Assembly (NCBI GenBank): GCA_965112155.1
Contig: OZ218100.1
Reading direction: 5' to 3' (one strand)
Length of the DNA: 64,000 bases
Source: Podarcis liolepis
Taxonomy: Eukaryota
A program made the position numbers and the translations under genes. The number at the start of each line of letters is the position of its first letter. The first letter of the stretch is position 1. The notes beneath the pieces are model-generated. The model was not told where the DNA came from. It worked only from the letters and a program-made list of their open reading frames with translations, and ran no database searches. This document shows, piece after piece, positions 1 through 64,000 of this stretch.

Positions 1-1371
1 AGCATTGCCCACCATGTCATCCGCCTGCTTTGTCATTGGTTGGCTGACCAACACACCTGAGGTTAGGAGTGTGGTAACTGTAGAGTGTCTCTTTCTTGAT
101 TGGGGTATGTCTCTCTATATGTGCTTACCTGGCATCTAGTCTGATGTCTTGATGAATCTGGGAAAGACTTTTCTTTTAATTTGCCCAGGCATTTCAGCAC
201 ACTGAATAGTTGCTTAATTTCTGTTTCAATTTTACTTTTTTTTTGTTTTTATTTCATAGAATTTATATACCACTTGAGTCCAGGAAAAAATTCAAATTTT
301 TATGATTCACCCTAGCTTTATTGTTATTTGGTACAGTTCCTTTGCTTTATGTCATTTTTTTAATTCTATACTATATAGTTTTTTTTGGGGGGGTGGTTAC
401 TATAACTTATCTTGGGAACATATACTGAAGGATAGCTTATACATATCCCAAAACAGCCTCAATTGTCATTTACTGTAGGAAATATACACTGGCCATGCCT
501 ATAATAATGGTCTCAGGCCTACTTTAATGCTCTCCTTTACGACAGCTATTTTTTTCACCACTACCAAAGGGGGGCTGATTTGAGGAAAGCACTAATTAGA
601 GCATTGTGCAATCTACAAAAATCCCCTATTATCTTGCTTAAATTCATCAAAATGTTAACCAGTTTGCCAACATTCTGTCAGTGTTGTTGAACATCTCTTA
701 ATTCCTCCCAATAGCATTAAAAAACCAAAGTATTTTTGGCCTGGTTGGGAAGGAGGAATGCCGAATATATAGAGTGAATAATTGTTATAGCTACAACACT
801 GTCATGCCTTTTGTTTTATTTACTTGGTAACAAAATTACTGTTTTGCAAAACTGGACTGCCTCTTTAATTAGAGCTAAAAACAAGTGTGTGTCCACTCCC
901 TCACTAGTCACTGTGGTGGTGAAACTTTTTCTTGAAACTTTATTTGCACCTTAGGACCTTCTATAGGAGGTATGGGGAGATATTTTTTCAATCTGTGCTT
1001 GGGAATGAAGTGATAAAAATCCAAAGTTCAATTTATGGTGTTTTCACAAATATCACTGTCAGCTTTTCAGTCTGAAAGGGACCTCTTGTGGATATGGAAG
1101 TGGTAGAGAGCAGGAGAAAGAATAATTTTAAAATATCTACATTTTAGCTACTGGGTATGCTTATTTTTATTTGAAAAATGCTGCTTGGGGAGGACTGCTT
1201 AAGCTATTTTTATGCCACCTGACCTGCTCAGGTATCTGTACCTTTCTGTGCTTTGTGAAAATGTGATCTTCCCCTCTGAATTGAAGCTCAGTTAAGAAAA
1301 ATATCTGATAAGACCTTATTCAGCAGACAAGATCAGATTTTTGCAAGACACAGCCGGGAAACTATAATAAA

Positions 1372-2012
1372 CAGGGTGTCTTTACCCGGGGGTGCAAGGG
1401 GTGTGGGGCACCCAGACACCAAATTCTGGGGGGCACCAGGCTGCCGCTGACTGCGCCCTGGTGGCTGTGTGGCTGGACTCCGGCATCACTCCGAATTTGC
1501 GATGGCCGGATCTGGCGGAAAAGGCAGTACAGGGCCACTCCCTCCCCCGGCCCCTTCCATGGGCTGCTCAGGTGATTCGCCTCACTCCACCTTTGCAATG
1601 CCCACCCACCTGGCAGAACCAATCAGGTACTGGGGCGCTGCCACCACTATCCATGTGCACACCGGAGGAGAAAACCCCGCGCCACCCCCAGCATGACCTG
1701 CCTCAACCTGCTGCTCCGAATGGGCAGCCAGAGAGGAAGGAGAAACGTAAGGAACCCCGCCACGCAGCCCCGGGCTGGGCTGGTCTAGGCTGCAGAGCTT
1801 GGTGCGCAGAGCTGCACTCCACGTGGCTTTTCCATGGCTCCATCCCGCACGCAACAGTTTTCTCCCAGGGCACGCACAGAGGTCTCCTGGTGCTTGCTTT
1901 TCCCCGGGCAGGAACACAGGAAATGGTTAGTCATGAGATTAGTCGTGTCAAAATTTGGGGGCGCTGTGTGGATCTTTGCACCCCGGCGGTGCATATGCTA
2001 AAGACGGCCCTG
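1372..2012. mobile_element. Non-autonomous hAT-type DNA transposon
   Basis: TIRs CAGGGTGTCTTTA / TAAAGACGGCCCTG; 8-bp TSD ataataaa / ataagaaa (1 mismatch). Confidence 0.8.
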
Positions 2013-2708
2013 ATAAGAAAAGCTCTCAGATACAATACAGTTAAAATATGGGTTGAGCAAAAGTGTGGATGAGCACTTAGTCTTTAAGGAGGTTCCCCAG
2101 TACTCTTCGTTGTTTTTGCTACTATGGACTAACACAACTACTTCTCTGAAAATAGTTTCCAGAGCTGCTTTATGTGCATGCTATCATTGGATCTCATTTT
2201 GCTGATGAGGTTAATTTTAATGAATTGTGTTAATGGCTTCTATATTTAGCAGTCAAGTGCAAGATATTTGAGACCCTTTGACTTTGTGAAAAATTGCTCC
2301 CTGACTTCTTTAGCAATAAGCTCCTTTTTATTGTGATATTGCAAGTGTTCTGAATGTTGTAAGACCTGTTTGTGCATTTTGATGATTGCACTGAAAACAT
2401 GTTATGGGAAAGGGACGCAACCAGCTGATGTTGGGGCGTCTTTGGAAATGTTATGCTTATAGTAAGTTATAAATAGAATTCTTAGGGAAAATAACTTTTC
2501 ACAATATATGTAACTAAGAAAAAGTAGGTGGCTCATTCTTATCCTTAATACAATCCCCACTGTTACAATCCTCACTGTTAAGGGGGCAGCCTCCAACTGA
2601 CTAATTTTTATTTTAAACTGGCACTTCTTTCCTCACTCTTCTACAATCTTAACTACTCACACCATCCGGCATTACAGATGCATGCTTTGAAAAACACAGG
2701 ATGCTTGA

Positions 2709-2959
2709 CAGAGCCTGTATGGTGTAGTGGTTAAGAGTGGTAGACTTGTAATCTGGTGAACTGGGTTCGCTTCCCCGCTCCTCCACATGCAGCTGCTGGG
2801 TGACCTTGGGCTAGTCACACTTCTCTGAAGTCTCTCAGCCCCTCACCTCACAGAGTGTTTGCTGTGGGGGAGGAAGGGAAAGGAGAATGTTAACCGCTTT
2901 GAGACTACTTCAGGTAGTGATAAAGCGGGATATCAAATCCAAACTCTTCTTCTTCTTCT
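2709..2959 (+). mobile_element. tRNA-derived CORE-type SINE (Squam3-like) with (CTT)n tail
   Basis: A box TGGTGTAGTGG, B box GGTTCGCTTCC, gtgaccttgggc core, L2-like tail ending ctcttcttcttctt; family name from memory. Confidence 0.8.
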
Positions 2960-5900
2960 AAAATGAGGAAAACAATGGCTTTGCATCAAGACCTGGAAGT
3001 CTGGATTCTCTGTGTGGGGTTTTTTTGTTTTATGTTTTGCTTCACTGTGAAAGGAGACAAACAAAACCAATTAATATCATTCCCGTGTTGACAGGGTGGA
3101 TTTGATTTAAATAAAATTGATTTAAATCATGATTTAAATTGCCACATCACCCCCATGCTGTACTGGAGGGTTTCCTGAACACCCAGAGCAATTTTTGAGG
3201 GTGACAGGACTGTGGTGGGGTGGGGCAATGCAAAAATAGTACTGAGCATGGCCAGCAAGATGTGACCTTTCTATTTAAAACAATTAGGACTTTGAAAACC
3301 TAACCATTTAATGCAAATCCAATGGATTTTCACAAAAATAGGGAAAGACAAACTACACAAATTTTGGATGCATTTGAAGGGGAAAGAAAACAAGCAGACA
3401 GTCTGTTTTTATGGTAAGGAACAGTGATAATCATTAGACTTGATTATTTTCACCACGTCTGTGTTAAATTAGGCCATCTTACTGTATTTGTCATATATAT
3501 ACTATAATAATTTTTGGAAACATTGTGCCAATTGTTTTCATCTTATTAACATTTAGACCATTCAGGGTTTTTAATGGGGGAATGCAGTTTGGCTTCCATG
3601 AGCTAGGTTGACAACTTCATATGTTTGATAATTTTTAATAGGCTGCAAAGTGGTTTTTAAAACTCAGTAACAGAACTATTACATTGTTCAATCCCAATTC
3701 TGAATTACAACCACAGCCGCCTTTTTTAATTATGAGAAGAGATTGTACGAAGATAATGCAAAATTGCAAAACCTATAGGAATGCAGAAAGAGCAGTCGGC
3801 AACATTGACTGCTTTTCCAAGAACATATATCTTGATTTGAATCCAGAATAGGGTGAGGCATTTTACTAAAAAAATCTGTCTTGAAAACAGGGGATTTTAG
3901 TCAAGATTGTTCAGCAAAAAAGGTTTTCTTTCAGTTTTTCTGATGTTACAACTGCTGTGATTTCATGCCTTCTTTATACACAAACCATCTGTATGGTCGA
4001 TGCAGCCATTATCTTTAGTGGACTATGCAGATAAAATGTGTGCAATACTTCAACACAGCATTGTGTTAATATCAGTATTCTCACAGTATAGTTTTAAAAT
4101 ATTGTTTGTACCTATGAGAGTGTAGTGTGATTGGGAGAAAATTGTCTTCTGCACTCTCATTTCAATTAACTATATTTTGCTGTGGTTTCAAATGTATCCT
4201 ATGTATATATTGTGAAGCAGTTAAATAACTTGTATCATATATAAATATCCAGCACAGGAACAAACAGGCTGTGCCCCAGGTGTGGGCTGCTTAAATGGGC
4301 AAGGGACGGATCCGAGGGAAGCCCACTGTTGGCTCCATTTGCTCCGCCCCCTGGCACAGCCCACCTCCCAGCCTGCATCCCCATTCGCCAAAGCAGGGTG
4401 CAGGCTAAGATCCAGCTCTTGATAGGCGGCAGGGGCTTATGCCCCCTCCACCTATCAGGAGGGCACTGCTGTTTGAATTCCACTGTCGGGGCCCCAGTGA
4501 AGTTTCTTCTGTCCAGCAATTCTGCTGCACCAAGAGAGGTGAGCAAACTTGCTGTGGTTTCAAATGTATTTTATGTATATATTGTGAAGCAGCTAGATAA
4601 CTTGTATCAGTATACAAACATTATACTGAAACAAGGCAGTAGGAAATGTGGCTACTTGCGCCTCCCTGTCCATCAACCCTACTTTTAATTGTACACCTGG
4701 AATGCTAATGAGAACTAATTTATGTGAAATATTTGTTTACATATTTTAAAAGGGCTTGCAATACCTGCTGTGATAATTAAGGACTTAAGGTATCTATTGA
4801 AATCTCCCTCTCTAATTCTTTGTAATAAGTTTCTATCTTTTGGGGAGGTGCTTTTAGAAAAATACCTGTTTCCTTCACCATTATTTTTCAGGTGTCTCAA
4901 TCTGTGACTCATGTTCTTAAGTGGATGCTAACTGCGTCTGTGTACTGAATGGAACATATCAGTCAGCTTGGGCAGTGTTTTGTTTATGAGAGTCTCTTGG
5001 AAGGAAATCAAAAAGGCAGCTAAGCGGTGGGAGGATCAGGGTTAATAGATGTATTGCATTAATGCACACATGACTGCAACTTTCAAATCCTTCTCTGCTT
5101 GCTGTTCTGAAAAAAGCAAAACTGAACATCACAATGGTAAGACAGCTAATACTTTTAATGTCTATATTGTTTCTTGACTTGATATTATCTTTTTCTGAGT
5201 TTAGCCATAAAGCCTATCCTGTGTGACATTTGGGGCGGCGGCGGGGAATTGTCATTGGTTGTGTTTTATGAAATTACAACAGAAGTAGAATGAGGAATTT
5301 GCTTTGGGAACATGTTTTGCTGTTGTGCGTGTAGAAGCTGAGATCAGGCATGTCTTCCCAACCTTGCTTACTGTACTGTGTTCTGTAGTGTTTTCTAATC
5401 ACTTGAATAAACATGAAGAATTTCATTTCACTTTCATTCATAACTTCCTCTTTACAAATAAACTTGGGCTTCATCTTGGAAGTAAGTCACATAGAGCAAA
5501 ATTTGTCTTTCTTCTGATAGAGGAAGGCTTAGTCATTTAGAATATTTTTTATTGATGAAACAATATGCCTAATTTATTTTGCTTTTTCCGATAAATTCTC
5601 TGAGAACTGTAGCTTTGAACTGTGGCTAAATGTAGGAATATGGTCAGTTTTATGGTGGTTAAGCTATGATTTCTGAAGGAAATAACAAGTAGTACTGGGA
5701 TTCTCATCTAATTTCATTCTGGAGCTCAGTGTTGTCCCTCCTCCTGATTCCTTGGTAAAGCCAGTCTTAACACCAAGGTACATGTTTAAAGCAAAATCAA
5801 AACACAACCATATTGTTAAAAGAAGCCTAAGAAATGGTCATATGCAAGATTTTACTTTCTTAGCTGAGATTTTGTGGGAAAGTGTTTTATAAGAAAAACC

Positions 5901-6104
5901 TGAGTGTGCAAACACAAACTAGATCAGTGTAGCTGTTTAAAAAGTTTAAATACCATGGTGCATTATGCAACATAGTTGGGGTTGTTGTTTTTTTTAGAAA
6001 TAAAGACCAATCATTTTTGTTTCTGTGATTTCTCTCTTCTTCCCCAATTAAGCTCTATCTTGTCATTCTGTCATTCATTGTGCTCTATTAAGTTATTTCA
6101 TTTC

Positions 6105-6105
<1 letters not shown>

Positions 6106-6150
<45 letters not shown>
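6106..6150. repeat. (CT)n microsatellite
   Basis: About 21 CT units. Confidence 0.95.
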
Positions 6151-6154
<4 letters not shown>

Positions 6155-9100
6155 GGCTATGTTATGGAAGAAAAATCAAACTTATTTATGTTTCTCTTCA
6201 TTAGAATATACTTGTGTTAACATGTTTACAATGCAAATACAAGCAAAAATATGACTTTGACCCAATCCAACATATTTGTTGTAGTGCAGACAAAAGGATC
6301 CCCCAAAAGCAAAACAAAGCCTGTTGGCGATCCTATTTTATCTCTTTTGCCTCACCAACACATACACACACCAGGGGAAGAGAGCATTCTGCTGACCTCA
6401 AATATTGATCCCCTCTATCCTCCCTTTCTGAGCAAGAAACATATAGAAGCATACTCAAAGAATTTGCTGAGCACTCAGGTTCTTCAGGTACTCTGGTTGC
6501 CTTGTTTATGTTCTGTATTCAGTGTACCCTTGAAAACAAGTACAAAAATGTACTAGTTCACACACAAAAATTAGCTTGCCTCCCATTTATATCCTAAAAG
6601 AAAACACAATAACCCACTTATGTAATTATTTGCTGCCTTGCTCTTAGGAGGCTATTATTATTCATCACAAGTAACTAGGTAAGTAGCAATTTTCAAGCAT
6701 GAACCTATAGCTGATAATGCATTATTGCACACAGTGAAGAAGACTGTGACACTCCTTTTGTTAAAAAAAGTGATAATGACTGGTAAGCTTCTTTGCAACA
6801 GATGATTCCATAAAGCAGTTTCTAAAACTGTGGGCAACAGTTGTGCTCTGGAAACCAAGTTAATGCCTTTTCTGCATTTTAAATGCAGTTCCTCATTGTT
6901 CTTAATCTCCATATAACCGGGATGAGCGGACCTTAGACTTGTTAGAGCTATTTCATTTTTCATTAGAACCCTAAGATCTGCCAGTCAAGGTATGCAGAAG
7001 GCAGCTTGAGCACTGAACCTGCTTTGGAAGTGAACTCAATGCATTTCAGAAACACATACTGTCATTTCACCTGTATTTAGCTAAGGAAGATCCTGTTTTT
7101 CTGCTTTAGAGGAGAAGCTGAGTGCTCACAGTACTGATTGGCTGGTCCTTGTGTCATCAATGAAGCAACTGCATCTGTGTGTGCAGCACTGATTGTCCAG
7201 CACTTGTGTCAATCACAAAGCCATTCACCTCTCTATTGGAGCAGTTGTAAAGCACTTGTGCACACCAAAGTTTAATGGAGATTTATCTCTCTTGCTTTTT
7301 GGTGAGGTGGCTTTTCCTCAACTAGATTTGATTTTGCCAATCAGCAGATACAGTAATATGATAAGGGAAGAAAATCCAACATAAAGTTGCACGTTACTGA
7401 ACCATATGGGCCTTTCTTTCTTTCTTTCACGCATGGTGAGGTTTAACTGAGTGCCATCTATTGCCACCCCCCTACTTTAATTTTGTTTCCATCAGCCCAA
7501 AGCAAAGAATGTTGCCGGGCAACCAGTTGTTGTTGAAGGCATGTTTGTGGTAATTTTGGATTTTATTTTTAAACCATTCTTTTTGCAGAGAAAGGCTATT
7601 TCAAAAAATAGCTGTATTAAAAAATTGCCCTGCTTGCAGCAATACACACAAATTTTTGACTGGTTTTTGAGCAAATCTGAAATATTGGAAACATTCTGTT
7701 TAGCTCTGTACTGGCACATTTAAAAAAAAAAAACCCAATGTATACCTATACTCGTGCCCACAAGGGACCCCTGGTTTCCAGAACTTATGGTGGGTGAGGA
7801 AGCACTAATTAAGGGGAGAAAAACACATTGTATTGCACAAACAATGAGGGAGATTGTAGAAAAACCCAACTGAAGTGGAGCCCAAGAAAATTATAAGAGG
7901 CGAGAACAGAGAAAGAACTGTGAGTGGAAGGAGGCCTCTTTCCCTATCCTTTGAACTCCCTAGGAAATTTGACAAACCTGCTGCATCTGGAACTGGGTAT
8001 GGAGAGTGGACTCAGCTGTGGGCAGCCTGAGGAAGTACCATCCACCCTGGACCTGCCCATAAAAAGGAAGCCTAGAATGAGAGACTAGGGTGATGCCCAC
8101 TGTTTCCAGGAGCTCTTATTCTGAGAATGTTGTGTGTGAGCTGAGAATTTGTTTGGACCTTGGATGAGACTCTGGGGGTTGAGAGGGAGCAGTCTCAGAA
8201 GGAAAATGAATTATTATATATATTAGTAACTTTGCATTAACGTAATGTTTTTATATATAACTGTGCATTTTTGTAATATATTGTTTATGTTGTGTGTTGC
8301 TTCTTTTTTGCACACTGTTAGAGATATTTTAAATATATTAAGTAGTATAGAAATTAAATAATCAGTCAATCAAGCTCTGTCTACTATCCTGTAAATATCA
8401 AAACAGATTTTGGAGGCATAAAATAAAAAGTGTTCAGGTGTGGTTGAAGGGGCACAAACGTGCACAAGGAAACAATGCGTATTTGGGTAAAATACTGAAA
8501 GAAAAATTGCGGCTTTAAGCAACAGCAGAGATTTGAATAAAGCAGGAATGAAGGAAGACTGAAGGAAAAATTGGTGATTTTAAACAATGGCAGAGGTTTG
8601 AGTAGAGTGAGCAGGGGAGAAACTGAGTGGGGTGGAACTGGCAGTTTAAAACAAGGTTTGAATAGAGTGAGAAGGGATTTGGGAATAGCTCTGTTGTGTT
8701 AGCTTCTGTGTTGTAACCATTTCTACCATTTCTCCTGATTAAAACTGGTTTCTTTGTCTTACAAAAACAACAACTCTGTCACTCCATCCTTGCTTTACTC
8801 AAATCTCTGTCATTGTTTAAAACCACTTTTTTTAACCTCAGTGCCACTCCACTTTACTCAAACATCTGCTATTGTTGTGAGTACAAGCTCTTACTGTATC
8901 ATTTGAATGATACACTAACACTATCAACATACGGCTCATGTGCAAAGGGGGTTGCAGAATAGGAGAGGCACTGTGGCATGGAAATGTGGGGTGGTCTGAG
9001 TGCAAGAGAGTTGAAAAAAGAGGAAGGAGGAGGTAGGAAAAAGGAGTGACAATCATAATTAGGGTGCAAATGAAGTTGCAAAAAATAATAGGAGGCATGG

Positions 9101-9420
9101 GAATGAGGTTGAAGATTAAAGCAGGGGCATGAAAGGGTTTAAAGTATAGGCTTAGGTGGTGGCTGCATAATTGGACAGTAGGTGAAAAGGGTGCTTAGAA
9201 GTTGCAGAGTGCGGGAGGAGAAAGATGCAGGTTACCATGGGGGTTGTGCAAGTGGGGTTGCAGTAGAGGAGGAGGAGGAGCCATAGACCTGGGGTGCAGG
9301 TGAAAATGCACGTAAAGAGGGGCTGAAGGATAGAAGAGAGAAATTGCTTCAGAAATGGGGTTTGGAAGGGGCAAAGTGAGCTTTAGTCGTTGCATGGGTT
9401 GGGAAAGGGAAGCTTTAGGG

Positions 9421-9556
9421 CAGCCCTTCTCAACCTTTGGTCCCTAGATGTTGTTGGACTATAGCTCCCATCATCCCTGAGCACTGGTCCCACTAGCTAG
9501 GGATGATGGGAGTTGTAGCCCAACAACATCTGGGGGTACAAGGTTTAGAAAGGCTG
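9421..9556. mobile_element. Palindromic hAT-type MITE
   Basis: cagcccttctcaacc ... ggtttagaaaggctg ends; inner arms gatgttgttggactatagctcccatcatccct / agggatgatgggagttgtagcccaacaacatc. Confidence 0.75.
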
Positions 9557-11377
9557 CTTTCTAGTAAGTTAATGTGGGCAGAATCACAGTGAGATTGATG
9601 AGCACAGTAAGCAAGGTAGAGCCCCTAGTTTAGAAATATTTACTTTCTGATACTGTGTAAAAGTTAGGCTTATCAGAAGGCAAATAACCATGTTGCCCTG
9701 TGGTTCTGAATGAATCACTCATCTGGATATTTTCCAAATTTGGAACAATGATTCATAAAGATAACCCTTAGCCCCTGCTATGATTTGGACCAGAATCCCT
9801 ACTTCACCATTTATCTTCTGAGAAAAGCTCCCATAGTGAATAGCAGGCATGGGCAATTACAACTGTGACTGTGGTAGAGGCCTCCTCATCCCACCCCAAG
9901 GTTCTGGTCTGACTCCCCACTTCCTTATTTTTTTTAAAGGCTATGCAAGAACAAACTGCATGACAAAAGTCATTTGAGTAACTCCTTTGTCTATATCAGG
10001 AATGATAAAATGATTTGATTACATGCAATGCAAAAGCATCACGAAATCCACCCCCACTCTCATCAGAGCCTGACTGGAAAGAGAAAAATAAAGATCAGAT
10101 CAGCACATCTTGTAGATGTACAACAGGTAATCTTTTCTGCAGAAGAGGACTCTGGACTTATAGAAAGCTTTATTTCTTATACCCATACTAGAAGTGTGTG
10201 ATGCACATAATGTATGTATAAAACATTAATACACAAAGGTCAGGATTAATATTAGCCAGAGGCATCTGCTCTTCCCCTGCCCTGAATAGATCTACTCAGA
10301 GTAGATCTATTGAAATGAATGGACCTAACTTAGTTATGTACTTTTCAGTGGATCTATTCTGATTAAAACTTAGTCTTTTAGGACTCTGTTGCTTTCACTG
10401 TGCAGACTAAAACAGAAACACATAAAGTTTTGTTGCTCAATGTTTTAACAGCTGCTTTTTATACATTATTATGTTAGAAACAAAGCTGAGGAATGTGAAA
10501 GTGACATAACACAATCTGTCTAAAAAGCTAATCATTTTTAACTTCAGTCACCAACTTAAATCAGTGTTTAAATTTGATTGGATTGTGTCGTTTTTAAAGA
10601 GTCTGTTTTCATGACATTAATCTGCCCTGCCCTGCAGCTGACAGACTCTCCAAGCTATATTTCATCACATATCAGGAACAATGGCAAATATTCAGTGACA
10701 TATTTTGCTGTGGCCTTAAGGCTTGTAACTGGCTCTGGTTGACATAAGTTCACTTGTCATTCATAAGTGAAGGCGATTAGCACTGTCAAGAGATGAGCTG
10801 GGGCAGAATTCATTGATGGGTACCCATAGTTAATAAACCATGTTTGTTCCCCAATTGGTACTGAGTAAAAGCTTCAAAAGGATCTCCTCCTTAATTTTCA
10901 AAACAAATTTATAGTCTTTAAAGCTGTAGAAACAAGGACATGGAACTTGCCTAATGAAATCTGAGAAATGGAAGGAGTTTCTTGCCTCTCCTTATAACAG
11001 TAGAATTATAAACAAACTAATCACTCTGCCTCTACACAGGTCACAGAATTTAGCTCCTCCTTGCAAAAGACTTAGATTTCTGTTTAAGCTTAAAGTCCAT
11101 AGCAGATAGCAAGTTACAGGAAAGAGAAGAGAAGAAGCAGAGTCAAGTGAACTATGACTGGAAGTTTGTCTTGCACTGTTGGTCAGTAAAGATGTGCTTA
11201 GGAAATCCCACTGGGTAATAAGAGTAGTGAACCTGTGGCCCTTGATACTAGAACTTCCATCATTCCTGGCTGCTAGCCATGCTGGCTGGTGTTGATGGGA
11301 GACTGAGTCCAACATTATCTGGATGGCCACAGCTTTCATTTACTGAAGGGACAGTCCAAGGGGAACATAATCTAGAG

Positions 11378-11573
11378 CAGAGTTTTCCAAACTCTGTCAT
11401 GACATGTTAAGTGTGTCAGCTGCAGTTTGTAGGTGTGTCATGTGAATGCTCCTCTTGGGGCTGGAAAGGGGTTAGTTTAACTTCCAGTATGCTAGTAAAA
11501 CTGAATTACTGGGTCATGAAATGATGTATGTCTAAAAAGTGTGTCACCAACGTTAAAAGTTTGGAAAGCCCTG
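11378..11573. mobile_element. hAT MITE
   Basis: TIR cagagttttccaaact / agtttggaaagccctg; perfect 8-bp TSD atctagag. Confidence 0.85.
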
Positions 11574-12579
11574 ATCTAGAGTCTAAACCCATGCAGTGTA
11601 ATATGAAAACAGACTTAAAGGGTACTGTTAACCAGCATCTGTAACGGTACAATCCGCCCTACAACTACTTGCAAAGGCAAGGTTGGGTTTTGGCTTCCTT
11701 TTCTCTGAGCTGATTGTGTGGAGGTTGTCTAATTATTTTAACCAGTCAGAGGCAGGCTGTTTAATTTAGACTTTTGAAAAAAAGTGCCCTTGGTAGAGCT
11801 TCCCACTTATTTTGATTTAGTGGGAGTGGCTCCACCTTTCTGAATTTATACATCTTAGTCTACTGAATAGCAATGACCATTGACTGTCATTGTGATCAAT
11901 TAAGCAGCAGAAATTGTATTTTGTTGCAAAAGCAATTCAGCAGGTATAAGAACACTGCCTTCCTGTGTTGTTGAGTTTGTTTTGCAGTGCTCATTTTGCA
12001 TTTTAGACAAATGAAGCTAAAAGCTTTCTGGTATATACATTTCATGAATATGTACAAAGAATTTATTTGCTAGTGCCTCTTCTGTCTCCCCCTGTGTATA
12101 AGTGAAACAATAAAGTAAGTAATTTTGGGGGCGGAGTGAGGGTAATGGAAGTGGAAAAGTTTGTTCAATCAGAACACTACATTCATACCAGACTTTTTTG
12201 AAATTGGTGCTTTATAAATAAGGCAACTTCAGACATGGCATGTTGGCAGTGATTTTTTGTTTGTTTGTTTTAAATCCAACAAGAGCTCTTGGCTTTTCAC
12301 ATCAAAGTTTGTCGGTTTTGCTTGAGGCAGCTTTTTGTCCTGAATAGATGGAAATAGGCTGGGCAGAAAAGCACTTCATATTGCTCAGACTTGTGCAGGG
12401 CAATCAGCAGGGTGGAAATATCTTTGCATTTCATGGGCATTTGCTGTGTTTGTTGGCACCCTTCCCTTTTCACCTCTAGAAAATTCTGCCTGTCTCCTTG
12501 GCACCTCTGAGCAATCAGCCTTCCCCGCCTTTACGCTTTCCTCTGCCTTTACTTAGGCTGGAGAGGCCCTCATGAAATG

Positions 12580-13740
12580 ATGGCGCGCCCTTCCTCCTGC
12601 TGCCAGTGGTTAATTTTTAAAAGGAGACATGCACTCTCTTATTACACGAGATGCGCTGGAAACAGGTTTTTCGGGGCTGAGTGACCAGGGGATCAAATGT
12701 CTTCCACTACACTTCAGGTTGATTTCTGAGGGCGTGTGGGGTTCTCTTTAACTCCCAAAAGATGCTGGGGCTCAGACGTGCCTGGAAGCCGCGTCCTATG
12801 AGACTTGCGCTCTGATACACGTCCCAGATTCCTCTACCTGCTGTAGGCCTGACCTGGATGGAGGAGGCACGAGGGAAACCTCTCTCTTTGACGCCCTTCC
12901 TTCCTCGGGCGCCGAGGTCCCACGTGGCTCCTTCTTCCGTGCGCCGTCTTCAGCGTCGCGCTCTCCTCGGCGCGGACCCCATGGGCGGTGACCGGAACTC
13001 CGCCGTCCTACCTGAGGCGCCCGTGCCAGGGAGAGAGCAGCTGCTGTTGGCGCTGCAGGCGGAGGCGGGCACCGCTCGCTCGGGCGGCCGGGCGTGGCAG
13101 GCAGGCAGGCAGGCTCTGGCATTCAGACAGTTGGCGCCTCCGCAGGAGCCGGCTTTGGCGCTCTCATCTCGAGAGATCCCCGCGCCGACTAAACGGGAAG
13201 CTCCTCTGAGGTGGCCGGCAAGCTCCGGACTGAGGCTGCCAAAGGAGGAGCGCGAGCGAGCGGTCATTAGCTAGTGAGTACAAAGCAAACCCAGCGCGGT
13301 TTCTCAGTGGGCCGGAGAAGGGCGGGAAATGGACGTCGTTGGCGCGCGGGAGAAGTTGCCGCGAAATCCCTGCGGGCCAGAGAGGAGCCTTATCTCCCCA
13401 GTCTTGCCGAAGGGTGCGGTGGGGGGGACTACAAACGCTTCCTGCCTCTCATTGAGCGGCAAGGATGCCCTAGCCGTAGACCTGAAGGGAGCAAGAGCTA
13501 GCTGGTTGGAAACCGCGCACCTGGGGCCGAAGTCCGCTTTCGCTCAATCACGGCAGCCCTTGAAGCTGGCAGGGGCCTCAATTGAGAGCCCAGGGCCCCG
13601 CCGCCCTCGTGGCATCCAGATGCTTTTTTTAGGTGACCGCGCGGAAAGAACTGGAGATGGATCTTCGTCCTATCTAGGCAGTTGGTTGCATGGCTTCTTG
13701 CTGGGCTGTAGAGTTTAAACGCTTCCGTCCTTTCGCAACA
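12580..13740. promoter_or_regulatory. CpG island, probable internal/alternative CRYBG1 promoter
   Basis: Abrupt GC- and CpG-rich stretch in AT-rich intron with no TE termini seen; E2F-like GCGGGAAA at 13322-13329; strong donor CTA|GTGAGT at 13273/13274. Confidence 0.75.
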
Positions 13741-14413
13741 CAATTATTGGATTGTTGCCAAATATCACAGGATTATCGATGTACGCTGAAAGAATGGGGG
13801 AAATAGCTTTGTTTAAAAGAAAGCTAAATGTATCTCCTAACAACGATTATAGTTCAGGCTAAATGTATTGCAATCTAGAATTTGTTTTATTTTTGTCTTG
13901 AATACTAAAAAAATGCTTGTTTTTATCCATGCCACAGATTTTAAGGTGATACAAACTGTGGCTGATAAAAGGAACATTTATACAACTTTTAACTTTCATA
14001 CAAATTTTAGCAAAACTACTGCAGAAGTTTACTGCTAAAGGTGCCCTCTGATTTACCTTTACTTCAGTATCAAAGACACATTCCTGCTTAAGGCAGGTGC
14101 ATACATAAAATGTAAGCAATTCCTGTAAGTGTTTACATGCTTCATTCATTTGACTAAAGATATGAGGAAGTTTATGAATGTTTGCATTATAAGTCTTTAA
14201 CGTAATAATTATGTTAATGTGAATCATTATATTTAAGTAAAAATGATGATTATGTTACATGTAAAGATAACCTTTTCATAGAAAATTCTATGGTTCAGTG
14301 AACAATTCAATTTCAGGGGTTTTTTCCCCAACATATAAATGTTTAGTAATGAATTATGTGTCTTGAAAGAAACATTTAGTCTAACTTTTTTCCCCTTTCT
14401 TGTTGTTTTTCAG

Positions 14414-15903
14414 TCCAAAACATCCTCTGCAGAGTCTTATAAGGAAGAAAACAAAAAGAAGCCAGTTTTGGGAAAGTTTGGAAATTTTTTTACTACAGGG
14501 AGAAGAAAAAATCCCAAAAACACATTAGAAGCTTCTTTAAGATCAAGTGTTAAAAGTGCAAGCTCGGGTTCGCCTCACAAGGGTATCGCTCCACTGGCAT
14601 CAATAGATATTGAAGACTTTAAAGATCTGTCTAAAAGTGAGGAAACTCTTATTGACCAGGTTTGCAATCAGGACCAGGAAAGGATACGGAATACTGTTAA
14701 AGACACAGAAGAATATCTCTCCAAAAGGGATCTGACACGATTGTATAATGATATTGTTTCAGAATGGAACACTAAAGGAATTAATTCTGACAGTGAATTG
14801 TCATCTGATTGGCGCAGCAGTAGTGAGACAATAAAAAATACATTATTTGATAGCAATCTTACACTTCAGACACTGGAAGCAGAGAATGATCTAGTCACTG
14901 ACACAAAAAATACTACAACTCCAGATTTCTTTAGAAGTTTAACCAATATATCCAGTGAGGACCTAGAACATAACATATTAAACCACAAGGAATTAGTGGA
15001 TGTTCATTCATGTTCAGAATCAGAATATGCACCATCAGAGGAGCCATCTATTTTGGAGTCCAGTGAACGTGCCCACACTTCTAGAGTGTTGACATTGGAT
15101 ATTTTTCTTCGTAGAGCTGAACAACCATATTCCAATGAACCAGTGACTGTTGTATTAGACGACTGTAGTAACACAATGGATAAAAAATCTGCAGTAAGGA
15201 GATCTGGAAAGAGGAGAAAATCTCAGTCCTCCAGTGACATGCCAAATGGGGACAGAAATGTAACTGAGAATACTGCAAAAGAAGAACCTGTTTTTGATGG
15301 TATTGCTTCAGATTTGGTTTCAGAAAAAATAACCACCCCTGAAAGAAAAGCTAAGACTTCTCAACAGATGAATTCTCCCACAACTAACCATGACACAAGG
15401 ACTGGAAGTAATCACAAGGGACTTACTAAGACAGAGTTAGAGAAAAACAAGCAGCAGACCCCTACTTCATCCCCATACAGGAGGAAATCCTTAAAAAAGA
15501 ATCAACCTGACACAAGTCCTCTTTCACCCACAGGCTTGAAGAGTCATGGGAAAGATTCATCCACCAAACGACAGATTGAAGGTGCAACAGATAGTAATCC
15601 AATATCAAAATGTACTTCAGCAGAGAAGCTGTCTTCTGGTGAAAGCACTGTAGAGACTCTTAAAATTTCTTCTGTAGGCATCACAGACAATAGCACCGTG
15701 TCACATTCTGAAAGAAGAACAGAGTCTAAGGTACCAGATATTGTCAACAATTCTGATGGCAGTGCTTTGCTGCGCACTGACAAGCAAAGAAATGGCGAGT
15801 TGGGAACTACAAATGGAAAGCAAACTACCTCTGGTTTGGATGGTGCAAAAGAGAGAAATCCATGCTTTGATGTTTCCAGAACTGTCACAACAAAAGTTAG
15901 TCT
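14414..15903 (+). CDS. CRYBG1: CRYBG1 large exon (SKTSS...TTKVSL), contains the classic AIM1 start Met at 15176
   Basis: ttttcag|TCC acceptor (phase 0), CT|gtaagt donor (phase 2); lies within ORF 14339..15907. Confidence 0.93.
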
Positions 15904-18900
15904 GTAAGTAGTTTCATATTTTAAATTACATTGCTTGTTGCAATAAGATGTTCATTAAATCCCTTGATAACATGTATTATAATTGCTAAATCTGTATCCT
16001 AATTGCATGGATTCCATGCCAGTATAATATTTCGACTACTTCACAGGAACTCCAGTATGTTCTACCACAGCAAAAGTCCACTTAGTATTTATGTGACTGA
16101 AGTTGGTATAGAATATTTTCTTCTTGTTAGCTTCTATTATGAAGCTGTGTATTGCCACCCTTTGTCTCACTCGTTGTTAGTTTTCCTTACTTGGGAAAAA
16201 TTATAAGTCTTGCTATGGAATATATTTTTTTAAAAAAATTAAATAGCATTCATTGTCTATGTGTCCTCAATAATATATTCTTTGGAGAAGACTTCCATTG
16301 TGCTTATTGTAATAAGTATCTGGCTAAGGGCCAAATAAATGTTACCTAGGGTTCCATATAAATTTCTCCCAGTGGTTGTTTTTTGATTCATTAAAAAATG
16401 AAAACGACCTCTAGACTAGAGGCTACCGTCAGAAGTAGAGGAAGACCAAGTGAGGAAGAGCCACATGACCCTCTCACTGCTGCTATTTGTCTTCTCATAA
16501 TTATCTCCCTCAAGCTGCCTTTTCTTCCATCCAATGCAGTGGGGGGGGGGGGAGGTCCAAGCGAAAGCAGCTTGAGGATGATTGCCAGAGGAAATAAACA
16601 GCTGTCGGGGTGGGGAGGGGATCCTTCCCCAGCCCTTCAGTCTTTTGAGTCTATGGGTGTTCCTGTGGATGATGATGACTAAGAGAGGAACTGCAATGTT
16701 GGGGGAAGGTTACATAGTACTTAACTGTAGCATGCGGTTTGGATCTTATACTGAGTAACGCTACTGGCCTTTGTAACCATCTTGTCTGGCAGAAGTTTTC
16801 TAGTTTCAGACTGTCCTCGTACTGCTATTGAAGGTCTTTTAGCTAGGGTTGGACTGAGTGTCGCTGTTATGTTGAGCATGGCTGTATAGTTCCTAAGCTA
16901 TAGTTGATAAATCAGTGCCTTTTCAAGAACAGGAACAAATTTGTCTCTAGCTCAGTGGCTGTGATTTTTTTCTTGGTTTACTTGCTTGAGTAATTTAGAA
17001 GGATCTGTGTTGTGGAATCATAGGCCCAGACAGCATTTGAAATCAACTGGTCGGCAGTCGCTTTTTGCCTGTAAAAGAGGTTTGGTTTTTACTTTTGCTA
17101 GAATGAAACTGCAGCCACGTCTCTTACAGGCTGCTTTTCTGCTTGATTGCTACAGTGGTGCCCTGCAAGACGAATGCCTTGCAAGACAAAAACTCGCTAG
17201 ACGAAAGAGTTTTCCGTTTTTTGAGTCGTTCCGCAAGACGAATTTCCCTATGGGCTTGCTTCGCAAGATGAAATGTATTGCAAGTTCTTGCGAGTTTGTT
17301 TCCTTTTTATTGAAGCCGCTAAGCCGTTAATAGCCGCTAATAGCCGTGCTTTGCAAGACAAAAAAACCGCAAGACGAAGAGACTCGCGGAATGGATTAAT
17401 TTTGTCTTGCGAGGCACCACTGTATTTTGGTTTTAAAAAACTTGTCTTTTGCACATAGCATTTATTCCATTTTCAGCTAAATCATCCACCTTGTCTTCAT
17501 TTGCTTTGTAATCGTGTAAAAAAATGTCCCTAGACATACTGTTGTGGCAACTGAAGACTAGGTTTAAGGTGCCATTTGGCTCCCAGCTTTTATATCTCAA
17601 ACACTGGGCCCAGTTCATAGACGTGCAGGGCATACCCATGTGTTAAGGTGTTTATGGCAAGCGGCTCCCTCTGCAGTTATGGCAGGTTTAACTATTCCAA
17701 AAAGAAACACAAAGTATGGGGGGGGGGCAATTCATTGCCTCTTAGAGCTGTGTCCAACTGTATTTCAAGATGCCACCCTGCAGCACTTTTAGGAACAGGA
17801 ATTGGATCTTAGTTTTATATATGTTGCTCTTACCTCTTCTTTGTGCCATAATCACTAGAATAAGTGATTTAGGGGCTTGATGTGTAGTGCTGTGGGGCAA
17901 AGTATTATTTTTAAAGAAGACTGAAATATGTGGCCTTCAGCACTTATTTAAAGGCATGAGTGCACTTTTACAGCTGTGTCAAGAAATGTGAGACTTGCCA
18001 CACCTTGAATTATCTTAATGAGAAAACCTGGTAAGATAATTGCGTGTATTATAACACAGCACTGCACCCTCATCATTAAACAATCATTTCAAACAAAATT
18101 TTGGAATCAAAAGTTATATTTCATTTAGATCCCGTCTACTAAAGACACTGAGGAGTAGAATATATTGTGCAATTTGATCCTGGGGTGGGGATAGTTGAAT
18201 ATCCTTTGTACTTTTCTTCAGCTGTGCACTGATAAAGCTTATATTGGACATTGAATCAGGTTTTTTTAATAGTTTTTGAATGAACTTGTCACTCATTAAT
18301 TTATGTGATTTGGACTGATTTATATAATCTTTGGGTCTGATTGTCTAAATACCGGGTGGGGGAACGGGGACTCTTCAATTCTGTATTTTTTAAGGGTGCT
18401 GAATAGTTAAACAAGAACTTGAGCTTTTCTCCCACTATAGGGTAATAACAGTTTCTCACTCACTTTATATGATGCCTGTAAGGAACTGAGTCATTAACCA
18501 CTCCTGATTCCTGAGGCTTTTAAAATACGGTACCTGTTGAACTCTCTAACATCTTGCAGCCAAATCCTATAAAAATATGCTCAGAAATAAATCCCACCGA
18601 ATTCAGTGAGACTTACTTTGAATTTTTAGCTTTGATTTTACATGCATCTTATTTGTAAATGCAACAGAAAAGATACAGCTTTAAGGTAATAAAGCAGTGG
18701 AAGTCTTAGTTGAGACCTAAGCTGCCAAACATTTATAATTATGGGTGGGAATAAAACTATGTTCTCAAGAAGATGACACATTCACCATGTTACTCATTTA
18801 AGTAGTTTTTTGTGTGTAAGTTGTAATATAACAGCATGTTATACAGAAACTTAGAAAGCAGAGCATCTGTGTCTATTCAGAAATGAAAATTCAGTTGCTC

Positions 18901-21900
18901 TGCCTTTACATTGTATACTGTTATTAATTGATTTTCATATATTATCTGACTATGATAGGTTGGTTCACAGTGATGCTTTGTGAGCCACTGCTTGTCTGTT
19001 TACACAGAATTAAGTTCACTGACAATATCATAAAATGTGGGGTGGATTACACTAGTGTTAAGTAGAGCTGCTTGAACAATTGTATTCAACAATTGTTCAT
19101 TAATGGATCTGCATCATAGAGTGAAGTATTGAACAGAGAGCCACAGAGATACCCTAGGCCAATTCCTTTTCTTGTTTTTATAAATGACTTGGATCGGAGT
19201 GTGAAGGGGATGCTTATCTGATCTGCAGATGATCCAAAATTGGGAGGAATATCTAACACGGTATAATATATCAAAATCGTAGAATTGTAGAGTTGGATGG
19301 TTTTTAAATAGCTGGGACATTGGCTAAAACCAACAAAATTAAATTCAACAGAAAAGTCTTGTATGTAGGTATAAAATAAAAAAATAAAAGGATGAGAGAG
19401 GCAGACATAACAGTTTTCAAATGTCTAAAGGACTGACATGCAGAAGATAGAACAGACTTATTATCTCTTTCTCTGGAGGGCAACAGAGGTGGAAATTTCA
19501 GTGGAGAATATTTTGGGTAAATATGAGGAGAAACATCCTACCAAAAAGAGCTGTAAGTTTTGTTTGACAGTGAAACATACATCTCAGAAGGTGGTGTTCT
19601 TTCCTTTGCTGGAGCTATTTAAACAGAAGCTTAATGGCTATTTATTAGGGAGATGAAGTTGCATTATGCACTGCAGATTCTGCACTGAGCAGCAGTATTG
19701 GACATGATGACCTCCAAGGTTCCTGTCAACTCTGTAATTGATTTTATGTGTGTTTAGGGCTGAAACCTTAATTTAATATATTGAGCTTCAATCCTAAATA
19801 CAATTTATCCAAACTAAGATTCATAATACAGTGGTTCTTTCTTCTGGGTAAATATGCAATAGGATTGTTCTGTAAAGCCAAAATTGTATGCATGCTTACC
19901 TAGATTTAAGCCTTGAACACAGTGGGACAAACATCTAAGTAAATATGCACAGAAATACAGATTTGCTTGGGTGGAAATACTTGCAGTTGTACATATACAT
20001 TAAAATCAAAACCACTAATATCTGAGGAAGCATTGGGCTGCAAGACTATAGCCTTTCTTTGAATAAATTCAAATGAAATAAACAGAATATACTTGCAGAT
20101 AAATTTGCTTAGCAGTAGGGTGTTGGTGTCATTTTCCATGATATTCAAATTAATAATTCACTAGCACCTTCCCTTGATTTACATTGCTTTTCCTGTCCTG
20201 ACACATCTGTTAGCATAGTTTGCAGTGGAGACTATGACTTATAACTGTAGGCGTATTATGGGAACTATAAATCATTTATAAGTAGATGTTGTTTTCCCTT
20301 GTTTCATTTTAATAGAATGGATCATAGCTTCAACATCTGTCAAGGGTTTGGGTCAGTCTTTTAGGAAGATATAGATCTGTTTCTTAACCATTTGACAAAA
20401 TAAAAAAATTCCTTCCAGTAGCACCTTAAAGACCAACTAAGTTAGTTCTTGGTATGAGCTTTTGTGTGCATGCACACTTCTTCAGATAAGTCTTTAAGGT
20501 GCTACTGGAAGGAATTTTTTTATTTTGACTATGGCAGACCAACACGGCTACCTATCTGTAACTTTAACCATTTGAGTTTTCATTCTCATCAAGTCTTCAA
20601 AAGAGAAACAGAAACATACACTACAATTATCCAACTAGACTATAACTCAAATATTTACTTCAGCTTTTACAATTTTTTTAATGAAAGTATGATGGCCCTC
20701 TTCAGGCAGTCTTCTTCAGTGTTAAGTTTACAAGTACAGTGGTACCTCAGGTTAAGTACTTAATTCGTTCCGGAGGTCCGTACTTAACCTGAAACTGTTC
20801 TTAACCTGAAGCACCACTTTAGCTAATGGGGCCTCCTGCCACCGTGCCACCGGAGCCCGATTTCTGTTCTTATCCTGAAGCAAAGTTCTTAACCTGAAGC
20901 ACTATTTCTGGGTTAGCGGAGTGTGTAACCTGAAGTGTATGTAACCTGAAGCGTATGTAACCCGAGGTACCACTGTACATGGGGAGTCATGGAGACACTA
21001 GCCCCTTGCATTCTACCCAGAAGCATGTAGACAGCTGAACTTAATTTTTCAGAATCAGTGCTGTATGCAGTAGCAGTTGGTTTGTTGGCATGGGTGGTGT
21101 GGCATTGCTCGGACTTCCCAACCCCAAACATTGTTACTGGCTACTATGACAGGAGAGGAGCTTGAAACAGTACAGATGCAGCAGCAGAGCCAACCCAACA
21201 CTCCCACTGCTGCCCCCACACTAAGCTCCCCTCCCCCTTACACCTGTCCTTCTTGGTAACTGGCAGCAATGTTCAATGTTGGAAAGCCAGGTAAGCAGGA
21301 TTGCTCTGCTGACTGGTACTGAGTACATGATTCCAGCTAATTCTGTCCATTAACAGTCAAATTTTCAGCACAATATTCAGCACAAACTGTAGCCTCTTCA
21401 AGGGAAGATCCACATAGAGCACATTTATCCAGTCAGGAAGTTACCAAAGCATGCATCCCTGTGGTCAGGCCATCTTCATCCAGGAATGGCCATCGTTGAT
21501 GAACCAGCTGGAACTGAGCAAAAGTACTCCACACAACTGAAACCATCTGGGCTTCAAATTACAGTGCCGAATCAAAGAGTTTCCCCAAATTATGCAAGTT
21601 TCTTTAGGGAGAGTAAAACCCATCTGGAACAGGCTGGGTTAGAAATATTCACCATTCCATTACTGTTTTAAATTGTAAACCGCCCTGTGATCTTTGGATG
21701 AAGGACAGGATAGATATTGAATAAATAATAATAATACTGCCTCCACTCCATTCCTGCCTTCAAGCAATAGTCCGGCATCTTAGATCCTCCCATTCTATTG
21801 GCTCAGTCTTCATGAGCACATATGAACATTTTTCTTGCTAAACAGGTAAAGTCAGTGTCTGCATGTGTCTACAGGACTGTGAACTGTTGATGCTAAAAAG

Positions 21901-24900
21901 ATGGCATAATACATCACAGCAGCAATCAACCTTTAATTACATATGAAAGTATGTTAATGGAATGCATCCATGGTGTACGTTTGAGTAAATAGGAAGTGTG
22001 AATAGCGTTTGTGTGTGTGAGAGAGAGAATTGCAAGTGATTTGCAGTCTATAATTTCTGAAAGAAATAAAGTGAGCTCTTGTGAGAGTAAATAATGCTTA
22101 TAAATCTTTCTGATATGTTGTTTGTTGAATTTATATACCACCCTATGCCTGGGGGGTCTCAGGATGGTTCACATAATAAAATAGATTGTAAGAAACACTT
22201 TAAGTTAACTTGCAACTTAACAAAGGTAAAAGGAAATAATTGTATTAATGTATTTTCAATAAACCCACATTCCAAGGAATGATATGTTTTCTGTTAGGTT
22301 TTCGGTAAGGCTATTCTTAAAAAACCCCACACAACCCACTGTCCTAACCATATATATATTTATTTCATTTCAAGGAAACTAACTCTAAATACGTTTTCTT
22401 AGGACCGCAGACTTTACGCAGCATTATAAAATTCATTTGTCTTTTTTATGCCAAGTTAGACCAGTGGTTTTCAACCAGTGTGCCTTGGCACCCTGGGGTG
22501 CCTTGAATGATGGTCAGGGGTGCCACGGGTAACACTGGATGCTGTCCCTCTTTCCTTCCATCCTTCCTTGGATGCCTTCTCATTTCTCTGCCTCCCAAAG
22601 GCTTCCACAGCTGTTTGTTGCAGCAGCCCTGCCTATGAGCTCCCCAGATGAATGGTGCGTCTGGGGCTGGCCAGGGAGTGCTGTTTGCCAGGAACTGAGA
22701 CAGCCTCGGAGTAAGCAAGCAAGCCAGTGAGGGAGCCCAGCCAGCCAGTCCACCAGCCCTTACTGTTGGGAATGGACAGACAAGTGGGAGGCCAGGCAGG
22801 CAGGCGCTGAACTGGCCTTTCTTGTGCTTGCTGTGTGCTGAAGGGGAGCCTTTCCACCATGCAGGCCCGGCAGTGCTGGCCTCACATTCACCTTTGGCCA
22901 GTCTCGGTTGTTCCACCGAGGCTGGGGGCATCTTCTTCCCAGGCCCCTGGGGGGCAATGTGATGAGGCACGTCTCTCTGGGGCAGTGGAGGAAGCTCAGA
23001 TCAGGGGGAGCAGCATCAGCGGATGCCTGGAGGACTCCCAAGGAGAGGGGAGAGAAAAGGAAGCTGAGGGAACACTCCACAAGGGAGGGGGTTCGTAAAA
23101 GGGTGAGAGGTGGCTAGCTCTGCAAGCAAGGGGTGACATAACTGGGCTTCTGAGCCCCACAGGGGTGCCACAGAAAGAATGTAGTTGGTCAAGGGAGCTG
23201 TGGACTCAAAGATGTTGAAAACCTCTGAGTTAGACCTATAAGGATGTTTCTTTAGCAGAAATTTTGCTAGAATGTTGTGGATTCAATTCAGATTTACCCT
23301 GAGTGAAAAATCATTCCACTGATTGAAGAGGTGTGTGTCAATTTTCACCTCCACAAAATCTGCTTCTGAGAGTTGGGAGCCCCTCTAGATCAGTGTGTGT
23401 GTGTGTGTTTGTGTGTATGTATGTGGGGATGCAAAAGAAGGGGGAATTGGCAGATTGGAGTGTGTTCCATGAATGGAAGGAGGCCTTCTGTCAGCAGTTT
23501 GACAAGTCTGGAACCACCCATGCATATTTAATTAGTACATAAGAAGAACTGTGCTGGATCAGACAAAGTCCTGTTTATTTCAACACTCTGTCCTCAGAGT
23601 GGTCAACTAGATGTCCATGTAAAGTCCACAAGCAGAACCTGAGTGCATTTGCACTTAGAGAATAATAACTATACTCATATAACACTTTCCTGGGAGTAAG
23701 TCTCATGGAAGTCAATGAGACATACAGCACAAACTTATACATATTTACAGGGGGGCACTCTTAGTGCCATCACTATCTATTTTAGGCACCAGGTAAAAAC
23801 ATTTTTCTTTAGCCAGCCCTTCAAAGCGTAACTCTGAATATTTTTAGTTGAGTGGGGTTGGGTTGGATTTGCTCTTTTATGCATATTATTGTCTTTTAGG
23901 TTACTTTTACTCTAGTTTTTAATGGTTATGTCACTCTGAATTTATATTTTTTGGAAAAAGTGACTAAATGTAATAGTAATAATGATAATTAATAGCAGTA
24001 AGTCCCCTTATATTGAATGTGGCTTACTCCCTAGCAGGTGTATTTAGAATTGCAGCCTTATTTTAAGGAGGCATGCACATAGGATTGTGCTAGAAATAAA
24101 ATACATCTTTAAAGTATTGTTGACAAGGACTGTAAAGTAATTGTTGTAATATTTTGTTTTTACAGTCCAGCTAAACCAAAGAATGTAGAATTAAACCTTA
24201 AGGCGTCCAGAACTCTAGAAGATGTGCAAACTGAACAAGATTCTATGGACAAAGCTGTTAAAATTAACTTCAGTATTGCCAATAAAATATCCATGTTTGA
24301 AAGCAAACAAACTAATCAGAACCAATCTGCTGAGATCTCTTCTTTAAAAAAAGGTTCTGTATCAAATACATTTGTTGGCAGAGCAAAGCTGAAATTTGGG
24401 AAACAGCACCCTGAAAGTGAGCAGACCAAAAGAACAACAAATAAGCCAAACAATCGACAGAAAGCATTGCAAAATGGTGCAAAGGTGAAGGATGTATCTT
24501 TAGATATAAAAAGCAAGTCTGAAGAAGGGATTCAGTCAAATATTATAACTAATGAAGAAATTGGAAATGCTGCTGAATCTCAGTTTAGTCAGAATGGAAA
24601 AGTAGATGATAACCATGTGAGTGTTTTTATTTCTAAAAAAGTGGATACAGAATTAGCCAACGATAATTGTTTGCCTAAAACGCCATCTGTACTACAAACT
24701 GAAGAAATTGAAGCAATCCAAAATGATAGCAGGAATACAAATGTCAGATCCATATCTCCTGAAAGTGGAGAGGAACTTTTCTTGAAAACAGACATGCATT
24801 CTCTAAGTAAAGAAGACCAGTGTCTCCTGCAGCCTGACCCAGTGCCCCCCAAAGTAGAACACAACATGACTTCTCAGACTGAAAATGAAGACACAAAGAT

Positions 24901-25972
24901 GACAAATACGTTTTTGGAAAACAAACAGATATTCGAGCAGAATTTCAGTGGACAACCTGATTCAAACAGTGATTGTAATGTCCCTAAAGCTGGCAATGAG
25001 GATACCATTTGTGATTCCCCAGACATGACGAAGTTTACTGAAACTATTAAAAATCTAGACAGCTCTATTTGTGTACCTCAAAAAAAGAAAAAACCCAAAG
25101 TTCCAAAATCTCCAGCACCTCCCTTTGCTATGCCTCCAATTCATGAGGACAATTTAGAGAAAATATTTGACCCCAATATATTTACAGTTGGTTTAGGGAT
25201 CAAGAGAGACAAACCACGAGATTTAGCCCCATCCCTGCAGCTGAAATTGCATAGTCTAGAAACAGAGGCTAGAGTCAGACCCAAACGTGCCTCAGCTGAG
25301 AACAGCCTTCTTCTCCAATCTCTGAAATTATCCAACAGACCAGACCTTGCACTTACCCAGGAAGTAAGTGGGAAAGAGAGCAAGGATGGTACCGATGGCG
25401 ACATTAAGAGATCTCGACTTGAAAAGAGTGCCATATTCTCAAGCCTTCTATTACCTGCAACTAAAGAAAATGTGTTTACTCCATCTGTAACATCTATAAA
25501 CACTATCACAACAACTTTTGCATCTCAGAAGAGTGTTAATTGCCCAGGAGTCCCTCCTCTAATATTTGATGTGGCTCAGAAATCTGAGGTAATAGGACAA
25601 ACATCATATAACTATATATAAACTCACATGCTATGTATGTTGTATTATACCTTAGCAGTAAACAACCACTCTTATATTTTATTGTGCTTTCAGTCTCTTT
25701 CAGATTTCAAAAATCCACAATTTATGGAGAAATATTTGCAAAGTGAAGATCCAAAAAAAGAGAGAATTTTACAGATGTCTAACTTTGGAAACCCTGACAC
25801 CAGTTTTTCAAGCTGGTTGAAACCTGGGCAGTATGAACCAAATAGCTTCTTACCAGACATTGAGGTGTGTTTAATGTTGTTTACCTACTTTTAGAAGTCT
25901 ATCTGCATGCTTTGTTTAACTAGAAAGTCAAATTGATTTTTGCTTTTATTTCTTTTGTTTGATATTGGTTTG

Positions 25973-26014
<42 letters not shown>

Positions 26015-29000
26015 TGTTGTTAGAACAAATAATAGCTTGAATTGGAAGTGACTATTTTCCAGAAAAAAGATTATCTTTTCAATAAAGTGAGATTTCATTA
26101 GCATGCTGCATTTCTCTAACCAAATGGTCAAAATGAATCTGGAATGAGAAGATCATGGCTGCATCTAGGCACTACTGATTGCCCAATTTAGCATAAAGGC
26201 AAGAAACAGTAGAAGAAAAAATATACAGTCATACTGCAGTATGTCAGTTGTTGTTTGGATTCTGCTGCTGACCCCACCAGTCCTCACATCTACAGATTGT
26301 TCAGCAGTCAGTTGTGCTGAACCAGCATACGTGTTGGTTGAAAAGCCTTCTAGAATCACTGTCTGCAGCTGTTAAGAATGGTCATTTAAGATAGGTTTAA
26401 GATTTACTAGACAAAAATGAAATGTAATAGTAATAGATTCAGCAATCATTTGACAAACCGACTCATCAAAACAATTTTAGACTGTGTTCCCACATCCCAT
26501 TTAACTTGCGTGCATTCAGCCAGCTTTACGTGCATGGCAAAAAATTAAACAAAATGAAAGGGAACAGTGTTCTGGGGGAAAACACTGGCGATCACACCTG
26601 CCATTGAACACAACATGATTTTGGCTTTAGGTCAATGTAACGCCCGTGTAAGTTGCAGGCTTACTGTATGTTCCTTTAGAAATTCTATTCTGAATAATAA
26701 AAGGCATATTGGGAATCTATGGATTCATATATATTGCAGGTTACGTGTGTGTGAGTGGGCACATGGTTGCACAGATACAATTTCTGGTCCGTCCGTCCCC
26801 GAAATTAGTCTTCAAAACCATTCTGTTGTTGGGGTGAGCCTGGTTGCGGTATATGTGTCATCCCATGACAGTTTTTCTGGTTTGCAACTGTGTTCATGGG
26901 TGCAAAAAAAATGGTGGCCCCTGCTGTATATAATGAGAGGCAGGAAATTGTTATGCTTTTGAAATATACTTCTGACATACATTTTTCATAGACCAAGTTT
27001 TATGCTAAAATTAACAGTGCAACAATGGAATAGGGGCAGCAATATTGACTGAAAACTCCTAGAAAGCAATCATCTTGATGATTTACAAAACAAATCAGAC
27101 TTGATTCAGAAAGTTTCTTCCTACCAGCTATAAAGATATATAACTTCTTCAGAATAATTGGCTGTACCACATGGTGCATTGGGTGGTATGAGCTATTTGC
27201 AGGGCTGGGCTACAGTAATAAAATGCATACTCATGCCTTTATTGGCTAAAGGTGTAGTTCAACAGGCACTCCTTCCATACAAAGCCCCTGTTCGTTTTAG
27301 TGTGCTGTAAAATGACAGTGATTTGTGGTTGCAACTTCAGCATGTTCTGCATAATATATCTATGCAAACCTAAGGGGCAGCTTTAAGTGGCTTAATGGTT
27401 TGCATGGACAACTTGAATGTGTGGTAATGTGTCAGTAAGATTTGAAAGCATGCCAAGCACTTGCAGGCTGTATAGCCTTAACCTGACCCCATTTTCATAA
27501 TACTAAAGTGTGACTTGTAAACTGTTTTAATGGATGTATTTTTTGAAGCTAAATACACTAAATGTATTTCAGCATTTCCCAAGATTAGGTAAGATATATC
27601 TCTTTTACAAATTAATTTCTTATTGTTTGTTCCCTCTGCTTTAACAGGCATTTTCAGGAAACAACCAAAATAAAATTAATCCTAGACCTGGAAAGGTGAG
27701 GTGATCCCCACCCCATTGATTACTGTTTTCCTTTATTTTTCCTTGTTGGATTAAAAAAAACCTGAAGTTTTTCCCCTATAAATACAGGTCGTTATCTGCA
27801 GTAAATCAGACCCTTTCGAAAATGCTATTGAAGTTTTTCATGATATGGAGGACTGCACCGCTTGGGTACTGTCACCTGCAATTCTAGTTAAAGTCGTCAG
27901 AGGATGGTAAGAATAAAATGCTCGCCCTACAGCTAGTTCTAAATTCAGTCTGCATGTTCCCATTCTGCTTTAACATACTTTATTCACTCCTTGACTGTAT
28001 GCTTCTAAACTCAGTTTGGTCTCATGCCTTTTTCCTTAGCCTAGCTTGAGTAAACTAGTTTTCACTAGTTTATTCTCATGTGTGTTGAGGCATGTTTTGA
28101 ACTGTTCCAGCGTGTCTGATTTTTGATCTGATGCATGTAGAAGCTTATTGTTAAATTTGCTCATGTGTTCCTATTTTCCTTCTTTGATGTTCTAAAAAGC
28201 TTTTCCTGTGACCTTAAGTAACTTCTAATGTTATACTACGTTGCCTTAATTCTCTTGAAAGATTACTGTTAGGGATCTTTTAAAAACACTTCCTGAAGCT
28301 TTGATTTAAAAACATCAAACAAATTTACATTGCTGGATTATCAAGTGATAAACTGTTTCACTTGGCAGAATTCCTGCAGCTTCCAGTGTGCTGCTGAAAC
28401 CAAAGGCATACAGAATGAAACTGATAAAGTTTAGGGATTTCATGGGGTCATCAGAGTTTGCTAGTCAAAGCAAAAGAGGTTGGTTTCAATGCAGGAACGC
28501 ATGTCTGTAATTATCTAGTTGTCGTTTAATACTAGTCTTTTACCAAACAGCAAACAAATACCACGCTCTATGCAATAAAAGAAACATAGTTCTTTGTGCC
28601 CATTAGCTATATCTACAATTGTTTTAAAAAATACATTTATTATATGCCATTTTTTCACAATATGCCCAAGCAGATATATAACAAGATGGAAATGTCAAAA
28701 TAAAAATAATTATGTTTCAGTTTAGCTGTCTGAAAAGCTTGTATTTTATTTATTTGTTGTGATTTGGTTTGTGGAGAGTTGTGGCATAGAGCATGTGACT
28801 CAACACCCTAGTATTAATCAATTAGTTTGATAGTCCTGCACTGTTTAGTTACTTGCTTTGTTCCATTGTGGTAGGCTGCTTCATCTGCTTTGTTCAGCCA
28901 TTTTGTTTGATTCATCCAATGCGAAACTTGCAAAACCAGAATTAATTTTATGTTGTTCAGATTTCCAACTTAAATTGATGTTAATTGCAAATTGTTGGTA

Positions 29001-32000
29001 TGTCTTAGTCATCTTAATACAGTTACATGGCACACACTTTCCTCTATCCTACATGCAGAGGCTTCACACATACCGTTATCCAAATGTCCATTTCTTTCCA
29101 GAGTCCCAGCACACATCATTCTCATGCTTTTTATGGGATTACCATGCACGCTTAGGTGTTGTATGGGAGAGCCTAACATTAAATATGAATCAATGTCTTC
29201 TTTTCTCATGCCTTTTAAAGTTCCTGCCTTTCTTCATCCTCCTCCTTGACTTGTAATTCTTTCCAGCTCCTTACTTTCTTTCACCTCCTCAATGTTTCCT
29301 GTCTTTGACTTTCTTTATTAGCTGTTCAGCTTTTGAAATAGCTTCGAGTCTTGACTCCACTGTTTTGACCTGCCGTTTGGATTTGGCTGAAGCTCTGTAC
29401 TTTCAACACCTGATATCTGGTTTGGTCTGACTTCTAGCTCTATGCTAAATTATCTTTGGATCTCTGTTTCCTGGTTTCCCACTTGGCTATTTTCTTGATG
29501 TCCATTCTGACTTTGATCTTTTGAGGTAGACACCACCCTCTCCAAAGTCTTGACAACATCTCTCCACTTAGTGACAGGTGCTCCAGGTGAAGTATGTTCA
29601 TATTCTTATTTTGGAAATACTGGGTTATATAACTCTGTGTTCTTTCTTCTGATCTTCTCACTCATCTTGCTCACAGGAAAGTAGATGGCTTGTTACAACA
29701 GACCATTATTTCACCATTGCTGCCCTAGTATTTGAAGGCATTGCTCTTTCCCTATGGTTATTTCTTTCATTGCATGTTAATCATCTTTCTGTGTTGCACT
29801 AACATTCTTGATTATAAGTAAGACATTGCTATTTATTGCATCTAGTTTTCCGCTATATAGTTGTATAGTTAAACCCCTACTGTGATAACATTATATACTG
29901 GCATTTCTCAGTATGGCCAATCCATTACAGTGGTACCTCAGGTTACATACGTTTCAGGTTACATATGCTTCAGGTTACAGACTCCGCTAACCCAGAAATA
30001 TTACCTCGGGTTAAGAACTTTGTGTGGATGAAAACAGAAATCATGCTCCGGCAGCGCAGCGGCAGCAGGAGGCCCCATTAGCTAAATGGTGCTTCAAGTT
30101 AAGAACAGTTTCAGGTTAAGAACAGACCTCCAGAATGAATTAAGTACTTAACCCGAGGTACCACTGTACTTGTATTTGTCACCTCTAAATGCTCTACTAT
30201 GAGTACCCCAGTTTATATTGACCTTAAACCATTCTCTTTACAGTTTTTGTTAATGTGAGAGTAATGGTAAACTAAATGCTTTAACTCAAAATAAATTTGT
30301 AAATAAACTGATTTGCATGAAAGAAAATGAATGATTCAATGTTTGATTTGGTGTTTTAATTTATAGTTGGATTCTATATGAGAAGCCAAACTTTGAAGGG
30401 CCCTCTATTCCTCTGGAGGAAGGAGAAATTGAATTTACAAACCTTTGGGGTGAAGAACCACTCGATAACAAAGATGAATGCAAATGTCCCGAGCCTGCAG
30501 TGATTGGTTCAATGAGGCATGTAGTAAAGGCAAGTATGGATATGAGTAGACTATAGATTACGGCTTAAACTTTGTAGACTATGGGTGATTTGTCTGACAT
30601 GGTAGACCAAACTATGGCTTACCAAGTCTGTACAAATATGTGGGCTCCGGGAGAGGAGAGGAGCTTGCAGCCACTTTACTCCTTCCTGGTTCTTTTGGGT
30701 GGTGCCAATTGCATAGGCCCATTCCAAGCAGTCAGGATGCCTCTATGATTGGCCCCTCCCAGTTTCAACATGGCAGCAGTATAGATTAGCAACTTGCTAC
30801 AAGGGTGCTCTCCTGTAAATGCTAAAGGGGCACCACAAGTATGTTTTGTCTTTCCCTTTGCTGCACAGAATAGACTCAGTCCTAATTTTATAATTTATCA
30901 TTCTCTCTTCATAATTTTGCCAGGATTATAGCATTTGCCGAATTGACCTGTTTACAGAACCAGAAGGGCTGGGTCTTGTAAATTCATACTTTGACGACAC
31001 GGAAGAAACTCGATTTGGTTCTGCACAGAAAACATGTTCTATCAAAGTGCATCGGGGCATGTAAGTATATAGATATGCATCCTTAAAAAAAGGTACTAGT
31101 TTATAGTAGATATCAAATGCCCAGATTTGGAAATGATACATTTATGCATGAGGTTATACATATATTTTTTTGTTCTGTTGTGTAGTGAGTGATGATCATA
31201 TAAGGCATTGGTTTTCAACCAGTGTGCCATAGCACCTTGAGGTGCCTTGAATGAGTCAGGGGTGCTGTGGGCAACACTGGCCTCTGTCCCTCTTTCCTTT
31301 CCTCCCTCCTCTGATGCCCTCTTGCATCTCTGCCTTCCAGAGGCTTGCACAGCCGTTTGTTGCAGCAGCCCTGGCTACAAGCTCCCTAGTCGAATGGTGC
31401 CTCTGGGCCTGGCCAGGGGGTGCTTCCCAGGCCCCTGTGGGGCAGTGTGAGGAGGAACCTCTCTTTGGGGTGGGGTGGGGCAACTCAGGGATCAGGGCTG
31501 GTGGCAGCAGCTGCCCGGAGAACTCCCAAGGGGGTGAGGTGAGGAGAGGAGAGGAGGCTGACAGAACACTTCCCAAGGGAGGGCATTTGAAAAAGGGTGA
31601 GAGGCTACCAGCTCTGCAGGCAAGGTGTGATATAACTGGGCTCCTGAGCCCCACAGGGGTGCCATAGAAAGAATGTAGTTGGTCAAGGGACTCATGGACT
31701 CAAAAAGGTTGGAAACCTCTGATAAAAGGTATGATTCACTGATAAACATTTAGTGAAGCAAATATAATATAAAAATTAATATACAAATACTTAACATATC
31801 TACATATTTATACCCTTGTCATCTTGTAATGCATCATTAGTTCTACCTGAGAGCAGGAAGACATTCAATTAAACCAGGGATTCTGGGCTGCAACAAATAT
31901 GACTGTCTTCTAAATTATTTTTACTCATTTTTGTTGAATAATGGAAAAGATTGCTGTCTGTTAAGTGCATTGGTGATTCAAAATAAATCATTAGTACATA

Positions 32001-35000
32001 TCCCAGGATTGTATTAAATCGTTAAACTGAGATATAGGTGCTGACTAAATGTCAGTGATGAAACTGCCAAGGTACTTTTCAGAATGGGTGAGAGTGATAC
32101 AAAAGTCATACTAAAAGAAGGGGGGATTAAATGAAAGGATTTCAATTGAGAATCAGTATCTGTTATAGTTTGATTATTTACCCCCACCCTACCATGTGGC
32201 ATTCTGGTAGACTGTAATAGTGAACCTTGGGAGTTGGTTTGTAAGTGTCATACAACTGTGTAAGTGGCTTTATCTTGATAATTAATGGAGTCACCAGTAC
32301 TGATTTCATTAAGTGTTGTATCATAGCGTCATTATAAACACTGAGAATGAATCACAAGCATTGTCAGCTGTAGTGGCATACACTGTTATACATCTGTCAA
32401 CATGTCTGAATTAGAAGTATGTATTAAGAAAAATAAGTACACTACAGTCATTTTAGGAGATTATTTATGAGCTTTGAAGTCAATGCTATCTTTCAGTAAT
32501 GATGATTAATTGCTGCAGAATGTAAATGATGGTGAACAGAAGTTAAAAGTTGGCTATGTATGTATGTATATGCCACAGTGAATACCTGAAATTTAGTGAA
32601 TGCTTATAACCACTATATATTTACCCTTCAGTTATATTTTACCCTGATCAGTAATACAAAAAATATTTTATTTTACTGTTTATTCTACCCTGTTGTCTTA
32701 ACAGTGGTTTAAAAGGGGCTCTTTGTCATCTCCCTTCTGGGAAATAGCTAGGATGAGGTGTCTTTAGCTTTAATAATGTAATAGCATCATGTTTTATCGC
32801 AGCATTGTCTGGACCTTTTTTCCCTTGTCGTTTTCAATTTGTAGATGGCTACTTTATGAAGAACCTGGTTTCCAGGGAATCCCTTTAATGCTGGAACCTG
32901 GAGAATATCCTAATCTATCCTTTTGGGATAAGAAAGAAGCATATGTTAGGTCCATGAGGCCCTTGAAAATGGTAAGATAATGATATGAAGACTACAGGGA
33001 TGGTAGAACAGCTGTAACTTTATAGTGTCCCATAAAAGGGCTTCTTCCATTGGAGGAAAGAAACCTTTGTTACATTTTTGCATACTTCAGAGTGTAAGAG
33101 GCGGCCTGCTGCATCAGGCCAATGGCCCATCTAGCCCAGCATTTTGTGGTCATAGTGGCCAACTAGATGCCTATAGGAAGCCTGTGAGCAAGGCAGGCTA
33201 TTTCCATCTTGAACTGTTTCTAGTAATTGAAATCTTTTAATAGCTGCCTCGTATTTAATGGTTTTTTTGTTGTTTTTAAATCTAATTTGGCTGAATTTAA
33301 AAGGAGCATTTTTATTTTTATTCCAACAGATGGCACATTTAACTTTCAGACTTTAGAAAGTGAATAATAGCTGTTGAATCATGCTTTTAACTTCTTTAAC
33401 AAAATTAAAATTCAATGACATTTCAATTACCTTTCTTCCCTGCCCCTTCAATATTTGCAGGGTGGACGCAAAGTTGAATTTCCTGAAAGCCCAAAGGTAA
33501 AAATATTGTAATATGAATTTCCTATATAATAAAGTGTAATAATAAAAGTGTATCCCTTGAGCTATATACAGTTGTACCTTGTTTTGCGACCGGGATCCGT
33601 TCTGGAGCCCCAGACTCTAGATGAAAAGGACGCATGACAAAGTGCCGCTCTGCACACACAAGCAGAGCAGTTTGCACTTCTGCGCATGCGTGAGTGGCAA
33701 ACCCGGAAGTAACCTGTTCTGGTACTTCTGGATTTGCTGCGGACGTTCAACGAAATGGACGCTCGACGAGGCTGACTCAAAACGAGGTACCACTGTATAC
33801 TAATGTTGTTGTACTCTCTTTCTGGTGTAAGTAACAAGCTTACTGCTTTATCAGTCATTCTCCCCTTAAAGCTTTCTGGATTCAGTCATGTTTAGAGTAC
33901 ATTTATTAAAATCAATGGGACTTAAGTCACAAGTAACTTTGGTCAGATTGATTTCAGTTGGTTTTCTCTCTTGTACACATGACTTGGCAGGTCAGTCCAA
34001 CTCCTTAGTTGCTGCCAGGATGCTGTGGAGCAATGAAGCCTCCACCACATCCTGGTCACTCATGTCAATAGTGGAAGGTGGCGGTGGTGGTCAGGCACCA
34101 GGCCTGATCCCAGTGCCAGTTCTAGGCTGGACCCAATGTTGCCATCTATGAGACTGGCTCAGATTCCAGCAGATCCCAATCCTCTCAGCTCTGCCTCCTC
34201 CCATCTGAAGGAAACCTGTGAGCGTTCTACTGCATATTTGGCAGCCAGCAGGCACAGGTCAAATGACACTTCTGCTCAGTACAAACCCCCACAGCCCAGC
34301 ATAAGGGGGTTTGTGTTGCATCCTAAGTCTGGATCTGACTGCTGCTTAAAGGCAAGTAATGGGGTTATCAGTTGAATCTCTTGGGGAAAGGGATTCACCT
34401 GAGCCTAAGAGTGGGTTGTGAGAAATTTCTATCTTATGTAGCAATGGTATTGGGGGTTTTTTAAGCCCCAATTTAAATAATGTATAAAGAATACTAAGGC
34501 TGAAATCCTACTTACTTAGAGGTAAGCCTTGTTGTATTCAGTAAGGCTAACTGAATAGGCAATGATTAGGATTGTGATGTTAGATAATAGATGTGAAAGC
34601 ATACTGAGGTCTTGGAAAAGGCACAATATTAAATATTATTTACCATCTCCCTCCTTTTGCTAAAGGTCATTATATACGAAAAGCCATTCTTTGAAGGAAA
34701 ACATGTAGAGCTTGATTCAGAATTAGTAGCTCTTGCTGTGGAAGGAAATGAAAAAGAAGAATCAGCAGAGCTGGAAACAGGAACACTCACATCAATAGGA
34801 TCCATAAAAGTGAAGGGAGGAATGTAAGTATTGCCTGGAGCAGGTGACTTTTCAGCAGGCAGCTACTATAGTGTAGAGACTGTATTGTGTAACAAGAAGT
34901 TGACTAGACTGTCCATGTCCACAGCATATGCCTCCTATGAAGGATCATAATGAATGAGTCTAGGGTCCTGCAGCATGTATGCACAATGAGACAGACAGAC

Positions 35001-38000
35001 AGACAGACAGACAGAGGAACGAGGGATGTGGTTCTATTACATTACAGGAAACACAATGGTCACTTCATATATGATACCTGCTAATTTCCAGAGTGTATGA
35101 AGCAGCCATAATACTTGTGTGATATGCATGTTTGTGATAAGATGTTCCTTTGTCCCCATTAATTTACTCTTGAAAAGTGTTGAAACATTAGCTAGCAAAC
35201 CTTTTTAATGCTGTGTTGATGCTGTGATGTATAATGCAATCCTTCTGAGATCAGTAGGTAAGGATATAAATATAAATGCCACATGATGCTTAATTTTAGA
35301 GATGTTGCTTGACTTCTGGAAGATGTATCTGGCTTTAGTTTGTTACTGCTGTAACAGCAAACCTGCTTATCCTGGGAGTAAGCCCCCTTAACACAAAATG
35401 GCTTATTTCTGAATAGGCATGTATAAGATTGCACTGTTGGTCCACATAGTTCTTTCCCAAAATGTGAGGTATTAAATTGGATTAAATGTGGCTAAGTTGG
35501 TCATGTGTTTAAAGATCTCCCATTGAAATTGTGGGTCCTGTCCCTTATTTCATTTGCAGTTTTTATAACAATTTATTTTAATTACCATTTTTGCTGTTCA
35601 TCTCGTTATTTTATTTTTTGCCGTTAATGCAATAAGATCACATGTTTTGTACATACATTCTTTTGTTCACACGTTAAACTACTACTTTTTCAAAAATTTT
35701 GTTTACCCTTTTTAGTTGGGTTGCTTATGAGAAGCCAGAGTTTGCAGGGCATCAGTATTTGCTGGAAGAAGGAGAATACCAGGAATGGATGGACTGGGGT
35801 GGTTATGATGAGCAGGTGCAGTCGCTGAGGCCTGTTCTAGGGGTAAGTTTAAAAATGATGAAAACAAGTGTAGACTGAGGAAAACACATAATAACGTTTG
35901 TGGTTCGCTCTGTTTTGCTTCATCCCACTGTCTTTGTTTGCATGGAGGGGGGGATTGAGAGTGGGAAGACGTTTTGCCCTTCTCATAAAATTCCATTCAA
36001 TCCCCCCCCCCATGCTCCCCCATATCCAGTATGTGGGGTGGGTGGGTGAGTGCAAAAGAGGGAGGGAAACAGAAACCTGGTGGATCACAAACAGCAGGCC
36101 TAATTTGGACGTGCATCCAAATATGGAATGTACAGGCATGCATACAAAGGAGATGTTGGTTTGAATGTGTTTTTGAGTATGTATTCCATTGAAAGAACTG
36201 CTGCTTGACTAGACTGTATAGTAGACAGAAGCTTTCCTGGGGCTGCTGCCTGATAATGTGCAAGTTTGGGCAAACATTGTCAGCCTGCCCAATGCCAGAA
36301 ATCAGCTATATAGCTACAGCAGCAGATGCCAGAGAAAAGAGGAAGACAGGGTGGATCAGAGAAGACGGAGGAGTGCCAGGGATTTCAACCTCTCTTGTTT
36401 TCTCTGGAGGAGGAGAAAAGTAGGCAGGCACCCATCCTGGTGGCTAAGGGGAGAAACAAGAGCAAGTCAGCCTCTAATCTGAAGGCCAGGAAGGAATCTG
36501 GGAAAGAGAGGCATGGTTATTTGTGGCCTTGCTTGGCCCAGCTTGACCAGTACAGAGTGCTTTCATTTGGACTTCCTTTATTTCTGTTCTCACATTAAAG
36601 CTGGCCTGTATTCATCAACATAACTCTGAACACAGGACAACAGTTCCAGCATAGTGTTGTCTGTTGCTAGATGGAACCAGCAGGTTAAAGACAGAAGCAG
36701 TGCAATGCTTACAAGAAACTGCATCAGCGTTTTGATACACACTTCAGTGTATACCCATATTTAAAGTGCTTTAAAGTTTAAGCCGGCGTCTGCCCTTGCA
36801 ATTTAAAGATGTGGAGCACCAATTCTGCAAGGCCACTTCTTTCCCCTGCCACCGCATATTGTTTTAACTATGCAAGGCATCTTTTCTCCTTCCAATTTAA
36901 ATAAATCTTTTGAGTTTTGGAGTGGACTTCAGAGGAAGTATGTCTTTTACAGTGTAGGGCAGGGGTGGGAAACCTTAATGCACCCAACATCTGCACCCAA
37001 AACACCTGCTTAGAGTTATATTCTTCTATCACAGAGACTGTATTTCTTTTGCCTTGATGGCTTTCTGTTGTTTTCTTTCTTTCCACAGAGTTTTATGCAA
37101 CCTCACATGATAATGTATGCTGAAAAAGACTTTGGGACTAAAAGTTCCAATATAAGCGTTTCAGGAATTGTTTCCCATTTAAAGGATACTGGCTACGGAC
37201 TAAGGACTCAATCCATAAATGTGTTAAGTGGAGTGTAAGTCAGATGTGTAGCTTCATTTTCATTTCAAATGGTTAATTTGCTGTAAAGACATAAGTACAA
37301 GGAAAAGAGGCCTGAATCAGTAACTCGGTATTACTTCTTTGTTGTCTTTGTATGTGTTTCCTGTTGTTATAGCTGTTAATAGTGTTGTGTTGCAGAAAGG
37401 ATAATCTGTACTGTTCCTACCATGCCGATTAGTCTTCTAGATTAGGTGTATGAAATGAGAGCAACATAGCAATCTTCATCCAGCACCTATGGTCGTGTGT
37501 CTGTTGCTCCTAGAAGTAATTGAGTACTACTAAACAGATATTTTCATCAGAACATGCATTGAGGGTGTACTAGTTCAAGACAGCCTTGGCAAGCCATGGT
37601 TTATGAAGTTGAGGGTGCGTGACACCCATCCTTTCACATACCAGCTGAACATTTGCAGCATAGCCTTAGTGTTTGCAGCACTAGAAGCCTGATACATTTA
37701 TTTGTCCAAGAGACTGGCCAAGCCTGCTTTATTTTCAAAATTTCTATTGCATGTGATGTTCAAGTATAAACATGTCCCATTTGAGTTTGATCTTCATGGT
37801 TAACATACTGTTCATCCCTCCGTCACTTTGACTAAGCAGTTTACAGAGCATGTTGGGTGTGTGTTTAAGGCATATGCCTCAAATGATTAATCAACAGTGT
37901 GTTGATGGATCTGTTAAACATGAGTCAGAATAAAAGAAAATGGTAAACTTTTAAAATGTGACACTTCAATGGGCAAAACATACAGTACTTTCATGCTAGG

Positions 38001-41000
38001 CATGCTTCATATGCCTGGTATAATTTTACTGAAATGCAACTTTGCTTTACTAGAGTTTATTATCCAGCCATGTCTTGAACTAAGAAACCTAAAATCTTGC
38101 TTCTTCGGACAGAAACAAACTATGAATAGTGAATTTTAAAAAATTGTATGCATGCACACTTCTTCAGATACACTGAAACAGAAGTTACCAGACCCTTATA
38201 CATAGTGAGAGGGTGGGGAGGGGTATTACTCAGAAGGGTGGTTGAAATGGGTGATTAGCTGATAGGTGTGGTAAACCTGTTGACGACTGTTAACAGGAAA
38301 AAGACCAATTGCAGTCATTAATGGTCATCAACAGGTTTACCACACCTATCAGCCAACCACCCATTCCCACCACCCTTGACTTCTCTTTCAGTGTATCTGA
38401 AGAAGTGTGCATGCACACGAAAGCTCATACCAATAACAAACTTAGTTGTTCTCTAAGATGCTACTGGAAGGAATTTTTTTTATTTTGTTTCGACTACAGC
38501 AGACCAACACAGCTACCTACCTGCAACTAGAACTATGAATAGTGGTTCACTCATAATGCTAAGCCAGTCTCTGCTTTGTTTCCTCCTGGCTTTAGAAAGG
38601 GAGAAGTAGGCAGGCCCCATTTGGGCAGCATGAACCAGCACACTTGCTTGCTCACATTACTAGCCCAATGTGAAATTAGACAATGGTACATAGATCTCTA
38701 AGTTGTTAGTGAACTATATTTATTCATTGGGCTATGCTGAACCGGACTTAAGAAAATTACCTTACTTTCAGAGTAATGATGTCATGCTTTACCATTTTTA
38801 CCTTCCCCATCATAATGTTGCTTAATGTATTTTGGGTGTTTTGAGCTGTAATATTAGAGGCAAACAATATAACATTTCATTATGATGACTTTATAAAATC
38901 CTTGCTGTGTTTGCAAATATATTATTTTTATATGAAGCTAAGTACATTGAGTACAGCTTACTTAATATCAGTCATTTCCTACGATATTCATAATTAAATG
39001 TTTTATTTAATTATTTTTTAAAAATACAATGCATCAATTAATTAGAGCATAAATCATGATTTTTTCCCCCCACAGGTGGGTGGCATATGAAAATCCTGAC
39101 TTCACAGGAGAGCAGTATATCCTTGATAAAGGACTGTATCCCAACTATGGTACATGGGGAGCTAAAAGTTGTAAGATCTCTTCAGTTCAACCCATAATTT
39201 TGGTAAGGTTTGTTTGTTCGTTCTGCTGGGTTTTATTTTATTTCCTACCAAGTTAGCTTGCTCCGTATTTCATTAATCAATATTCTTTCTGTATAATGTA
39301 TATTTCTGGAGTCATATTTGTCTCTTTTTCCCTCCATTTATTTTAGGACAACATGAGTGATCATACGGGGAAATTTAAGGTAAAACATCCAAGCTTTTAC
39401 ATAGCAAATATAGCAAGCTGAATTGAGATAACATAAAAAAAGACGAGTAGAGAGGCTGTAGGCAGAGAGATTCACAAAGTGGAATCAGTACCCTGGGAGG
39501 AGGCAGACTGAGTCCTTGTCAAGTTTTGCCAGATGCTTGAGAGAAAATGTGTATCTAATGCAAATGTCATGGTTCTTTTAATGCAAGAACAAATGTATTT
39601 GCAGGTGATGCTCAGGGTTTCCTAAAATACTCAGGCTTTTGCGAAAGGACTTTTCAATCTTCCCAGGGTGCTTCTCTACATGGTATCATGTAGACATGGC
39701 CAACACATGGAAGGATAATACTGGTTTTGGCAGTGGGGAAGCACCCACAAATTTTGGTTAGCCTTAGCTACTGGCCAAAATGTGCAGTCACCATCAGCCC
39801 TGCTCATCCCCTGACTCTTGAGAGGGATCTTGCCTGATGTTGGCTGAGTTCCAAGGCATTTGGAAGCATAGGAGCGCTCTGCTTCAGAAGCTCAATATGA
39901 CTATAGGTGTGAGTTCCCACCTTTGTCTGAAGTACCAAGCTCAGGAATGGGATCTCATCAAGATTGAAAAATCTCACTGCTTTCAAGTTGAACCAACATT
40001 CAGTCTGTTCAAGCTCTAGCCTGTTTTTCATTCTTCACTGTGACAAGAACACATCAGATCAAAAGATACTGTTGCCAGTGGAGCCCTAACAATAAGGGAA
40101 AAGACAGTTTGTCTATCTTAGAATAAAGTTTCACTTCCAGGTCAGCAAATGAAATCAAGAATTGACTGTCAAATTCTACTACAAAGTCATCTTTGTAAAA
40201 TAGTTTGGAAATACTTCTTACATAAATGTACATTACATACATTTTTAGTTTAGTTTAAAAAAATGTTTTGCTTGTATTCAGAGATAATTAAAATGATATC
40301 AGAATTATTTGTTTAACAACATGGGGTGATACCCAACTAAGTGCATTAGTTAAATTCATTTATTTCTGCAGGTCTTTTCTGACACTCACTATGTTGGAAT
40401 TGTCCTGAGCACAATGTTTAGTGTTTAACGTGACCTGCTTTGTCTTTAAAGGTCCAGCTATTTTCGGAACCAGAGTTCCAGGGTAACTGTCAAATATTTG
40501 AGAAAGATACTTCAGAGATCGAGGAGACATTCCTTGCTATGTCTTCAAAAGTATTATCTGGCAGGTGAGTACGAAATTGCATCATTGAACTCCCAAGCAA
40601 GCAAGCTTCTGAGTGTGCAACAGATACAAACCATCTGGGTAACGCTGAATGGGCTCAGGGTGGATGCATCTTCCCATTTGGGATTAGTGGAATCAAGGTT
40701 TTTGTTCTTAATAGTAAAATCTGTCTAAAAATGTAAGGGAGCAACTAAGGATAATGACAAGCATTTTGTGTATTCAAAAGTGTAGTGGAAGGGATTTGAA
40801 TGCACACTTCTTGGCTTGATAATGATTATTTCCCCACCCTTTAGAATGCATGTCTCTGCTCATTCTGAATAACTTCGCACAAGAACATGTTGATACTGCA
40901 TTGCATGATGCTAAGTCTCTTAAACATATCAGTAAGGAAACATGTATTTTTAAAAGCCCATTAATGGAATATTCTTATTCTTTATTGATGAAGAATAATG

Positions 41001-44000
41001 CTACATCTGACTGAGCACCCGGGTAGCAGGCTTTCAAGCTATACAGAGCTTGGGTTGAAATGGCAATTAACAAAACTAACAATTAAGAAAACTGGCAATT
41101 AACAACAAAGCAAGAATTTAACATTGCCATTTTCTTCTTTTTTGCAGTTGGATTGCATATGATGAAGAAAATTTCTCTGGAAATCAGTATGTGTTAGAAG
41201 AAGGAGCCTATCCTAATCTGTCTGCAATGGGTTGTCTACCCAAAACATGCTTGAAGTCCTTCAAAGTTGTAAATATTGTAAGTTTTACAAAGAGTTGGAT
41301 AGCCATTGCAAGCTGAAATTGCCTCATTACTGAGCTAAGTTTTTATGACTAAGTTATAGAAACAAAAGTGACCTCAAAATGTGCTTCTAAATAGTTTATT
41401 TGGGGGAGAGGAAGCATATATTGTAGCTCTATGGAGCTGACAGCAAATTAGCATGGAACAACCTGCATGGCTATCTGTATTTTTAGATGTTGCAAAATCC
41501 TACCATTAATTGTTGGTTTATGTAACAAATTTTGTATCCCACCCTTCAGTACATATTCCTAGGGTAGCTCATGATTAGTAAAAAAGCAATTCAAAGAATA
41601 ATCCAGCAGTTAAATCTTTGCTAAACTATTTCTCAGGGTTGATTCTGTGACTTCAGGAAGATCAGGCTGCAAACATGAATTAATTCAATTAGAAGATTAA
41701 TCAACTAAAGCAAAAATTCCCACCATTAATTGAGGGCCAGAGTAAATATGACAGGGCAGCTACATGTATTTCATAGAATCATACAGCTATAGAATAGTAG
41801 AGTTGGAGGGGTCCCCAAGGGTCATCTAGTCCAACCCTTGCAATGAAGAAATCTCAGCTAAATCATACATGAGAGATGCCATCCAACCTCTGCTTAAAAT
41901 TTTATTTACCTTGTAAAGTTTTCCCTTAAAATGAGAACCCTTAAATTCCCAGAACATATTCTTGCTTCAGTTGGTACATGGTAAATCCCTCAATTTCAAG
42001 AGATATCAGGATTCTACCTATCACAAAGTTTCTCTTGCTGGCTATTTTAAAAGCATCCAAATTAATCCTAAGCAACATAGAGCATTTTGTGCCCAGCCTT
42101 CCTCCCCTTTGTATAACTTGAGTCCTTTCTGTTTCCTCTGACCTTCTTTCAATTCTTTAATATTCTCTAAAGTATATTCCCTCCCACCTTCCTTTATACT
42201 TGCACTCCTTTTATCTGTCCTTAAATCCTTAGTCCTTTCTCACTTCCAGCCAGCATTAATGCTTTTTTGCTTCTGATGGCTGCCTTTTATACAGCCATTG
42301 TACACCAGAATGTCTTCCTCAACCTCCCCTCTCAACATTTCCCTTTCAGCCTGCCTACATTTACAATCAGGTCAGCTGTCTTGCCGGCCCCTCCCCTTCA
42401 CATACATCTGTTGATATAAAGTAGAGGATGAGTTTCTTGAAGGAGGAAATGAGTGAGCAAAATGTTCACGGAGGATGCAGTAGGACAAAAGATATTCCTA
42501 TATTGCCAATTGAATTGGCTGATTCCTGCTTTCTTGCTGTACTATGCACCACAAGAAGACAGGAATGCTCAATTGTCCCAGCTTCCCAGGGTGGTCAATG
42601 CTGCCTTATTTGCCCTTATTGCTAATGGTACATAATCAAATCTGATTGGCTACATAATACCATGATGTCATATTGTTAATTTATAATCCCTGATTGGCTA
42701 GAATCACACAAGGAGTAGGTGTAAAGTGCCATGAAATGAAGAAGACAAAGTATTTGGGAAAGTTTCAATGAGTATTTCATACTCCACGCTTGTTTTTCTC
42801 AAGATAAAAATTCATAGCAGCACTAGAAAAAAATGTAGTAGAAGTGCTTACTTCTTAATAAATACACAGTATTCATTTAATTGACCACGAAGGCCCAAAG
42901 CCCATAAATTACCTGCTCTACATTTGTCTAGTAGTAGTCGTCAATTTTAGGCACAACAGATTCAACCGCAAAGCAAAGCTTTGTATTTAGCAATTTGGTA
43001 GTTGTTAATTTGCACTGAAAGAAGCTGTTGGTGCTAAGTAAATGTTTTCTTTGAAAGTTCTGTTAACAAAACAAACAAATGGCAAGGCACCTGCCTTTTC
43101 ACATCAATAAACACCTTGAAGATTTGCAGGTTGTGCTAACATACTAAAGAAGTATCACTAAACAGCATGCCTGGAATCTAATTTATATCTTGCTTATATA
43201 TAAACAAGATAATTCCACAGACTTGGAAGGCTGTTTTACTCAGATGTTCATGGGCTCTGCTGAGAAGCCAGCTGCCTTTGGCTTTTCCTCAACTGTCACC
43301 TAGGAGCGCCCATTTCATCAAGCTGCACCAGAGACACAGAAGGAAAGCAGGACCATTTCATCGGCTCTGCTAAGAAATCAACTGCCTTTGGCTCTTCCTT
43401 TTTCTCATATGTCAGCTGCCGAAGGCCTCTTCATCAGGCCAGCTGAATTGTTCTATCTCAGCTGGTTTATATAAGAATTGTAATTCTAAGAATTGGTGCC
43501 CAAGTTCTCCTACTCAGTTTGAGACTATTTAAGTATTTTTGTCACACCCCTGTCATTTCACTATAATTTTTTCTTAAAGCATATACCGTATTTATTTGAA
43601 TCTAATGTGCCATTGAATCTAATGCCTACCTCAATTTTCAAAACCATGTATACCCTAATTTTTGCGAAGTAATTTGGCCAAAAAAGATGTGCATTACATT
43701 CGAGTAAATACAGTATTATTTCTCTCATTCAATGATTTTAATGCTGCAAAAGGATTTCTGTGCCAACTCCAAATCCTTCCCTACAAACTATATGGTCCTC
43801 ACCAATCTAAGCCTTAGCAGAAATGCCATGAGCACGTTTGAAACATTTTGTATGACAGTGAGCTCCTGTTGCTCGGTCCCTGCTCCTGCCAACCTAGCAG
43901 TTCGAAAGCATGTAATGTGCAAGTAGATAAATAGGTACCGCTCCAGCGGGAAGATAAACGGCATTTCCGTGTGCTGCTCTGCTTCGCCAGAAGCGGCTTA

Positions 44001-47000
44001 GTCATCCTGGCCACATGACCCGGAAGCTGTACGCCGGTTCCCTTGGCCAATAAAATGAGATGAGCGCCGCAACCCCAGAGTCAGTCACGACTGGACCTAA
44101 TGGTCAGGGGTCCCTTTACCTTTAAGACACCTTGACTTTATCTATACCTTGTCTAGAATTATAAATTAGTAACTCTTGTGCATGGAATAAGTGCATAAAA
44201 TAAATGTTATGTATAAAATCCAGAGTAGCAGAGTTTAGAGTTCTTACTTTGTAAAGAATTACAGATTTGCAGCACATCTGTTTGTCCATATAGCTGTAGG
44301 AAAAGTTCTGCAATTTTAGCTGTTGCTGACTCATGAAAATGCCAGCCAAGAATGGAAGGTGTGGCTGTAAGTCATCACCTTGCTTCTCTTTCCAGTTTTC
44401 ATCCCACACTTGAAATAACTTTTTCATGAGTAATGCCTTTTATACAGACTTGCCACCTAGTCAGTTCCAGACCAGAGGACTTGTTTTTCATTTCTCTGAA
44501 AAGATAGCTGTATTAGATAAGTTATTTAGCTTGAACTGAGGACTTGAAGCCTTTCCAGATACCATGGTTTACAGTACAGTATTACTGAACTAACCTCCCC
44601 AACCATTCCTATGTTGGAGAATTGTTCAAAGGCAAGTTGCTGTAACATTACAGTTTTAGCTAAGGTAATAGCAATGTAATGCAGCACTGAGGTCGGGGAT
44701 GACCCAGATTTAAGTGGTGTATAGTGCTTGATGAACATCTCGCAACTGTCCAGCACATTAGTAAACATCAGATGTGCAAGAAATAAACAACCTTCTCTTT
44801 TAAAACAGGAACTTTCTGAGCCAACCATAGCCCTTTTTGAAAAGGAAGACTTCAACGGAAAGAAAATGGAATTTACTACTGAGGTCTTAAACCTCCAGTT
44901 CCTTGGCTACAACCGTCATGTGGCTTCAGTAGATGTCCATGGTGGCATGTAAGTTCACTTTCTGAAGTGAGGGATTTGTTATTTGTAGAATGAACTAAGT
45001 GAGGCTTACTTACATGTACAGGGTTGCACTGTTAAGTGGAATTTTGTAGATACACTGTCTTTTAAAAAGATGTTCCTGTCTCTAAGGCAGGGATAGGGAC
45101 TATTTTTCAGTCCAAGGACCACATTCCCTTCTATGGAACCTTCCAGAGACCAGATCTCAGCAGCAAGGGGATCAAAGGCATAAGTAAGAAGAGCAATGAC
45201 TCTGACTCTTACCTTTCTATACTGGGCTACACACCAAAGTCGGGCGTTGGTGCACTCTTTGTGCAATCAAGAGACATCATACAGTTCAAGGATGCATTCC
45301 AGCCAGACAAAAACACAAGGACAGTGCAAAGCGTGGCTAGTGAGAGGTGTGGCCTCTGAAGAATACCAAGGACCAGACAGAAAGGCCTGGGGTTCACCTC
45401 TGGGCCTGAGGTTCCTCACCCAGTGTTAGAAACTGAGATATGATGGCTAGGAGCTAAATGGCACCTGAAACCGAGGTTATGGGCGCAACAACAGAATGTC
45501 TAGGCACGCTTTTTTATAACAAGAATACAAAGCTGAAAATGAATGAACCGCAGCTAAAATTCTATGTTCATTTTTTTACATGATCTAGTCCTTCCCCTGC
45601 CCACCCCCTAATATTTTTTAAAGGGTCTCTTATCCATTCTTCTCAGAGTAGCTGGAAGTGGGGAGGCAGAAAAAAGTCCTCCTTTCCTTCCACTCTGCAG
45701 CTTTAATCTGAAATCTTAGGCGCAGTACTGCGCCCAGAGCTCAGAAATTGCTCACACTTATAGATTTCTCAATTGCAAAATGTGCCTAGAACAATGGAAG
45801 TTTTGAACACTGTCCTCACCCCTGCTGTAAGAATTTGAACCTGGGTATTTTAGGCTGTCTTAACTGACGCGAGGATGAACTCAGGCTTGTTACTCTGTCA
45901 ATCACTACTCAGTAGTGGTTTATGTAGCAGGACATTATCTAAATACACCATGTTTAACAGAATTGCCAGAAAACTCATTCAAGGTGAAAATTCAGGTATC
46001 TGCATGTCCTCGCATTTTTTTTAAAAAAATGGTTAGTTGCCTTGGGCCTAGTGGTGACATAATGTTTATCCATAATTTGTAAAGATCCCAAACCATGAAA
46101 CAAAGCCAAGTTTCCGTGGTTTTCCTTTCCAAGCTAAGGCCTACTCCAAGACTGTAGGGTAGGGAGATGTTGGCAAGGTCTGCTGTCTACCTTGCAAGCA
46201 GAGGCTAGAAAAATGGGGAAAGGGGTGGGATAGGGTGCTCAGTTCAGATATAATTCTTACTACATACTGTGAATTTTAAGCCCACTTCATACCCTGGCTT
46301 CATATCCCAGTTAGCATTGGATCATTAATCATGGATTAGTCAAGTGTTACTGCATAATTTTTTGATTAACCCCCCCCCCCCGTAAATTAATGTCTGTGGA
46401 TCAGTTTGTTAGTTACTTTACAAGCTTCGGGTGGCTTGAGCAAAGGACAGACCTGAACCCATCTCAGCTTTCACAGTGACATTTCCTGCTTTTTATTAGG
46501 CCTTTTAAAAGATATTGGCTGTTATGATGGTTTTATTGTGCTCAAACATACACCACTGTTCTATGCAATATAGTCATAAAGCCACCCACCTAAACGTATT
46601 CACTTAGAGGCAACTCTCACTGGTTTTCATGAGGCATAATAATAGTAGATCTGCTGCTTAAGCAAGATATATATATACTGTTGTATGTAATTGTAAAAAT
46701 GTCACCATGCTGTGTTGGGCAGCCATGCAAAGTGCAGTGTGACAACAGAATAGGCAGGCAAATGAGCAGGCAGCCCTGGCAATATGCATGGGGGTTGGGA
46801 GGCCAAGATGAGCCACAGGAGAATAGCCAGGTCAGACCAGAACAGCTTCCCAGCAACTGTATTGCTCTGCTGTTGCTGTACACCTCAAATCAACGATGCT
46901 GTTTCAGTGTCAGCTAGGTAGGAGGCCAAGATTGGGGGGCGCGGGGAGAGATGGCAGGAGAGCAGGAGGCTCGGGCCTGTCCTGCTTATTCCTCTGGAGA

Positions 47001-50000
47001 GAAGGAGAAAGCAGCTTTCATCCCCACCCCACATTCCATGCAAGAGGAAGAAGGAAGTCTGCTTTCTAACATTTTCTCTCCTATTCACATAGCATACTCC
47101 TCACAGCAGCAGAGAGGATGACAACAAAGGGGGAAAGGACTTTCTCCTTTGGTTTCCTCCCCACAGCTGGCAACAGGGTGTAAAAAAAGGGGAAGGGGGG
47201 TTGGTGAAGTGTAAAACGGAGGGCCAACAATGGGCTGGCAGAAGTGGTGAGCAGGGTGAGAAGAGACACTAGTATGCCATACTACCGCAGTAAATATTTT
47301 CAAAAGGTTGTTTCTCCTCAGCACTTTTTAATGTACCTAGTTAGTAAAATATTGTTTGTTTCAGATGGATTATTTATGAATACAGTAACTATAAAGGTCG
47401 TCAGATTTTATTATCACCTCAGAAAATACCAAACTGGTATGAGTCAAGTGGCTACCACAAAATAGGTTCTCTACGGCCTTTACTACAGGTAAGACACTAC
47501 AATTTACTGTGGGATGTCAGAAGCGCCTGTGAATCTTCTATCTTTTTACTAGTACTATGACACTGATCAGCTCTCCTCCGATTCAATCCCTTTATCCTAG
47601 TATTGCACAAGAGTACCATGTTAATAACGTCATATTTTATGTATTTCCCTAATCCAGGGTTGCGATACTATTGTCTGTAAAAAGGGGGAAGCATCTTGAA
47701 GTGCTGTTCGTAATATTAATTACATTATTAGGTCAAGGTTAGCCAGACAGGGCTCATAATGTTTGCCGGTACTGTAGTGTTAAAAGCCATGATTTATTTA
47801 TTTACAGAAAAAAGCATATTTCAGACTGAGAAACAAAGTAACAAAGAAGTTCATGTCAACTGATGGAAATGGAGATGACTTGAATCTTCTTAGGATACAG
47901 GTTGTGGAAGATGCTAAATCTGATGAACAAGTCTGGATTTATCAAGATGGATTCATCAAATGTAGGGTAAGGTTCTGCCTTAATAATTACTTGCTAACAG
48001 CACCCATCCTATAGGAAAAATAGGAAATAACTTTTCTATACTGTGATAAGTGAATAGTAACTGAAATGGGAACATGAGCTCTTCAGCAGTTTGATGAAAA
48101 GCATGGTTTTATTTTGCGTCGGCAGCTTCGTAAAAGGGCTGGTGCCAGGCTTAGCGGGTCCTTGGCTTTTTAACACCAGTGGCTTTCCCCATCTGCCACT
48201 GCTGCCTGGCTCTGTTGCTGCCCCCTGACATTGCTACTACTGCCAGTCATTTAACTCCCCCTCGGATGTATTTACGTGGTCGAAGCAGCATTGAAGCCTG
48301 GGAAATGGAGCACACTCATGAAGGATTGGGGATGACATGGCTCCCATCCAAAAGGTTGCCCACTGGGTAAAACATATAAGGAGAGTAACAGTTAAAAGAA
48401 GCACCTTGGTGGGGAGGCTCTGATGTCAGCCCTGGTGAGACTGCCAGGATGCACTGAGCCCCAACAGCTGCCCATGTTGGATTTCCTATGAGTGCAGCCC
48501 CACAGTGATTCTTAAGGGGAAAGCAAAAAGGACTTTGACCAGAGGCTATATTCCTCTTGGCCCCCCCCCCCTTATTATTTGCTGCACTAAGTAGCTGTAC
48601 CTTGTGTTCAATGCAACTTTTTTAAATGCTTCTTTATATTAAAAAAATAACAAGATTACTAAAGACATGAAAGTGCTAAAATAATAGCTGCTTTACAGGA
48701 GGAAGATACTGGATTTTTCAGGGTTTTTATAGTCTCTCTTGCTGACTTTTTTGAGCCCTTTGAAAGCAATGAGTCTATATAATTATTATTACTGACCTGG
48801 AACCTTGACAAATATAGAAGGAAATGTTGAGTTTTGAAAGCAGTCTTTTAGACAATTTATTAATAATTCTATTGCTGTTTGGTTCCTGCTTTATAGTGGA
48901 AATATGTGTTGTTTCAAAATCAAATTGTGAACGTCTACATCAAGGCTTGCAACAGTGGTGCCTGCCAACACTAGCCTAGCAGCTAGACCTAAAAAAAATT
49001 GCTTGGAAGTAAATCCTGCTGCGTTACATACTTTGATGATCAAAGTAAAAAAAATAAATCAGGCCGTAACATCAAAACAAAGTGAACAGAGCTTGAGTGA
49101 CAAGCCATGTGTCTTTTTTTTTTAAGTTGTATAACTTGACCTAAAACATTCTGCCAAAGGAATAGATTTCTCAACTCACAGTGGAATGGGTTTCTTTCTT
49201 GCAATAAACCAAGAGCATGTCTCAACATGGAGCAAATAGAAGCTGTGCACTTACAACAGGCTGCAACACTGAACGGGTTGAGTTTAATGCCTCATCTTAA
49301 CACATTGGAAACATTAAAGTGATATTAAACCATTACTTTTCATATGTCTTCATTTCAGCACTCAGTTGAATTCTTGCAACCCAGTCTGAAGTAGATAAGA
49401 ATAATACCGTTTTTGTCAACGTACAACCTGTATACAGTGAAATTAACTGAGCCTCTCCCCCCCAAACACTCAATCTCATTGCACTCCGTGTGCTTGTCAC
49501 ACAACACACCAACCCCAAAAGTCAGTTGCACTATATTATTTTCCGTTCAGCAGCCTAACAACCTAGAACAGTAGAACTATTACTTAGCCATTGCTCAGTA
49601 ATATACACTTTGTATGGTCTCCAGCTGGGAATTGCATTACATCTAGCTTGTTCTGTCTCTCATGGCATCAGTCATCCATTCAACATAGCAGGGATAAATT
49701 ATCTTTAATTCAGACAAGTTTATGTGGAAGTAGAGTGTTATTAGCAAGCTGCTTTGGTGAACGTATACAATGACAATGAGTTGTGATATTTGTTGTGATA
49801 TTTGTGATACTGCTTAATTATAATACATTGAGACTTAATTGCCAGCCACCTTGGGCATTTTTAAATCCTGCTTTTCCATAAAAACGTAACAAATAAATAG
49901 TTCACAGGCAGAGGGCCTTCTAGTAGTGGTGCCTACCCTGTGGAACACTCTCCCATCAGATGTCAAGAAAATAAATAATTACACGACACCTGAAGGCCGC

Positions 50001-53000
50001 CCTGTATTGGGAAGTTTTTTATGCTCTTAATGTTTCACTGTGGTTTTGTATTTTTAATATTTTGTTGGAAGCCACCCAGAGTAGCTGGGGCAACCCAGTC
50101 TGATAGGTGGGGTACAAATAATAAAGCTGTTGTTCAAGGTACCTTGAATGCCAAATAATTAGTAGGCTTTTATTTTTCATCTCAAAAAATATGGCATTCT
50201 GCTACTACTTCATATTCTGTATGGCAAAAAGTAAGCCACGACAAAACTGCAACTAAACAGTTAATGCACCTCTAATAATATGTAAGATAGTCTTTTTTAG
50301 AGAATGAATGAACAAATGTTAAATAATGTTGCAGTAACAGCCGCTATATTGTGGGAATACTACTAGAATCTCTGAATACTGAAAATCAGTTTGTTCAGAG
50401 GAAAGTATCAAGAGAGACATGAAAATATCCACAATCCTATCCATGCATATGCACAAATATACTAGTTTTGGAAGTAAGACCAAGATTTTTTGACTCATAC
50501 TTTCTATTTAACTGCACAGCTGGCAGAAGAACTTTGCTTGACAATTGTGGGTAACCTGATTACACCTGGTGCCAAACTGGGCCTGGCGCTTCAGCAGAAT
50601 GATGAAAAACAAAAATGGAGTATTAATCCAGATGGGAGGATTTACAGAAAGATGAAACCAAACTTAGTATTAGATATTAAAGGTAAGAACTTCCCAGCTG
50701 TAAGTTATAAACAACTCTGAATTGGTATTTAGTGAAAATGAATTTCGGTAAGATAAGTGGATTGTATTGAGTGTGCAATTTAAATTCCACGTTTTTCAGC
50801 AATAGCCCATTATCTTCGGAAATCCTTATGATCTGGTTAATGCAGAGCAATATTTTTTAAAGGCATGCTTTCCATACTGGGTTGGGGTTGGAAGGACACA
50901 CCTTTTGAGCCCTTTTAGCTAATGTGAATTGGTAGACAGAAATCACACTTTTGCCTGGGCCAGTTACTGTAAAGAGTCAAGAGCACTGTTTGCATTAAAC
51001 AACTGCTGAAAACCAAACCACCTTGCATCGATTTGTGATGCTTTTCAAAGAATCTATATAGACTTCAGTTTAATAATAAAGTTTTTATTATTAGTTTTAA
51101 TAACTGGATTCAGATTATTGTCTTTTCTGAACACCTGAGCAGTTTAATCTGTAGATGGCATAGGTATAGTGTCAATTTTTGTAGAGAGTTGAGGATTTAC
51201 TGTTTTATCATAAGCCATGTAGTAAATCTGCTTTTTCTCTGAAAAACTGCATAGGCTTAATATCAAATTACAAAATCATTCTGCACAGACGTATTGCCCC
51301 AAATAAGTTCGGCAAGCTTTGTTATTTGCATCAGAGCAGTTTAGTGTTAATACTCGGTTAGTAAAGTTAATATTTACTGAGTTCCAGTTATACTAATGTC
51401 AGGATCTTTAGTTTAATAGAAAAACAAGGGGGCCAGTGGCAACTCAAAGAGGAAAAGAGTAGCATTTGTCAGTACAGTGGTGCCTCGCAAGACGAAAATA
51501 ATTCGTTCCGCGAGTCTCTTCATCTTGCGATGTTTTTCGTCTTGCGAAGCACGGTCCATTGCAACTGCGCCTCTTCAAGCGGCTTTTTTAAAAAAACGCA
51601 AGACATTTTTGTCTTGTGAAGCAAGCCCATAGGGAAATTCGTCTAGCGAAGCAACGCAAAACCGAAAAACCCTTTCGTCTAGCGAGTTTTTCGTCTTGCG
51701 AGGCATTCGTCTTGTGGGGCTCCACTGTATATTGATGCCTTATTCTAGTTTGTGAGCTGATACTAAGCTTGTACTTTCTAAGTGTGTGTTATGTTGCCCT
51801 CTTGAGGCTGCAGTTAGAACTGACACTAAAAGATAGATGGACTTTTTCTGTAACAAACAAAACTTGATCCACTTGTTCACTACTAGCTACTGCAAAAAAC
51901 CATCTTGAGTAATTTATAAAATAACCAAAACTGTTCCCATAGTTTCTACCACATGATGTTCCACGGCTCATACTTTTCCAGACAAGTTTCTTGCCAATGG
52001 AAATCTACAATACAACATTTGGAGAAAGCAGTATTGTTTTTATTATTGATGTGTAAATTAAATGCCAAATTTGTTGTCGTTTAGTCGTGTCCATGGGGTC
52101 ACGAAGAGTCGGATGATGTCCTGCAGTCTACTTTGAGAATGCCAATTTACATTTTGTTAGTTAAATAGCATTCCTTTGCGCGTAACAGAGCTAGTCACTT
52201 TGAGTAGTAAGCATCCTCTCATAAAAGTCCCCTTGATCAGTTGTGAACATGATATATAATTTTGAGTCCATAGAGGTGAGATGCAAGGATATCAGAGTAG
52301 ATACTCAAAAGATATACAAGCATTAATGATTATCAACATAGGCAAATGCCTGTTTAAAATTTAATAACACAAATTATCATATGATATACAGTGGTGCATC
52401 GCAAGACGGAAAACTCACTAGACGAAAGGGTTTTTGGTTTTTTGAGTTGCCTCGCAAGACGATTTTCCCTATGGGCATGCTTCGCAAGACGGAAACGTCT
52501 TGCAAATTTGTTTCCTTTTTCTTAACACCGTTAATACAGTTGCGACTTGACTTCGAGGAGCAACTCATAGCACGCGGTGTGGTAGGCTTTTTTGAGGTTT
52601 TTGAAGACTTTGGTGATTTTTGAAGCTTTTCCAAAACTTTTCCGACACTGTGCTTCGCAAGACGAAAAAAATCGCAAGACGACAAAACTCGCAGAATGAA
52701 TTAATTTCGTCTTGCGAGGCACCACTGTATACACAGTCTAAACTCTAGTATGATCAGCCACGTTTTCAGGGCATGGTCTCACGTTAACGCAATGCAACAT
52801 TCTAAATAGATGCAACATTTTACCTTTTCTGCAGTGGCTCCCCCTTTGCAGAATGCTCTCCTCAGGGAGGCTTGCCCAGCACCTTCATTACAAATCTTTA
52901 GGCACCAAGTGAAAATATTCAGTCTTTGGCTGATAGAACAATCTATGGCCTTTTAAATGTGCCTGGGATTTTTTTGGTTGTTACGCATTTTTTGTGTTTA

Positions 53001-53984
53001 TTGTGTTTTATGTTGTAAGCTGCCCTGTGAACTTTGGATGAAAGGCAGTATATAAATTTAATAAATAATGACAATAGGTATGGTTTGGTTGAAAACCATG
53101 GGGAATGGCCTGAAAAGCCTGTCTATGCCACCTTGAAGTTCTATCTTGGAAGACAGGTAGGATGTAAATGTAGCAAAAAACAACCACCCTACATTTCCCC
53201 ATAAAACCTTTTTCTGTGGAATAATAGAGCAAGAATGCTTTTTTTAAAAAAACAGCAGGATCCACTTAAAAGCACCATCAATGGAAGCCTTGAACAATAG
53301 GGTTTCCCCCCTCTCTGCTGCCCCCTCAAACTGGCTCAGTGGGGTTGGGAAAACCCCCGGAACGGAGAGGAGGGGGGGATCATTCCATCTGGCATGTTGA
53401 AATGTTTTCACAGATGCAACATCCATCAAAGTGTGACGTTGAATTCCTTGAGATTTACCCCAGTGGACCCAGTCAAACCAAAGTCATGACTCACCTTCTA
53501 TGCAACAAGTTAGGACTTTGATCATAGCTATCTCAGACTAAGCTCATAGTTCCTGGTTATTAAAGAAATTGATTTATGTGTAAGCCTCTTACAGTAGGGA
53601 ATATCTGCTAGATAAGTAAACACATAGCATTATACTTCATAGATTGGGCACATCTTAGACTGAGGATTAGAATTTCTGATAACCAGTAAGTCATGTATAC
53701 TTGCAGGTTGCAAGATAAATTTGCATGGCAGCTAGGGTGCAGGGAAGCAAATGTTGTCTTGAGAGGAGACTGCACAGAAACAAGAATGCCATCCTGCAGG
53801 AAGACAGCAAGTAGAGGAATTGGGGGGATTCAGTGATGCATCAAAGATTTGTTTTCGCTCACAAATGCTATACTGAAACTATTGTTTAATTTTAGGTGGG
53901 AAGCACTATGATCAAAACCACCTCGTTCTCAGTTCAGCCAGCGAAGACAGGCCAACACAGTGCTGGGAACCGCTGGTTGTATAA
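14414..53984 (+). CDS. CRYBG1: CRYBG1/AIM1 (beta/gamma-crystallin domain-containing protein 1), 21 coding exons in window; the 5'-most exons of the long isoform lie upstream of the window
   Basis: Spliced exons form one 5223-nt frame (1740 aa + stop) with consistent phases. Peptides match remembered human AIM1 (KPVLGK..TGRRKN, VLTLDI, LPAKPKxVELNLK, NPRPGK, WxxYExPxFxG Greek keys, LVLDIKG, YDQNH). Tail-to-tail synteny with RTN4IP1. Confidence 0.97.
17153..17422 (+). mobile_element. Tc1/mariner-type MITE, family A (CAGTGGTGCC..GCAAGACG)
   Basis: TA TSD, TIRs, internal gcaagacga repeats; homologous to 51475 and 52389; orientation label is arbitrary. Confidence 0.85.
19390..19748 (+). mobile_element. 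CR1 LINE 3' fragment (degraded)
   Basis: Ends ...ttggacatgatgacctccaaggttcctgtcaactctgtaattgatttta, a CR1-like 3' end. Confidence 0.65.
20396..20563. mobile_element. Penelope-like retroelement remnant with inverted pseudo-LTR arms and a mutated hammerhead motif on the - strand
   Basis: 20396-20433 is the reverse complement of 20490-20527; same sequence family as 38132-38530. Confidence 0.75.
20737..20975 (+). mobile_element. Tc1/mariner-type MITE, family B (CAGTGGTACCTCRGGTT)
   Basis: TA TSD, TIRs, internal taacctgaag repeats. Confidence 0.88.
22462..23227 (+). mobile_element. Non-autonomous hAT element, 766 bp
   Basis: TIR cagtggttttcaac / gttgaaaacctctg; perfect 8-bp TSD agttagac. Confidence 0.88.
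24166..25588 (+). CDS. CRYBG1: CRYBG1 exon (PAKPKNVELNLK...AQKSE), includes conserved PFAMPPIHED..EKIFDP and KRSRLEKSA motifs
   Basis: tttacag|T acceptor completes the CT+T Leu codon; GAG|gtaata donor; ORF 24224..25621 is in the same frame. Confidence 0.92.
25694..25864 (+). CDS. CRYBG1: CRYBG1 exon (SLSDFKNPQFMEKY...PDIE)
   Basis: ctttcag|TCT, GAG|gtgtgt; 171 nt, phase 0-0; MEKY motif as in AIM1. Confidence 0.85.
25976..26012. repeat. (TACA)n microsatellite
   Basis: About 9 units. Confidence 0.95.
27648..27695 (+). CDS. CRYBG1: CRYBG1 48-nt micro-exon (AFSGNNQNKINPRPGK)
   Basis: ttaacag|GCA ... AAG|gtgagg; NPRPGK motif. Confidence 0.92.
27788..27906 (+). CDS. CRYBG1: CRYBG1 crystallin Greek key 1 (VVICSKSDPF...VKVVRG)
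   Basis: atacag|GTC ... TG|gtaaga; 119 nt, phase 0-2. Confidence 0.94.
29928..30166 (-). mobile_element. Tc1/mariner-type MITE, family B, inverted relative to the 20737 copy
   Basis: TA TSD; its reverse complement aligns end to end with 20737-20975. Confidence 0.88.
30367..30529 (+). CDS. CRYBG1: CRYBG1 Greek key 2 (WILYEKPNFEG...RHVVK), followed by a GC donor
   Basis: ttatag|T TGG ... AAG|gcaagt; 163 nt, phase 2-0. Confidence 0.92.
30924..31060 (+). CDS. CRYBG1: CRYBG1 Greek key 3 (DYSICRIDLFTEPEGLG...KVHRG)
   Basis: ttgccag|GAT ... AT|gtaagt; 137 nt. Confidence 0.95.
31206..31721 (+). mobile_element. Non-autonomous hAT element, shorter relative of 22462-23227
   Basis: Same termini; TSD atataagg / ataaaagg; lacks about 250 bp of the interior. 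Confidence 0.85.
32845..32971 (+). CDS. CRYBG1: CRYBG1 Greek key 4 (WLLYEEPGFQG...MRPLKM)
   Basis: ttgtag|A TGG ... ATG|gtaaga; 127 nt. Confidence 0.96.
33461..33496 (+). CDS. CRYBG1: CRYBG1 36-nt linker micro-exon (GGRKVEFPESPK)
   Basis: ttgcag|GGT ... AAG|gtaaaa. Confidence 0.93.
33569..33795. mobile_element. Tc1/mariner-type MITE
   Basis: TA|cagttgtacctt ... gaggtaccactg|TA. Confidence 0.75.
34666..34823 (+). CDS. CRYBG1: CRYBG1 Greek key 5 (VIIYEKPFFEGK...SIKVKGG)
   Basis: ctaaag|GTC ... AT|gtaagt; 158 nt. Confidence 0.95.
34989..35014. repeat. (GACA)n microsatellite
   Basis: About 6 units. Confidence 0.9.
35716..35842 (+). CDS. CRYBG1: CRYBG1 Greek key 6 (WVAYEKPEFAGHQY...LRPVLG)
   Basis: ttttag|T TGG ... 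GGG|gtaagt; 127 nt. Confidence 0.96.
37089..37234 (+). CDS. CRYBG1: CRYBG1 Greek key 7 (SFMQPHMIMYAEKDFG...SINVLSG)
   Basis: ccacag|AGT ... GT|gtaagt; 146 nt. Confidence 0.95.
38132..38530. mobile_element. Penelope-like retroelement remnant with inverted structure and 14-bp flanking duplication
   Basis: aactatgaatagtg at 38118-38131 and 38531-38544; 38145-38294 is inverted relative to 38316-38420. Confidence 0.8.
38393..38430 (+). ncRNA. Minimal type I hammerhead ribozyme motif (Penelope pLTR type)
   Basis: GUAU-CUGAAGA-A-GUGUG(CAUG)CACAC-GAAA-GCUC^AUAC: CUGANGA and GAAA cores, stem I GUAU/AUAC, palindromic stem II, self-complementary AGCU in place of stem III. Confidence 0.7.
39076..39202 (+). 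CDS. CRYBG1: CRYBG1 Greek key 8 (WVAYENPDFTGEQYILDKG...VQPIIL)
   Basis: ccacag|G TGG ... TTG|gtaagg; 127 nt. Confidence 0.96.
39347..39379 (+). CDS. CRYBG1: CRYBG1 33-nt linker micro-exon (DNMSDHTGKFK)
   Basis: ttttag|GAC ... AAG|gtaaaa; position and length match the linker between domains 4 and 5. Confidence 0.85.
40452..40564 (+). CDS. CRYBG1: CRYBG1 Greek key 9 (VQLFSEPEFQG...SKVLSG)
   Basis: ttaaag|GTC ... AG|gtgagt; 113 nt. Confidence 0.94.
41148..41277 (+). CDS. CRYBG1: CRYBG1 Greek key 10 (WIAYDEENFSGNQYVLEEG...FKVVNI)
   Basis: ttgcag|T TGG ... ATT|gtaagt; 130 nt. Confidence 0.95.
41772..41900 (-). mobile_element. CR1 LINE 3' end
   Basis: catagaatcata...agagttggaggggtccccaagggtcatctagtccaaccc, the reverse complement of a CR1 3' end. 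Confidence 0.75.
43586..43713. mobile_element. Tigger/pogo-like MITE
   Basis: TA|ccgtatttatttgaatctaa ... ttacattcgagtaaatacag|TA. Confidence 0.7.
43858..44124 (+). mobile_element. Sauria SINE, 5'-truncated
   Basis: gccaacctagcagttcgaaagca..., gagtcagtcacgactggac, (ACCTTT)n tail. Confidence 0.88.
44809..44948 (+). CDS. CRYBG1: CRYBG1 Greek key 11 (ELSEPTIALFEKEDFNG...DVHGG)
   Basis: aaacag|GAA ... AT|gtaagt; 140 nt. Confidence 0.95.
45088..45425. mobile_element. Degraded hAT-type MITE
   Basis: cagggatagggact ... aggttcctcacccagtg termini; TSD not clear. Confidence 0.5.
47365..47488 (+). CDS. CRYBG1: CRYBG1 Greek key 12 (WIIYEYSNYKGRQ...LRPLLQ)
   Basis: tttcag|A TGG ... CAG|gtaaga; 124 nt. 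Confidence 0.95.
47808..47966 (+). CDS. CRYBG1: CRYBG1 ricin-B trefoil exon 1 (KKAYFRLRNK...EQVWIYQDGFIKCR)
   Basis: ttacag|AAA ... AGG|gtaagg; QxW motif; 159 nt. Confidence 0.95.
49903..50125 (+). mobile_element. L2-type LINE 3' fragment
   Basis: cagagggccttc..gtggtgcctaccctgtggaacactctccc ... gccacccagag ... ggtacaaataataaa. Confidence 0.65.
50520..50682 (+). CDS. CRYBG1: CRYBG1 ricin-B trefoil exon 2 (LAEELCLTIVG...QKW...LVLDIK)
   Basis: gcacag|CTG ... G|gtaaga; 163 nt. Confidence 0.95.
51475..51727 (-). mobile_element. Tc1/mariner-type MITE, family A, inverted relative to 17153 and 52389
   Basis: TA TSD; begins with the reverse complement of the 3' end of the other two copies. Confidence 0.85.
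52389..52727 (+). mobile_element. Tc1/mariner-type MITE, family A
   Basis: TA TSD; TIR cagtggtgc / gcaccactg. Confidence 0.85.
52820..53070 (+). mobile_element. L2-type LINE 3' fragment
   Basis: ccttttctgcagtggctccc...ttaggcaccaagtgaaaa...gtaagctgccctgtga...aaatttaataaataa. Confidence 0.6.
53896..53984 (+). CDS. CRYBG1: CRYBG1 terminal coding exon (GGKHYDQNHLVL...TQCWEPLVV*)
   Basis: ttttag|GT completes Gly; TAA at 53982-53984; third QxW motif. Confidence 0.94.
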
Positions 53985-55461
53985 ATGGCACAGGCTAAGA
54001 ATCAGTTCCATCAACTTTATGAAGACTGGCAGAAAACAGGACATTGGAGCAGTCTTCACAGTAATTTTTAAAAACAATTAACAGAATTTGAGTGAGTGAG
54101 TGAATGCTGTTTGTACCCTTGGATTAAGACCGAGAGACCTACCCCCTTTCCTATTTGTTATTCAAAGGTTAAAACATATTGCAAGCAGTTATTATACATC
54201 ATTGATAAGTTATTCAGAATACATTTTAATCTGGTATTTTAAATTATTTACAAAGACTTGTTTTATTCTCCTTGGCTTCATGCTGAAACAGAATTTACAT
54301 TTTTGCACTGGAATTTTTTTTACTGAAAATTTGCCTGCAGCTATTCTGTTTGGACCAAATATAATGAACCGTTTACTCATAAAATGAACCCAATCAAATC
54401 AGGCAATTTTTAAAATGGAGTTACAGCATTACAGTCAAATGTATTAAAGTACACTCTTAAGCCTGTGGTTGTACTTTTGTATCAAAGACAAATGCATATT
54501 CCATAAACATTTGCTGCCAGATAGAATAGGTTGCCAAATAAGCTGCTCAGTTCCTTAAAAATCTGCATGTCTGCCTTACTTTATACAACGTGGGACTCAT
54601 CCAGACTTCTGCTTGTCTCACCACTTTCCCATAGCCAATAATTTAGCACTGAATTGGAGTAAATGTCACTCATATTTTCTGATTCAGTGCTAAAGTGTGG
54701 GTTTTCCCAGGGAGGGCCGTGGAGAAACAGATAACCCATCAAAGTATGGGACAAGCAGAAGTGTGAATGAGCCCTTAGTAACTCTTTGTTAAAGGTCAAA
54801 ATGTACCACTTTTGAAATGCAAGAGGAAATACTATTCCATAAAATCTGGCTTTGCTAGCATAGTAATTCTCTCTTTTCAAGCAGCTGCACCACCAACAAC
54901 TGTTTGCTTCCCAACTTCTGTGCCCTAAAATTTCTTGGATGAAAATTGTTGCCTAAATTTTCATGTTAGTTTTATACTACTGATAATGTATTCAGAGTTA
55001 TTTCAGTGTTAAGCTCTTCTGTACCCTGCTTTACAACCCATCCTGTTTGTTTCCCATCTTAGCATGTAGTGGGCAGACATTGCTGCATTTGAAAACCCAC
55101 AGCAATAGCTTGTGTGATTAAGTAAAAATTTTATCTGAATTCCACAATAATCCAAATTGTCCCCTGAAAAACACTAACACCTTACTGTTCAGGTGAAAAA
55201 CAGTCTAGAGGAGTTGCAGCCATTCTATAAAGTAGTCCCAGCAAATTGACTACCTATATGCTAAGGTGGGAACATTTTGAATTCCTTGAGTATTCAACTA
55301 CAGGAAAACTCGCATGTTAGAGGCAGTCATGGAGAAGCTTGCATTCTCCTGACAAATATAATAGATGCTTGGTACCTAGGCATCTCTAGCAAACCAAAGC
55401 AATTTTCCAAGAGAAAACAGAAATAGGTTTTATATATAGAAACTTAAGATAGCTCTTAAAG

Positions 55462-55545
55462 TACTACTTTTTCCTAGTGTGAAGATTATTCTGTTATTTC
55501 TGTTACTACTCTTTCCTAGTGTGAAGATTATTCTGTTATTTCTAT
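55462..55545. repeat. 42-bp tandem duplication in the CRYBG1 3' region
   Basis: tactactttttcctagtgtgaagattattctgttatttctgt repeated with 2 mismatches. Confidence 0.92.
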
Positions 55546-55827
55546 TACTTTGATCTTGAATGTTCTGATGCAAACCACTTAATACTATTGCTACTTGCAC
55601 ACCTGGGATGCTCTGTCAAGTGTCCTGAAAAGCTGTTAGGATTTTCCAATTCTGCACTGACTTGGTTAGACAACACTATTTTGTTAATTTGTTTATTAGG
55701 AAATTAGCACACTTCCACTTCAATCTGCTGTACAAATTATTGCTTTTGGTTAAAATATTTCTAGTGTTCTTGATAAGAACCTGCTGCTTATTTCTTTGAA
55801 ACTTGGTTTTAAGGTGTGTTACTTAAA

Positions 55828-55881
55828 AATAAACATTTTTCTGTGCCCCAAACTATTGTATAAACATATTTTACAAATAAA
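55828..55881 (+). terminator. Candidate CRYBG1 polyadenylation signals (AATAAA at 55828 and 55876)
   Basis: Two AATAAA hexamers about 1.85 kb after the stop, followed by T/GT-rich sequence; an earlier ATTAAA lies at 54443. Confidence 0.55.
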
Positions 55882-56598
55882 TATTATTCTGATGAATTCT
55901 ATTGTGTATGTTTACAAACAGCTCCAAGTTCTGGCAAAAGTTGCAGGGAGCATAGATGAAGAGCAGGAACAACAGACTGCTGATAAAAATAGCATATTAC
56001 AGCCGTTCTCTACAGGGCCAATAAGTTATTCTGAGTCTGAGCGTGGCACAAAATGGAGCATAGAGGGATAATTATGGGTGCAGGATTAGCAAAAGTCTTT
56101 CAGAAGCAGTCGGTATTAGCTTCATGAGATATGGCTATAAAAACTGAAAAGACTTGCCTCCAGTGTGGGGGGAAAGAGGATAGACCTATTACACTTTTCT
56201 CACAGTGATTCTGCACATACACAAGTGATTGACAGTTCATACACTGTTGATGCCAAGGGTATCTACAGAAGCAAAGCATTAATGTGAATCCTTAGCCAAA
56301 ACAAAAAGCTTTTTAAATATCCCTTTCCATACACCTTAAGGGTTTTCCAGCCTGTCTTCAATAAGTTTTATGAAAACGTTACATTTTTGCTTCCTAAAGA
56401 CTGTGCATTTAATGACCATGTTTCATGGTGTCATAACAAAAAATCATTTCAAAATAAGAATTCTATTGCTGCTGCAGTAACAGAGCATTAACCTCTAGAT
56501 ATTAGTAGCTTACCAAAGTCCCATGTAAGAAAACTCACATAGGAACTATAGGAACTAAAGAAATTTCACAGAAATCAGAGTACCTAGACAGAAAATAT

Positions 56599-56712
56599 TT
56601 ATTTATCTGTTACATTAATCACCGTTTTTCCACGTGCATGCCCTTCTTCCATCTTCTGGAAGGCCTTGGGAACATCAGAAAAGGAGAAAACTTGATCAAT
56701 AACTGGATGTAT
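56599..56712 (-). CDS. RTN4IP1: RTN4IP1 last coding exon ([37 protein letters not shown])
   Basis: ccccctgcag|ATA acceptor on the - strand; [12 protein letters not shown]-terminal motif of this MDR/quinone oxidoreductase-like protein; TAA at 56599-56601. Confidence 0.95.
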
Positions 56713-58101
56713 CTGCAGGGGGGGTGGAAATACATTGTTATTCTAATAGTTTGTATACAGCACAACAGCACAAACCCACAACAAAAATATTAGCATATAG
56801 CATTAAAAGATAGTAGCAAACATTTTCAGTTTGCTTGAAACTAGCCTGCTTCCCCTACAGATTGTGCATCACTGTAGCTATGCATCTCAAGAGGACTAAA
56901 TATTATACCTCTGCAGAAATAAAGCATTTCTCAAGAAAGAGAATGCAGGTTTTCCTTTCAATATTGTACCCTTATTGGTACAAAAGCAATCAATTATAGG
57001 AGAAGATCGTGAAGATCTAGAAAAGGGCAAAACACATGATCAGGTGTATCATTTTTAACTAAATGAAAAACAAAAGCTGCAGATATTTTTAGTGATGCCC
57101 CACACACTTCAAGCAGTTATTTATCTGGAGTAGATGAAGCCAAACACTTTGTAAAACACATGCACAATATAAACAGCCCTTTGATTCCAGGTTTATCTGC
57201 TCTTTCTTCCAATATTTTGGAAGAAGAAAATGGGAGGGGAGCAAGAAGGAAGGACCCAACATTTAGAACATTAATCCCACCCCCCCATAAGTGTATTATC
57301 TCTGTTTGGTTGAAAAGCACATCCTGGCACCATCTAATTATACACATAACTACAAGGCTTTAAAAACAACAGAAAACTTTTGTGTCAGCACCCCAGTAGT
57401 TCATTTCTCTCCTACAGGTGGACTATATGACCTTTATACAGAGTCATACCATTGGTCTGTCTAGCTCAGTATTGTCCACAGTGGCTAGCATCAGCTCTCC
57501 TGGAGTTCAGAAACAAGTTTCCCTAGCCCTACCTAGAGATGCTGGGAAATGAGTGGATTCTTCTGCAGACACAGCAGATGCTCCACAACGAGCTACAACC
57601 CTTCCCTTCTATAGGTGGACTTTTAATAAGCATTGACACTTTAAAAAAATACTTTAAGAGTATATTTTGGGGGGAGCGTTTCAAATAAATGTCCTAATGA
57701 ACTGCACCACCACCGGAAGGCAATAAAATGTGCACTGAACACAACTGACTCTGGCACCCACAGATTCAGTGGCAGAGTGGATGAGCCCAACAGGCACATG
57801 AGCTAGTCAGGATTCTCCCTCATGTGGAGAAGCTCTAAACATGTAAGCTGGTGCACATAGAGGGCTCCATCACACTCTTTACCAAATGGGTGGCTGCCAT
57901 GAATGCTCAGGATTAGCAATACAAAACCCACTGCAAGTCTTCAGTCTCCCAGCTGCCACTGCCTTAATGCTGACTACAAACAAATCAAATCTGCAAGTGA
58001 TCTTCACAATTGAAGCTAATGAGTTCTTCCATTAAAACAAGCCTCGCAGCTCAGAAAAAAAGTGAAATAGGATAATGAGGAACATACAGTAATTCCACAC
58101 A

Positions 58102-58241
58102 CAATTGCTCAAATCGGTAGAACATAAGACTCTCAATCTCAGGGTTGTGGGTTAATGTCCCACATCGGGCAAAATATTTCTGCATTGTAGGGGACTGGGC
58201 TTGATGGCCCTGTGGTCTCTTCCAACTCTGCAGGTCTATGA
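58102..58241 (+). mobile_element. tRNA-Lys-derived SINE with CR1-like tail
   Basis: Head resembles tRNA-Lys(CUU) (gctcaaatcggtagaacataagactctcaatctcagggttgtgggtt); tail tcttccaactctg..tctatga. Confidence 0.75.
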
Positions 58242-61200
58242 ATAAATATCTATCACACACACCACTTTGGAAAAATAGCTTGTGGTTCACAGGACTAATC
58301 TCTAGGGGGCACAATCTTACTATTCCATGAAGTCTACAGCACTCTTTAAAAACAAGGCAAGTGAAGTAGTGTAGTTGGAAAGACCCTTGAATTTAAACTA
58401 AGATCATTTTTGAAGGCTGCTGCAAAAGGCTGAAAACTCATACACTACATTGTTGCAGACATCTGGTCTGACGGGCTTGTTGACCCTCAGCAATGCAAAA
58501 AAGCGACATGAACACTACAATTGATGATCACAGCAATCTGGCGCATTAAACACTTTATCTGGCCAGCTGATCCCGACCCATTGTTTCAATAAACCTGAAA
58601 AGGGCTGACCATGTACCCAGCACAATATGTCATTCAGTGTTTACTGCAATCAACCTGACTAAGACAAATATTTCTTCCTGTGCACAGGCGGGCAAGTCAG
58701 ACAAATGCATTCAGCAAGTGATGACGTGATAGTAAGTGGAGATTAACTAGGCAATGAAAACACTATCTGTTTACAAGTACGCATCAGCCCCCTGGCCACA
58801 GAACACTTGTTTGTTCAAAGGAGAGAGATTAAAATCATGAAGTCTGGGGAGGGAAGGGATTACATACACCAATACAGAACTGCCAGCCTGAAAAAAAGAA
58901 GTGAAATTATTGAGCCGGAGTTCCAGTTACACGTATCTTTTGGTTGTCCATTCATGATAACAGTGACCTGTGAAGTATTCTCCCATGTACTAACAGTGCA
59001 CTCGATCTGCAGAGTGTGAATCTTTATACAGCTAACATGGTACCATTCGTGCACAAGAGAGAGGGAAATGGCAGGCTTTGCAGGACCCCAAAGCTTTGCA
59101 GAAGGCCAAAAGACAAATCTGAATACAAAACATGAGGGGAAGAGGTGTGGGTAGGAAAGAAATCCAAACAAGAAATCCAAATAGTGAGGACTGTCCATAC
59201 TCGGTGGGCATGGAATGGTGACTGGTTGTTGGAGAGGGGAAATGGATTGGAGTCTCCTCAGAAGGGGCATAGCTGGCTGGCCAGCTCCCTGAAATTTAAC
59301 TCAACTAGCTAGGACTACAACACTACCAAGGGAAAGAGCCAAAGGAGTCATTCCATTAGCAGAAGATGGCTTGGATCCAATGGAGGATTCAGAAAACGGA
59401 AGTGGGGAAAGGCAGTTCTCAAGTCTTGGAAATAACCCCACAAAAGAAACTAAGCTGCAAGCAAAACTAAACCAAGAGCTAGCTAGGATGTTTCTGCAGA
59501 GGAAGAGGCTTCCCTCTTCAATACCTATGTTGGGTAAAGATCAGTGAGAGAGCCCACTTCCCCTTCTTTGCCAGAAAAGTGTTGCAGTTTCATAGATTTG
59601 CAACGTAAATCAGAAACCGAATAAGGCCCTTAATCCAAACCAGTGGGGCTAAGGGGTGCATGTAGGGTTATAGAGAGCGCTTGTCTATGGCCACCTACTG
59701 AGTTCATGCCTGAGGGTATAGTTCAACCACAGACTTTGCAGGTGATACCCCTAGCTATTCAGTAAGGTAAGCTGCAGTAGAGATCTACCCCCAGATTTCA
59801 CACGATGACAAGAGGCATAAAAGCAAGATGACTCACAGTTGGCAACGTGAAGGCCCAAGTGTCCTCAGAACAGAACAAGGCTACATATTCATTGATTTTA
59901 TTATTATTATTATTAGCATGGGAGCCTGCCCAGACTACTGACTTTAAATTAACGCTTGTCAAAGGAGGCAACCCCATCCAAGTGTGGTAGGAAAGGGGGC
60001 AGAAATGCACCAAGGCTCTACAGCAAGCAAGGTGGGCGTTTTCAAAGCTCTCTTGTGCTTGCGAAGGCAGGCCCCGAGGCCTGCTGAAAGAAAGATGTAG
60101 CTCAACATTGGCAAGTATGCTGTGAGAAGCTGGCAGGAGCTGCAACTCAATAACGCAATGGATCAGATGACACAAGCATGGCCCAGAAAATCTTTATGAG
60201 GTTGGATACAAGCAGTGGCATTCAATGCTAGTCTTACTCAGAAGAAGATAATGGCCAGAACTAACATAGGTTCATTAATTACAAGGCAACTGCTCCAAGC
60301 AGGACTTAGTTAAATGCAACTCAGTGGCATCTATTTTATCCTGGTGTTTAAAAAATACGCCTATATTCCTACCCATCCAGGCAAATACCTCATTCACAGG
60401 TTAAATCACTACTTTCTGAAGTCAATGAGCAACCCAAGAAGCAGAAGTCTATTCTTTCTAATACACCACCACTCCCAGTATTTTTTCCATGGCATGGAAA
60501 GGCATTCAGACTGGCATCTTGCCCCTCCCAATGGGAAAGGCCTACTTTCCAGGGAAGCAGGAAGGCAGTGGAGATATTTTCCAGGCTCTTCACCATTTGC
60601 TTCATTAGCTGTATTTGACCAGATTTAGATCAATGGTGAGCCACATGCAGTCCTCAGCCTAATTTTATGTGAGTAACAAGAAGGGAGAAAGGGGCTGGCA
60701 GAGGGAGAGATAAAAGGGGGTGCTCCAGCCCCACCCACTGCCAGTGTGCAAAAGGATACCGTTATAAAAGGACTCCCCACTTTTGCCTTAGAGATGAACG
60801 AAATGTGAGAGCAGACCTCTCAGATGTATCTCATTTTTCTGCCTTCACTACTCCAGAAGAATCTTGCTTTTTATGCAGGACATCCCTTCCTGCCTCACTT
60901 TATCTACTTCATAATTATTACTCCTCTGGGATGCAAAATGCAATGTCTGCCCCTTTCCCAGATCCCTAAAGTCAGCACCAAATTCTCACTGAGCTGTTGT
61001 TGGGACAAGCTGACTATGGCAGAAAACATACTAAGCGTACATCTGTTTCCACCACTAAATAAAACCACAGCTTATGAAAGTGTGCATTCATAAGAATGCA
61101 CAACAAGAGATGCCCCAATTCCAGAAAGAAATCATTATTCACAATGCAACATTTGGAAACGTTCTCTGAACTTTTGTGAGAAGGTAACAGACAGAACCCC

Positions 61201-62084
61201 AGTTTTAATCAGTCTTGTTCTAGATGCCTTACATGCTTTAATAATCTGCCAATTTACCTCCACTGACTCCACTGGGCAGGTTTTTAAACAGAATGTGAAA
61301 CCCAGAAGTAATGCTTACCACAAGCTTTTGCAAGCAATTGCCAGTAAGCTTGTAAGTTAGAATTTGGAGAATGCTTTGCTTATCTCATTCTTCGCCCTGC
61401 CCTATTAAGTTCACAGATTCCTGTAAGTACAGCTTTACCGATGTATACAGACAAAACCAAAACAAATGGAATAAATGTATGTACATCAAAAATATCGGCT
61501 CAGCATTGTTTACAGGGATCTACAGGAAGCTAAAGCAAATGAGGAAAGCATAAAAGCCCTGAGAAGGAAAACTATGGCATTAAGGATTTCTCTCTGAACA
61601 GAGAGAATGAGAGGGTAAGCAAACATTTCTCCTTCTTTGTAAACCTTATGACAAAAGAAGCTCCAAGCCATCCACAAACACACAATGGGCATTTTCAATA
61701 GCATTAGCCTTCACCTGCTCAGAGACTTATGCAGACAACTTAGTGCTACGCCCTTCCTCTCCTCCATACGCAGAGTTCTTCCCAAGCATGAAGCAAGGGG
61801 TGACCCAGGAGGAATGGGGCATCCCCAATACATCATGTGGCTACGTAGCAGTGCTTGTCGGTTATGTCTAGGCCAAAGACGTCTTTGCTATCGCCACCTG
61901 AAAGAGGCCACTGAATCTTGCTATTATGAGAAGTATCCCTGTGCCAGCTTTTTTCTATTTGCTGCAGTAGAGAAGGCTGGAATGTGAAAGAGCAAGTGAT
62001 ATGAACAGAGCAAAAAGGTCACATTTACTCCATGTATGCAGCAAACAAAACTGAGTCAATATGCATAATGCTGTAAGCTGGGGT

Positions 62085-62690
62085 AGCCCAGTAGCTAAGA
62101 AACTGAGCTTAAGAAGTCCCTGGTTCAAATTTTGTCTCTGCCATGTACTCACTAGGAACAATTAGGCCAGCCACTATCTCTCAGCCTCCCTTCCATAATA
62201 CAAGGGATAATGATGCCAGATTACCTTACAGCAGCCTTCCCCAACCTGCGGTCGCTAATGGTATCTGCAATCAAACAACACTGGAGGCCCCAAGCTGAAG
62301 AAGGATGCCTACAGGGGGGGGTGGTTCTTACAAATTAGTCTCATCTTTTTTTTCAGAAAAGAGAACTCAAAGCAGCTTTCTAATAAAAGCATGCGTAAAA
62401 ACAATAGAACAACCTAAGACATGGCAGTAATATATATGTAAAATCAGATCCACACCCTACTAAAAGAAAACTAAGATCCAAAAGCCTAGGAGAGCAGGGG
62501 TGTTTCTGCCTGGTGCCTAAAGATAGTGATGGCGCCAGGCATGCCTCCCTGGAGAGAGCGTTCCATCGATGGGGAGCCACCACTGAGAAGGCTCCTTCTT
62601 GTGTTGCCCCCCCCACACCTCCCTTAGAGGGTTGTTGCATATAATGCATGTGAAGTGCTTGGAACATTTGAACACCTATACAAATTTCAA
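62085..62690. mobile_element. Nested old repeats: MIR/CORE-like SINE interrupted by a small hAT MITE (about 62232-62307) and an L2 fragment on the - strand (about 62420-62625)
   Basis: cctggttcaaat, ctctcagcctc, taccttacag| and atgtgaagtgctt SINE pieces; the L2 piece is the reverse complement of the 52820 type. Confidence 0.5.
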
Positions 62691-63313
62691 GCATAATTAT
62701 CACCATTAAGCAGCGCTGACTCAAAAAGCTCGAACAATGGAAGATAACGTGATAGTTAAAAGACTAGGATATTCACCTGGTCCACAGGTGAGGAAGGCCA
62801 ACAGGACTGCCAAACCATCAATCATCTGAGGTCATAATGATGTAGATGATTGACAAGTGTGTTGCCCTGCTCAAAGGGGACGGAGGAGATGCTGCCCAAG
62901 GAGGATTGAACTTTCAGGTCATAAGCTGATGGGGGGCGGGGAGAGAGTTCAATCTTTTTTGCAATGTCCAGGTGCACCAGCCAGTTGCCTAGACAGTTAA
63001 GGCTACAGCATGTTATGTGCTGCATGTATTGTAAGCATCTATCTTCACATATTTAAATGATTATGCTCCAGCAGATTGGAAGGCAGTCCTAACCTCCAGG
63101 CACACTTTTTTTGTGTAAGCTGATACGCTATATAGATAATTAAACAACAACAGAGAAGCCCCTATTAGGACTCTCAACATGGCAGCACCACAGCCAAGTA
63201 AGTCCTTGAAGTTGCTAAATTTTTCTTCCTTAGTTACAAACGAAGCATTTGAACCCAAACGGCGCATGGTTTATAGCAGATAATGGGAAGTAAAACTAGC
63301 AATTCAGACATAC

Positions 63314-63406
63314 CTTTCCTGCATCAACGAGATCAGCTATTTCGTCCAGATAAGGGCCGCTTGGTGCAAAAAATGCCCACCGGTAATGAACCCCTTTACA
63401 AAGATG
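63314..63406 (-). CDS. RTN4IP1: RTN4IP1 penultimate exon ([31 protein letters not shown])
   Basis: ttacag|CAT ... AAG|gtatgt; 93 nt, phase 0-0. Confidence 0.95.
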
Positions 63407-63541
63407 CTGTAACAGACAGCAAGCACAAGTTTAGAGCATGACTGACATTAAAGAGCAGGTGAAAAAACAGCACACTGGAAAGCAATTGCTCACATACAGC
63501 AAATGGGTAGGAAGCTAAAGCATTTGATTTAGTTAACAGAC

Positions 63542-63725
63542 CTTGAAAGTTTTTGAACCGAACGTCATTCCAGTCCGTAACATGCCATCCGCTACACCAA
63601 GCCTGTCCATGTTGACCAAGAAGGGGGTTATCAAGGAGACATAGGTGGCTCCTGACCATTTTTTGAGGAAATCAGGAGCCCATTTTTCAGTGGATCCACC
63701 AACATTATCTAAGATAAAATCAAAC
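63542..63725 (-). CDS. RTN4IP1: RTN4IP1 exon ([35 protein letters not shown]...SKTFK)
   Basis: ccctag|G TTT ... AAG|gtctgt; 184 nt; within ORF 63533..63814. Confidence 0.95.
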
Positions 63726-64000
63726 CTAGGGAGATAAAACAGGAAGAAAATGAATTGGAACCATTTCCTTTCTCTCCCAAAGAACACACCATGTCCCGGC
63801 CATGATGGTATCAATCAATTACATAACAACTTGAGGAAAGCTATCTAAGCATGCTTACTCAGAAAGAAGTTCAAAAGCTTTCATGTGCAAATGCTTTACA
63901 TTACATACACATGTCTTTATATGTAAGTCATTAATAGTCTGGGCAGGGCAATTCGAGCCCCCAGTGTTAGGATGTGGTGGGGTCCCTGTATGTCTCCTCC

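Follow-up and report, generated by a model that had tools for sequence, protein, structure and literature searches.

Minimal hammerhead ribozymes have been reported in metazoan Penelope-like elements of fish, Xenopus, turtle and snakes (Cervera and de la Pena 2014, PMC4209133). In that study, these motifs are of type I, with a short stem I, a long stem II and no stem III, and they carry an additional nucleotide that sits between 9 and 10.1, a G10.1-C11.1 pair and a palindrome at 15.2-16.2. They are present in thousands of copies, mostly solo, and opposite-strand pairs lie 100 to 700 bp apart. Minimal hammerheads that did not cleave as monomers in vitro, and that showed low cleavage as dimers, are described in the same study. 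Insertions of EN+ Penelope elements, such as Pen2a_Av, typically consist of head-to-head inverted pLTRs with a junction palindrome, a target-site duplication (TSD) and a 30- to 40-nt tail at one end, and the pLTR contains a TATA box plus an Inr (PMC3846280; PMC8557442 gives the same inverted-pLTR layout for Penelope-like elements). In the green anole Poseidon element PAc (Frangieh et al. 2024, PMC11167929), the hammerhead lies at the pLTR 3' end, the ORF starts at stem II, two internal reverse transcription (RT) start sites bound the tail, and unprocessed RNA is the main template. That report also indicates that the anole hammerhead requires the element's protein and that RNA-seq ends are absent at the cleavage site. 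Finally, non-LTR retrozymes (bioRxiv 10.64898/2026.07.22.740005) are non-coding and PLE-derived, carry a type I hammerhead and form head-to-tail tandem units; the preprint describes them as under-represented in Xenopus introns.

The window analyzed here, a 64,000-nt stretch of Podarcis liolepis DNA, contains a minimal type I hammerhead at 38393-38430 on the + strand, with a predicted cut after C38426. Read from the window, its parts are GTAT (38393-96), the CTGAAGA box (38397-403), an extra A (38404), the perfect 14-nt stem II palindrome GTGTGCATGCACAC (38405-18), GAAA (38419-22), GCTC (38423-26) and ATAC, the 3' strand of stem I (38427-30). Stem I has 4 bp, and an AGCU palindrome (AGCT in DNA) occupies 38422-25. 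Every element of the core named in the original prediction is present in the letters. CUGANGA and GAAA boxes, a UH cut site, a stem I of 4 to 5 bp and the lack of stem III are accompanied by the finer marks of the class: A38404 falls between 9 and 10.1, G38405-C38418 corresponds to the G10.1-C11.1 pair, and 15.1-16.1 is palindromic. The motif thus shares the architecture and the additional signatures of the hammerheads described in PMC4209133, as well as their abundance and their opposite-strand pairing. Unlike what is described there, stem II consists here of a perfect 14-nt palindrome, and an intermolecular duplex is predicted to compete with it.

A descriptor of the minimal hammerhead matched neither 100 dinucleotide-shuffled versions of the window (0 hits) nor 3.9 Mb of reversed DNA (0 hits). 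On both strands of 1.9 Mb of real sequence, the same descriptor returned 115 matches, every one from a single family; 105 were identical and the other 10 differed by single-copy changes. No second hammerhead family was found in the 1.9 Mb scanned, no covariation was available in the stems, and the 64-kb window holds no second intact core. A search with Rfam models, in answer to the hammerhead search proposed with the original prediction, gave no hammerhead among 19 matches at E <= 10 over 36000-41000, and the motif does not qualify as a canonical hammerhead. This miss was expected because the motif lacks stem III. The miRNA matches from the Rfam scan (for example MIR9672, 57 of 74 bits) were rejected as generic hairpin matches below the gathering scores.

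Genome-wide (1.57 Gb), there are 9,879 exact copies of the 38-nt core (4,999 forward and 4,880 reverse; control 0). In 15 longer sister copies, the end of an ORF lies directly upstream of the pLTR. The longest sister encodes a Pfam GIY-YIG domain (PF01541, L178:5199-5978, E 9e-6, over the cut-off), a C-x4-C-xx-C motif precedes GIY-YIG in both L154 and L178, and the longest open stretch among the copies examined is 260 aa. A CX2-5CxxC motif upstream of GIY-YIG is the mark of Neptune and Nematis elements in PMC8557442, and Neptune elements have been reported in vertebrates (PMC4209133); we use the label Neptune-type because of these two points. The family combines a C-terminal GIY-YIG upstream of the pLTR with an inverted 5'-truncated pLTR, a one-sided tail and a TSD, as seen in EN+ Penelope elements. 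By these sequence features, the insert in the window is a truncated, non-coding Neptune-type Penelope-like element, and the core features together with the GIY-YIG sisters uphold the earlier assignment of the hammerhead to the Penelope type. The extra Cys motif of Neptune/Nematis sets the present family apart from the Poseidon element PAc, whose hammerhead position it shares and whose pair of RT start sites and unprocessed template it would share. We considered and rejected a non-LTR retrozyme, which needs at least two head-to-tail units with hammerheads; the window has a single core in an inverted layout. The insert is likewise non-coding and PLE-derived with a type I hammerhead but, unlike the tandem retrozymes, it is one inverted stub derived from an element that encodes an endonuclease. 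Penelope stubs of this kind are common, and the locus is ordinary. The alignment supplements of PMC4209133 may already contain the present reptile motif. Regarding copy density, we counted 100 exact cores in the first 5.8 Mb of G000:C1 versus 14 clusters, all ages included, across the 1 Mb taken from three giant genes.

The insert comprises 399 bp (38132-38530) and is flanked by a perfect 14-nt direct repeat, the left (38118-38131) and right (38531-38544) copies of the TSD. An antisense pLTR arm (38132-38293, - strand), recognized from inverted repeats and arm alignment, ends at the short 3' end of the family and retains a mutated TATA region at 38195-38204, where other copies have T at 38201. 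It is followed by the sense pLTR arm (38294-38530, + strand), which ends in the tail and was delimited by arm alignment and comparison with the young copy L007. The extra 5' stretch of the sense arm (38294-38317, +) forms the hairpin loop, and the inversion point lies inside a short palindrome at about 38287-38296. The arms pair through 38146-85 with 38379-418 (40 nt, 95%) and through 38234-93 with 38318-77 (60 nt, 88%). The original prediction had placed an arm complementary to the core at 38145-38178 and 38231-38294; the complementarity stood, and the coordinates were a few bases off. Compared with Pen2a_Av-type insertions, with which it shares the head-to-head arms, the junction palindrome, the TSD and the tail, the window copy differs in that it has only the two pLTR ends, lacks an ORF, and later lost a segment from each arm. 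Hand reading gives a frame of 39 codons that starts at an ATG within stem II and continues to the insert's end (38411-38530, +), and the anole ORF likewise starts at stem II. The frame is probably not conserved, judging from young copies, which stop after 10 codons.

We compared this layout with other copies of the family in three sets of tiles: 73 of ten kb surrounding the 100 exact cores listed first, 15 gap tiles, and 100 from three giant genes. Pairs among the 199 arms were head-to-head in 62 cases, tail-to-tail in 0 and direct in 7. In 54 of the 62 head-to-head pairs, one arm had a short end (about +80 to +104) and the other a tail end (+115 or further), and TSDs of 8 to 16 nt were present in 50 of 54 examined pairs. 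The window copy, with its short end on the left and its tail end on the right, matches the family layout. These results argue that the inverted arm is likely a by-product of integration. The family encodes a GIY-YIG endonuclease upstream of the repeat and leaves TSDs of 8 to 16 nt; both cut DNA strands would prime RT at two fixed internal sites, about +90 to +98 and +123 to +129 nt from the core. Such two-site priming would yield one short arm and one tail arm, both pointing outward. In a head-to-head insert the antisense arm comes first in either direction of transcription, and masking of the core therefore follows from geometry and is likely incidental. Thousands of young stubs represent a good natural data set for studying how Penelope RT primes and ends. 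The short-3'-end arm extended further 5' in 35 of the 54 pairs, the tail arm in 10, and the two were equal in 9. Many shorter arms begin within the stem II palindrome (+8 to +25), which suggests fold-back or stalling at this palindrome.

The 5' ends of the arms bear on the RNA that serves as template. Arm 5' ends fell at -4 to +1 in 54 of 199 cases and at +31 to +37 in 5 of 199; since the C1 loci were chosen by exact core, 5' ends at or before 0 are inflated, and partner arms are less affected. Near the cut site (+34), 1 of 62 shorter partner arms started, with no pile-up of 5' ends. Young copies, as read from L007, have a TATA box at -33 and a TCAGT with its A at -3, which would represent a promoter-type start just 5' of stem I; in the window the Inr-like TCAGT is at 38388-92 (+). 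The template would usually be uncleaved RNA, with arms passing through the cut site and piling up at the TATA/Inr-like start. The scarcity of arm starts at the cut site agrees with the unprocessed template of the anole element.

The window copy has decayed. A 47-nt deletion at 38377/38378 removed the TATA box from the sense arm, and about 53 nt, from GAAA to the cut site, are deleted from the antisense arm, leaving no hammerhead on the - strand. Since insertion the arms have diverged by drift: 9 of 100 aligned positions (9%) are mismatched, several of them CpG-type, and there is one deletion per arm. Judging from the arms, the copy probably began as a two-core hairpin and lost the core that the host does not transcribe. 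The right arm has about 6 private changes in 153 nt and none in the 38-nt core; we estimate the chance of this at about 0.18, so there is no sign of selection on the core. In two other organisms, contigs cross from the unique flank to the left arm, and about 1,150 nt of flank show 5 and 9 changed letters, respectively. This shared junction indicates that the insertion predates the split of those organisms.

The insert lies in the sense orientation in an intron (37235-39075, + strand) between two crystallin exons of CRYBG1. An exon finder returned a chain of crystallin exons on the + strand of the window. The upstream exon (37089-37234, +) has a weak Pfam Crystall match and RNA reads, the downstream exon (39076-39203, +) matches Pfam Crystall, and the consecutive exons at 40452 and 41149 have AIM1/CRYBG1 (2DAD) as their best PDB match (E 9e-7 and 7e-14). 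In stranded RNA reads from a related organism, exon 37089-37234 reached a depth of 30 to 60 on the + transcript and the intron signal was small. These data agree with the placement originally given, between Greek keys 7 and 8; we obtained these numbers by counting back from the last crystallin exon, on our assumption that CRYBG1 has 12 keys.

The whole insert has a predicted folding energy of -178.5 kcal/mol (z -17.6), the core being enclosed in a duplex, and pair probabilities gave P(stem I) = P(stem II) = 0.00. The idea that the upstream arm sequesters the core is thus borne out by prediction. In the arm-free intron context, P(stem I) was still 0.00 to 0.01, in part because UUUCAG (38386-91) pairs with CUGAAG (38397-402); this predicted local hairpin (38386-38402, +) covers the CUGA box without any arm. 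Only a 56-nt piece starting at A38390 formed stem I (0.76 to 0.88), and extension to the short end or to the tail lowered this to 0.00 to 0.06. Nearest-neighbour energies, which ignore magnesium and protein, were -12.7 kcal/mol for the AGCU dimer, -15.6 for two monomers and -32.6 for a dimer through the 14-nt palindrome. Cleavage as a dimer through AGCU, as first envisaged, is therefore disfavored in prediction against both competitors. In the pre-mRNA the arms would pair as a duplex of about 100 bp over the core. Without that duplex the monomer would lack stem III, the local hairpin would cover it, and it would have no sense partner in the window. These models predict that the hammerhead is silent in CRYBG1 pre-mRNA with or without the arm. 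Earlier work cited in PMC2995048 found splicing still possible after hammerhead cleavage within an intron. The cost to the host would be small either way, so masking would be incidental. A counterpoint to this view is that the window core is fully intact and its antisense twin is broken.

Two raw RNA runs from a related organism had no place with many read ends, and 91 to 92% of the placed reads came from other copies. These runs are uninformative for the locus and weak for cleavage; locus-specific intron reads were nearly absent. Family-derived reads were seen on both strands, at a depth reaching about 300 in 1.9 Gb of reads; copies are therefore present in either direction in many host transcripts.

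Taken together, we hold it to be likely that the insert is an aged non-coding Neptune-type Penelope stub, with head-to-head arms that probably stem from integration and a hammerhead that should, by prediction, stay silent in CRYBG1 pre-mRNA whether the arm is there or not. A bolder extension, which we regard as doubtful, is that the thousands of stubs preserve an in vivo record of the Penelope mechanism: both cut DNA ends would copy one uncut capped RNA, which begins three bases ahead of stem I, from a fixed pair of internal sites, and the UUUCAG/CUGAAG hairpin would hold the hammerhead off in read-through and host transcripts, being absent solely from transcripts with the element's own start. 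If true, this would explain about 10,000 intact cores without intronic strand bias. Against such a built-in hairpin, longer own-start transcripts are also predicted to lack stem I (P 0.00 to 0.06).

The original prediction went further and proposed that inverted insertions are tolerated in sense introns through masking, with a bias in orientation or masking to be sought genome-wide. We examined this in a sample of intronic cores covering 0.1% of the genome. A core was scored as masked when an opposite-strand arm at most 1.5 kb away covered at least 12 nt of it, and gene strand was taken from Pfam exon matches, homologue search and predicted exons; several gene names in this count were given by us on the basis of the peptides. 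Between annotated exons lay 41 of 122 intact cores, and leaving out the pre-selected window copy gave 40. The 81 left-out cores comprise copies outside the exon span (CNIH1-, NEMF-, SOS2-, KLHDC2-, TXNDC16- and VCPKMT-like), those in unannotated tiles and the uncertain PRPF39-, RPS29- and TRIM9-like ones. Unmasked cores were 7 sense to 8 antisense and masked cores 12 to 13 (Fisher p = 1.0), two-core loci being counted once per orientation so that the masked cells are not independent. The unmasked sense share of 0.47 has a 95% interval of 0.21 to 0.73 on 15 cores and is compatible with a two- to threefold depletion. The masked fraction was 26 of 41 inside annotated introns versus 52 of 81 elsewhere. 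An antisense lean of 5 to 1 among solo copies, seen by BLAST coverage in 14 clusters from 1 Mb of giant genes, was gone in the larger sample. The copies sampled are mostly young (about 98% identity), leaving little time for weak selection to act. That masking is strongly required is unlikely, and a mild bias is compatible with the sample. This first small test gave no indication of a need for masking among intronic Penelope hammerheads, in line with the view that these minimal ribozymes stay silent when the element's protein is missing. The titles and abstract openings of the literature searched contained no mention of a strand bias of Penelope minimal hammerheads in introns.

A mild cost of sense copies could arise from a cryptic 3' splice site (TTTCAG/TG), the TATA/Inr promoter or the long hairpin instead of from cleavage. 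The strong acceptor-like stretch with TTTCAG at 38380-38391 (+), whose splice role would follow from its sequence, and the loss of the TATA box from the window sense arm are in its favor. So is L027 (G000:C1 ~2624500-2625100), a partial tandem in which CAACAG of the first unit is joined straight to TGTATC, as if a pLTR intron of about 100 nt had been spliced out; a microhomology deletion could also account for this joint. The 15 unmasked cores have no orientation bias and none of the 15 RNA joints shown, of 95, leads into the element, and we judge such a cost improbable.

Somewhat less probable still is that a sense hammerhead would cut the host pre-mRNA and that inverted insertions persist in sense introns through the upstream arm lock. 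Predicted pairing of the arm spans the entire CUGAAGA/stem II region, the window core is intact, the preprint describes avoidance of Xenopus introns by retrozymes, and the giant genes alone have 0 sense to 3 antisense unmasked intact cores. C1 genes show the opposite (7 to 5), and the 7 unmasked sense cores are spread over introns of four genes (MDGA2-, NIN-, NID2- and RTRAF-like). Furthermore, the masked fraction is no higher in sense (12/19) than in antisense (13/21), arm geometry is fixed by integration (62 to 0), and the monomer, inactive in the published assays (PMC4209133, PMC11167929), is predicted to misfold here without the arm too.

An exaptation of this copy for CRYBG1 regulation, be it as a ribozyme switch in the intron or as a double-stranded RNA or ADAR substrate, is very improbable: the insertion is common to the contigs of two other organisms and the core has no private change, but with so few letters differing in the flank the sharing carries little weight, chance can account for the intact core, and both arms are decaying.

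Other features were noted in passing. Tile L217 (G000:C1 ~4540600-4545000) contains retrovirus-like gag/pol frames. In the window, predicted exons at 56623-56712 and 63657-63725 on the - strand, which we take to resemble RTN4IP1, lie tail-to-tail with CRYBG1. Another CRYBG1 intron has a further inverted stub of the Penelope family described here (20396-20563), younger than the first and flanked by a 12-nt TSD (20384-95 and 20564-75); the core of this stub, on the - strand, reads AAAA in place of GAAA.
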